Translations under genes and position numbers: made by a program
Shown: positions 1 to 64,000 of the stretch, in pieces
Layout: each line of letters begins with the position of its first letter
How positions within the stretch are numbered: position 1 is the first letter of the stretch
Assembly: GCA_030390025.1 (NCBI GenBank)
Contig: CM059432.1
Location: 10,168,001-10,232,000 of the forward strand
Length of the DNA: 64,000 nt
Reading direction: 5' to 3'
Source: Squalus acanthias
Lineage: Eukaryota
The notes under the pieces: generated by a model
The model's input: the letters and a program-made list of their open reading frames with translations, nothing else
What the model was told of the DNA's origin: nothing
Databases searched by the model: none

Positions 1-84
1 AACAGAGCAGATCCGTTCATTAGTCCAAGCCCGATTAGCTTTGGAAATCCCTCAGTTGTGCAAGGATGGATACGAAGGGAGCAG

Positions 85-380
85 AGGGACGAAGGAAGCT
101 GGCAATCAGCAGGTTCCCTTGCCCAAGTTTGACCTGCAGCCACGGTATTTCATGGGGTTCGGAGTCAATGTTGAGGACTCCCAGGGGCAAACCCCTCAGA
201 TTGAATACCGCTGTGTCCCCCCACCTCTGGTGGATCTGACCTGCTAGTGGGACTGGGCATACCCAGGGATGGAGATGGAGGAGTCTGGGGTGTTGGCTGA
301 TAGGTATGATTCTGCGAGTATGACTATGTCAGGCTGTTACTTGACGACTCTGTGGGGCAGCTTTCCCAACTTTAGCACCA
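85..380 (-). pseudogene. Degenerate APE endonuclease fragment of a CR1-group LINE
   Basis: Minus strand reads ...PDIVILAESYLSANTPDSSISIPGY...TRGGGT..., the GGGxxxY region of LINE APE domains, with stops. Confidence 0.55.
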
Positions 381-915
381 ATCCTGGGAGCGTTTCCGTG
401 GGTCCCCGGTGGCGTCCAGCTCCTGCCTGTCGGCATTGAGATCATTCCTGCCAAGTTTGGGCAGGAGACAGTTCAGCACTATTTAAATGAGGCCCAGAAG
501 TTAAAACGATGCGGACCTCATGCTGCACACCCCTGCTTCCCCCTCCACACCCCCCACCCCCCCACCCCCCACCGCCCCATCACCTCTCCCGCCCTGAACA
601 TTCCCCGAGTTAAATTGGAGGCTAACGTGTCTTTTAAAACTTGACACTGACTGCCTCTTATTAACTCAAATTTCTCCAAGTGCTTTCTAATTTCGTTCCA
701 TATTATAGACTCGTGTATGTTACCAACAACTGAAGGCTAACTGGGCTATAATTTACCAGTGTCACATTTGTCATCCCTGTAGTCCTTTGGCACATTTCCT
801 TTCCACAGAATTTTGGAAAATAGTAGACTGAGCCTTCACTATTTCCACCTTGGCTTCACTCAGGATCCTCAAATGTAATCTATCAAGTTCCGGGGGCTTG
901 TTTAGAAAGAAAAAA

Positions 916-1085
916 AGACTTGAATTTATGTAGCACCTTTCGCGACCTCAGGATGTCTCAAAGCGCTTTACAGCCAATGAAGTACTTTTTGAAATGTAGT
1001 CACCTTTGTAGTGTAGGAAATGCGGCAACCAATTTGCGCACAGCAAGCTCCCACAAACAGCAATGTGATAATGACCAGATACTAA
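916..1085 (-). mobile_element. SacSINE1/DeuSINE-like SINE, 3' part (continues at 4348-4645)
   Basis: Matches the uninterrupted copy at 35078-35520 (gcgctttacagccaatgaagtac...ttgcgcacagcaagctcccacaaacagcaatgtgataatgaccagata). Confidence 0.75.
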
Positions 1086-1178
1086 TACAAAAGACCTGAA
1101 GCGTTGACTCTGTTTCTCTCTCTCCACAGATGCTGCCTGACCTGCTGAGTATTTCCAGCATTTTCTGTTTTTATTTCA
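1086..1178 (+). mobile_element. Penelope-like 3' tail fragment
   Basis: Similar to the Penelope terminal repeat at 31942-32022. Flanked by a 16-bp duplication aatgacca(g/a)atactaa at 1070-1085 and 1179-1194. Confidence 0.7.
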
Positions 1179-1707
1179 AATGACCAAATACTAAGTGGGC
1201 TAGAAATTCATTATAGCCCAGGAATGGGCGGTATCTTTAGAAAAGTTTGAGAATTAGCGCCAGGCGCTAATGCTTTAGACTGCACGCAAAATTCATTCTC
1301 ACTGCTCAAAGGAATGATTGGTCTTAAAGGCCTAGCTCAGTGGCGTTACACTCAAAGGGTGGACCAATATCGGGTCCAGTCTTATCTCAACTCATCATTG
1401 CCACAGGCTTATCCCAGTACTTAAAGGGGAGGTTCATTGATGCTGCAGCACCTCATTCTCAGCATTGCTGGCTGTGCAGCTGCCTCAGCAAGGAGAAGCA
1501 CAACAAGGAGAAGGAGCTGGAGGACTGAAGCAGGTGTGCTCATGGCAGATCCACCTCACTCGGGTGGTCAGGGTGAGTGAATGTTTCAACAAATGCTACA
1601 TACCACCATCTGTACCACAAGCTTCACACACTGCCCAAAGCACCACACCCCCAACCCTCACCCACCAACAATCTCTACCTAACAACACTCACACCCACAT
1701 CTCACAC

Positions 1708-2378
1708 CTTGCAAGTAATCAAAAAGGCAAATGGAATGATGGCCTTTATTGGAAGGGGGTTGGTGTATAAAAGCAGGGAAGTCCTGCTACAACTGTATAA
1801 GGTATTGGTGAGACCACACCTTGAGTACTGTGTACAGTTTCGGTCTCCTTATTTAAGGAAGGATATACTTGCATTGGAGGCAGTTCAGAGACGATTCACT
1901 AGGTTAATTCCAGAGATGAGGTGGTTGACTTATGAAGAAAGGTTGAGCAGGTTGGGCCTATACTCATTGGAATTTAGAAGAATGAGAGGTGATCTTATTG
2001 AAACATATAAGATACTGAGGGGGCTCGACAAGGTAGATGCAGAGAGGATGTTTCCCCTCGTGGGGAAATCTAGAACTCGGGGGCATAGTTTCAGAATAAA
2101 GGGTCGCCCTTTTAGAACTGAGATGAGGAGGAATTTCTTCTCTCAGAGGGTCGTAAATCTGGAATTCTCTGCCCAAGAGAGCCGTGGAGGCTGGGTCATT
2201 AAATACATTTAAGGTGGAGATAGACAGATTTTTGCAAGATAAGGGAGTGAAGGGTTATGGGGAGCGGGCAGGGAAGTGGCTTTGAGCCCAAGATCAGCCA
2301 TGATCTTATTGAAAGGCAGAGCAGGCTCGAGGAGCCAAGTGGCCTATTCCTGCTCCTATTTCTTATGTTCTAATGTTC
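1708..2378 (+). mobile_element. CR1 LINE 3' fragment
   Basis: Encodes KKANGMMAFI...VRPHLEYCVQF...MRGDLIETYKIL...RTRGHS, followed by the CR1 3' hairpin and tcttatgt tail. Confidence 0.9.
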
Positions 2379-2584
2379 GTGCACACAATGACAGCTATTC
2401 AACTATAGCAGGCACAAGGGTCATTCATTATTAGAAAGTATGTGATATGTTTATGCATAAATTTATTAATGGAGTTTGCAATATTTTGTGGTCTCTCTCA
2501 TTTCACCTTTGCATGCAGGAGGACGCTGTGATATGGCATGACACAGGGATGGTATGATGAGCATGTGATGAGCAAAAGAGATCT

Positions 2585-3485
2585 GGGGGGAAAAAATTCG
2601 GTTGCTTTGCGCCTCCTGTTAGTGACCTAAGAGGGGGCTAATGAGGCGCAAAGCAACTAGCGCCCGGGTGCAGCGCTGTTTGCGGCGCTGTTTGCAGCGC
2701 TCGCGAAATTGACCAGACATTTTGCGGTGGCGCTAAACACTACCGCCACGATCTCCTGCGCCCGCAGATCGTGACGTCAGTCGAGCATGCAACACCCCAG
2801 TAGTGCCCCAGACTAGATATTGAGTGGCGCCCCCTGCCTTACCGCCTGCCGCTAGCAACGACAGGTTGAGGGGATCGTTTTGCAGTCAGGAAGGGACTGG
2901 GGGAGCGCTATTTAAAGGCGACCGCTTCCTGCCTTTTTTTGTCGGCAACATTTTTGCACCATGCATTCTGAGAGAGAGAGACTTCTGGAGAGATTCAACG
3001 CTGTGTGAAGGAGTTTTGGGTACTGATCAGCACTTTGCAGGTTCACTTTGATTTGATCTTCCTTGCATCGATTTAGAAGACACTATGGGGGCTGCACTCT
3101 GAGCTCTTTCCCTGGGCCTCTCCATTGTTCTTTCCAGCAGATTTGATGTACAGGTCTCTCCAGGCCGAGATTCAAGGCTCCAATGAGCAGGGTGTGGATG
3201 GAGAGCAAGATCGACCCTCCCTTTAAGAACTGGACGGCACCAGTGTGTCTGTGTTCCATTGCTGACTGACATCACATGAGCTTCGCCAGCGCTCTGAGGT
3301 AGTGCCTCGCTCCTCGGCGTTAGCGCCTTAAGAGAGGTGTGTAGCGCCTGATTTAGCGCTCCAATCACCTCCAGGGCCGATAGAAGCCAAGTTTGCAGTC
3401 GCAGGTGATGATTAGCGTCAGGCGCTTAACTTTGCGCCCGGCCGATAATTGCGCACCAAACGGGGCGATACTGAATTTCTCCCCC
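2585..3485. mobile_element. Non-autonomous Harbinger-like element (MITE), about 900 bp
   Basis: Terminal inverted repeats GGGGG...AAATTC and GAATTTCTCCCCC with 3-bp TSD TCT. A highly similar copy lies at 25267-32301. Confidence 0.8.
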
Positions 3486-3499
3486 TCTGGGGTTTAAGT

Positions 3500-3754
3500 C
3501 ATCCTGGTGTGAGGTCCGTATGGAGGAGGTGGCAGACTTCTGTGACCACCACCTTGGTGATGCAGAGACGTCTAATACACTGCTCCTTGCTTAATTGAAG
3601 GTAGGAGAAGTGCTGTCGAAATACCCTCGGAGGGTAAGGCCTCCTGGTGAGAGCCCTCCTCAACCCTCTGTGCACATGTTTCGGTCATTCTCGCTGCCTA
3701 CGCTCCCTCAGCCGTAGATCCTGGCGGGCGAGGTGGCGCCAGTACAGCCCCCAT
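3500..3754 (-). pseudogene. HARBI1-like (Harbinger) transposase N-terminal fragment
   Basis: Manual translation gives RRALTRRPYPPRVFRQHFSYLQLSKEQCIRRLCITKVVVTEVCHLLHTDL, typical of the Harbinger transposase N-terminus. Not present in the ORF track. Confidence 0.7.
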
Positions 3755-4347
3755 TAATGTTGCCAAGAGTAGCAGTTTGAATCTTTGAACAATAAATGTA
3801 GCCACTTTGCACTTGCCAGAACACTGCTGATAAAAAAGAACCTTGAAATTACTCATGCAAACTCATCCACTAGCTGAAACTGACAAGAGACCACAGAAAC
3901 TAACCTGCCCTGACAGTTCCGAGTGATTAATGCGGATGCCTTTAAATAACGTCCCTGGAGCCGGTGTCCTGCAGATGTGCTCCTCCTCTCCCTGTCGCTG
4001 TCTGGTCGAGGCACAAAGGTAAGTGTCCATAATGAATTTGGCAGATCGGGCACCCAGTGAGCGTTGCCCGCTCACTGACGTCATGATCTGCCTGGGGTTG
4101 ATGTTCCCGGCGGTACCTTGTACCGGCGGCGCAACTGGGGGTCCGGATTTGCCGTGCACCGGCATGGACCAAGAGCTGGCAGGTGGGATTAGGCTGGATA
4201 GCTCTTTGTCGACCGGCACGGACACCATGGGCCGAATGGCCTCTTTCCGTGCTGTAAGTTTCTGTGATTCTCTAATTACATCAGCGCCCCGTTAGCGCCC
4301 TCTGCAGGCGCTAACGGGAGGTGCTAACCAACTGAATTTTCCCCCCA

Positions 4348-4645
4348 TCTGTTTTAGTGATGTTGGTCGAGGGATAAATATTGGTCAGGACACCGGGGAG
4401 AGCTCCCCTGCTCTTCTTCGAAATAGTGCCTTCGAATCTTTTACATCCACATGAGAGGGCAGACGAGGCCTCAGTTTAACATCTCATTCAAATGGCAGCA
4501 CCTACCAAAAGTGCAGCACTCCCTCAGCACTGCACTGGAGCGTCAGCCTAGATTTTGTGTTCAAGTTCCTGGAGTGGGACTTGAACCCACAACCTTCATG
4601 ATATACAGAGATGAGAGTGCTACCCACTGAGCCCTGGCTGATAGC
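4348..4645 (-). mobile_element. SacSINE1-like SINE, 5' part with tRNA-derived head
   Basis: Continues 916-1085. Minus strand shows Pol III box-like head sequences (ggctcagtgggtagca; gggttcaagtccc). Confidence 0.75.
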
Positions 4646-4987
4646 TTACTTCAAGCTTGATTAACCTCTTCAGTACCATTTCTCTTTCAATAACAGCTGC
4701 CACTAACTGTTTTGCAGCCACCTCTTGTGGTTTCTATAACCTTAATCTGGCCCCTCTAAGGAAGCTAATTCAAATGTACTTATGTCGTATCTCTGCTACA
4801 TCCACACTCTCCAATACAATAATAAACGCGTGATAATCGGAAAAAATAATAAAGCTGGGTGTTACCTCACACAGGATATGGAAAGATAATTTGTTACACT
4901 ATCCAATATAACAGCAATTAACGAACATAAACTGTAGGGAACCCTCGACTTCTCTCACCTGTTGCTGCTGTGTCTCATTCTTCTTAA

Positions 4988-5089
4988 TGAGAAGTCGCAC
5001 AACACCAGGTTATAGTCCAACAGATTTATTTAAAATTACAAGCTTTCGGAGCTATCGATCGCCCCTTCTTCAGGTAAAGTTACTATGAG
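4988..5089 (-). mobile_element. Short Penelope-derived insert carrying a hammerhead ribozyme
   Basis: 10-bp TSD ttcttcttaa at 4978-4987 and 5090-5099. Same family as 47766-47923. Confidence 0.75.
5036..5077 (-). ncRNA. Minimal type I hammerhead ribozyme
   Basis: ttac CTGAAGA a ggggc gatcgata gctcc GAAA gctt gtaa: both core boxes, stem II, palindromic AGCU stem III and stem I ttac/gtaa. Confidence 0.75.
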
Positions 5090-5154
5090 TTCTTCTTAAG
5101 CATTGACTCTTCATTTTCCTTTCCTAACTTATTTTTAATTGAACATATATTTGG

Positions 5155-5665
5155 AAATAGAGAGGTCTTGAAAATTATGAAGGGGTTCGATAGGGTAGAC
5201 GTAGAGAAGATGTTTCCGCTTGTGTGTGAGGAGACCAAAGCCAGGGACCATAAATATCAGGTAGTCACTAATAAATCCAATAAGGAATTCAAGAGAAACT
5301 TCTTTAGTCCTGGAGTCATACGGCACAGAAGGAGGCCATTCGGCCCATCGATAATGGTTCTGCGCGGGCTCGAACCAGGAACCTTTCGCGTGTGAGGCGA
5401 GCGTGATAACCGTTGCACCACGGAAATCACTGCTTTACCCAGAGAGTGGTGAGAATGTCGAATCCGCTACCACACGCAGCGGATGAGGCGAATAGCGGAG
5501 GTGCATTCAAGGAGAAGTTAGATAAACACATAAGGGAGAAAGGAACAGAAGGTTATGCTGATAGGGTGAGATGAAGTGAAGTGGAAGGAGGTTCGTGTGG
5601 AGCATAAACGCCGGCATGGACCAGTTGGGCCGAAGGGCCTGTTGCTGCGCTGTGAATTCGATGTG
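5155..5665 (+). mobile_element. CR1 LINE 3' fragment, interrupted at 5307-5432
   Basis: KIMKGFDRVDVEKMFPLV...KRNFF, resuming TQRVVR after the insert, then a CR1 3' hairpin. Confidence 0.8.
5355..5427 (-). tRNA. tRNA-Val(CAC) pseudogene fused to a CR1 3' tail
   Basis: ATTTCCGTGGTGCAACGGTTATCACGCTCGCCTCACACGCGAAAGGTTCCTGGTTCGAGCCCGCGCAGAACCA aligns along the full length of vertebrate tRNA-Val-CAC, with mismatches in the acceptor and T stems. Confidence 0.8.
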
Positions 5666-6040
5666 ATGCTATGTAAGTAGATATGGCAACCTGGAATTTA
5701 AGATAATTTTCATGCGATGTTCTTTCTGGAGAATTCCCCAAATCAGTATTTTCCCTCTCTTCATTCAACTTCATGCGCGCTCTGATGCTGGAGCGTGAGC
5801 TTATGTGGGAGGCAAGCTGATAAAAAATGGGCAGGCGGTTGATGGAAATTCTTCCCTCTACAGAACAGATGCCAGCTCGGCACAGCGGCCCAGCACTTGT
5901 GGCTCTGGGCCAGAGATTGTGCATTCCAGCCCCACTCTAGTACCTGTGCCCACAGCCTAGGCTGACCGAAAGGTGCTGCAGTATCCTTCCGATGATACTA
6001 AACCGAGACACTCTCTCTCTGCTTCTTCAGATGGACATTA

Positions 6041-6958
6041 AGGGGGTCATTTTAACCACAAAAAAAAAACCGGGCGGTTGGGGTCGGGTGCTCTGTTAAA
6101 ATTTAAAAATCTCAAACCCGATTCCAACCCGCCCACTTCCGAAGAGGGGCGGGATGGGGGCGGGCAACCAATCCGCTCTCAGGAGGCGGGTTGCCTATTT
6201 AAATATTTTAAATGAGGCTGCGTGCCTATCGTCCAGGTTTAAACCTGGTCGGCCGGGTTTCCTGAGCCTCGGGAAACCCGGCAGCTGAAGGGAGGCGAGG
6301 ACTGCTTAGTGGAAGAGGCAACGGCCTTTACAGCACCGCTTGTGAGTCACGAGGAGCAGGAGTGCTTCCACCCAGCCCACCAAGCTACCTTCTTCCCTGC
6401 CCGCCATCGGAACCCCTCCCTCCCCCCCCCCCACACGGATCCAAAGACCTCCCACCACGATCGGACCTCCCATCAGAGATCGGACCCCCTCCCCAGGATC
6501 AGAGATCGGAAACCCCCGCCACCAGATTGGCGACCGCACCTCACCCCCTCCGCCCAGTGTCGAACCACCAACACCCACCCCACCCTCAAGGATCGGTGAT
6601 CACCCCACCACTCCCCCCCCCCTCCCCCCCAAGGATCGGTGATCACCCCACCACTCCCCCACCCCCCCGCAAGATCTGGACCCCCGCCCCCCAACCCCAT
6701 GCTCCCACTAACCCCAGCTGCAGGCCCCTCACCTGCTCCTGGGGCTGTGGCCTCCTCGGGAACGTTCCCCGCCCAACAGGGAGCCAAGCCTGTCAATTGG
6801 GCTGGTTTCCGGGCGGGGAATCTGCTGGGAAAAAAAGTCATTCGCGCTGCAGAATCAAAACTCCACAGCACGCAGGGAAACACGGACTCCCGGGTTTCCC
6901 GAACAAAGCTCCTGAACTCTCCCGCTCACCAAACCCGCCCCAGTTAAGACCGGGGCCC
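6041..6958. mobile_element. GC-rich non-autonomous DNA element with C-rich centre
   Basis: Shares ends and internal blocks (ggtcattttaacc; tttaaatatt..aatgaggct; acctgctcctggggctg) with 24194-24977, 48337-49112 (inverted) and the partial copy at 22862-23560. Confidence 0.65.
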
Positions 6959-7151
6959 AGGAAGCTGTAATGAGAAGATGGTGAGGTTGAATTCTGTCAG
7001 GATGTGATCTGAAGGTCTGTATTCAGCCAAAACTTATTGTGGAGTTTTTATTGTTCACCTTTTTTTTGATGAAAACATGAACTGTGGTGATTTAATGGAC
7101 TGTTACACCCCTTCCTCTCATACAGGATTCAAAAATGATCAAAGAAACAAT

Positions 7152-7405
7152 TGGCATTTATATAACGCATTTCATGTCCTCAGGAAATGAAGTGCTTCTG
7201 AAGTGTAGTCCCTGTTGTAAGGAAATGTGGCAGCCAATTGGCGCACAGCAAGATTCCATAAAAAGCTGAGATAGATGACCAGATAATATGATTTTAGTGG
7301 CATTGGTTCAGGGATAAATGTTGGCCAGGACACCTCCCGTAGTCTTCTTCAGATAGTGCCATGGGATCTATTAAATCCAAGTGGGACAACAGATAGGGCT
7401 TCAGT
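7152..7405 (-). mobile_element. SacSINE1-like SINE 3' part (5' part at 11243-11405), split by a CR1
   Basis: The SINE sequence resumes directly after the CR1 tail (aatgtctcatccgaaagg...). Confidence 0.7.
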
Positions 7406-7585
7406 TGGGGGAGCTCGAGCTCCAGGTTCCGGAGCTTGAGCAGCAGCTGGCGTCACTGGGGTGTATCCGTGAGGCTGAGAGCTGCGGGGACAGCACGTTT
7501 CAGGAGGTGGTCCCCCCACAGAGAGGGAATGGGTGACCGTCAGACAGACAAGGAGGTCCGGGCAGGTAGTGCAGGAGTCCCCTGA

Positions 7586-8188
7586 GTGCATCTCGCTCTC
7601 CAACCAGTATCACTGGTGAGGGCGATGATTCCTCTGAGGAGTACAGCCAGAGCCAAGTCCACGGCACCACGGGTGGCTCAGCTGTACAGGGGGGGGAGGA
7701 GGAAGATCTGGAAAGCAATAGTGATGGAAGATTCGCTAGTTAGGGGAACAGACAGGCGTTTCTGTGGCCACAGATGTGACTCCAGGATGGTATGTTGCCT
7801 CCCTGGTGCCAGGGTTAAGGATGCCACTGAGCGGCTACAGAACATTCTGAGGGGGGAGGGTGAACAGCCAGAGGTCATGGTTCATATCAGTACCAATGAC
7901 ATAGGTAGAAAGAGGGATGAGGTCCTGCAGGCAGATTTTAGGGAGCTAGGAAAGAGATTAAAAAGCAGGACCTCAAAGGTAGTAATCTCCAGATTACTCC
8001 CGGTGCCACGCGCGAGTGAGTATAGAAATAGGAGGATAGAGCAGATGAATGCGTGGCTGAAGAGATGGTGCAGGAGGGAGGGCTTCAGATTCCTGGGACA
8101 TTGGGACCAGTTCTGGGGAAGGTGGGACTTGTACAGGCCGGACGGGTCAACAGAGCTGGGACCAATGTTCTCACGGGGGGTTTGCTAG
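7586..8188 (+). pseudogene. CR1 ORF1 SGNH-esterase domain, disrupted
   Basis: EDSLVRG...CCLPGARV...HISTNDI...DG motifs. Confidence 0.85.
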
Positions 8189-8360
8189 TGCTGTTGGGGA
8201 GGGTTTAAACTAAGTTGGCAGGGGGATGGGCACCAGGATGCAGCATTAGAAAGGAGAAACAAGGTGCACAAAGGATTGGGAGAGACAGATAGCACTAGAG
8301 TAAGAAATATTGAGGTTATTAGGTGGGGTCAGACTAAGAGAGAATACAAGAAGGTCTAAG

Positions 8361-11152
8361 ATGGGTTTACAGTGCATGTGTGTGAATGCATGAAGTATGG
8401 TAAATAAGGTTGGTGAGCTGCAGGCGCAAATAGCCACACGGGAATATGACGTTGTGGCGATAACGGAGACCTGGCTCAAAAAAGGTCAGGATTGGGTACT
8501 AAATATTCCTGGCTATAAGGTGTTCAGGAAAGATAGGGAAGGGAAGAAAGGAGGTGGGGTGGCAGTATTGATTAAAGAGAATATTATAGTACTGGAGAGA
8601 ATGGATGTCCTGAAGGGGTCAAAGACAGAATCTATTTGGTTAGAGTTGAGAAACAATAGAGGGGCCATTACACTACTAGGTGTATTCTATAGGCCCCCAA
8701 CTAGTGGGAAGGATATAGAGGGGTAAATTTGCAGGGAAATTACAGAGAGGTGCAAGAACTATTGAGTAGTGATAATGGGGGACTTCAACTATCCTAATAT
8801 AGACTGGGATCGTAATAGTGTAAAGGGCAGAGAGGGGGAAGAATTTCTGAAGTGTGTTCAGGAGAACTTTCTTGGTCAGTACGCTTCCGGCCTAACGAGG
8901 AAGGAGGCATTGCTGGATCTGGTTCTGGGGAATGAGGTGGGTCAAGTGGAGCAAGTGTCAGTAGGGGAACATTTAGGGAACAGTGATCACAGTATCATAA
9001 GGTTTAGATTAGCTATGGAAAAGGACAGGAACCAATCTAGAGTAAAATACTTAATTGGAGGAAGGCCAATTGCAGTAGGTTGAGAATGGATCTGGCCCGA
9101 GTAAATTGGAATCAAAGATTGGCAGGCAAAATTGTAATTGAACAACGGGCTGCCTTTAAAGAGGAGGTGGTTTGGGTACAGTCGAGGTACATTCCCACTA
9201 GGGTGAAAGGCAGGGCAACCAAAGCCAGAGCTCACTGGATGATGAAAGAGATAGAGAGTAAGATGAAGCACAAAAAGCGGGCATATGGCAGATGTCAGGT
9301 TGAGAATACAAGTAAGAACCAGGCTGAATATAGAAAGTTCAGAGGGGAAGTAAAAAAGGAAATAAGAGGGGCAAAGAGAGAGTGTGAGAATAGATTGGCA
9401 GCTAACATAAAAGGGAACCCAAAAGTTTTCTATAGGCACATAAATAGTAGACGGGTAGTAAGAGGAGGGGTGGGGCCAATTAGGGACTAAAATGGAGACC
9501 TACGCATGGAGGCAGAGGGCATGGCTGCGGTACTAAATGAGTACTTTGCATCTGTCATTGCCAAGGAAGAAGATGCTGCCATAGACATAGTGAAAGAGGA
9601 GGTAGTTGAGATACTGGATGGATAAAAATTGATAAAGAGGATGTATTGAAAGGCTGGCTGTACTTAAAGTAGATAAGTCACCAGGACTGGATGGGATGCA
9701 TCCTAGGATGCTGAGGGAAGTAAAGGTGGAAATTGTGGAGGTACTGGCCATAATCTTCCAATCCTCCTTAGATACGGGGGTGGTGCCAGAGGAGTGGAGA
9801 ATTGCAAATGTTACACCCTTGTTCAAAAAAAGGTGTAAGGATAAACCCAGCAACGACAGGCCAGTCAGTTTAATCTCGGTAGTGGGGAAGCTTGTAGAAA
9901 CGATAATCCTGGACAAAATTAAGGATCACTTGGACAAGTGTGGATTAATTAAGGAAAGCCAGCATGGATTTGTTAAAGGCAAATTGTGTTTAACTAACTT
10001 GATTGAGATTTTTGATGAGGTAACAGAGAGGGTTGATGAGGGCAATGTGGTTGATGTGGTGTACATGGACTTCCAAAAGGCATTTGATAAAGTGCCACAT
10101 AATAGGCTTGCCAGCAAAGTTGAAGCCCATGGAATAAAAGGGACAGTGGCAGCATGGATACAAAATTGGCTAAGCGACAGGAAAGAGAGAGTAGTGGTGA
10201 ACGGTTGTTTATCGGACTGGAGGAAGGTACAAAGTGGAGTTCCCCAGGGGTCGGTACAAGGACCACTGCTTTTCTTGATATATATTCATGACTTATACTT
10301 GGGTGTACAGGGCACAATTTCAAAATTTGCAGTTGACATAAAACTTGGAAGTATAGTGAACAATGAGGCAGATAGTGATGGATAGGTTGGTGGAATGGAC
10401 GGACACATGGCAGATGAAATTTAATGCAGAAAAGTGCGAAGTGATACATTTTGGTAGGATGAACGAGGAGAGGCAATATAAACTAAAGGGTACAATTCCA
10501 AAGGGGGTGCATGAACATAGAGACCTGAGGGTATATGTGCACAAATCGTTGAAGGTGGCAGGGCAAGTTGAGAAAGCGGTTAAAAAATCATACGGGATCC
10601 TGTGCTTCATAAATAGAGGCAGAAAGTACAAAAGCAAGGAAATTATGATGAACATTTATAAAACACTGGTTGGGCCTCAACTGGAGTATTGTGTCCAATT
10701 CTGGGCACCGTACTTTAGGAAGGATGTGAAGGCCTTAGAGAGGGTGCAGAAAAGACTTACAAGAATGGTTCCAGGGATGAGGGACTTCAGTTACGTGGAT
10801 AGACTAGAGAGGCTGGGGTTGTTCTCCTTAGAGCAGAGAAGGTTGAGAAGAGATTTGATAGAAGTGTTCAAAATCATGATGGGAACGAGACAGAGTAGAT
10901 AGAGAGAAACTGTTCCCTTTGGCGGAAGGGTCGAGAACCAGAGGACACAGATTTAAGGTGATTAGCAGAAAAACCAAAGGCGACATGAGGAAAAACTTTT
11001 TTACACAGCGAGTGGTTAGGATCTGGAATGCACTTCCTGAAAGGGTGGTGGAGGCAGACTCAATCGTGGCTTTCAAAAGGGAATTGGATAAGTACCTGAA
11101 GGAAAAAAATTTGCAGGGCTACGGGGAAAGGACAGGGGAGTGGGACAGCTGA
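8361..11152 (+). pseudogene. CR1 ORF2 (APE+RT) with many stops and frameshifts
   Basis: Colinear ORF pieces at 8397, 8769, 9080, 9696, 10363 and 10919. Confidence 0.9.
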
Positions 11153-11242
11153 AGTGCTCTTGCAGAGAGTTGGCACCGGCTCGACGGGACGAATGGCCTC
11201 CTTCTGTGCTGTACCCAGTCTATGATTCTACTCTGTGATTCT

Positions 11243-11405
11243 AATGTCTCATCCGAAAGGCTGCACCTCTGACAGTGCAGCACTCCTTCGGTACTGCACT
11301 GGAGTGCTAGATTAGTTTATGGGCTCAAGTCTCTGGAGCGGGGCTTCGATTTGCAAGCTTCTGATTCAGAGGTAAGAGTGCTCCTAACTGAGCCAAGGCT
11401 GACAC
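11243..11405 (-). mobile_element. SacSINE1-like SINE 5' part
   Basis: Matches the 35355-35520 segment of the intact copy. Confidence 0.7.
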
Positions 11406-11441
11406 TTAGAACATTCAAAAGCGTACAAAGGGTCATTTTAT

Positions 11442-13208
11442 GGCCGTGATTTCCCTTCCCTCAGCGGGTCCGGTGCGGCCGGGGTCGGTGGTGGGTTGCA
11501 AACTCGCTGCAGGCTCCAGTCCGCTGTCCAATGTGATTTTACGTTGATTGGGCTTGTTAAGCCCGCCTAGAGCGGTTCCCAGCCAATTGAAGGAAGCGGG
11601 TCTGCTGATGTCATTTGATGACCCGTCATCAGCCAGTTTCCTTAAAGGGACCATGCGCAAATTGATTTTAACAGTTGTGCTGTCAGTGTTCTACAGCATT
11701 GAGGTGCTGCAAACACTGACAAGCACTGCACAGAGATGCAGGGCTGCACCCAGGCTCTCCCATGATACCCACCATATGCTTATGGAGGGAGTCAGAGCAC
11801 ACAGGGAGGTTCTCCTCCCTTCCAATGGGCGGAAGAGACCTCTCCAGGAGACCAACACAGCCTGGTTGCACATTGCACAGGAGAGCACAAGCAGGGATGT
11901 CGTCAGGAGGACCAGGCTGCAGTGGCGCAAACCTTTCAATGATCTCAACAGATCACGAAACGTTACTGCAAAGCCACACTCAACCTCATCCTACTGTGCC
12001 ACTCATCACATCCCCATCACTCTGCCTTCCCTACCCTACTCCTGCACATCCTTACTCACACCAACTTACCTTGCACCTCCACCCATCCCTCTCTATCTAC
12101 ATTATCACTTCCCCATCTCACTAGCCACCCCTCACACTCCCCCTCACCCTAGTCCAATCATATCAACTCACAACACACAAGGGTAGGCACTTGGGTGTTT
12201 TAGCCAATGTTCATGTGAAGTTTCTGTTAATCTGCTGTCAAACATTTAAATCTTTATTTTCAACACTTTGCGTTCTTGACAGATTTGCGTGCACCTTTGG
12301 AAGTGGCTTAGTGAGTTGCAGTGAATGGTGAGACATAACGGTACCCCCGCAATGGTGATGAGTGTGAAAGGAATTGGGCATTGTAGGGATGCTTTAAAAT
12401 GCTGGTGTGGGGTGATGCCAACCTGGCGCATCATGTGGCAGCCAGGGTGTGCAGCGTCAAGTGAAGTAAATCTGACCTGTGGTGAGGCCAACCCTGGCAT
12501 CCCAGGCAGCAATGTGGTCAGGTGCTGATGCCCTCTGTCCTGTGCAGCACCAGCTGATTGCGGAGAAGGTTGGTATTGATGTTGGTGCTGCTGGTATGCC
12601 TGGTGCTGCTGGTATTGGGGCTGAGCATGGTGGGATTCTGAGGATCAAGGTGAGATAGTTTCAAGGGCACCGATGCTGATGGCAGGTGAAGTTGAGATGA
12701 CAGAAGCAATCTGTCAATGGTGAGAGAGGTTGTTCCAATGAGGTGGCACTGGATACAGAGTTTACTCCAAACACTTGCAACCTGCACAAAGCTCAATCTG
12801 TCTTCCAAATGCAGTAAGCAACAGCTCTGAGCTTGGAAAGTGAACAGCTGTGAGATGGGAGCTTTTATAGCACATTTGCAGCTGTCAAGTAATGAGATGA
12901 TTCATGGTAACGCAACTCCCAACCTGCTAACCTGACGTGATCCCCGAGCAGTGTGGAACCCATGGGCGACCTTGTAAAATGTTAAGGTGAGCTCAAACTT
13001 CTCTTTAACAGGCTGTTAACAAGCTCTTAATCACTAAATTGCCTCCCCTGCCGCTTGGTGTCGGGTCTGTTCAGCGCTGACAGACCCGACATCTGGGAGA
13101 CTAGCGTGGCGACGGCTTGACAGCGGGTTCCCTACCCGCTGTCAAAAAGAAAATTTTCACGCCCAACCCGCCACCAAACATGCCCACTGACCCCCTGAAA
13201 AACTCCCC
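11442..13208. mobile_element. Internally deleted PIF/Harbinger element with Myb/SANT-like ORF remnant
   Basis: GC-rich, imperfectly inverted subtermini around a Myb/SANT-like coding fragment. Confidence 0.6.
11730..11960 (+). pseudogene. Myb/SANT-like (NAIF1/MSANTD-type) DNA-binding domain of a Harbinger ORF
   Basis: RAAPRLS..HMLMEGVRAHREVLLPSNGRKRP..TNTAWLHIAQE...RTRLQWRKPFNDL. Confidence 0.75.
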
Positions 13209-13510
13209 ACTATGAGTCTGCCCAACAGTTGGAAAATTGTGAATGGGAGACACCCAAAATTCCATATGTGCTTCTGGCAGGTGAAAGATCCTTCCAGAAG
13301 CGCAGTCTCGTAAAACTACTCCCATCATGAAGAAAGGGCCATTTGATCCTTCAAGTCTATTCTTTTCTAAGCCATGTGTGATCACTTTATTGCAGACTCG
13401 ACCCCACATAGTTAACTATGTGAACGCGCACTCGGGCCTGTCACTAACTGTTATCTTTGTTGCCCTTCAGGGACAATTTATTAATTCGATGATAAAGTGA
13501 CCATAGGTCA

Positions 13511-13775
13511 GCAACAACAACTTGTGTTTATATAGCGTCTTTAACGTAGTTAAACGTCCCGCGGTGCTTCACAGGAGCGTAATCAAAACAAAATCTGACA
13601 CTGAACCACAGAAGGGGAAATTAGGACAGGCGACCAAAAGCTTGGTCAAAGAGGTAGGTTTTAAGGAGCGTCTTAAAAGAAGGAAAGAGTGGTAGAGAGG
13701 CGGAGAGCTTTAGGGTCTAGACGGCTGAAGGCGCGGCCCCCAATGGTGGAGCGATGAAAATCGTGGATACGCAGG
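13511..13775 (-). mobile_element. L2 LINE 3' tail
   Basis: Matches 37353-37620; (gtt)n tail on the minus strand. Confidence 0.75.
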
Positions 13776-14156
13776 TGAACATGAGCTGACAGGCTGTGGA
13801 GATTTCCGGGCTCAAACTGCGTTGTGTAACATTAGTAACGAATGAGCTGAGATGTATTATGAGATTGCTCTCTTCACTATTTTAGCAGTGGCCTTCGCCT
13901 GTTCTTTTTAGATGGGTTAATGGATATTGTTAAAATAGCAGATAGAGAACCTTGGGTACAGTAACTATATTAATACAATATCCATCAGCAGTTCTTAAAG
14001 TTTATCAATGTGATGCACTGTTAAGGCCTTAGTACTCACTGCAGTGAAACATTGCTCAACCGACAGTGTGTGATTAGTGTTACAGTGCAGACAGCTAAAT
14101 AATAAAATGAAACATTCTTCCAAGGCAAAAAGACCTGCGTTGTTTATAGTTGTTGA

Positions 14157-14442
14157 CTTGCATATCCCCGATTTCATCGCTCCACCATTGGTGGCCGTGC
14201 CTTCAGCTGCCAAGGCCCTAAGCTCTGGAATTCCCTCCCTAAACCCCTCCGCCTCTCTACCTCTCTCTCCAGCTTTAAGACGCTCCGTAAAATCTACCTC
14301 TTTGACCAAGCTTTCGGTCACCTGTCCTGATATCTCTTTCTGTGTCTCGGTGTTACATTTTGTCTGATAATCGCTCCTGTGAAGCGCCTTGGGACGTTTT
14401 ACTATGTTAAAGGCGCTATATAAATACAAGTTGTTGTTGTTG
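14157..14442 (+). mobile_element. L2 LINE 3' tail
   Basis: Encodes IGGRAFS..LWNSLP and ends in gttgttgttgtt. Confidence 0.75.
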
Positions 14443-14519
14443 CTGTTGCCAGGGGCCTTCCATACTACAAACATCCAGCTGTGCGTACATCTGATGATCT
14501 GAAATGCCAGGGGGAAAAA

Positions 14520-14700
14520 AGACAGACTTGCATTTCTATAGCGCCTTTCCTGACCTCAGGACATCCCAAAGCGCTTTACAGCCAATGAAGTACTTTTTGA
14601 AGTGTAGTAATGTAGGAAACGCGGTAGCCAATTTGCGCACAGCAAGATCCCACAGACAACAATGTGATCATGACCAGATGATCTTTTTTTTTTTAATGAT
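14520..14700 (-). mobile_element. SacSINE1-like 3' fragment
   Basis: Matches 916-1080. Confidence 0.7.
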
Positions 14701-15325
14701 GTGGTTCGTTTATGATAAGCTTTGATTTGGAGCTCTGAACTTGATCGGTTTGGTTTATAAAATCCCTCCCATCTAAACCTGTATCAGAACAGCAGTGATA
14801 GGATCTCACTCCTCTGTTTAAATGGGTGTAAATAAATAGGATGAATACATCAACAACAACAAAAAAAATCCAATATTAGCTTAGCGACAGTCCTGACCAG
14901 ATAGTGTCCCATTAAACGAGATTCACTTGCTGAACCAGAAGCCCATGTTCTTTAGTGCCGCCTATGTAGGAAACCTTTTTCTCCATGACTGCATCAATGA
15001 GCAATGAAGCCACTGAAGTGGTTTATCAGCCTAAAAAAAGGCTTCAAATCCACAACAGCCCCCGTTACATCCTGACTGTAAGGGATTAGATAAGTTAAGT
15101 GTGTTTGGGGTTGTGGGGATATTCTAACCTTTCACAACAATTACCAATTTTAAACAAATGGCCAGTGATCTAACAGTAATGATTTGTTCAGTCCACTGAG
15201 TACCTCGGTCACAAATATTTTCAATGCTCATCAGTAACACATGAATCATAAATACTCTGGAGGCAAGATTAAGAAAGGTCAAGGGTAGTTTAGTACATAA
15301 GTTCTTGATATTTTCCTGAACAAGG

Positions 15326-16101
15326 CATTGCTGTCAAAGTAACGGTGAGGCGAATGACACTCGCTGTTATTTATGCGCGAATGGTACAGCAACTTCAGGC
15401 GAGAGGGCAGATGCGCGGTTAAATTCAAAAATCCAAAAGTTGCTGTCCGAGTTACGCCACTCCGCTTTGTGAAAACGGCATCTCGCTGTCTGCCTCACCA
15501 TTGAAATGCAGTGAGTGTCGTGAAGTGGCTGTATTTGCACCGTAGTTACGGACTAAACTCGCCACAGAAAGTTAAGTCAAGTCATTTCAAGTTAAGTACC
15601 CTTTTACCAACATGATAGGTATTAATTATTGCCAGTCAACCTCTCTGGCACTGAAAGTTAACTATTACAAGTGTAGAGTCGCATTCCTTCAGGTTTTAAT
15701 TGTTGTTGGAGATTTTAAAAATGTAAAATTTTGAATTATGTTTTTTTATTTTTCCTTTCTGTCTCTTTTTTCTCTCTCTCTTAATCTAATCTTTCTTTCC
15801 CTCTCTTTATTTCTCTTCCTGTACCTGATTTGACATTGAATTCACCCACTCTAACTTACACTTCCTTGTCTGTCCTTGCGCTGTTAATTTCACAATCTTT
15901 AAATCTGATTGGATAAGGAGATATACCGTTGGTTGCCCTGTTCACTCAGGTCCCAGAGGCTCGGTTTCCCCTCGGTGTGCCGTTATCAGCTCGCAGTTTC
16001 GGCAACTTGCAAGGCAAAAATTTTAGAAAACTACACGTGCGGGGACAAGTCTAAATAATGACAGATACTGATATATTCACTCCTACAGCAAATTGTGGCC
16101 C
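15326..16101. mobile_element. Probable non-autonomous DNA element
   Basis: Inverted ends ttgctgt and acagcaaattgtggccc, with CpG-rich subtermini around an AT/pyrimidine-rich core. Confidence 0.45.
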
Positions 16102-16194
16102 AATAGGAACTACTAATTCAATGCTATTTTTTAGGGGTGCATCAGTTTTACAATCACCGGAATTAAAGGAGATGTATAATCTACTATTTTCTTA

Positions 16195-17338
16195 TGCATT
16201 CATGGGATGTGGGCGTCGCTGGCAAGGCCAGCATTTATTGCCCATCCCTAGTTGCCCTTGAGAAGGTGGTGGTGAGCCGCCTTCTTGAACCGCTGCAGTC
16301 CGTGTGGTGAAGGTACTCCCACAGTGCTGTTAGGGAGGGAGTTCCAGGATTTTGACCCAGCGACGATGAAGGAACGGCGATATATTTCCAAGTCAGGATG
16401 GTGTGTGACTTGGAGATGGTGGTGTTCCAATGCGCCTGCTGCCCTTGTCCTTCTAGGTGGTAGAGGTCGCGGGTTTGGGAGGTGCTGTCGAAGAAGCCTT
16501 GGCGAGTTGCTGCAGTGCATCTTGTAGATGGTACACACTGCAGCCACGGTGCGCCAGTGGTGGAGGGAGTGAATGTTTAAGGTGGTGGATGGGGTGCCAA
16601 TCAAGCGGGCTGCTTTGTCTTGGATGGTGTAGAGCTTCTTGAGTGTTGTTGGAGCTGCACTCATCCAGGCAAGTGGAGAGTATTCCATCACACTCCTGAC
16701 TTGTGCCTTGTAGATGGTGGAAAGTTCTTTGGGGAGTCAGGAGGTGAGACACTCGCTGCAGAATACCTAGCCTCTGACCTGCTCTTTTAACCGCAGTATT
16801 TATGTGGCTGGTCCAGTTAAGTTTCTGGTCAATGGTGACCCCTAGGATGTTGATGGTGGGGGATTCAGCGATGGTAATGCCGTTGAATGTCATGGGGAGA
16901 TGGTTAGGCTTTCTCTTGTTGGAGATAGTCATTGTCTGGCACTTGTGTGGCACGAATGTTACTTGCCATTTATCAGCCCAAGCCTGAATGTTGTCCAAGT
17001 CTTGCTGCATGGACTGCTTCATTATCTGAGGAGATGCGAATGGAACTGAACACTGTGCAATCATCAGCAAACATCCCCATTTCTGACCTTATGATGGAGG
17101 GAAGGTCATTGATGAAGCAGCTGAAGATGGTTGGGCCTAAGACACTGCCCTGAGGAACTCCTGCAGCGATGTCCTGGGGCTGAGATGATTGGCCTCCAAC
17201 CACCACAACCATCTTCCTTTGTGCTAGGTATGACTCCAGCCAGTGGAGAGTTTTCACCCGATTCCCATTGACTTCAATTTTACTAGGGCTCCTTGATGCC
17301 ACACTCGGTCAAATGCTACCTTGACGTCAAGGGCAGTC
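16195..17338 (-). mobile_element. CR1-group LINE (second family), RT and 3' end, disrupted
   Basis: GVPQGSVLGPTIFSCFINDL, MFADD and EYSPLAW motifs with frameshifts. Confidence 0.88.
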
Positions 17339-17532
17339 TACTGAATAATCTTGAGGGTTATTGAAGAAAATTTTGGCAGCGTCTTTCAGTCATTCCTTGC
17401 TGTTGTCTTTGGAGCTTTAATATTATTATGTTTGAGGTTGACTTTAAACAGGCAATCCGTGGACAGCTCTCACTGATGTGACATCACCCAGCTCTGCAAC
17501 AACAACATCATGACAACAACAACTTATACAGC

Positions 17533-17682
17533 GAGGGTGGATTCCCGCAAGGGGTCTCAAACGCATCCGACCGTAACTCCGGCAGAAGAGCTGCAGGTAT
17601 CCTTAGCTTTATGCTGATTTTCCTGGGCTTCCGAGGGCTCTTCTGCCAACTAGCAGGAAGGACTCCGCAGAAGTTCACCCTC
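17533..17682. mobile_element. 150-bp MITE inside an L2 tail fragment
   Basis: Termini gagggtg and caccctc, internal inverted repeat ggcagaagagc/gctcttctgcc, flanks agc/agt. Confidence 0.6.
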
Positions 17683-18019
17683 AGTGCCTGTAACATAGTA
17701 AAACATCCCTGGACGCTTAAACGATGAGCTGTGGGTAGAATCCCTCGTCGATGTTGTCACCGGAATATCACATAATTTTAACAAAATTAAAACAAAATTC
17801 TGTTTCCTGGGCACCTCTAACTAGTGGTCTCAGTATATAAAAAAAAACAGGAGTAATAAGCAATTGATCAGTGTCCGGCTATCCGATTTAAGCTGATGTG
17901 ACAATTCAGTAGAATACACGTTTCCCTTTAATCAACAAATACTTCTTGGAGCCAATGGGTTTTTCATTTAGTTTGTTTTGTTCTTCAGTTGGATTAGACG
18001 AATCCTATTTTGCGAGTTG

Positions 18020-18232
18020 TTGTGATCTGATATGCACGGCCTGAAAGGGTGGTGGAAGCAGATTCAATGATAACTTTCAAAAGGGAATTAGATCTCCACT
18101 TAAAAAGGAAACATTTGCAGGGCTATGGGGGAAAGAGCGGGGGGAGCGGGACTGATTGGAGAGCTCTTTCAAAGAGCCGGCACAGGCACGATGGGCCGAA
18201 TGGCCTCCTCCTGTAGTGTATGATTCTATGAT
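18020..18232 (+). mobile_element. CR1 3' tail
   Basis: Matches 11020-11240. Confidence 0.75.
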
Positions 18233-19039
18233 TTGGAATAACAGAGGTGAAATATTTTTCATTAAATACCCAATCGATTTCCAACCTTCTTTATCATTGC
18301 CGTAAAGTTGACGAGGATGTTTTAGTCTCTTTTGTACTCCTTACACTGAAAGGTTACAATTATTTACATCATAAAGAGGGATGTGGTGTTCGGGAGAAAG
18401 TCAGACAGCAGGAAAGTTGATTTTTCATTTATATGTTGACAGTGGCAGAAATATAGAAATCCAGCTTAATTCGTCTCTGGTTATACAGAATTGGATGAAG
18501 CTTGAAAGTAATTACTTAAGCATTCTCCAACAAAACACCATATGGTTGGACAGTATAGGTATGAAAGCTAAAGTATATGATGGTCACTATTAACAGTCAC
18601 CATTTTGGGTTAAAGGGGCATTGTAATCAAGATTTGTCGATTGAGTTGAATGATACTAACCAATAGCACAGTTTCTAAATATTATTAGTTATTTTTCCTC
18701 TAAATGATAAATGGTGCAATCGTAAAGGGGAATTGTTGTCCCTAAAAATAGTTTAGAAAACTTTCATCCGCCAGTTTGTGATCACATGATTTGATGATGA
18801 TGTGACTCAATTAAAAATTATAATTGTGCAATGCATTGCTCATCTAGGTCCTGTCCTCCCCAAAACAGTAATGCTTCCATTTAATACAGAAGATGCTATG
18901 TGAGGATTGCTCTGCTTAAATTATTCAAAAAACAACATAATCAGTAAGATTCCAGGGGGACTCCCAGTCTGCCGCCCTCTTGGATAGTGTTCTTGCTGTT
19001 AATAACAGCTTCAGCTGCCCCTTGCTATTACCAGAATCA

Positions 19040-19455
19040 TCAACAGCTTATATTTAGATAGCGCCTTTAACGTAATAAAACATCCCAAGACACTTCACCG
19101 GAGTGTTATCAAAAACAAAAATTGACACCGAGCCATGTAAGGAGATGTTAGGGCAGATAACCCAAAGCTTGGTTGAAGAGGTAGGTTTTAAGGAGAGTCG
19201 TATAGGAGGAGAGAGAAGTGGAGAGTTTTAAGGAGGGAATTCCAGAGCTTAGGCCCTAGGCAGCTGAAGGCACGGCCACCAATGGTGGAGCGATTAAAAT
19301 CGGGGATGTTCAAAAGGCCAGAATAGGCAGAGCGCAAAATCCAGGGGGTTTATAGGGCTGGAGGAGGTTATAGAGATCGGGAGGGGCGAAGCCATGGAGG
19401 GATTTGAAAGCAAGGCTGAGAATTTTAAAATCGAGGCTTTACTTAACTGGGAGGT
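19040..19455 (-). mobile_element. L2 3' fragment
   Basis: Matches 37353-37750. Confidence 0.75.
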
Positions 19456-19749
19456 AGGTAGTAGATAGTCCATCATCCCTAGCGGAATGGCAATGTTCCT
19501 TTTATAATAAAATATGTGATTAGCTATCACGTCGATGGAATAGTAAGCTGCCTTAAACTGTGTGGTTCAGTCCCTAAGAAAAATACTTATGAAAGGCTTC
19601 GCTCTATATCACAGGATTTTACACTGTTACCATTTTTGGATTCACATAAATTTAAGTGACTATAAAATCTGCAAGATCTACCATGACTCAGACGAATAAT
19701 AGGTTTGTGTTTTTTTAATTCCCTGGTGTCCACTCCATTGGTGCAAGTG

Positions 19750-20060
19750 TGACAGCACCTCCCAAACCCGAGAACTCCACCACCTAGAAGGACAAGGGCA
19801 GCAGGTGCATGGGAACACCACCACCTCCAAGTTCCCCTCCAAGTCACATACCATCCCGATTTGGAATATAATCGGCGTTCCTTCATCGTCGCTGGGTCAA
19901 AATCCTGGAACTCCCTCCCTAACAGCACTGTAGGAACTACCTTCACCACACGGGACCGCAGCGGTTCAAGAAGGCGGCTCACCACCACCTTCTCAAGGGC
20001 AACTAGGGATGGGCAATAATTGCCAACCTTGCCAGTGACGCCCACATCCTGTGAGTGAAT
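19750..20060 (+). mobile_element. CR1-group LINE (second family) 3' end
   Basis: Reverse complement of 16200-16490. Confidence 0.8.
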
Positions 20061-21084
20061 GAAGTGTGGTGGGAGCGGAACCCCAGTCCTCCCTCGCTGC
20101 AAGCTGGCGGTCTCCATCTCAAATCCCAGAACAAGGTAATTTGCATCTACCAGGGTTGGCACGTCGCACCTGCAAGGTCGATTCATGGGGTCCGCCACCC
20201 TAATCCACCTGTCAGCAGGTGGATCAGCCCACAGCCATTCTACCTGGGGTTCCCCGGACCCTTCTGAGCCAAGGAGTCAGAACGGTCATTGCTCCCAGCT
20301 CTCAGAGTAGTATCTTCTCTGGGATCGATTACCTTACTCTAGTAAAGGTCCGGGGCCTTATTAAAGGCCTCATCATGTCACACAACCCACCGGCGTTGGT
20401 TCTGCTGGGTCTATTAAGGACAGAAATGTGCAGGCAAGTCCATGAACCCACCCAGGCAGGCCCTCTTGGCGTAGCGGGGCAGCTGGAAGACCACCCGCAC
20501 CCCCAATCAGAATTTACAGGGCCAATGCAAAGAATGCACAGGATCCGACTGTAACAAGGTTCCATCCCAAGTTTCTGCCCCACCCCCCACCGCCCTATCA
20601 CAGATCAGACTGTCTGCCTTCTCTGACCCGAAGAGTTTCAGGGCCAACAGCAAATAACAGTCCGTGTGCAGGAGATTAAAAGGCAAAGCTTTGAATACTG
20701 GAAATAGGAACATCTGGAAATCGGAAACAAAACTGGAAGAAGCTGGAAATGCACAACAGACCAGCTAGCCGGTCAACAACAGGTTAACGGCTGGTTGGAT
20801 GGCTCTTTCGGGGGAGCCAGCACAGGTGCGATGGGACAGGGGTCCTCCTTCTGTGCTGTGAGATTCTGATTCTAATGTTCCCTTGGTGCTATGTTGCCGA
20901 ACATTGCCATGTAGCTCGTGCCCTCTCTCATACCGCACTTGGTTCATACACCGTCAAATCTGACTCTTAAAATCAGGAATTCTCCTCAAATTTCTCCCAC
21001 AATAGCAGGTACGGTCGTGCAGTGGTTATGTTACTGGTCTAGCATTCCAGAGGCCTGGCTGCCTCTTTCAAAGGAATATATAGA

Positions 21085-22740
21085 TACATAGATACATAGA
21101 AGATAGGAGCAGGAGTAGGCCATCCGGCCCTTCGAGCCTGCTCCGCCATTTAATGAGATCATGGCTGATCCTTCAATTCAGTATCCCGTCCCCGCCTTCT
21201 CTCCGTAACCCTTAACCCCTTTTGCCTGTAGAAATATATCTAATTCCCTCTTAAATATATTTAATGAGCTGGCGTACACTGCCCTCTGTGGCAATGAGTT
21301 CCACAGGTTCACCACTCTCTGAGTGAAGAAATTCCCCCTCATTTCTGTCCTAAATGGTTTAGCCCTTATCCTTAAATTATGTCCTCTAGTTCTGTTCTCA
21401 CCCGCCAAGGGAAACATTCCTTCTGCATCTAATCTGTCTAGACCTGTCAGAATTTTATACACTTCTATGAGGTCCCCTCTCAATCTTCTAAACTCCAGTG
21501 TGTACATCCCTAAACTACATAGTCTCTCCTCATAGGTCAATCCCGCCATTCCTGGTATCAGCCTGGTGAATCGCCGCTGCACCCCCTCCATGGCAAGAAC
21601 ATCTTTCCTCAGATGAGGCGACCAAAACTGTACACAGTACTCGAGGTGTGGTCTCACCAGTGCCCTGTACAGCTGCAGCAAGGTATCCCTGTTCCTGTAT
21701 TCCAACCCTTTTGCTATGAAGGCCAGCATACCGTTTGCCTTCTTGACCGCCTGTTGCACCTGCATGCTCGCCTTCAGTGACTGGTGTACAAGAACACCCA
21801 GGTCTCTCTGTACTTCCCCCTCTCCCAATTTATTGCCATTTAAATAATAATTTGCCCTCCCGTTCCTGCACCCAAGGTGGATAACTTCGCACTTGTCCAC
21901 ATTATAGTGCATCTGCCATTTATCCGCCCAATCACCCAGTCTGTCCAAATCGCTCTGGAGCTTCCTGGTCTCCTCCTCTGAGCCCACCCCCCCTCCTAGT
22001 TTAGTGTCGTCTGCAAATTTGGAAATGCTGCATTCGACTCCCTGATCCAGGTCATTAATATAAATTGTGAACAGCTGGGGACCCAGGACAGATCCCTGTG
22101 GTACCCCACTTGTTACTGCCTGCCATTCAGAAAATGAGCCGTTTATTCCAACTCTCTGTTTTCTATCTGACAGCCAGTTCTCTATCCACGTCAATACTTT
22201 CCCCTTTATCCCATGAGCTTCAATTTTCCATGCTAATCTTTTATGTGGGACCTTATCGAAGGCCTTTTGGAAGTCCAGGTACACCACATCTACTGGCTCT
22301 CCCCCATCTATTTTACCAGTTACTCCCTCGAAAAATTCCAATAGATTAGTCAAGCACGATTTACCCTTTGTAAATCCATGTTGACTCTGTCCTATCCTGT
22401 CCCCATTTGCTAAGTGCTCGGCTATTTCATCCTTAATGATGGACTCCAGCATTTTGCCCACAACTGATGTAAGGCTTACAGGTCTGTAATTACCTGCTTT
22501 TTCCCTACCCCCCTTTTTGAATAGTGGGGTAACGTTAGCTACCCTCCAATCCATGGGCACTGTTCCCGAGTCTAATGAATTCTGAAAAATCATGCTTAGT
22601 GCATCCGCTATCTCTAGGGCCACCTCCTTCAGTACCCTAGGATGCATGTTATCAGGCCCTGGGGATTTGTCCGCCTTCAATCCCTTTAGCTTCCTTAACA
22701 CCATATCCTTAGAGATATTGATTTGCGTCAGTTCCTCATG
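21085..22740 (-). mobile_element. 5'-truncated young CR1
   Basis: Open RT frame and (ctatgtat)n tail. Confidence 0.92.
21178..22704 (-). CDS. CR1 ORF2 reverse transcriptase and C-terminus (508 aa uninterrupted, 5'-truncated element)
   Basis: NYRPVSLTS, QHGF, DFQKAFD, GVPQGSVLGP, KFADD. Confidence 0.85.
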   Translation of the reverse strand: MVLRKLKGLKADKSPGPDNMHPRVLKEVALEIADALSMIFQNSLDSGTVPMDWRVANVTPLFKKGGREKAGNYRPVSLTSVVGKMLESIIKDEIAEHLANGDRIGQSQHGFTKGKSCLTNLLEFFEGVTGKIDGGEPVDVVYLDFQKAFDKVPHKRLAWKIEAHGIKGKVLTWIENWLSDRKQRVGINGSFSEWQAVTSGVPQGSVLGPQLFTIYINDLDQGVECSISKFADDTKLGGGVGSEEETRKLQSDLDRLGDWADKWQMHYNVDKCEVIHLGCRNGRANYYLNGNKLGEGEVQRDLGVLVHQSLKASMQVQQAVKKANGMLAFIAKGLEYRNRDTLLQLYRALVRPHLEYCVQFWSPHLRKDVLAMEGVQRRFTRLIPGMAGLTYEERLCSLGMYTLEFRRLRGDLIEVYKILTGLDRLDAEGMFPLAGENRTRGHNLRIRAKPFRTEMRGNFFTQRVVNLWNSLPQRAVYASSLNIFKRELDIFLQAKGVKGYGEKAGTGY

Positions 22741-22909
22741 GCACAGGCCTAGTAGCCTGTTTTGGAAAAGCCACTCTACCTCTTTAAGGTGGTGGTCAGG
22801 TGGGAGTGGGGACAGGGGGGTGCAGGGTGGGGGGGCAACATTTGTTCTACAGAAATATAGAGGTGAATTTTAACCGCCAAAACAGATGGGTTTGGGTCAG
22901 GTAGGAAGT

Positions 22910-23477
22910 AAAAGCCTTTCCACCATCTGCAAGGCACAAGTCAGGAGTGTGATTGAATACTCTCCACTTGCCTGGATGAGTGCAGCTCCAACAACACTCA
23001 AGAAGCTCGACACCATCCAGGACAAAGCAGCCCGCTTGATTGGCACCCCATCCACCACCTTAAACATTCACTCCCTCCACCACCGGTGTACCGTGGCTGC
23101 AGTGTGTACCATCTACAAGATGCACTGCAGCAACTCGCCAAGGCTTCTTCGACAGCACTTCCCAAACCCGCGCCCTCTTCCACCTAGAAGGACAAGGGCA
23201 GCAGGTGCATGGGAACACCACCACCTCCAAGTTCCCCTCCAAGTCACACACCATCCTGACTTGGAAGTATATCGCCGCTCCTTCATCGTCGCTGAGTCAA
23301 AATCCTGGAACTCCCTCCCTAACAGCACTGTGGGAGTACCTTCACCACACGGACTGCAGCGGTTCAAGAAGGCTGCTCACCACCACCTTCTCAAGGGGCA
23401 ATTAGTGATGGGCAATAAATGCTGGCCTTGCCAGCGACGCCCACATCCTATCAACGAATAAAAAAATAAAAAATAAA
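22910..23477 (+). mobile_element. CR1-group LINE (second family) 3' end inserted in a MITE
   Basis: YSPLAWMSAAPTTLKKLD... with A-rich tail; the MITE sequence resumes at about 23478. Confidence 0.82.
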
Positions 23478-24193
23478 ATGTTAAATCTCAAACCCCAACC
23501 CGCCGGCCTCAAACCCGCCTACTTCCGGTTTTAATGGAGACGGGATGGGCGGAAGGAGGGGTGGGGCCGAATGGCCTCCTTCGGTGCCTGAAAGATTCTA
23601 CGCTTCAGATTTTAAAATATCTAACAGGGAGTCCCACCTGAAACGTTAATCTGTCTTTTCTCCTTCAGACACTGAGTGACCTGCTCCGTGTCTCCAGCAG
23701 GGTCGGTCTTTATGAGTCATTGTGTGAAATGTTGACGATCTCGACCTTGCTTTCGAGATCCTTTTTCATCTCTCTTATGACCCCAAGTTGACCCAAGCAC
23801 GCCCCCCCCCCCCTCTCCCACCTCCCCCACCCCCCTTCACAGCTGTGGATGTTGGGTCGCATTACATTAACGTCACCTTTTCTCACCAAGCCCCCGGGAG
23901 AAACTACACAGGGAAAGAGAAAAGAATGAATTCTGCATCAGTGAATGCAGCAACCTCGGCAAAGGAAAACGAGGAACCAATGTACACAGAGCGGGGAAGC
24001 GAAGAATATAATGAGAAAAATGAGAACATTTTAAAAGAGAATTCTGTTTAAATTTCCCTTTCGTTTCTTAAAGGATTAACGGGACTGTTTCCACCAGATT
24101 CAGTTGGAAAGGTCACTGTCGCACTGCAAGTTGGTGGTCAGGTGGGGGGTGGGGAGGAGGCGGGGGCAACATTTGTTCCACAGGAATAGAATA

Positions 24194-24977
24194 GGTCATT
24201 TTAACCCCCCAAAACTGGTGGGTTTGGGTCGGGTGGGACATCAAAAAAATGTTAAAATCTCAAACCCGAACTCAACCCTTCTCGAACCCGACCACTTCCG
24301 GTTTTAACACAGAGGCAGGACGAGGGGGTGGGCGACCAACCAGCTCTCAGGATGCGGGTCACTCATTTAAATATTTCAATGAGGCTTCATGCCTCAGATT
24401 TTATCTCCATTTTAGGTTTAACCCTGGCTGGCTTGGTTGCCGGGGAGGAGGGAAACCCGGCAATGAAAGGGAGGCGAGGACTGTTGCATGGAAGAGGTAA
24501 GCGCCTTTACAGCACTGTTTGTGGGCTAGGAGGAGCAGGAGTGCTTCCCCCCCCGCCCACCCCGGACCCCCCCACCCAAGCTAACCTGCTTCTCTCCCTG
24601 CAATCGGACCCCTGGCCATGATATCACTGAGACCCCGCCCACAGTCTCCAACCTCCCCACCGCACACACGATCGGACAGCCCCCACCCTTGATCACCGAC
24701 CCCACCCCCCCCGACCCCCCATTTCTGCCCCAAATTACCCACCGACCCTACAAGCCACTCCGTACCCACCCACCGCACGGTCCCCCCACCCACCCCCTGC
24801 CATCTCTAAGCCAACAGTACGAACCTACCTGCTCCTGGGGCTGCGGCCTCTTCCGCAGCGTTCCGCACCCGACAGGGAGCCGATCCTGTCAAACACTCCG
24901 CATTTGTGAAAACCCGGACTTCTGACCAGAACTCCTCCCCGCCCCCCCCCCCACCCCCAACTTGGAAATCCCACCCC
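24194..24977. mobile_element. GC-rich non-autonomous DNA element
   Basis: Homologous to 6041-6958. Confidence 0.65.
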
Positions 24978-25981
24978 TGTAAAGAGTGGGGCCGTAGGCT
25001 TTGCAGTGCTTTTCCACTTTTTAGTGCTAGGTTTACAATTTAAAACATAAAGGAACATTCCTGCCAGATGTTGTCAGTGGCTCGTGACACCATTGCATCA
25101 CTGGTCTCGTAACTGGGCACAATTGTTTTTACTAATCTGATTTGCAAGACACTAGTGTCCTGCTAAATCTTTCAGGCTGTTAGACTTGTGTTTCAAATCT
25201 GCTGTCGTATTAAAAAGGAAAGGGGAGAAAATCAGTATGGCCCCGTTTGGGACGCTAAAACTCTAAGGGGGAAAAATTCGGTTGCTTTGCGCCTCCCATT
25301 AGCGCGGGCGCTAATGGGGAACAAAGCAACTAGCGCCCGGGTGCGGCGATGTTTGCGCCGCTCGCGAAATTGACCAGACATTTTGTGGCGGCACTAAACA
25401 ATACCGCCACGATCTCCTGCACCCGCAGATCGTGACATCAGTCGAGCGTGCAACGCCCCGGTAGCGCCCTGGACTGGATATTGAGTGGCGCCCCCTGCCT
25501 TTCCGCCTGCCGCTAGCAATGACAGGTTGAGGGGAGCGTTTTGCAGTCAGGAAGGGACTGGGGGAGCGCTATTTAAAGGCGGCCGCTTCCTGCCTTTTTT
25601 TGTCGGCAACATTTTTGCACCACGCATTCTGAGAGAGAGAGAGAGAGACTTCTGGAGAGATTCAACGCTGTGTGAAGGAGTTTTGGGCACTGAGCAGCAC
25701 TTTGCAGGTTCATTTTGATTTGACCTTCTTTGCATCGATTTAGAAGAGACTGTGGGGGCTGCACTCTGAGCTCTTTCCCTGGGCCTCTCCATTGTTCTTT
25801 CCAGCAGATTTGATGTACAGGTCTCTCCAGGCTGAGATTCAAGGCTGCAATGAGCAGGATGTGGATGGAGAGCAAGATCGACCCTCCCCTTTAAGAACTG
25901 GCCGGCGTCAGCATGTCTGTAATAACAACAGAAAACGCTGGAAAAACACAGCAGGCCAGGCAGCATCCGTGGCGAGAGAAA

Positions 25982-26022
25982 CAGAGTTAACATTTCAGGT
26001 CGAAGACCTTTCGTCAGAACTG
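25982..26022 (-). ncRNA. Minimal type I hammerhead ribozyme (stem III variant AUGU)
   Basis: cagtt CTGACGA a aggtc ttc gacct GAAA tgtt aactctg. Confidence 0.65.
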
Positions 26023-26340
26023 GAAAAAAGCAGGAAATGAAATAGATTTTAAAGCAAGTTTAGGGCTGGGAAAAGGGGAGGGGATGAATGAACAAAAGGG
26101 AAGGACAGTGATGGGATAGAAAGCAGGAGAGATTAAGAGACATTGAGAGACATTAAGAGATATTCAAGGCAAGAGGAGGTGGTAATGTGATAGGTTGAGG
26201 AACAAAGGATGGCTCTAGATGAAGTGCTGGCAGAATGAAGGACAGCTGCCAGCTTCTGGGAGGGAAGAAAAAAAAGGCCAAACAAAAGGGTGGATAAAAA
26301 AATAAAATAAAAATATATATATATGCAATGGGGGCCGGGG

Positions 26341-26953
26341 TTATGATCTGAAATTGTTGAACTCTATGTTGAGTCCAGAGGGCTGTAAAGTGCCTAATCG
26401 AAAGATGAGGTGCTGTTCCTCGAGCATCCGCTGAGCTTCATTGGAACAATGCAAGAGGCCGAGGACGGTGAGGTCAGAGTGGGAGTGGAGCGGAGAATTA
26501 AAGTGACAGGCGACCGGGAGCTCGGGGTCCCCCTTACGGACTGAACGGAGGTGTTCCGCAAAGCGGTCACCCAATCTGCGTTTGGACTCCCCAATGTACA
26601 GGAGACCACATCGTGAGCAGCGAATACAGTATACTAAATTGCAGGAAGTACAAGTAAATCGCTGTTTCACCTGGAAGGGGTGTTTGGGGCCCTGGACAGT
26701 GGGAAGGGGGGAGGTATAAGGGCATGTGTTGCATCTCCTGCGCTTGCACGGGAAGGTGCCGGGCGAAGGGGAAGGGGTGCTGGGGGTGGTAGAGGAGTGG
26801 ACTAGGGTGTCGCGGAGGGAGCGGTACCTGCGGAATGCTGAAAGGGAAGTGAGGGGAAGATGCGTTTGGTGGTAGGATCACGCTGGAGGTGTCGGAAATG
26901 GCGGAGGATGATCCGTTGAATGTGGAGGCTGGTGGGGTGAAAGGTGAGGACAA
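26341..26953 (-). pseudogene. Penelope C-terminal region with GIY-YIG endonuclease
   Basis: FTCTSCNLVYCIRCSRCGLLYIGESKRRLGDRFAEH...CHF...LEEQHLIFRLGTLQPSGLN. Confidence 0.9.
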
Positions 26954-26965
26954 CTTCCTGGCACC

Positions 26966-27517
26966 ATGGGTGGCTCTGCTGCACAGGCTGGGAGGAAAAA
27001 GTGTGGAAGAGCTATAGTGATAGGGGATTCAATTGTAAAGGGAATAGATAGGCGTTTCTGCGGCTGCAAACGAGACTCCAGGATGGTGTGTTGCCTCCCT
27101 GGTGCAAGGGTCAAGGACATCTCGGAGCGGCTACAGAACATTTTGGAGGGGGAGGGCGAACAGCCAGTTGTCGTGGTGCTCATAGGCATCAACGATATAG
27201 GTAAAAAATGGGATGAGGTCCTAAAAGCAGAATATAGGGAGTTAGGAGGTAAATTAAAAAAAACGACCTCAAAGGTAGTAATCTCAGGATTGCTACCAGT
27301 GCTACGTGCTAGTCAGAGTAAAAATAGGAGGATATTTCAAATGAATACGTGGCTAGAGGAATGGTGCAAGGGGGAGGGATTCAAATTCCTTGGACATTGG
27401 AACCGGTTCTGGGGGAGGTGGGACCAGTACAAACGGGACGGTCTGCACCTGGGCAGGGCCGGGACCGATGTCCTAGGGGGAGTGTTTGCTCGTGCTGTTG
27501 GGGAGGGTTTAAACTAA
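26966..27517 (+). pseudogene. CR1 ORF1 SGNH-esterase domain (5'-truncated)
   Basis: GDSIV, LPGARV, GIND and DGLHL motifs. Confidence 0.88.
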
Positions 27518-27639
27518 AGTGGAAAGGGGTTGGGAACCTGAGCAGGGAGACAGAGGAAAGGGAAACAAGGATAAAAGCTAAAGACAGGAAGGAGAAAAAT
27601 AAAAGTAGAAGGCAAAGACCTCAACGGTTTAAAGCAAAC

Positions 27640-30501
27640 ATGGTCACAGTAAATAATAATTCATATAGGTCTGAGAGCGTTAAAAAAACAAGCCTGAAGG
27701 CTTTGTGTCTTAATGCAAGGAGCATTCGGAACAAGGTGGATGAATTAGCTGCGCAAATAGTGGTAAATGAATACGATTTGATTGGGGTTACAGAAACATG
27801 GCTCTAGGGTGGCCAAGGCTGGGAACTCAACATCCAGGGTTATTCAATATTTAGGAAAGATAGGCAAAAAAGAAATGGAGGTGGGGTAGCATTGCTGGTT
27901 AAAGAGGGGATTAACACAATTGAAAGGAAGGATATTAACTCTGATGATGCGGAATCTGTATGGGTAGAACTGAGAAATAACAAGGGCCAGAAAACGTTAG
28001 TGGGAGTGGTATATAGACCTCCAAACAGTAATACAGAGGTTGGGGACGGCATTAAAAGGGAAATTAGAGAAGCATGCAGTAAGGGCACAGCAGTCATCAT
28101 GGGTGACTTTAATTTACATATAGATTGGGCTAACCAAATTAGTAAAAATACTGTGGAGGAGGAATTCCTAGAATGTTTACGGGATGGTTTTCTGGAACAA
28201 TATGTCGAGGAACCAACCAGAGATCAGGCCATCTTAGACTGGGCATTATGTAACGAGAAAGGATTAATTAGCAATCTTGTTGTACGAGGCCCCTTGGGTC
28301 AGAGTGATCATAATATGATAGAATTCTTCATTAGGATGGAGAGTGAAGTAGTTGAATCAGAGACTAGGGTCCTGAATTTAAATAAAGGAAACTACGATGG
28401 TATGAGGCGCGAATTGGGTAGGATTGATTGGGGAATGTCACTCAAGGGATTGACGGTGGATAGGCAATGTCAAACATTCAAAGACTGCATGGATGAACTA
28501 CAGAATTTGTTCATCCCAGTGTGGCATAAGAATAAAACAAAAAGGGTGACTCAACCGTGGCTAACTAGGGAAATTAGGGATAGCATAAGATTCAAGGAGA
28601 GGGCATATAAATTGGCCAGAAAAAGCGGTAACCCTGAGGATTGGGAGCAGTTTAGGATTCAACAAAGGAGGACAAAGGGATTAATTAAGAAGGGGAAAAT
28701 AAAATATGAAAGTAAGCTTGCTGGGAACATAAAAACTGACTGTAAGAGCTTTTATAGATATGTGAAGAGAAAAAGATTAGTGAAATCAAGTGTAGGTCCC
28801 TTGCAGTCAGAAGCGGGGGAAGTTATAACGGGGAACAAAGAAATGGCAGACCAATTAAATGCATATTTTGGTTCTGTCTTCACAAAGGAGGACACAAATA
28901 ACCTCCCAGAGATGTTGGAGAACATACGGTCTGATGAATAGGAGGAACTGAAAGAAATCAGTATTTGCAGGGAAATGGTGTTAGGGAAATTGACGGGATT
29001 GAAGGCCGATAAATCCCCAGGGCCTGATAATCTACATCCTAGGGTACTTAAAGAAGTGGCCCTAGAAATAGTAGATGCATTGCTGATCATCTTCCAACAT
29101 TCGATGGAATCTGGAACTGTACCCATGGATTGGAGGGTAGCTAATGTTACCCCACTATTCAAAAAGGGTGGTAGAGATAAAGTGGGGAATTACAGACCGG
29201 TAAGCCTGACATCGGTAGTGGGGAAAATGCTAGAGTCCATTATAAAGTATGTAATAGCTGAGCACTTGAAAAACAGTGACAGGATCGAACAAAGTCAACA
29301 TGGATTTACAAAAGGTAAATCGTGCTTGACTAATCTACTGGAATTTTTTGAGGATGTAACTGGGAAAATAGATAAGGGAGAACCAGTAGATGTGGTGTAT
29401 TTGGACTTTCAAAAGGCTTTCGATAAGGTCCCGCATAAGAGATTAGCGTGTAAAGTTAAGGCACATGGGATTGGGGGCAAGGTATTGACTTGGATAGAGA
29501 ACTGGTTGGCGGACAGAAAGCAGAGAGTAGGAATTAATGGGTCTTTTTCCGAGTGGCAAGCAGTGACTAGTGGGGTACTGCAGGGATCGGTCCTTGGACC
29601 CCAGCTATTCACAATATACATTAATGATCTAGATAAGGGAACTAAATGTAATATCTCCAAGTTTGCAGATGACACAAAGCTGGGTGGGAGTGTGTGCTGC
29701 GAGGAGGATACCGAGAAACTCCAGGATGATTTGGACAGGTTGGGTGAGTGGGCAGAAGCGTGGCAGATGCAATATAACGTGGATAAATGTAAGGTTATCC
29801 ACTTTGGTGTCAAAAACAGAAAGGCAGACTATTATCTGAATGGCAATAGATTGGGAGAAGGGGAAATGCAACAAGACCTGGGTGTCCTTGTGCACCAGTC
29901 GCTGAAAGTAAGCATGCAGGTGCAGCAGGCGGTGAAGAAGGCAAATGGTATGTTGGCCTTCATAGCGAAAGGGTTTGAGTATAGGAACAGGGATGTCCTG
30001 CTGCAGTTGTACAGGGCCTTTGTGAGACCACACCTTGAGTACTGTGTGCAGTTTTGGTCGCCTTATCTGAGGAAGGATGTTCTTGCCATGGAAGGAGTTC
30101 AGCGAAGATTCACAAGGCTGATACCTGGGATGGCAGGAATGACATATGAGGAGAGATTGGGTCGATTGGGCTTATACTCGCTGGAGTATCGAAGAATGAG
30201 AGGGGATCTCATCGAAACATATAAAATTCTGACAGGTCTGGACAAACTAGATGCAGGAAGAATGTTCCCGATGGTCGGAGAGTCCAGAACCAGGGGTCAT
30301 AATCTAAGGATAACAGGTAAGCCATTTAGGACAGAAATGAGGAAGAATTTCTTCACCCAGAGAGTGGTGAACCTGTGGAATTCTCTACCACAGAAGGTAG
30401 TTGAGGCCAAGTCATTAAATATATTCAAGAATGAGTTAGATATATTTCTTAAAGCTAAAGGTATCAAGGGATATGGGGAGAAGGCAGGTACAGGGTACTG
30501 A
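27640..30501 (+). pseudogene. CR1 ORF2 APE+RT, single frame with two in-frame TAG stops
   Basis: ORFs 27349-27807, 27892-28941 and 28975-30501 share one frame; stops at 27805 and 28939. Confidence 0.92.
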
Positions 30502-30600
30502 GTTTGGATGATCAGCCATGATCTCATCGAATGGCGGAGCAGGCTCGAGGGGCCGAATGGCCTACTCCTGCTCCTATCTTCTATGTTTCTATGTTTCTAT

Positions 30601-31790
30601 GACAAGGGGAACTCTATCGTGGTTCCGGGAGGGAGGGGCAGGGGTGAGGGCAGAAGTGCGGGAGATAGAATGGACACGGTCGAGGGCCGTGTCAACCACA
30701 GTAGAGGGGAATCCTTGGTTGAGGAAAAAGGAAGACATGTCGGAAGCACTGGTATGGAAGGTGGCATCGTCAGAGCAGATGTGGCGGAGACGGAGAAACT
30801 GTGAGAATGGAATAGAGTCCTTACAGGAGGCAGGGTGGGAGGAAGTGTAGTCCAGGTAGCTGTGGGAGTCAGTGGGCTTGTAGTGAATGTTGGTCAATAA
30901 CCTATCCCCAGAGATGGAGACAGAGAAGTCGAGGAAGGGAAGGGAAGAGTCGGGGATGGACCATGTAAAGGTGAGGGAAGGCTGGAAATTGGAAGCATAG
31001 TGAATGAAATTTTCTAGTTCAGGGCGAGAGCAGGAGACGGCACCGATACAGTCATCAATGTACCAGAAAAAGAGGTGAGGGAGGGGACCCGAGTTGGACT
31101 GGAACAAAGAGTGTTCCACATATCCCACGAAAAAGCAGGCATAGCTAGGACCCATGCGGGTACCCATAGCAACACCTTTGATTTGGAGGAAATGACTGGA
31201 GTCAAAGGAGAAGTTGTTCAATGTGAGAACAAGTTCAGCCAGGCGGAGGAGGGTGGTGGTGGATGGGGACTGGTTGGGCCTCTGTTCAAGGAAGAAGCGG
31301 AGCGCCCTCAGGCCATCCTGGTGGGGAATGGAGGTGTAGAGGGATTGGACGTCCATAGTGAAAAGGAGGCGGTTGGGGCCGGGAAACTGGAAACTGTTGA
31401 AGTGGTGGAGGGCATCAGAAGAGTCGCAGATGTAGGTGGGAAGAGACTGGACAAGGGGAGAAAAAATAGAGTCGAGATAGTAAGAGATAAGTTCCGTGGG
31501 GCAAGAACAGGCGGAAACGATGGGTCTACCAGGGCATTCCTGTTTGTGGATCTTGGGAAGGAGGTAGAAGTGGGCTGTGCGGGGTTGGGGAACTATGAGG
31601 TTGGTGGCCGTGGGGGGACGATCTCCAGAGGAGATGAGGTCAGTGACAGTCTTGGAAACGGTGGCTTGATGTTCGGTAGTGGGGTCATGGTCCAGTTGGA
31701 GGTAGGAGGAGGTGTCGGAGAGTTGGCGTTCAGCTTCCGCAAGGTAGAGGTCGGTTCGCCAAACAACAACAGCACCACCCTTGTCAGCAG
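30601..31790 (-). pseudogene. Penelope-type reverse transcriptase
   Basis: DKGGAVVVW, MDVQSLYTSIPH, QIKGVAMGTRMGPSYA and YIDD motifs. Confidence 0.9.
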
Positions 31791-31920
31791 GTCTCTCAAT
31801 GTCTCTTAATCTCTCCTGCTTTCTATCCTATCACTGACCTTCCCTTTTGTTCTTTCATCCCCTCCCCCTTTTCCCAGCCCTACACTTGCTTTAAAATCTA
31901 TTTCATTTCCTGCTTTTTTC

Positions 31921-31961
31921 CAGTTCTGACGAAAGGTCTTCGACCTGAAACGTTAACTCTG
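31921..31961 (+). ncRNA. Minimal type I hammerhead ribozyme
   Basis: cagtt CTGACGA a aggtc ttc gacct GAAA cgtt aactctg; palindromic ACGU stem III and GUU cleavage triplet. Confidence 0.75.
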
Positions 31962-33524
31962 TTTCTCTCTCCACGGATGCTGCCTGGCCTGCTGAGTTTT
32001 TCCAGTGTTTTCTGTTGTTATTTCGGATTTCCAGCATCCGCAGTATTTTGCTATCGTCAGTGCGTCTGTGTTCCATTGCTGACTGACATCACATGAGCTT
32101 CGCCAGCGCTCTGAGGTAGCGCCTCGCTCCTCGGTGTTAGCGCCTTAAGAGAGGTGTGTAGCGCCTGATTTAGCGCTCCAATCACCCCAGGGGCGATAGA
32201 AGCCAAGTTTGCAGTCGGAGGCGATAATTAGCGGCAGGCGCTAAACTTTGCGCCCGGCCGATAATTGCGCCCCAAACGGGGCGATACTGAATTTCTCCCC
32301 CTAAAAGTTGAAAAATTAGCACCAGGCACTAATCATTCTTGCCTCCCGCGAAATTCAGTTTTAGGACTCCATGAGGGAAGTGGAGCGCTAAATCAAGCGC
32401 CAACCACTTCTCTTAGGGCGCTAAAGTCAGAGAGCGGGGCGTTAGCGGCTAATCGCTAAAACAATTTCGAGCGCATTGTAACCGGCACTCACAGAGGCTG
32501 CTTCCCTCGCTTAAAGGGAAAGGCCAATGATGCTGCTCAAGCTAGTTCTGTTTTGCAAGGCGACCTGGGCGACTGCCATTACAGCCCCAAACACTCTCAC
32601 AAAGTGGAGGGCTTGGACATCTTGCACCAGCGAAACATTGAAAACTTTGCGCAGGCACCAGACTGGTGCACATAATAAAGGTTGCGCTGGCTGAAAAGCA
32701 TTCCCTTTAATTACCGCTCCCGAAGTGGCCAGCCGAGTTCACAACGCCTCCTCTCGCTGGTGTTGTTGGCGCGAGGCGATAAAGCAGGGGGCGCGAGGCA
32801 ATTCTCCATCCGGGGCGATAACGGGGCGCCACGCACTTTATGACGTTACGATCTGCGAGGCGCTAGAGGCCCGGGCACTAAGAGCTAGCGCCAGCGCTAA
32901 ACCGACACTGAAGTTCGCGGCGTCGCTGCATTCTCCGCACTCAGGCGCTAACCCCTTAGCACCCCGTTAGCACCCCCGCCAGGCGCTAACGGGAGGCGCT
33001 AAGACCCGAATTTCGCGTCTTTCACAACCTCAGGACACCCCACAGCACTTTACAGCCAATGAAGTACTTTTGAAGTGTAGTCACTGTTGTAACACAGGGA
33101 ACCGACCACATATCCATCATTCGGCTCAAGTCCTTTCTCCATTCACGGTGAATGTGACTTCCCTCTTCTCAGGTGATTTACAGCTTTATTGAATAGGGTG
33201 TCACTTACTTCATCAACTTTATCACAGCTTACCATTGAATATACTTTCATCACTGCAGTAGATTTATAAACATTAGCGGTTGCTTCCAAATCCTCAAACT
33301 CCTTAGACAGAGGACCATCACTGGTAATGATTTCCCGTAGTCAGATATATCATAGTGATGCTGTGCACAAATTGGCGTTTCTTACATTACAACAGTGACT
33401 ACACTTCAAAAATTGGCCGTAAAGCGCTTTGGGACGTCCGGAGGTCGTGAAAGGCGCTATAAATAAATGCAAGTCTTCTTTCTTTCTTTCATGTGACAAC
33501 CTGTCTCAGCTGCGATGCCTGTTT

Positions 33525-34037
33525 TTATTTATTCGTATATGGGATGTGGGCGTCGCTGACAAGGCCAGCGTTTATTGCCCATCCCTAATTGCGCCTCGAG
33601 TAGCTGGTGGTGAGCCGCCTTCTTGAACCGCTGCAGTCCGTGTGGTGAAGGTTCTCCCACAGTGCTGTTAGGGAGGGAGTTCCAGGATTCTGACCCAGCG
33701 ACGATGAAGGATCGGCCGATATACTTCCAAGTCAGGATGGTGTGTGACTTGGAGGGGAACTTGGAGGTGGTGGTGTTCCCGTGCGCCTGCTGCCCTTGTC
33801 CTTCTAGGTGGAAGAGGTCGCGGGTTTGGGAGGTGCTGCCGAAGAAGCCTTGGCGAGTTGCTGCAGTGCATCTTGTAGATGGTACACACTGCAGCCACGG
33901 TACGCCGGTGGTGGAGGGAGTGAATGTTTAAGGTGGTGGATGGGGTGGCTGCTTTGTCCTGGATGGTGTCGAGCTTCTTGAGTGTTGTTGGAGCCGCACT
34001 CATCCAGGCAAGTGGAGAGTATTCCGTTACACTCCTG
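33525..34037 (-). mobile_element. CR1-group LINE (second family) 3' end
   Basis: Matches 16195-16700. Confidence 0.82.
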
Positions 34038-35077
34038 TTCTATATGGACAGACTGAAGCCTTGATTTTAAGCTAACACCGCACCCCCAACCCCCAGCAGA
34101 AATGGGGCGGGTTTACGCCGGACGTCCGTTTTTACACCATGCTCGATTTTGCTTTCTTTTTTTCTTTCCTTCCACAAATAACAGGACAAATCCATCTGCC
34201 TACTCCCAATCAAGGTTCTCTCTGGATCTCCCTCCCGCGCAGCCGGCTCACCGGCTTTCAAATGGAGAAACCGCGCATGCGCGGAGTTTTGAATGGGCCC
34301 GCGCAGCCCGTTAAAGGGGCCCCGCAAAAAATTAAAGGGAACATTGCTCCCAGTCATCAGCAACGTGATGGAAGGTGTCGTCAACAGTGCTAGCAAGAGG
34401 CATTTACTCAACGATAACCTGCTCACCGATGCTCAGTTTGCATTCCGCCAGGACCACTCAGCACCTGACCTCATTACAGTCGTGGTTCAAATGTGGACAC
34501 AAGAGCTGATTGCCAGCGACGCCCACATGCCAAGAAAGAATAAAAAATAAAATTAGTCTCCAATGTTGAAGGTGGGTATATAGCTGAAATATTGACCTGT
34601 ATTTTACTTCTAACAGATGTGGACTGACCTGCTGGTCACCTTCGAGCATTTTTTCAGTTTTTCTTTCCGATCTTAGATTCTCAGCTTTATTCTTTTATCC
34701 AACGTTCCCCAGTGGTACGTGGGAATGTGCCGACATTGGGGTGAGGAGGAGATGAAATAGCCTGCCTACGCTCACTGTTGAGGTTCATACATAAATAATA
34801 ACAACATCAGCAGGCTACAGAAAGGCGCCCACCACCCATGGAACTGTAACCCTAGTGAGCGGTCAATAGCTACAGTAGAGAGAACATTCAAATTGTTCGG
34901 GAAAAAAAATTCAACATTTAGCAACACATTACATCTATCACGTCTTTGATCCACAGACATTGGCAGCGCGCTGTCATATTTATAATTCTCCGGGTCCCAT
35001 TTTCCTCTAGATTGGCTGAAACTTCATATTCACGAAAGAATAAAGCATTACTTAAGAGGTGGGTATGCACCAAAAGA

Positions 35078-35520
35078 AAGACTTGCATTTATACAGCGCC
35101 GTTCACAACCACCAGACGTCCCAAATAAGCTTTACAGCACTTTTTGAAGTGTAGTCACTGTTGTAATGCAGGAAACACCTATTTGCGCACAGCAAGCTCC
35201 CACAAACAGCAATGTGATAATGACCAGATAACCTGTTTTAGTGACGTTGATTGAGGGATAAATATTGGCCAGGCTAACTCCCCGGCTCTTCTACAATATA
35301 GTGGCCATGGGTTCTTTTACATCCACCTGAGAGAGCAGACAGGGCCTCGGTTTAATGTCTCATCCAGGAAGGCGGCACCTCCAACAGTGCAGCGCTCCCT
35401 CAGCACTGCACTGGGGTGTCAGCCTGTGATTTTGTGCTCAAGTCTCTGGAGTGGGACTGTGAACTCACAACCTTCTGACTCAGAGGTGAGGGTGCTGCCC
35501 ATTGAGCCATGGCTGACACT
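35078..35520 (-). mobile_element. Full-length SacSINE1/DeuSINE-like SINE
   Basis: tRNA-like head, conserved central domain and L2-like 3' tail; many copies in the window. Confidence 0.75.
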
Positions 35521-36159
35521 TCAGTTAACGAGAAGTAAACAGGAACGAAAGCCACCAACCATGTAGTTCAAAAAAAACTACTGAATCAAGAATCTGCAGT
35601 CAGCAAACAGCCACCAATAGCAAAAGACAGAAGGCGAGGCAATTAAGTTGCCCCAAATATTTTGGAAATTCCTTTCAGCAACCATCTTGCTTTTGTTCAC
35701 TAAGCTGAGGACTTGTTTCTGGAAATAAGATTTGTAATGAAATTTTTAAAATTACAAATTTTACAAGAAAGTGCGAGCATTTTCCTGTACAATACTATTT
35801 TCTGTCTCAGCAATGCCTCTGACAATGCATCTACCTGAGGCCTGTGCCTCTATGAGAAGCCTGAACATTGAGTTCATGCAGTTTGTCAGAGCTATCGCTG
35901 AAGAAACCCAACAAGGTCACGCAAGCTACAGATTCTCAGCTCGTATCTGCACTAAAACTTCCAAAAATATATATATTATTAACAGAAAGACTGGACATTC
36001 ACACCGCACGCCAGGACTTGCTGTTTGTCAGCCCCATCCCTTCCTGTGCTTGGGACAATCACTGTTGACTGAAAAAGAAAACCACGAGGGAAATAGTTTT
36101 TAGGAGCAACAAGAGTCGCCAGAATTTGAGGGTACCTTCTCAGATGCTTTCTGAAAGTC

Positions 36160-37172
36160 CTTCTTCCTTCTTCTTAGGCAGTCCCTCGGAACCGAGGATG
36201 ACTTGCTTCCACATTAAAAATGAGTTCGCAGGTGACTGATGAGTCCAATGCGGGACCTACAGTCTCTGTCACAGGGTGGGGCAGACGGTGGTTGAAGGGG
36301 CGGGTGGGTGGGGTGCTTGGGTTGACGTGCGCTCCTTGCGCTGCCAGCGCTTGGCTTCCGCTTGCTCCCGGCGAAGAGACTCGAGGTGTTCGGCACCTTC
36401 CTGGATGCTTCTCCTCCACTTTGAGCGGTCTTGGGCCAGGGATTCCCAGGTGTCGGTGGGGACGTTACACTTTTTCAAGGAGGCTTTGAGGGTGTCCTTG
36501 AAGCGTTTCCTCTGCCCACCTGGGGCTCTCTTGCCGTGCCAGGAGCTCCAAGTGGAGCACTTGTTTTGGGAGTCTCGTATCGGGCATGCGGACAATGTGA
36601 CCTGTCCATCGGAGCTGATCAAGCGTGGTCAAAGCGTCGATGCTGGGGATGTTGACCTGAGCAAGAACACTGACGTTGGTGCACCTATCCTGCCAATGGA
36701 TTTGCAGGATCTTGCGGAGGCAGCGTTGGTGGTACCTCTCCAGTGCTTTGAGGTGCCTGCTGTACATGGTCCATGTCTCTGAGGCATACAACAGGGAAGG
36801 TATCACTGCTGCTCTGTGGACCATGAGCTTAGTGCCGAGTTTGAGGTCCTGGTCTTCAAACACTCTCTTCCTCAGGCGACCGAAGGCTGCACTGGCACAC
36901 TGAAGGCGGTGTTGGACTTCGTCATCGATGTCTGCCCTTGTTGACAGTAGGCTCCTGAGGTATGGAAAGTGGTCCACGTTGTCCAAGGCCTTGTCGTGAA
37001 TTTTGATAATCGGGGGGCAGTACTGTGTGGCGGGGGCAGGTTGGTAGAGGACCTTTGTCTTACGGATGTTTAGTGTAAGGCCCATGCTCTCGTACGCTTT
37101 GGTGAAGGTGTTGACGATGGTTTGGAGTTCGACCTCCGAGTGAGTGCAGACGCAAACGTCGTCTGCATACTG
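36160..37172 (-). mobile_element. RTE-clade LINE 3' portion
   Basis: QYADD, LDNVDHFPYL.SLLS, ASAAFGRLRKRVF and LLYASETWT motifs; (gaa)n-like tail. Confidence 0.88.
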
Positions 37173-37754
37173 TACTGTACAGGTAGTCAATGTCTAACAG
37201 GTTGCACTAAAGCTCTTCTTTTAACGTACATCACTTCCATGGATTTTAATTTGAACTTAAAAGCATGCCATTTATATTCAGTATCAATCATGTCTCACCC
37301 AGTAAGGTTGACCAATTGACCTGTTTCACGTCTTCTGCCAGCTTCATAAAATCAACAACAATTTGCATTTATAAAGCGCCTTTAATGTAGTAAAACGTCC
37401 CAAGGTGCTTCACAGGAGTATTTTAAGACAAAAAATTTGATACCGAGCCACATAAGGAGAAATTAGGGCAGATGACCAAAAGCTTGGTCAAAGAGGTAGG
37501 TTTTAAGGAGCGTCTTAAAGGAGGAAAGAGAGGCGGAGAGGTTTAGGCAGGGAATTCCAGAGCTTCGGGCTCAAACAACAGAAGGCACGGCCACCAAAGG
37601 TTGAGCGATTATAATCAGGGATGCTCAAGAGGGCAGAATTAGAGGAGCGCAGATATCTCGGGGGGTTGTGGGGCTGGAGGAGATTACAGAGAGAGGAAGG
37701 GGCGAGGCCATGGAGGGATTTGAAAACAAGGATGAGAATTTTGAAATCAAGGCA

Positions 37755-39379
37755 TGTAAGGGGTGAGCTGCGGCTCTGTGCTTAGCCTGGGTGCTAGTGC
37801 GAGGTTAGGCCTTGTTGCCTGTTCTGGTCTCCAGCCAGCCTGATAACACTAGACACCTGTGAGTGGTTCGACCCACTCGCCCTTACGGTTCTGACACTGG
37901 ACTTGGGTGCGAGAGCAATAATGCAGAGAAAAACTCAGGTAGACCCGGTCGAATAGTGCGAAATGGAAAATCTTTATTGCATATTATTCAAGATTACGAG
38001 ATACACGTCATAAGCACAGATTAATGACAGTACAATCTTACACACAGTTATGAAAGTAATTTTAGGGAAACGAGGAGCGCATGACACATCGTAAAAGGGG
38101 ACACACATTATACTTATCCTTAAAACTTAAACCCTCCCCTATCAATACCTGTCCTAATCCAGATTTGTAGGATCGAGACTCATGCTCACCACTCGTGATA
38201 ACTCGGAGAATTCCGAAACTCTGCTCGGATGTTTATACCGCAGCACCTGACTATCCACGTGTTGATCAGGGGTCTCTGTACCCCACTTGTTTACTCGTTT
38301 CTGCTCCGGCTAGCAGGCTGGACCGTCTGCTGTCATGAAGATCTGTGTTGTCCTCGGAGTTCCGATACTATTCAAAGAAGAGTCTTCCTGTGCCCTCACA
38401 CCGGTTCGATAAAACTCGAAGAAGGGTCTTCCTAGGCAAGGAAGTGTTTATTCGACTTACAGGCGCGGTCGGGGCTTACTGACCGTGGCGATACGTATTG
38501 TCGTCTTCTTCTCTTCTCATCTCATCTCATCTCCTCTCGGGGCTTCAGTTCCAACACCGTTTACCGACTTCTCGGGATGGTGCGCCCGTTTCAAGGCCTC
38601 ACAGCCCAGTTCTACACAGATCTTCGCGGCAAGCCACGAGGTTGATCCTAGCGGATCAGAGTCCAGAGCCGTCAGGCAGGATAATAAAAATTCAACAGCC
38701 TTCCAGCGAGTCAAAGCAACAAGCGCAAGAAGAAGCAGAGACAGCAGAGCGATGGACGGTTGTACCTTACAGTTATAGTGCTGTAATTCCTCTTTTCCCG
38801 CCCAATCTTAATGTCTATCTTTTGTCAGGGTTTTGGCGCTCAAACTTCTTGTATGGGGTGATCTCCGTCTTTAATGGGTTTCGGTGATACTTGTAACTGT
38901 CTGAGTACCCGTTAATACTTCTCCCATTGTGGAACCGGCTAGTAGTCTCCCTGGAGGGGTTTTGGGGCTTCCAAATGCTTTCTGTAACTACCCGCAAACG
39001 GCTCTCTCATCGTAGAGTCGTGGGGATTTTGCATATTAATGTCTTTGGATGGGTCCTTGATCGCTCGGTACAATAGCTCTTATTCGCACCTGGGAGACCG
39101 ATTCCAGTATTTATGTATAAAATGCAAACCCATCATGTCTTGTCAATTATATCAAATGTGCTGAGTCCTGTACGATCTTGCACAAATGTTTATTGGAACG
39201 CCATCTTGTCTGCCCATTGAAAGTCTAGAACTTTCTGCCACGAGGCGTGGCGGCCATTTTACAGGCTGTTTGTGTCCGTTTTGAAACCTGACAGCATTCT
39301 GCTGAAATAAAGCTGTTTGTACGAAACTTTATGTCTCCTTCTTATTTTATAAAATCGCGATAATTTTGCGAATTCTACA
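37755..39379 (-). mobile_element. Solo LTR, 1625 bp
   Basis: TGTA...TACA ends, 4-bp TSD GGCA (37751-37754 and 39380-39383), clean interruption of the L2, and AATAAA about 220 nt from the minus-strand 3' end. Confidence 0.85.
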
Positions 39380-39541
39380 GGCATTGCTTAACCGGGAGCC
39401 AATGTAGGTCAGCGAGCACAAGGGTGATGGGCGAACGGGACTTGGTGCGAGTTAGGACACGGGCAGCAGAGTTTTGGATGACCTCAAGTTTACATAGGGT
39501 AGAATGTGGGAGGCCAGCCAGGAGTGTGTTGGAATAGTCAA

Positions 39542-39735
39542 TGTGGTAACACAATACAGCTTCCTGTGACTCGAACTTTATTGCATCACTTCCTGTGATT
39601 AGTCCAGGATAAATACTGGGCTGATCAGTTGGATCCTGGAGAGGCATAGAGTAAGACCTCTTTTGTATGTAGCACCTTTTTAGTTGATTAAAGCTTACTT
39701 TAAGTTCACCACGCGTAAGGCTCATTCTTACGACA
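39542..39735 (+). repeat. Gypsy 5' LTR
   Basis: TG...CA; identical to 43816-44009. Confidence 0.97.
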
Positions 39736-39736
39736 A

Positions 39737-39747
39737 TTTAATCAACT
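39737..39747 (+). promoter_or_regulatory. Non-tRNA primer-binding site complementary to its own LTR
   Basis: TTTAATCAACT is the exact reverse complement of AGTTGATTAAA at 39682-39692; there is no TGG start. Confidence 0.7.
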
Positions 39748-39813
39748 TTGGGAAACTTCGCACTCAAACTTTTTGGACGAACTCGGAACTAAGGATCCAG
39801 GGAATCACCCATC

Positions 39814-42800
39814 ATGGAAAACATCCTTAAACCATCGCGTCTTGACTTGGACCCAAACACCCCAGCAGCCGGTAAGGTGTGGAAACACTGGTATCGCACG
39901 TTTGACAATTTTCTTGAATATTGTAAGGCTGATGATAACTCAAAGTTGCGGATACTCATCAACTGTGTCACACCGAATGTATTTCAGTATGTGGAGAAAT
40001 GGGACAGTTACGAGGAGGCAATTCGGACGCTTAAGAGACTATATACTAAGACAACGAATGAGGTCTTTGCCAAACATCTACTAGCTACAGCCCAACAAGG
40101 GCCGGAGGAATCCATTGATAAATTCCTCCAAGAGCTTCGCAGACTTAGTATGGACTGTAACTTTCGGGCGGCCTCAGCTGAGCTGTACCGTGAAGAAATG
40201 ATCCGTGATGCTTTCATCTGCGGGCTTGCCTCCCCATTTATACGCCAGCGTCTACTGGAAAGTAAGACACTTGAGCTTCAGAAAGCTTATGACATGGCTT
40301 GCTCTCTAGATCTGGCAAAAAGAAATGCAGACCTTTATACAGTGCCCAGACCTCGGTCTACTGCCTTAACTACAGTCAAGCAATTTAAGAGGCCACAGGT
40401 GAACTCTATTAGGGAGGTCTTTATCCCTGACGATCAATCTGATGACTTCACTGATGAAGAGGATGATGACCCCACTGTGGCAGCCTCTTGGCAATCTAAG
40501 AAATGCTTCTTTTGTGGTGATGAGTTCCACCCTCGGAAATTCTGCCCTGCTCGCAATGCGTTTTGCAGTCATTGCAACAAAAAGGGTCATTTTGCAAAGG
40601 TTTGCCTATCAAGAGCCTCTACGAGGGCTTATCAAGCTAAGTCCTACCGAACTGCCCCGGTAAGGGCCTATCAAGATGTTCCGGCTAAAATCTATCGTGC
40701 TTCCTCTCGAAGAAACACACCTAGAGTTTCAGCCACTCTTTGTGCAACGACACCAATTACAGCTGCTTGTCCTCAGAACCTATTCCATGCAGCTACAAAA
40801 GCATCAATTAATGGACATACTTTAGATGCCTTAATTGACTCAGGTAGCACTGATAGTTTCATTAGGGAACAGATTGTTGCAGAGTTAAAGCTACATGTTT
40901 TCCCATCGGACCAGGCAGTTGCGATGGCTCAGTCATCACTTAATACCAGAATTTCTGGCTTTTGTATGGTTGAAATAACACTTAATGGTCGCAGGTATCC
41001 CTCCACCCGGCTTTCGGTGCTCAAGGACTTATGTAGTGATCTTATCTTAGGGCTGGATTTTCAAAAGCAGCATAAGAAGCTCACCATTGAGTTCGGCGGA
41101 TCCAAACCTGAACTCACTATTTCTAATATACTACCTCGATTACCGTTCTGTGCATTGTCAGCAGTTTCACTGGATGAACCCTCACTGTTTTCCAGTATCC
41201 CTCCTCGATGCAAACCGATTATAACAAAGTCACGACGTTTCAGTCAGGAAGACCAGTCTTTTATTGCGGCTGAGATTTCTCGGCTTTTAGCAAAGGATAT
41301 CATCGAGCCTTGTTCGTCGCCATGGCGCGCCCAGGTCGTTATTGTTAAGAACCCTCTACAACCTCACAAGAAACGGCTGTGCATTGACTATTCACAGACC
41401 ATCAATCAATATACGGACTTGGACGCATACCCATTGCCGCGCATCGATGATATGGTTAATAAATTGGCTGAGTACACGGTGTTCTCAACATATGATCTAA
41501 AAAGTGCCTATCATCAGGTACCCTTGAAGGTCTCAGACAAGCAGTATACGGCCTTTGAAGCCAATGGACGGCTGTATCAATTTCGTCGCCTCCCCTTTGG
41601 GGTCACTAATGGAGTGGCTGTCTTCCAGCGAGCAATGGATGACCTGGTCAAACAGGAAGACTTGAAGGATACGTTTCCTTATCTGGACAATATTACTGTC
41701 GCAGGTCGCAATCAGCGGGAACATGACGCCAATCTCCAACGATTTTGGGACGCACTCCAGCACCGTAATTTGACATTAAATGCGGCTAAATCCATTGAGT
41801 CACAACCAACCATCAACATCCTTGGCTATTGTGTGGGCAATGGCATCATTAAACCTGACCCTGAAAGGCTTCGCCCACTCCAAGAACTCCCGCCACCTAA
41901 GAATCCGGCCTCCTTGCGCCGGGCCCTCGGCCTGTTTGCATACTATGCTAAATGGATTCCTAACTTCTCGGACCGAATCCAACCTCTACTGAAGGCCAGC
42001 ACATTCCCACTAGACACAGCGGCTGTTGCAGCCTTTAACCTCCTGAAAAAACAGTTGGAGAAAGCGACTCTTCACTCCATCGATGAGAGTCTTCCTTTTG
42101 TCGTTGAGTGTGATGCCTCGGAGGTGGCGATCTCGGCCACTCTGAATCAGGAAGGTCATCCGGTGGCATTTTTGTCCAGGACTTTTCAAGGGGCTGAGCT
42201 ACATTATCCTCCAGTCGAGAAAGAAGCTACAGCCATCATAGAGGCAGTACGGAAGTGGAGTCATCTCCTAGCTCGCCAGCACTTTACCTTAATCACGGAC
42301 CAGCGATCGGTCGCCTTCATGCTCGATAATCGAAAACGGACCAAAATTAAAAATAATAAAATCCAGCTTTGGCGGCTGGAATTGGCCTCTTTTGGTTACA
42401 CCATCCACTATCGACCTGGCAAGGAGAATGTGGCTCCGGATACCCTCACACGAGCATTCTGCTCCTCCATGGCACCCACTACGCTCGTAGACATCCATGA
42501 TGGGTTGTGTCATCCGGGCGTTACTCGCATGCTACACTTCGTGCGGTCCCGAAATCTCCCATTCTCTACCGGGGATGTAAAGAAGATGTGCTCGGACTGC
42601 AGAGTCTGTGCGGAATTGAAACCTCGGTTTTTCCGCCCCTCGGGTGGTATACTCATACATGCGACCCAGCCAATGCAACGGCTTAGCATCGATTTTAAGG
42701 GGCCGTTGCCCTCTTCAACTCGCAACACTTATCTATTGACCATGGTCGATGAGTATTCCCGTTTTCCGTTTGCCTTTCCCTGCCCCAATATGCTGACGAC

Positions 42801-43752
42801 CACGGTTATCAGCTGCCTTGAGCAGGTATTTGCTTTCTGTGGCATGGCATCCTATGTTCATTCGGATCGGGGCCCTTCTTTTATGTCAGGAGAACTCGAG
42901 GCCTATCTCTCGGAACGGGGTATTGCTGCCAGCAAAACGACGCCTTATCATCCGGTCGGGAATGGGCAAGTCGAGCGTTTTAACGCTATCATCTGGAATG
43001 CGGTACGTCTGGCTTTGAGATCTCGGGGCCTACCCAACCAGCAATGGGAAGCAGTACTTCCAGACGCATTACACTCCACACGGTCCCTCCTTTCGACCGC
43101 CACAAATACGACGCCTCATGAACGGTTCTTCCGATTTCAGCGTCGCTCATCCTATGGGATATCTCTCCCATCGTGGCTGACTGCACCGGGACCAGTGCTA
43201 CTCCGAAGATATGTCCGGGCGTCTAAGAATGACCCCCTGGTAGATGAGGTTGAGCTCACTGACGTCAACCCTACCTACGCCTATATTCGGTATCCTGACG
43301 GTCGGGAATCTACCGTGTCATTGCGGGATCTGGCTCCCTGCCCGCCGAAACATAGAGGGACACCAGGGGATGATATTGTACCAGGCACATCTCTGGGCTC
43401 GCCAGGTGCCTCTCATCATGATCTGGATCTGACGCCGGCTGGTACCTCACTCCAGCGTGCCGACCTGGGGCAGACTGACTATGAGCCTGTCGGGGCTCGC
43501 ACGCGCAGCCACGATCCACCCTGTACCGTACGCTCGGAAACGGATCTGCCACAGCCCTGCCCGACACCCGTTCGGGCACCAGTACACAGTCAGGATCGTC
43601 CTGACCCCTCACAGAGCGGGCTGGATCACTCGGACTCTGGTCCACGGCCCGCGGCGGGTAAACGGGCTAGGGGCCCTCTACCGCTACGAGAACCCAAACG
43701 GGTGCGGCTCTCCCTCGTCCAGCGGCTACGAAATGGAGGGAGAATGTGGTAA
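39814..43752 (+). CDS. Gag-Pol polyprotein, 1312 aa (Gag zinc knuckles, protease, RT, RNase H, integrase)
   Basis: CFFC..H..C and CSHCNKKGHFAKVC; LIDSGS; YLDN; ECDASE; H..H..CSDCRVC; DFKGP/HSDRG/GQVER. Gypsy domain order, no chromodomain seen. Confidence 0.97.
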   Translation: MENILKPSRLDLDPNTPAAGKVWKHWYRTFDNFLEYCKADDNSKLRILINCVTPNVFQYVEKWDSYEEAIRTLKRLYTKTTNEVFAKHLLATAQQGPEESIDKFLQELRRLSMDCNFRAASAELYREEMIRDAFICGLASPFIRQRLLESKTLELQKAYDMACSLDLAKRNADLYTVPRPRSTALTTVKQFKRPQVNSIREVFIPDDQSDDFTDEEDDDPTVAASWQSKKCFFCGDEFHPRKFCPARNAFCSHCNKKGHFAKVCLSRASTRAYQAKSYRTAPVRAYQDVPAKIYRASSRRNTPRVSATLCATTPITAACPQNLFHAATKASINGHTLDALIDSGSTDSFIREQIVAELKLHVFPSDQAVAMAQSSLNTRISGFCMVEITLNGRRYPSTRLSVLKDLCSDLILGLDFQKQHKKLTIEFGGSKPELTISNILPRLPFCALSAVSLDEPSLFSSIPPRCKPIITKSRRFSQEDQSFIAAEISRLLAKDIIEPCSSPWRAQVVIVKNPLQPHKKRLCIDYSQTINQYTDLDAYPLPRIDDMVNKLAEYTVFSTYDLKSAYHQVPLKVSDKQYTAFEANGRLYQFRRLPFGVTNGVAVFQRAMDDLVKQEDLKDTFPYLDNITVAGRNQREHDANLQRFWDALQHRNLTLNAAKSIESQPTINILGYCVGNGIIKPDPERLRPLQELPPPKNPASLRRALGLFAYYAKWIPNFSDRIQPLLKASTFPLDTAAVAAFNLLKKQLEKATLHSIDESLPFVVECDASEVAISATLNQEGHPVAFLSRTFQGAELHYPPVEKEATAIIEAVRKWSHLLARQHFTLITDQRSVAFMLDNRKRTKIKNNKIQLWRLELASFGYTIHYRPGKENVAPDTLTRAFCSSMAPTTLVDIHDGLCHPGVTRMLHFVRSRNLPFSTGDVKKMCSDCRVCAELKPRFFRPSGGILIHATQPMQRLSIDFKGPLPSSTRNTYLLTMVDEYSRFPFAFPCPNMLTTTVISCLEQVFAFCGMASYVHSDRGPSFMSGELEAYLSERGIAASKTTPYHPVGNGQVERFNAIIWNAVRLALRSRGLPNQQWEAVLPDALHSTRSLLSTATNTTPHERFFRFQRRSSYGISLPSWLTAPGPVLLRRYVRASKNDPLVDEVELTDVNPTYAYIRYPDGRESTVSLRDLAPCPPKHRGTPGDDIVPGTSLGSPGASHHDLDLTPAGTSLQRADLGQTDYEPVGARTRSHDPPCTVRSETDLPQPCPTPVRAPVHSQDRPDPSQSGLDHSDSGPRPAAGKRARGPLPLREPKRVRLSLVQRLRNGGRMW

Positions 43753-43781
43753 CACAATACAGCTTCCTGTGACTCGAACTT
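43738..43781 (+). repeat. Duplicated PPT end plus first 37 nt of the LTR
   Basis: gggagaa|tgtggtaacacaatacagcttcctgtgactcgaactt is repeated at 43809-43852. Confidence 0.9.
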
Positions 43782-43815
43782 CATCCCGGCCTCCTAATCT
43801 TTTGGGGGGGGAGAA

Positions 43816-44009
43816 TGTGGTAACACAATACAGCTTCCTGTGACTCGAACTTTATTGCATCACTTCCTGTGATTAGTCCAGGATAAATACTGGGCTGATC
43901 AGTTGGATCCTGGAGAGGCATAGAGTAAGACCTCTTTTGTATGTAGCACCTTTTTAGTTGATTAAAGCTTACTTTAAGTTCACCACGCGTAAGGCTCATT
44001 CTTACGACA
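43816..44009 (+). repeat. Gypsy 3' LTR
   Basis: Identical to the 5' LTR. Confidence 0.97.
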
Positions 44010-47000
44010 GTCAAGTCTAGAGGTAACAAAGGCATGGATGAGGGTTTCAGCAGTGGATGAGCTAAGGCAGGGGCGGAGACGGGCGATGTTACGGAGGTGG
44101 AAATAGGCGGTGTTAGTTATGCCGCAGATATGTGGTCGGAAGCTCATTTCAGGGTCAAATATGACACCAAGGTTGCGAACAGTGTGGTTCAGCCTCAGAC
44201 AGATGTTAGGGAGAGAGATGGAGTCAGTGGCTAGGGAACTGAGTTTGTGGCGGGGACCGAAAACAATGGCTTCGGTCTTCCCAATATTTAATTGGAGAAA
44301 ATTTCTGCTCATCCAGAACTGGATGTTGGACAAGCAGTCTGACAATTTAGAGACCGTGGAGGGGTCGAGAGAAGAGGTAGTGAGGTAGAGCTGGGTGTCG
44401 TCAGCATACATGTGGAAACTGACGCTGTGTTTTCGGATGATGTCACCAAGGGGCAGGATGTTGATGAGAAATAGGAGGGGGCCAAGGATAGATCCTTGGG
44501 GGACACCAGAGGTAACGATGCTGGAGGAGGAAGAGAAGCCATTGCAGGTGATTCTCTGGCTACAATTAGATAGATAAGAATGGAACCAGGTGAGTGCAGT
44601 CCCACCCAACTGGACGATGGTGGAGAGGCGTTGGAAGAGGATGGAGTGGTCAACCATGTCAAAGGCTGCAGACAAGTCGAGAAGGACGAGGAGGGATAGT
44701 TTACCTTTGTCACAGTCCCAAAGGATTTCATTTGTGACTTTGATGAGAGCAGTTTCGGTACTGTGGCAGGGGCGGAAACCTGATTGGAGGGATTCAAGCA
44801 TGGAGTTGCGGGAAAGATAGGCACGGATTTGGGAGGTGACAGCAGTTTCAAGGATTTTGGAGAGGAAAGGGAGGTTGGAGATGGGGCGGTAGTTTGCAAG
44901 GACAGTGGGATCAAGGATTTTTTTTTGAGGAGAGGGTTGATGATGGCAGATTTGAGGGAGAGGGGGACAGTACCTGAGGAGAGAGAACCATTAACAATGT
45001 CAGCCAACATGGGAGCCAGCAAAGGAGGTTGGGTGGTCAGCAATTTTGTGGCAATAGGGTCGAGGGAGCAGGAATTGGGTCTCATGGACAAGATGAGCGC
45101 GGAGAGGTCATGAGGGGAGATCGGAGAGAAACTGGAGAAAGATGTGAGTTCAGGGCTAGGGCAGGGGGGAACCTTAGAGGAAGTTTGGCCCAGTGGGCTA
45201 GGGGAAGGAAGGGAAGTGTAAGAGGCAGCTGAATGGATGGTCTCAATCTTAGAGACAAAGAAGTCCATGAGCTCCTCACACTTGTTGTCGGAGGTGAGGG
45301 TGGAGGAGACAGGGGAGAGGGGTTTAAGAAGACATTTAGCAGTAGAGAATACAAGCTGGGGTTTATCTTTGCATTGCAGAATGATCCTAGAATAGTGAGC
45401 AATTTTGGCAGATGAGATCAGGACCTGATAATGCTTTATGTGGTCCAGCCAGATCTGGCGGTGAATGGCTAAACCAGTTGTCCGCCATATCTGTTCAAGT
45501 CTGCGTCCCTTGGACTTAAGGGCGTGAAGATGAGGGCCATACCAGGGGGAAATGGCCAGGGTGAGAGAGAGTAATTGTTTTAATAGGGACTAGGACATCA
45601 AAGGTGGTGATGAGGGTGTGGTTGAGCAGATCGGTAGCTTCAGAAATGTCGTGGTGAATGGAGGGCCAAAGGCTGGACAGTTGGGATTTCATAAGTGCAG
45701 TTGTAAGAGAGTTAGGAGAGAGTTTTTTCCAGGGGTGGACACTGAAGGAAATGGGGTTGGCTGGGGGGAAGGGGGATGTGGGTGGAGAGCGATACGAGGA
45801 AGTGGACAGAGATGGCCTTATCTGCAATTGACACGATGGGAGTAGCGAGGCCACGAGAGATGGCAAGGTCGAGGGGATGGCTATGAATATGGGTTGGGGA
45901 GTTTACATGGAGGGAGAGATTACGGGAGGATCGGAGGCTAGTGAACTCAGAGGAGAGACAGCATGATGAATTGAGATGGCGGTTGAAATCACCAAGGATG
46001 AGAAGTCGTTCGGTGCAGAGGCTGAGGAAGGAAAGCAGTGAAGATATCTCGGTAATCAAATTTTTATGGTACTTGGGTGGCCGGAAGAGAATGAGAATTT
46101 TAAATGAGACGTGAGATGGGTGGAATAATGTGAGATGCTCAAAGGAGGAGAAAGTGCCGGAGGGGTAGGGGGACAGACCCAGGTGTGATTTGGTGATGAG
46201 AGCCACACCGCCACCACGGCGGTCTGGGCGGGGCAAGTGGTGGAAGGTATAGCCAGGCGGGGAGGCTTCATTTAAGGGTAAGGTGTCATCACCCCTCAGC
46301 CAAGTTACCGTCAGTGCCATAATATAGATGCAATCATCCAAGAAAAGCTCATGGATGGCAAGGGCCTTGTTCGCAAGTGAACGGATATTCTGGAGGCAGA
46401 TGCGGAGAGGGTCGGTGATGGCTGCCCCACTGCCAGCATCCACAGGGTCAGCGCTGGGGGGGGATGAGTTGGATGGGGAGGAGTTTGGCAAGATTTGCCC
46501 CCAGTGGGCGCGCTAGGCGGGAAGGTCGGCGAGAGAGTAGGATGGGACAGTTGGGGTTGCTGCTCGTAAGGAGGCAGTGACGAGTGCCTCGATGGGCCCT
46601 TCGTAGGATGCCAAGAGAGGCACAGAGGGAGGCTGTGGGCTTATCTAAGAGGGAGTCAAGCCTGGGACAGCGGCAGCAGAGTAGGAAGGTCGAAGAGTAA
46701 TGAAGGATTGTGCTAGGGATTTGGGAGAGCAGTGTATCCGAGAGAGGAGAGATGAAAGGAGGCATGACGACAGGAGAGAGTGGACAGGGAGGGATAGAGA
46801 GAAAAGGAAAAGGGTGAGAATAAAGTGGAAATGTAAGTGAACGGCTCGGGTCCGGAGCGGCAGCCAAAGTGCGCACACTAATGGACGCGGGAAAAGCTCA
46901 GGTTACATAGGCCTGGTTATGTAGTAATTAATGGGATACATAAAGTTAGTTCTTTTAAAATACGAAATTAACTATAGATTCTCAGTACCTTTGTTTCTGA

Positions 47001-47765
47001 GTGAGTTTTTGTATTTTGCAATGTATTTTAAATAGTTAACACTGGCTGCTTTTTGCTTTTATTTAAGTCTAATATCTGAGAACCAAAGCAACCAGGGTTC
47101 ATCTAAACAGTGACAAGTTCCGTACCATTATTCAAGAAATGCAATTATTAAAATAAAAGTCCTGAATTTAAGAATTTATTCAAGCAGAACCTGTTTGATA
47201 ACAGTAAATATTAGAGAGATATTTGGCAAAAAAGGAAAGATGCAAATGTTTTCATAAGTATATCTTTCTTTGCCATAACTATAAAAACCCAGATCCTGAA
47301 GAGATGGACAGTTGAGATGCGCCCTATGTTACGTGTGGAGATCTATTTATTTAAGTAGGGTACGTGACTAGAAAATGTCTTTATTTACCTACATGGACGA
47401 GCTAATGAAAATAATATTTAGTTATTTTCTAGAGCTACAAAGTGTGAAGTGATGCATTTTAGAAGGAAGGATGAGGAGAGGCAATATAAACGAAATGGTA
47501 CAATTTTACAGGCGGTGCAGGAACAGAGAGACTTGGGGGTGTATGTACACAAATCTTTGAAGGTGGCAGGACAAGTTGAGAAGGCTGTTAAAAAAAGCAT
47601 ACGGGATCCTTGGCTTTATAAATAGAGGCAAAGAGGACAAAAGCAAGGAAGTTATGTTAAGGCCTTGGAGAGGGTGCAGAGGAGAGTCACTAGAATGGTA
47701 GCAGCAATGAGGGATTTCAGTTATGTGGAGAGACTAGAGAAGCTTGGTTTGCTCTCCTTAAAGCA

Positions 47766-47923
47766 AAAATGAGAAGTCGCACAACACCTCTACCTCTACC
47801 TGACGAAGGGGCAGCAGCTCCGAAAGCTCGTAATTCTAAATAAAACTGTTGGACTATAACCTGGTGTTGTGCGACTTCTCATTTTTGTCCACCCCAGTCC
47901 AACACCGGCATCTCCGCATCATG
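47766..47923 (+). mobile_element. Short Penelope-derived insert with hammerhead and 5' inverted segment
   Basis: 12-bp TSD ctccttaaagca (47754-47765 and 47924-47935); 47765-47788 is the reverse complement of about 47862-47886. Confidence 0.8.
47797..47832 (+). ncRNA. Minimal type I hammerhead ribozyme
   Basis: tac CTGACGA a ggggc agca gctcc GAAA gctc gta. Confidence 0.78.
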
Positions 47924-48336
47924 CTCCTTAAAGCAGAGAAGGTTAAGGGGAAATTTAATGGAGGCGTTCAAAATTACGAAGGCTCATTCAAAGAGCCGCC
48001 ACAGGCACAATGGGCCGAATGGCCTCCTTCTGGGCTGTATGATTCTATGATTCTAAGCAGAAAACATTTTATTGGCCGCCTCTGGAGAGTTCCAACACAA
48101 ACTTCTTTTCAAATACTTTCCGTGGAAATGTGCAACCCTCCTCTAGCTCCACAGCCCTGCGCCTTACATGAAACTGCATAACCTCTGAATCCCTATGAGC
48201 AATGCCATGGGAGATATGCTGGAACATAAATAAAAAGTTTCTATTGACCCCCCTGTGTAGGCTAATGAATTGCACCGTGTCAGCCAATCAGTTGGAGTCG
48301 GGCCGGACTTACGGCAGGACTCACAGCAAACAGTCT

Positions 48337-49112
48337 GGCCCCGATATTGACAGGGGCGGGTTTTCCAAATGGGGGGTGGAGTTTCGGTCGGGAAACCCGG
48401 AGGTTTTAACTCTACAGCATGCGTATTTTTTTTGAAAGGATCCCCGCCCGGAAGTCAGCCTCATTGACAGGCATGGCTTCCAGCTGGGCAGGGAGGACTC
48501 CAGAGCAGGTCGCAGCCCCAAGATAAGGAGCCTGCAGCTGCTAGTAGGAGCGTGGGAGCATGGGATGAGGTCCGATCCCACTCCCGGAGGAGAGGTCTGA
48601 TGCCGGGGTGGGGTCCGATCCCCGATCCCCGATCGGTGGGGTTCGGTCTCCGATCGGGGTGGTGGGGGGGGGTCTTTGAATGAGGGGTCTAATGGGGGTG
48701 GAGCCCCATTCCAGGGAACCAGGTAAGCTTGGGGCGGGGGGGAACGGTGGGGTGGGGGAGGAAGCACTCCTGCTCATCCTGGCCCACAAGCAGTGCTGTA
48801 AAGGCACTTACCTTTTCCCCGAAGCTGTCCTCGCTTGCCTTGAGCTGCCAGGTTTCCCGAGGCCTGGGACACCCAGCTGGCCAGGGTTAAACCTGGAAGA
48901 CAGGTTAAATGTGAGGCTCCCAGCCTCATTATAATATTTAAATGGCCAACCCACCTCCTGGGAGTGGGTTGGCTGCCCACCCCCTGTCCTGCCTCCATTA
49001 AACCCGGAAGTGGGCAGGTTGGAGGCGGCTTGGGGTCAGGTTTGAGATTTTTTTAATTTTTACATCCTACCTGACCCCAACCCCTCCATTTTTGGAGGTT
49101 AAAATTCACCCC
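48337..49112. mobile_element. GC-rich non-autonomous DNA element (inverted relative to 6041-6958)
   Basis: Ends ggccccgatatt and ggttaaaattcaccc. Confidence 0.65.
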
Positions 49113-50127
49113 TCTGTTTCCTCAGCAAACAGCAAACAGAGTCTATTTAAACAGAGTCCCGATGAACTACAGCAAACAGAACTCATGACCCAAGCTACAG
49201 CAAAATCTCCCGATCTCCCGATTAAAGCAGAAAAATGTAGTGAGTGGAAGATGGTTACATAATACAAATTATGCGTGTAAAATCAATCCCAGTCACTTAC
49301 AGCAGTGTGGGCTCCAGGTTTGATTGATAGGGGGGGGAAATTACCTAATCATCTCCATTCTGGCCGGGACTTGTAGTGTCAACATGCGCAGCCAAGCAGA
49401 AAAGCCTTGATTGAGAAAGTCGGCCGTGCAAAATGTACACGGGAAACGCTGCTGCCAACAAGTGAGCCGTGACTCAGAAAGTGACTGTAGTGATGGTGCT
49501 TTAACTAAGCTTGCCCATACGCCCATGATATCGCGATCCTAAGCACAATTTGATAGCAACACACTAGTCAGTCTCAAAAATAGATTCTCTGCTGGGCCCT
49601 GATAGCAGCCAAACATCCAGCCCAGACTGTTAAGCCTGCTTAGGATGTCGTTGGCTCTGAGAAAGGTGACGTTTATAATGGGTTTTCTGGAGTAGGAGGG
49701 GAGCGGCGAGAGGGTTTTAGGATATGGAAAGGCCGATAGATTCATGGGAAGTTTAATCTTTAAATCAAACCTTTATTGGTGTATAATCAGTGCAAGCAAA
49801 TTTGAATACAAATCAAGTGAATCAGTGTAAAGTACGATTCGAGGACCTGCAAGGGACAAACATGTACTTGTAAGATTACCTGTCAGAATGTGTGTAATCT
49901 TAACTGAGCCGCTCCTTTGAGAATTGCTAAAGGTGTCTGCATGCATTTGTCAGCTACTGCACGTGGAGTGTCATTTTCAATTTGCAGGCTCGCTACAAGG
50001 CGCAAAGCAAAAGAGGCAACATTTTCGCTCGATGCTAACACGAATGTTAAGAGCGATTCATGGTGCCATATTATTGAAATCTATATTATGTATTGCTGTT
50101 AAATTTCATTACCTATATCTCTAGAAA

Positions 50128-50926
50128 TAAGAACATAAGAAATAGGAGCAGGAATAGGCCACTTGGCCCCTCGAGCCTGCTCCGCCATTCAATAAGATCA
50201 TGGCTGATCTCGGGCTCAAAGCCACTTCCCAGCCCACTCCCCATAACCCTTCACCCCCTTACCTTGCAAAAATTTGTCTATCTCCACCTTAAATATATTT
50301 AATGACCCAGCCTCCACAGCTCTCTGGGGCAGAGAATTCCACACATTTACGACCCTCTGAGAGAAGAAGTTCCTCCTCATCTCAGTTCTAAAAGGGCGAC
50401 CATTTATTCTGAGACTGTGCCCCCGAGTTCTAGATTTCCTCACGAGGGGAAACATCCTCTCTGCATCTACCCTGTCGAGCCCCCTCAGTATCTTATATGT
50501 TTCGATACGATCACCTCTCATTCTTCTAAATTCCAATGAGTATAGGCCCAACCTGCTCAACCTTTCCTCATAAGTCAAACCCCTCATCTCTGGATATAAC
50601 CTAGTGAATCGTCTCTGAACTGCCTCCAATGCAAGTATATCCTTCCTTAAATAAGGAGACCAAAACTGTACACAGTACTCCAGTACCTTGTACAGTTGTA
50701 GCAGGACTTCCCTGCTTTTATACTCCAACCCGTTTCAAATAAAGGCCAACATTCCATTTGCCATCCTAATTACTTGCTGTACCTGCATGCTAACTTTTTG
50801 TGTTTCATGCACAAGGACCCCCAAGACCCTCTGAACTGTAGCATTTTGTAATCTCTCTCCATTTAAATAATAGCTTGCTTTTTTATTTTTCCTGCCAAAG
50901 TGGATAACCTCGCACTTTCCCACATT
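50128..50926 (-). mobile_element. CR1 3' fragment
   Basis: Same subfamily as 1708-2378. Confidence 0.9.
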
Positions 50927-51182
50927 ACTCACACTTGAACTGAAAACTTGGTCCAGGACATGTTTTTTTTGTTGCATCATTAGGCTGTGAGGCCGGCTGA
51001 TTGCAAAGCGCTGGAAAATAAAGCGGGCAATTTCCCACCGAATGTATGGAATTAACACATTTTTTTTTTAAAAAGCTGTAGGTTGCACAAAGTCTATAGG
51101 GACAGGGATCTGTATATATATTTTTTTAAATGTCTAGTTCAAACACTTTGAAACAGAGGGGAGAACATAGGCAGAAAAAGCT

Positions 51183-51205
51183 ACACACACACACACACAC
51201 ACCAC
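51183..51205. repeat. (CA)n microsatellite
   Basis: acacacac run. Confidence 0.9.
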
Positions 51206-51536
51206 AGTATATAAATGTGTTCTTTCACCCAGCTTAATACCACCCTGGCTAAGCCTCATGTTTGACCCCTATACGTGCCCGAACCTGATTTTATGTCAGT
51301 TTGACTGTACGCTCACCCATGCCTAAGTAGCTCGCTCTACCGGCAGCAAGGACAAAAATAAACACACAGCGTAAAACCACTGAACTGCGTCGGCAGCCAC
51401 CGAGACTGTTACATTTTACTTTGTTTAATGAAGGAACACAAAACGGAACAGAAGTTTCCTTCCCCTGAGGGCTGGCTGGTGCCACATCCATCATCCAATG
51501 GTTTATGTAACTCAGGCTGAGCAAGAAAGAAACGAA

Positions 51537-52272
51537 AGACTTGCGTTTTATACAGCGCCTTTCACGACCACCGGACGTCCCAAAGCGCTTTGCAGCCAAT
51601 GAAGTCGTTTTTGGAGTCACTGTTGTGATGTAGGAAACGCGGCAGCCAATTTGCGCACAGCAAGCTCCCACAAACAGCAATGTGATAACGACCACAGTCT
51701 CAGGATACGGGGTAGGACATTTAGGACTGAGATGAGGAGAAATTTCTTCACTCAGAGGGAGGTGAACCTGTGGAATTCTCTACCCCAGAAGTCTGTGGAG
51801 GCCAAGTCACTGAATATATTTAAGAAGGAGATAGATAGATTTCTAGACACAAAAGGCATCAAGGGGTGTGGGGAGAGAGCGGGAATATGGTATTGAGATA
51901 GAGGATCAGCCATGATCGTGTTAAATGGCGGAGCAGGCTCAAAGGGCCGAATGGCCTACTCCTGCTCTTATGTTTCTATGTTTCTAGATAATCTGCTTTA
52001 TTTTAGTGATGTTGATTGAGGGATAAATATTGGCCAGGACACCGAGGATAACGCCCCTGCTCTTCTTCAAAATAGTGGCCATGGGATCTTTTACGTCCAC
52101 CTGAGTGAGCAGACGGGGCCTCGGTTTAACGTCTCATCCAAAAGACGGCACCTCCAACAGTGCAGCGCTACCTCAGCACTGCCCTGGAGTGTCAGCCTGG
52201 ATTTTTGTGCTCAAGTCTCTAGAGTGGGTACTTGAACCCACAACCTTCTGACCCAGAGGCGAGAGTGCTACC
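51537..52272 (-). mobile_element. SacSINE1-like SINE interrupted by a plus-strand CR1 tail (about 51690-51985)
   Basis: The two SINE halves flank a CR1 3' end. Confidence 0.78.
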
Positions 52273-53243
52273 CACTGAGCCACAGCTGACACTGGCAGGA
52301 TTCAACAGGGCAGGAGGGAGTCATTTTGACTTTGGATGATGGGCTGAGCTGGATAGATTTTCGATGGGTAAGGTTATCAAGGGATATGGAGCAAAGGCGG
52401 GTAAATGGAGTTGAGGTACAGATCAGCCGTTTCTCAAGGGTCTGAGTGGCCTACTCCTGTTCCTATGTTAGTGCAGAACGGCTGACGTCTGATCAGCCGC
52501 CCATTACACATCTCTCCCAACTTTCATTTCTATTGAAGTCAATGTATAACGGGCGGCAGAATCCGTAGCACCCGTTTTGCATCATCGCACAAAATCAAAA
52601 AGACTCTCAATATCTGCAGAAAACAAATTAAGCCATTTGTTTTACAAATAAAATTTGAAGAAAATGTTGCAGGTGGAAACAAAATCATTAAGTCCAACTT
52701 CAAGTCCTATTAAAACAATACGTGCCGCTGTGTTTAACATAAGACATGCTGGCGTCTTCCAACAACGGGCTCACAGATCGAGCAGGCATGATACACCCTC
52801 ATGGTGTGGCAGTCAAAGAGAGCAGGCATGAATTTGTTGAAAAGCCCCATGGGACACTACGCTCAGCTGTAACTTGAAGTGAAAATGCTATTTCGCCTCC
52901 AAAGCCTTGGCCTCCCAATTATCACTTGGCAAATGAGCAACAGCGCCGACAGAACATGCAAATTCAAGCTGTGTTCGATGACGGGACTTCCACAAAGAGA
53001 AGTGCCGTACTGGAAACCAACAACTAACTCTATTATTACCGCTAGGGTTAGAGAATCGTGAAAGAGAGTCCAAGCAAGCTGGAATCCTTGATGAGTCAAG
53101 TTTGATTTTTAAACTCATTTATTCTATCCCTTTTAGTGAAATCAGCTGTCATTTGTTTGCCTGGGGACGCAACAAGGAAGTATTACAAAGAACGACATAG
53201 AATACAGAACAGAAACAGGCCATTCGGCCCAACTGGGGTGCAA

Positions 53244-53410
53244 CCTTGAAATTAGAGCTAGGCCGTTCAGGGGTGATGTTAGGAAGCACTTCTTCACACA
53301 AAGGGTGGTGGAAATCGGGAACTCTCTCCCCCCAAAAAGACTGGGGCTCAATTGAAAGTTTCAAAACTGAAATTGATAGATTTTTGTTAGGCAAGGGTAT
53401 TAAGGGTTAC
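53244..53410 (+). mobile_element. CR1 3' tail, first half (second half at 60150-60255)
   Basis: ...aagggtattaagggttac joins ggaaccaaggcgggtagatggag; compare the contiguous tail at 52365-52430. Confidence 0.65.
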
Positions 53411-53875
53411 AACAACAACAACTTGTATTTATATAGCACCTTTAACATAGTAAAACGTCCCAAGGCGCTTCACAGGAGTGTTATAAGTCAAAAAATTGAA
53501 ACCGAGCCACATAAGAAATTAGGGCAGGTGACGAGGTAGGCTTCATGGAGCGTCTTAAAGAAGGAAAGAGAGGTAGAGAGGCGGAGATGTTTAGCAGGGA
53601 ATTCCAGAGCTTAGGGCCTAGGCCACTGAAGGCACGGCCACCAATGGTTGAGTGATTGTAATCAGGGATGCTCAAGAGGGCAGAATTTGACGAGCGCAGA
53701 TATCTCGGGGGGTGTTGTGGGGCTGAAGGAGATTAGAGAGATAGGAAGGGGCGAGGCCATGGAGGGATTTGAAAACAAGGATGAGAATTTTGAAATCGAG
53801 GTGTTGCTAAACCGGGAGCCAGTGTAGGTCAGCGAGCACAGGGGTGATGGGTGAACGGGACTTGGTGCGAGTTAG
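53410..53875 (-). mobile_element. L2 3' fragment
   Basis: Matches 37353-37754 plus 39384-39455. Confidence 0.82.
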
Positions 53876-53890
53876 TTGTTGTTGTTATTG

Positions 53891-54187
53891 TGTAGGGGTG
53901 GTGGGTTTGTCGGCCTTTTACAATGGCCTTGACGGTTCGAATCGTCCCACTCCCTGGTTCTGGAGCTTGGAATTATTTGGGGGATGTGATAGATGTCGGC
54001 AGACAATTGTTTGGCGCAAGAACAAATATTTTATTTAGAAATCGCACATCACATGAATTAACTAAACAAAACCGCCTACGCAACGGGTACAGAGGTTATG
54101 CAGTTAGAGGAAAAAAAAGAAATAAAACCACCTCCCACCACTACACTAATTAAGTTAGGCTCTGAAATTTCAGGGACTATGCTCACA
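53891..54187 (-). repeat. Putative 3' end (R/U5) of the LTR of the env-bearing element
   Basis: Minus strand has AATAAA at about 54030 and ends CCCCTACA, like the solo-LTR end CCCCTTACA. Confidence 0.55.
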
Positions 54188-54277
54188 TAGAAACATAGAA
54201 GATAGGAGCAGGAGTAGGCCATTCGGCCCCTCGAGCCTGCTTCGCCATTCGATGAGATCATGGCTGATCATCCAAAC

Positions 54278-57225
54278 TCAGTACCCTGTACCTGCCTTCT
54301 CCCCATATCCTTTGATACCTTTAGCTTTAAGAAATATATCTAACTCATTCTTGAATATATTTAATGACTTGGCCTCAACTACCTTCTGTGGTAGAGAATT
54401 CCACAGGTTCACCACTCTCTGGGTGAAGAAATTCCTCCTCATTTCTGTCCTAAATGGCTTACCCCTTATCCTTAGATTATGACCCTGGTTCTGGACTCTC
54501 CGACCATCGGGAACATTCTTCCTGCATCCAGTCTGTCCAGACCTGTCAGAATTTTATATGTTTCGATGAGATCCCCTCTCATTCTTCTATACTCCAGCGA
54601 GTATAAGCCCAATCGACCCAATCTCTCCTCATATGTCATTCCTGCCATCCCAGGTATCAGTCTTGTGAATCTTCGCTGAACTCCTTCCATGGCAAGAACA
54701 TCCTTCCTCAGATAAGGCGACCAAAACTGCACACAGTACTCAAGATGTGGTCTCACAAAGGCCCTGTACAACTGCAGCAGGACATCCCTGTCCCTATACT
54801 CAAACACTTTCGCTATGAAGGCCAACATACCATTTGCCTTCTTCACCGCCTTCTGCACCTGCATGCTTACCTTCAGCGACTGGTGCACAAGGACACCCAG
54901 GTCTCGTTGCACTTCCCCTTCTCCCAATCTATTGTCATTCAGATAATAGTCTGCCTTTCTGTTTTTGACACCAAAGTGGATAACCTCGCATTTATCCACG
55001 TTATAGTGCATCACCCAACCTATCCAAATCATCCTGGAGTTTCTCGGTATCCTCCTCGCAGCACACACTCCCACCCAGCTTTGTGTCATCTGCAAACTTG
55101 GAGATATTACATTTAGTTCCCTTATCTAGATCATTAATGTATATTGTGAATAGCTGGGGTCCTAGGACCGATCCCTGCAGTAACCCACCAGTCACTGCTT
55201 GCCACTCGGAAAAAGACCCATTAATTCCTACTCTCTGCTTTCTGTCCGCCAACCAGTTCTCTATCCAAGTCAATACCTTGCCCCCAATCCCATGTGCCTC
55301 AACTTTACACGCTAATCTCTTATGCGGGACCTTATCGAAAGCCTTTTGAAAGTCCAAATACACCACATCTACTGGTTCTCCCTTATCTATTTTCCCAGTT
55401 ACATCCTCAAAAAATTCCAGTAGATTAGTCAAGCACGATTTACCTTTTGTAAATCCATGTTGACTTTGTCCGATCCTGTCACTGTTTTTCAAGTGCTCAG
55501 CTATTACATCCTTTATAATGGACTCTAGCATTTTCCCCACTACCGATTTCAGGCTTACCGGTCTGTAATTCCCCGCTTTCTCTCTACCACCCTTTTTGAA
55601 TAGTGGGGTAACATTAGCTACCCTCCAATCCATGGGTACAGTTCCAGATTCCATCGAATGTTGGAAGATGATCAGCAATGCATCTACTATTTCTAGGGCC
55701 ACTTCCTTAAGTACCCTAGGATGTAGATTATCAGGCCCTGGGGATTTATTGGCCTTCAACCCCGTCAATTTCCCTAACACCATTTCCCTGCAAATACTGA
55801 TTTCTTTCAGTTCCTCCCTTTCTTCAGACCCTATGTTCTCCAACATCTCTGGGAGGTTATTTGTGTCCTCCTTTGTGAAGACAGAACCAAAATATGCATT
55901 TAATTGGACTGCCATTTCTTTGTTCCCCATTATAACTTCGCCCGCTTCTGACTGCAAGGGACCTACACTTGATTTCACTAATCTTTTTCTCTTCACATAT
56001 CTATAAAAGCTCTTACAGTCAGTTTTTATGTTCCCAGCAAGCTTACTTTCATATTCTATTTTCCCCTTCTTAATTAATCCCTTTGTCCTCCTTTGTTGAA
56101 TCCTAAACTGCTCCCAAGCCTCAGGGCTACCGCTTTTTCTGGCCAATTTATATGCCCTCTCCTTGGATCTTATGCTATCCCTAATTTCCCTTGTTAGCCA
56201 CGGTTGAGTCACCCTTTTTGTTTTATTCTTATGCCACACTGAGATGAACAAATTCTGTAGTTCATCCATGCAGTCTTTGAATGTTTGCCATTGCCTGTCC
56301 ACCGTCAACCCTTTGAGTGACATTCCCCAATCAATCCTACCCAATTCGCGCCTCATACCATTGTAGTTTCCTTTATTTAAATTCAGGACCCTAGTCTCTG
56401 ATTCAACTACTTCACTCTCCATCCTAATGAAGAATTCTATCATATTATGATCACTCTGACCCAAGGGGCCTCGTAGAACAAGATTGCTAATTAATCCTTT
56501 CTCGTTACATAATACCCAGTCTAAGATGGCCTGATCTCTGGTTGGTTCCTCGACATATTGTTCCAGAAAACCATTCCGTAAACATTCTAGGAATTCCTCC
56601 TCCACAGTATTTTTACTAATTTGGTTAGCCCAATCTATATGTAAATTAAAGTCACCCATGATGACTGCTGTGCCCTTACTGCATGCTTCTCTAATTTCCC
56701 TTTTAATGCCGTCCCCAACCTCCGTATTACTGTTTGGAGGTCTATATACCACTCCCACTAATGTTTTCTGCCCCTTGTTATTTCTCAGTTCTACCCATAC
56801 AGATTCCGCATCATCAGAGCTAATATCCTTCTTTTCAATTGTGTTAATCCCCTCTTTAACCAGCAATGCTACCCCACCTCCCTTTCTTTTTTGCCTATCT
56901 TTCCTAAATATTGAATAACCTGGATGTTGAGTTCCCAGCCTTGGCCACCCTGGAGCCATGTTTCTGTAATCCCAATCAAATCATATTCATTTACCTCTAT
57001 TTGTGCGGCTAATTCATCCACCTTGTTCCGAATGCTCCTTGCATTAAGACACAAAGCCTTCAGGCTTGTTTTTTTAACGCTCTCAGACCTATTAGAATTA
57101 TTATTTACTGTGACCATGTTTGATTTAAACCGTTGAGTTCTTTGCCTTCTACTTTTGTTTTTCTCCTTCCTGTCTTTTGCTTTTATCCTTGTTTCCCTTT
57201 CCTCTGTCTCCCTGCTCAGATTCAA
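54278..57225 (-). pseudogene. CR1 ORF2 APE+RT with three small lesions
   Basis: Relative to the 27640-30501 copy: 1-nt deletion near 56920, about 20-nt deletion near 55010, 1-nt deletion near 54484. Confidence 0.9.
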
Positions 57226-57240
57226 AAACCCCCTGCCACT

Positions 57241-58191
57241 TTAGTTTAAACCCTCCCCAACAGCACTAGCAAACACTCCCCCTAGGACATCGGTCCCGGC
57301 CCTGCCCAGGTGCAGACCGTCCCGTTTGTACTGGTCCCACCTCCCCCAGAACCGGTTCCAATGTCCAAGGAATTTGAATCCCTCCCCTTTGCACCATTCC
57401 TCTAGCCAAGTATTCATCTGAAATATCCTTCTATTTCTACTGTGACTAGCACGTGGCACTGGTAGCAATCCTGAGATTACTACCTTTGAGGTCCTATTTT
57501 TAAATTTACCTCCTAACTCCCTATATTCTGCTTTTAGGACCTCATCCCGCTTTTTACCTATATCGTTGGTACCTATATGCACCACGACAACTGGCTGTTC
57601 ACCCTCCCCTTCCAAAATGCTCTGTAGCCGCTCTGAGACATCCTTGACCCTTGCACCAGGGAGGCAACATACCATCCTGGAGTCTTGTTTGTGGCCGCAG
57701 AAACGCCTATCTATTCCCCTTACAATAGAATCCCCTATCACTATAGCTCTCCCACTCTTTTTCCTCCCATCCTGTGCAGCAGAACCACCTATGGTGCTAG
57801 GAAGTTGGCTGCTGCTGTCTTCCCCTGATAAGCCATCTCCCTCAACAATATCCAAAGCGGTATATCTGTTTGAGAGGGGCATGGCCACAGGGGAACCCTG
57901 CACTACCTGCCTGTGCCTATTACTCTGCCTGGTGGTCACCCATTCCCTTCCTGCCTGTACACCCTTTACCTGCGGTGTGACCAACTCCCTAAACGTGCTA
58001 TCCACGAGGTCCTCAGCATCGTGAATGCTCCAGTATGCATCCATCCGCAGCTCCAGTGCCGCAATGCGGTCTGTCAGTAGCTGCAGCTGGATACACCTCC
58101 CGCACACATGGTTGTCAGGGACACAGGAAGTGTCCCTGATTTCCCACATAGTGCAGGAAGAGCATGTCACAGCACCGAGCTGTCCTGCCAT
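57241..58191 (-). CDS. CR1 ORF1 protein, 316 aa (CxxC/CxxC, coiled coil, SGNH esterase)
   Basis: CSSC..CGRC, LLTDRIAALELRM, GDSIVRG, GTND and DGLHL. Confidence 0.9.
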   Translation of the reverse strand: MAGQLGAVTCSSCTMWEIRDTSCVPDNHVCGRCIQLQLLTDRIAALELRMDAYWSIHDAEDLVDSTFRELVTPQVKGVQAGREWVTTRQSNRHRQVVQGSPVAMPLSNRYTALDIVEGDGLSGEDSSSQLPSTIGGSAAQDGRKKSGRAIVIGDSIVRGIDRRFCGHKQDSRMVCCLPGARVKDVSERLQSILEGEGEQPVVVVHIGTNDIGKKRDEVLKAEYRELGGKFKNRTSKVVISGLLPVPRASHSRNRRIFQMNTWLEEWCKGEGFKFLGHWNRFWGRWDQYKRDGLHLGRAGTDVLGGVFASAVGEGLN

Positions 58192-58536
58192 GACTTACCC
58201 TTTAATTAATTAATTAATTAAAATTAAATTAAAATTAAATGGATCCCACCAATTACACTGGAATTAAGTGATATACTCAAGGGCCCTTGCTTAACAGTAG
58301 TCCCCACTACACAAAGAGACCGTAGAAACCACAAAATTTAAGTTTAGAAAAATTGAGAAAGAAAACACTCACCAACCAATCACTTACCTGCTTTTTGGTG
58401 ACGACACACTACGAATACTTTTTGCTTCCCTCTCCCGGAACCTGGATTTGTAAACCACCTCGGGGCTCACCTTAAGTACCGCCGCTCGCCGTCTCTGTTC
58501 CCTCGCAGGTCCGCCGCCTCTGCCGCCTTGCCGCTC

Positions 58537-59176
58537 TAGGCCAGGGTTTTTCTGGATAGCCATTTTAAGAACCATTAAAATATGTATGTCTCTGGGTCCC
58601 TGGTAAGTGGGCTTTTGTTAGACTGCTAATGTCTCCCTGGGGGCCTGCCTCCCAGGTGGGTTAGCAGCCCTATAAGGATTCCCATTTTCCTGTGCAGACC
58701 CGGCATATAATTTAAAATGTCCAAACTCAATCCAATAGGCCCTAGTTTAGTCCAAGGGCGCCTGATACTGAGATATTTCTGTCCACATTTCTCCTCCAAG
58801 AGGTCCAACACAGTCCCCTTTTAAATTCCAGACACATGTCCATTAAGTAGGGGGTCCCGGAATTTTGTGAATCCTGCAGTCCCGCCTTTGACACTATTCC
58901 CTTATAGTGTCACCGTTGGTGAACAAAATTCCGAATATCCCAGAGCCGAACCTTCCCTCAATTACCTAGTAATTGTAAAAAAAACCTCGACACATTACAT
59001 TTCCCTCATGAATACAGTACATCAAGTATGCCTTTTGTGTTACACGTTCCATTGGCCGAGGGGATCCGACCCCCCCCCCCGCCCCCCCAGTTATACATTC
59101 AATATATAACGCAGATTCTTCAAGGTACATTACAAACTTTCAGAGTAGACTCAAACATCACAAAATTTTACTTACA
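58537..59176 (-). repeat. Putative 5' part (U3) of the LTR of the env-bearing element
   Basis: Minus strand has a purine run aggggag followed by TGTAAG at 59176, downstream of the env-like stop. The left boundary is uncertain. Confidence 0.5.
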
Positions 59177-59421
59177 CTCCCCTAGGCGTACCTTACAGCC
59201 GGGAGGTCAGTTACGCATTAACCAAACACTCAGGTTACACACCACTTCTATAAAAAAAAATACAGCACTTTCCCTTTTAACCCAAACCCCTGCGCTTGTA
59301 CAGCAGGTGGTCTGGGACATTAAATTTAAATAGAAATCCCTGCGATCGTACTGCCGTGCCTCATATCTCTGTTCCATGTTTTTCTCCCCCCGCCCCTCCA
59401 CACACATGTCTCGCAGCCTAT

Positions 59422-60147
59422 TCAGGGCTCATCGAATACCCTCTGGTGCCAGGATCGGTGGCCTTTCTTCCTCTTCCTGAAACTAGTCCACAGTAAATAC
59501 ACTACAATGCCAAGCTGACACAAAACAAGAGTATGGGATGCAATCCGAATCCATGGAGGGACTTCTATGTCCTCCATCAAATCCCACCAGGGTGGAACTT
59601 TTATCTCTGTGATTTCACTCCCAATTTGCACTGTTTTCTGTTCTAGCGTGTAGAAATGTTTCTGGGACACTTCCACTGCCTTGAGCAGAGCGGTGAGATG
59701 TTCGGGCAGGGGGGGGATTGTATACCCGAAATGTGCAACGTAATTTTGCAGGTTTGTTACATTGCTCCTGACAGTGAGGTGAATGGTAGAGGGTTCAGGA
59801 ACGGGTAATATTCGTTCCTGGGCCACTTGAACTTCTGCTTCGGGTTTAAAACAGAAACTGCTTTCTCTCACCGGGCACCAGATGTAGGGTCCATGTTGAT
59901 AGTGGGGCGCACTGGTGGTGACACAATATGTCCCACCCCCTACGTATGCCACTTGTGGAGGAACGTGGTCTTGGGCCATCACCTCCATAGTGCAGTTGAC
60001 AGGCCGTGCGCCAGCAGCTTTAAACCCGCATTGTGATCTTGCATAGGCGTTCAAGTGCTGGGGGCACAGTATTACATGTGCACCCCAGCTCCGGCACCCG
60101 GAGAGGTCAGTACCTGTCATAGCGTGCTCCCACTTTATGACATAAGG
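59422..60147 (-). CDS. C-terminal half of a viral-type envelope/fusion glycoprotein (5'-truncated)
   Basis: Seven ectodomain Cys, sequons NCT and NVT, heptad-like LTALLKAVEVSQKHFYTLEQKTVQIGSEITEI, Trp-rich WWD..PW, TM LVLCQLGIVVYLLW and basic RKRKK tail; no stops. Confidence 0.75.
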   Translation of the reverse strand, partial: PYVIKWEHAMTGTDLSGCRSWGAHVILCPQHLNAYARSQCGFKAAGARPVNCTMEVMAQDHVPPQVAYVGGGTYCVTTSAPHYQHGPYIWCPVRESSFCFKPEAEVQVAQERILPVPEPSTIHLTVRSNVTNLQNYVAHFGYTIPPLPEHLTALLKAVEVSQKHFYTLEQKTVQIGSEITEIKVPPWWDLMEDIEVPPWIRIASHTLVLCQLGIVVYLLWTSFRKRKKGHRSWHQRVFDEP

Positions 60148-60653
60148 TGGAACCAAGGCGGGTAGATGGAGTTTGGATACAGATCAGCCATGATCTAATT
60201 GAATGGCGGAACAGGCTCGAGGGGCTGAATGGCCTCCTCCTGTTTCTGAGTTCCCAACAAGGGAGGCACGAACCTCACACCTGATATATAAAGTCAGTTA
60301 CTTGTCTTCTCCATGCAAATCATTGAGCTTGAACTGCTTCTTCCAGGCACTAAATAATGAGTAAGCTGAGCAATTGCTGTTGGTGTGTTATTGATGGTTT
60401 TGCTGGATAATATTTTCTGTTTTCTGAGAGTTACTAAACGTGTTGGCTAACCCCCCATTTTACTGTTTCCCCCGGAGCTGTGCTAAACCGTGCACTTTAA
60501 CTCCCGCACAATCGGCCACCCGATGAAGTGGAAGAATCAATATCAATGACAATCAGCGGCTCGCTGCAATTAGGAGCTATTTAAACAGCTGAGATAATGC
60601 GGCAAGGTCAGGGCAGCTGTTCAGCGAGTTAGGTACAAAAAATAAAGAAGGGG

Positions 60654-60995
60654 GCACAATCTTAAAGTCAGAGCTAGGCCGTTCAGGGGTGAAATCAGGA
60701 AGCACCTTATCCACACAGAGGGTGGTGGAAACCTGGGGCTCACTCCCCCCAAAAGGCTGTGGATGCTGGAGGTCAATTGAAAACTTCAGGACTGAGATTG
60801 ACAGATTTTTATTCGACGAGGGTATCCAGGGATAGGGTACAAACTCTTTGGGCCAAATGGCCTGTTTCCATGTTGTAATTTCTATGTTAAAAAGAAAGTA
60901 GGGAAAATGGAGTTGAGGTACACATCAGCCATGATCGCATCGAATGGCGGAACGGGCTCGAGGGGCTGAATGGCCTCCTCCTGCTCCTATGTTCC
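60654..60995 (+). mobile_element. CR1 3' tail fragments
   Basis: RGHNLKVRARPFR..., CR1 hairpin. Confidence 0.7.
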
Positions 60996-61189
60996 CGAAG
61001 TAAAAACAGAAAATGACGGAAGTTCAAAGCTGTGCATTGCCATCATTTTCTGCTTTTATTTTTTTAATAATTGAGCACTATTGATGACTTTGGAGCACAC
61101 AGCAGTCTAATGACAGCCATGGTTTACTAACCAGGCACTGGAAGCCCTGTTGGAAACAGGAGGAATGCACTGGCTTTTTGTCTTCACTG

Positions 61190-61975
61190 CTTGGGCCTTA
61201 TCAACAAATCTCAACCTTGGGCTGCCCCCCTAATACACCAGCAGTTTCTGCTCTTCAGAGCACCTCACTTTCTTCTTGTCTCGCCTTTAAAATCCTTCTT
61301 CTCTACCACCCGCCCAACTCCCACCCCAACTTTCTCACCGAGATCCCCTCACTTCTCTCCTCCCTCGGCCTCTGCATCGAGCGACTTCTCATCTTCGGTA
61401 ATTTCAACCTCCATCTCAACTCACCTTGCCCTCTCCCCTCTGAGTTCACTGGCCTCCTGTCCACCCTTAACCTCTCCCTCCATATGAAAAACCCCTACCC
61501 ATATTTACGGCCACCCCCTCGACCTTGCCATCTCACGTGACCTCCGTACTCCCATCGTCACAATCGCAGACAAGGCCATCTCTGATCACTTCCTTGTCTC
61601 CCTCACCACCCACATCCCCCTTCCCCCTCTCAACTCCACTTCCTTCTGTGTCCGCCCCTGAAAAACCTCTCCCCCAAGTCACTTACAGAGGCACTTTTAA
61701 ACTCTAATCTGTCCAGCTTTTGACCCTCCGTTTGAATACTTCTGCAGCTGTCAATCTGCTCAGTCACACCCTCACTTCCTCCTTTGATGTTCTGGTTGCA
61801 AGTAAAACCCTTACTCTCTCCCACCCTGCTCGTTCCCTTGGCACGGCCCCGATATTCACCCCCAAAGGGCACAGACTTGAACGTTGACGGCGCACAACCG
61901 CTTGAGCCATTCATCGCCAGACTCTGGACCACATCAAGCACTTTCAGGCTCTGCTCCCCTCTACCAAAATGGAAA
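61190..61975 (+). pseudogene. Degenerate L2 APE region
   Basis: FKILLLYHPP...LLIFGNFNLHLNS; homologous to 45400-46200. Confidence 0.75.
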
Positions 61976-61984
61976 TGAATGGAG

Positions 61985-62120
61985 GCATGACTGAGTGACA
62001 GAAGAGTGGCGGAGACAGGGGAGGAGGGCCCAAGAGGGGTAAAAAGAAGAGAAAGACAAAGGGAGAGTGAAGCAATGGGCTCGGGTCCAGAGCGGCAGCC
62101 AAAATGCGCACGCGAATGGG
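61985..62120 (-). mobile_element. L2 5'-region fragment
   Basis: ggctcgggtcc(a/g)gagcggcagccaaa is shared with 46843-46868. Confidence 0.6.
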
Positions 62121-62514
62121 CACAGAGGAAGATCAAGCATGGCAAAGATTGGGATAGATATAGCCTGGTATAAATGGAGAATAGGGAGGAGACAATAAGA
62201 GAGAGTTAAATGTTAAAGTTAGAGGTCCCGTGGTAGAATGAAGTTAACTTGTGGATAGGGTGGAGTCAGCTTGGAGCATCGACGAACGGACGCCCAGGTT
62301 CGGAGATGGGGGTGGAGGGCGAGTGAGCCCAGGAGCTCTTTGAGGGGAAGAATATCAGTGGGCGCACTGCTGGAGGTTTCCCCATGCAAATGTGGAGAAT
62401 CGATCATGAGCCAGTATTAGGTTGATCCAGGGGTCCAGCGGAGATATGTAGAGGCCCCAGCGATTAGTAGTTCACACCAGCGGATCCCGTATACCAGCGG
62501 AGGGATGAATGGTG

Positions 62515-62892
62515 TCACCGTGGCTGCAGTGTGTACCATCTACAAGATGCACTGCAGCAACTCGCCAAGGCTTCTTCAGCAGCACCTCCCAAACCCACGA
62601 TCTCTTCCACCTAGAAGGACAAGGGCAGCAGGCGCATGGGAACACCACCACCTCCAAGTTCCCCTCCAAGTCACACACCATCCTGACTTGGAAATATATC
62701 GCCGATCCTTCATCATCGCTGGGTCAAAATCCTGGAACTCCCTCCCTAACAGCACTGTGGGAGTACCTTCACCACACGGACTGCAGCGGTTCAAGAAGGC
62801 GGCTCACCACCACCTTCTCAAGGCAAATTAGGGATGGGCAATAAATGCTGGCCTTGCCAGCGACGCCCAGATCCTACGAACGAATTTAAAAA
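62515..62892 (+). mobile_element. CR1-group LINE (second family) 3' end
   Basis: Matches 23090-23465. Confidence 0.82.
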
Positions 62893-63517
62893 AGCAACAA
62901 TGGGAAGCAGACGGAAACCAGCAGAAAAGGTCATGTGGCACAGGTGGAGCTGGAGGGGAAACAGCAGGAACAGATCAGAGTTTGCTCAGCGTAGAGTAAA
63001 AATATTCCTGGCAGAGGAGCAGAAAAACTGAGGATGCAGCAACGGATCAGGTACGAGGATTGAGGCGGCCTAGCAGAGAATACAGACTCGGTGGGAAACG
63101 GCGGCCAAGTTGGAGGTCGCTAGAAGGGCCAGAAGTCAGCGGAGAGATGGACTTCGGCCCAGGAGAAAGTAGATGTCTGTCCAGGACCCACACAGCAGCA
63201 AAATAAAGCTGAGAAACCCAACAGTGCATTGAAGTACAGTCAGAAGCTCAGCAGGTAACAGCAGCTGGTGGGAGGTGGGCTGTTGGCTAGAAAACCTTAA
63301 AACTCGAAGCGAGTGAGCACCAGAGCAGCAGAGCCTTGCAGTGTAGTCGAGTAGAGCGGCCTAGTCCTGTTGGGAGAGGAATCCAGGATTTGGGAAGTCA
63401 AATTTGAGCATGGTTCCAGCCGTTGAAGAGAGCACAGTGAAATTGAAAAACAAGGAGGGTCACGGGATGGGCAGTGGCCTCTGCACAGGTAGTGGAAGAG
63501 AGGAGATTGGATGGAGT

Positions 63518-64000
63518 TATAAACATACAAACAATGACGGACAGGTAAAGACCATCTGGTCCATCCAGCCTGTCCCACACAATAGTGATACCTTGTGTGT
63601 CACAATATATACTCCCCACCCCACCCATGTGATGTCCTGGGAGAGGCGAAAAACCCAGATAAAAACCCAGGCCAATTTGGGGGGGAAATCTGGGGAATTC
63701 CTCTCCGACCCATCTAGGCGATCGAAACTAGTCCAGGAGATCGCTCTGGTCATGAATTCCCTGCAGTACCTACCTTCTGTAAGAGGTGATCTCCGCCCCA
63801 GCCAGAAACAGGTCCAGCTCTCGCTTGAAGGAATTCAGCGAATCAGCATCCTCCACACGAGACGGCAGCCTGTTCCAGAGGTCCACTATTCTCTGGGAAA
63901 AGAACCACCTCCTGACATCTAACCTAGCTCTGGCCTTACACAACTTAGAATTGTGACCCCTGGTCCTCCCTCACCTATTTATTGGAACAAACTGTCAACT
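63518..64000 (-). mobile_element. CR1-like LINE 3' end (third family), runs off the window
   Basis: Minus strand encodes RTRGHNSKLCK...RRWFFSQRIVDLWNRLP, then a long 3' UTR with a terminal hairpin. Confidence 0.7.

Follow-up and report, generated by a model that had tools for sequence, protein, structure and literature searches.

The Gypsy element and its primer-binding site position

The window, i.e., the whole stretch of 64,000 nucleotides of Squalus acanthias DNA analyzed here, contains a young and intact Ty3/Gypsy long terminal repeat (LTR) retrotransposon. Its LTRs read TG...CA and are accompanied by a target site duplication (TSD) and a polypurine tract, and the domains follow the order PR-RT-RNase H-IN. 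Among relatives with a solved structure, the reverse transcriptase (RT) of Ty3 is closest to that of the window element. The LTR bounds used are corrected ones, since the version given by the repeat finder carried two extra flanking A residues. The features identified are as follows.

39537..39541, + strand: left TSD, GTCAA, with its twin at 44010-44014
39542..39735, + strand: 5' LTR of 194 nt, TG...CA, identical to the 3' LTR by sequence comparison
39608..39615, + strand: TATA-like box GATAAATA, which aligns with TATAAATA of family B (a second family of the host genome); predicted transcription start near 39637-39640
39682..39692, + strand: LTR arm AGTTGATTAAA, predicted self-primer, whose 3' end points to the LTR end, the correct polarity for the minus strand
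39687..39692, + strand: ATTAAA, the final six bases of the arm, likely a poly(A) signal
39693..39705, + strand: short hairpin predicted by folding, beginning exactly at the arm 3' end
39714..39732, + strand: U5 hairpin predicted by folding, immediately before the LTR end
39737..39747, + strand: primer-binding site (PBS) position TTTAATCAACT, exact complement of the arm in sequence
39814..43752, + strand: single open reading frame (ORF) of 1312 aa, Gag (two CCHC)-PR-RT (YLDN)-RNase H-IN, without a chromodomain
43735..43781, + strand: partial duplicate of the purine tract and the first ~37 nt of the LTR, containing the ORF stop codon
43804..43815, + strand: polypurine tract
43816..44009, + strand: 3' LTR, with an arm copy at 43956-43966 and no PBS after it
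44010..44014, + strand: right TSD, GTCAA

CA dinucleotides are found 15 to 19 nt downstream of ATTAAA, and hairpins like the one that begins at the arm 3' end were predicted in many relatives. The family to which the element belongs is young and abundant in the host genome: the 3.7-Gb genome yielded 1252 DNA and 4422 protein candidates, which are not to be read as copy numbers, and the candidates scored were 94 to 100% alike. The partial duplicate at 43735-43781 sits 71 nt 5' of the 3' LTR and may be family-wide, the same 1319-codon frame being present in many copies. The element itself is located inside a decayed LINE (39375-39536 and 44010-46500) with RT/endonuclease-like frames on the minus strand, and a LINE of a second type is present at 36269-37193.

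An earlier note on this DNA, made from the letters alone, had claimed that a PBS of the TGG type is absent and that the bases at its place form a perfect 11-nt complement of the LTR. Both observations were confirmed. There is no TGG after the LTR, TTTAATCAACT begins 1 nt past the terminal CA, and 39737-39747 is the exact reverse complement of 39682-39692. The register of the PBS is fixed at LTR end +2, and its polarity fits minus-strand priming; the 5' arm copy is separated from it by 44 nt, and a local fold is predicted. When LTRs were shuffled, an 11-nt complement beginning 0 to 5 nt past the LTR was obtained in 93 of 200,000 cases. The complement was unchanged in 30 of the 30 nearest copies, which were picked by similarity. 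A second subfamily differs at 11 to 12 LTR positions, none of them in the arm, numbers that are too small to count. PBS position 7 was changed in eight copies of the family, and none of the eight had the matching change in the arm, so that arm-to-PBS copying is not directly visible within the family. These eight variants fit sporadic mutation. In one copy of family B (L123 and L203, which are the same place), a 6-nt insertion separates the LTR end from the PBS.

Conservation of the helix among relatives

Using the window RT as a query, we retrieved 80 loci from metagenome contigs, in 36 of which the Gag start and the upstream DNA could be scored. The bases following the LTR formed 9 to 16 uninterrupted pairs with an arm located 24 to 66 nt upstream in 27 of these 36 loci, and the remaining ones comprised two loci with 7 pairs and seven with none. 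Among those lacking a helix, L034, L037, L075, and L077 had no visible LTR end upstream; in L043-L045, the arm region is replaced and the arm was not found in the sequence available, the PBS still being of the L060 type. A search of viral contigs gave no relatives, and one of genome contigs yielded one fragment. In the host genome, family B (L166), whose RT is 82% identical to that of the window element, has 13 pairs at the same place, and a search for a third family there returned family B again. Copies of family B were found about 4.3 kb apart at two places (G000:C4:938041 / 942336 and C5:93135067 / 93139353), and these pairs are likely tandem elements with a common LTR.

The complementarity is kept through paired changes across the lineage; a test for such covariation had been suggested in the earlier note. 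The set used for its assessment consisted of 15 families, represented by one member each and taken from 21 registered elements, all of which had been chosen with the helix and several of which are related. In these families, 94.9% of the cells were paired, and changes on both sides were observed in 10 of 13 pairs (30 cells). None of 500 shuffles matched these values, and registers that were slid gave 20 to 49% pairing. Within the 11-pair core, 164 of 165 cells were paired, with 23 double changes and not a single G-U; the predicted folds of the hairpins that flank the helix do contain G-U. The same helix was recovered by RNAalifold unaided. In a swap control on the 21 elements with equal search freedom, 12.2 bp were obtained with the own arm, 5.4 with a foreign LTR, and 3.1 with shuffled DNA. 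The corresponding sum was 257, as compared with a maximum of 181 in 100,000 permutations; the effect is large, although the shuffle and permutation counts are not probabilities, given that the aligned elements share descent. L082, which has a damaged 5' arm and is mis-registered, was left out of the 21-element sets and is counted in the 22-element tRNA comparison below.

The arm/PBS match is a real feature of the whole lineage. The motif is short and AT-rich, as a chance inverted repeat might be, but a chance origin is refuted by the LTR shuffles, the recurrence of the helix at the same register in relatives, the swap control, and the covariation in relatives. Because of this covariation, we rejected it and assign it a negligible probability.

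Candidate primers and the proposed priming mechanism

Pairing of the PBS with the CCA end of a tRNA is impossible. The host tRNA genes compared were those for Cys, Lys, Ile, and Thr, an Rfam tRNA search having given mainly Lys and Cys. By the earlier note, a PBS match to a host tRNA or tRNA fragment would speak against its reading, and this is half the case: an internal stretch of tRNA-Thr(AGT) can pair with the PBS; tRNA-Ile fits less well. The host tRNA-Thr(AGT) genes (L186, L187) read TTAGTTGGTTAAAGC, which is identical to 39680-39694 at 14 of 15 positions. Their D-loop region forms 10 Watson-Crick pairs and 1 G-U with the window PBS, 11/11 pairs with the PBS of L042, and 13 pairs with that of L032. 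The primer might therefore be a 5' fragment of the host tRNA-Thr(AGU) that ends in the D-arm, with the LTR arm being merely similar to it, and Copia lineages provide known cases of half-tRNA primers (PMC6317226).

The relatives argue against such a fragment as the primer. Over the 11-nt core, the PBSs of 22 elements form 232 Watson-Crick pairs, 1 G-U, and 9 mismatches with their own arms, as opposed to 190, 21, and 31, respectively, with tRNA-Thr, the host tRNA having been used for all relatives. In L036, L047, L060, L061, and L091, the match to the tRNA is broken but that to the LTR is kept. In addition, all of 30 copies have a T at PBS position 6, which matches the LTR A, where a PBS copied from the tRNA would have C. 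Since the relatives follow their own LTR and position 6 is T, tRNA-Thr is unlikely to be the present primer, and we consider the fragment highly improbable in this role. The arm of L042 equals the tRNA-Thr stretch over 11 nt, which may reflect chance, a relic of an older primer, or a second usable primer.

Priming without a tRNA, as put forward in the earlier note, thus finds good support in the covariation across the lineage, with the restriction that one tRNA-Thr stretch can pair. Judged from the sequences, it is likely that the element is primed by its own RNA. The PBS of tRNA-primed elements is recopied from the primer in each cycle, and the G-U-free match consequently points to the arm as the primer and not to a mere structural helix. 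We consider it probable that the arm of the 5' LTR pairs with the PBS and would serve as the primer in place of a tRNA.

The LTRs are identical, so that the 5' and 3' copies of the arm cannot be separated by sequence alone. The primer could accordingly be the arm copy of the 3' LTR, in which case the 3' end of the RNA, cut or trimmed to the arm, would loop to the PBS; every PBS begins T-rich and could pair with A residues at the RNA end. However, with ATTAAA as the poly(A) signal, the RNA would extend 10 to 30 nt past the arm and would have to be cut in any case. There is no other hexamer 10 to 30 nt upstream of the arm, and the 5' arm copy lies close to the PBS and is predicted to fold locally with it. 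Priming from the 3' copy is therefore quite unlikely in our view.

In the mechanism that we propose for the 5' arm, the transcript would fold the arm onto the PBS through 11 bp in the window element and 9 to 16 bp in relatives. A cut at the arm 3' end (AAA/GC), probably by the RNase H of the element in analogy to Tf1, would free a 3'-OH, from which RT would copy U5 and the remainder of R. Strand transfer would make use of the 15 to 20 nt that separate the cut from the predicted poly(A) site as an overlap. The PBS would then be rewritten when the primer is copied during plus-strand synthesis, which would explain why the PBS stays a pure Watson-Crick complement.

The arm is probably located 40 to 60 nt inside the transcript in both host families and not at its first base. 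Families A (that of the window) and B share GTCCAGG..ATAAATACT, with the canonical TATAAATA in B, and the distance from the TATA box to the arm end is 85 nt in A and 103 nt in B. Transcription generally starts about 30 nt past a TATA box, and this spacing, together with the shared TATA, places the predicted start 42 to 60 nt upstream of the arm in the two families. Of the two starts weighed in the earlier note, 39682 and about 39630, we thus lean toward one upstream of the arm for the window family. RNA upstream of the core is similarly suggested by helices of 15 to 17 bp that end on the outer side in a run of T (L036, L047, L096, and L103). Counter-cases are L070, where the TATA is 45 nt before the arm end and the predicted start is at the arm, as in Tf1, and L042, whose LTR of only about 80 nt fits a Tf1-like start. 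The position of the TATA box hence speaks against the first bases of the transcript as the primer in families A and B and for them in L070. In L042 (3971-4040), the arm begins about 40 nt into the LTR.

A TATA match was absent from the scanned stretch of 16 of 21 elements, and most invertebrate relatives show none. No transcript ends or poly(A) junctions were found in eight contig sets, 0 reads came from a single raw run of poly(A) RNA, and a pattern search for polyadenylated retrocopies had 0 matches; these negatives carry no weight for the start or the end of the transcript. In an older Gypsy family of the host with a tRNA-type (TGG) site and LTRs of ~120 nt (L170, L172), TATATAA overlaps AATAAAGC. 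The occurrence of AATAAAGC in this TGG-type family indicates a general LTR motif of the host genome that is not particular to the putatively self-primed clade.

The poly(A) signal and the relation to known elements

The earlier note had described the hexamer in the arm as the only one in the LTR that resembles a poly(A) signal. ATTAAA (39687) is the sole major hexamer, but the minor hexamers AATACA (39553) and GATAAA (39608), the latter inside the TATA-like box, are also present. The arms of 21 elements end in ATTAAA (9), AATAAA (5), GATAAA (3), GTTAAA (2, namely, L032 and L042), and GTTTAA (2). A recognized hexamer, i.e., one of the first three, is thus found at the arm end in 17 of 21 elements, with matched changes in the PBS. 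The predicted pairing of the hexamer is 0.86 to 0.99 with the PBS and 0.15 to 0.99 in the LTR alone; the values for the window element are 0.95 and 0.68, respectively. In L060 and L069, the helix is kept and AATAAA lies seven bases outside. Since a PBS partner is present behind the 5' LTR and not behind the 3' LTR, the asymmetry needed for 5'-specific masking is given, and folding predicts that the helix covers ATTAAA in the 5' copy only.

These data could also mean that the helix mainly silences the 5' poly(A) signal or shapes the leader and that a different primer is used. The matched changes at 17 of 21 arm ends and the predicted pairing would be in line with this, as would the HIV-1 hairpin that masks AAUAAA (PMC2645353). 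However, the partner occupies precisely the position of the PBS, an alternative primer site is not apparent, L060 and L069 keep the helix without covering AATAAA, and the core is free of G-U, unlike an ordinary structural helix. We consider it highly unlikely that the helix has this role instead of priming.

Masking in addition to self-priming, i.e., one helix with two jobs as envisaged in the earlier note, is plausible and predicted by folding, but it is not required across the lineage, as illustrated by L060/L069 and L032/L042. The helix of L060/L069 shows that covering the signal is not always what the lineage conserves. A short R region may be all that is behind the overlap of arm and hexamer, since strand transfer would need 15 to 20 nt of R after the cut and the arm would then be at or just before the poly(A) signal. 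That masking of the 5' poly(A) signal matters for function is possible, although we are inclined to doubt it. In HIV-1, a helix covers the poly(A) hexamer in R, as is predicted for the window element, and silencing of the 5' poly(A) site can also be achieved by U1 snRNP, by U3 enhancers, and through the short distance from the start (PMC2645353). The HIV-1 hairpin is found at either end of the RNA and the HIV primer is a tRNA, whereas the partner in the window element is the PBS itself, at the 5' LTR only.

The only element in which self-priming has so far been demonstrated is Tf1 of fission yeast; predictions mainly concern its chromovirus relatives and two plant lineages, and proposals cover Tf1/sushi, Tcn1, TAR, and Houba/Osr-1 (PMC6317226, PMC5006619, PMC3601003, PMC6934838, PMC4600332, PMC7175516, PMC5341516). 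RNase H cleavage sets free the first 11 bases of Tf1, which then serve as its primer (PMC7175516). Like the window element, Tf1 and Tf2 of Schizosaccharomyces pombe and Tj1 of S. japonicus have no tRNA site, a PBS that complements an 11-nt LTR stretch, a single ORF, and a predicted structure beside the cut site (PMC7175516, PMC4600332, PMC5341516). Unlike these elements, that of the window has YLDN, two CCHC knuckles, and an arm with a poly(A) hexamer at its end, and it lacks a chromodomain. Families A and B also differ from Tf1 in that their predicted start is upstream of the arm; no tested self-primer has an internal arm. The same criterion, at least 10 LTR-complementary bases 0 to 5 nt past the LTR, applies to the Tf1/sushi chromoviruses of fungi and vertebrates, plant Tcn1, and Copia TAR (PMC6317226). 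The window element belongs to a different lineage by domain content, and the accessible parts of that source report no poly(A)-signal overlap. Sequence comparison indicates that the window element likely works like Tf1, i.e., as a variant of a known mechanism.

In the accessible parts of the literature searched, mostly open-access papers (PMC8556966 among them) with Repbase and GyDB outside the scope, we found no report of self-priming in a Mag/Cigr-like animal clade or of an overlap with the poly(A) signal. If our proposal is correct, a second, broad animal clade would use the same logic, self-priming would have arisen more than once, and such elements would escape control via tRNAs and tRNA fragments. 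Should silencing of the 5' poly(A) site by the helix also hold true, one structure present only at the 5' end would explain how an LTR element with a poly(A) signal in R avoids stopping in its first LTR. With two young, high-copy families in the same genome, the RNA ends can be mapped in a straightforward manner. A more far-reaching scheme, which is tentative and as a whole rather unlikely, would be that of a widespread animal non-chromovirus Gypsy clade with a new form of self-priming, in which the PBS is paired to an internal arm whose end coincides exactly with the poly(A) signal. This helix would conceal the poly(A) site of the 5' LTR during RNA synthesis, and the cut would release a capped primer of ~50-70 nt; the likeness of the arm to tRNA-Thr could date back to a change of primer, from a tRNA fragment to the element's own RNA.

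The YLDN motif, the tandem Gag zinc knuckles (two CCHC), and the lack of a chromodomain are as the earlier note had described them, within one ORF. Neither a chromodomain nor a Tf2-type SH3 was matched by Pfam at the integrase end of the window element at E<=0.1, and neither was annotated in any of the 120 homologs listed. Elements with a Tf2-type SH3 were sought in the host genome at two cut-offs and none was obtained, which is no proof of absence. In total, 1269 homologous proteins were found, and the named hosts are crustaceans, cnidarians, a nematode, a tunicate, and cartilaginous fish. The homologs listed are mostly about 1200 aa long; among the 120 listed, YLDN is present in 82, and two CCHC knuckles were observed in 78, one in 20, and none in 22, many of these sequences being partial.

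Elements of the Cigr-1 clade are characterized by short LTRs, a single ORF of some 1200 codons, and a Mag-like Gag, and their hosts are among tunicates, molluscs, and annelids; two CCHC knuckles in Gag are a Mag-like feature. The window lineage may correspond to the Cigr-1 clade or Mag lineage. It shares with them the two knuckles and homologs of mostly ~1200 aa, including one from a tunicate, a likeness by description. The Cigr-1 clade has been placed under the Mag lineage (PMC6238403), and the accessible parts of the Cigr-1/Mag surveys, including this one, do not mention the PBS or priming.

Domain content supports a position of the window lineage outside the chromoviruses and, thereby, the distinction from Tf1/sushi made in the earlier note. 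The RT tree, a quick version, covers the lineage and another Gypsy family of the host genome and separates the two: 74 of its 77 rows form one clade (SH-aLRT 100), the three outside rows being from that other family, in which a TGG site was seen in L172 alone. The helix is present on every main sub-branch of the clade. In the tree, the window element is closer to crustacean and soft-coral elements (P0001, P0045, and P0022) than to the named cartilaginous-fish ones (P0083, P0101, and P0107; about 60% identity), which is a hint of horizontal transfer.
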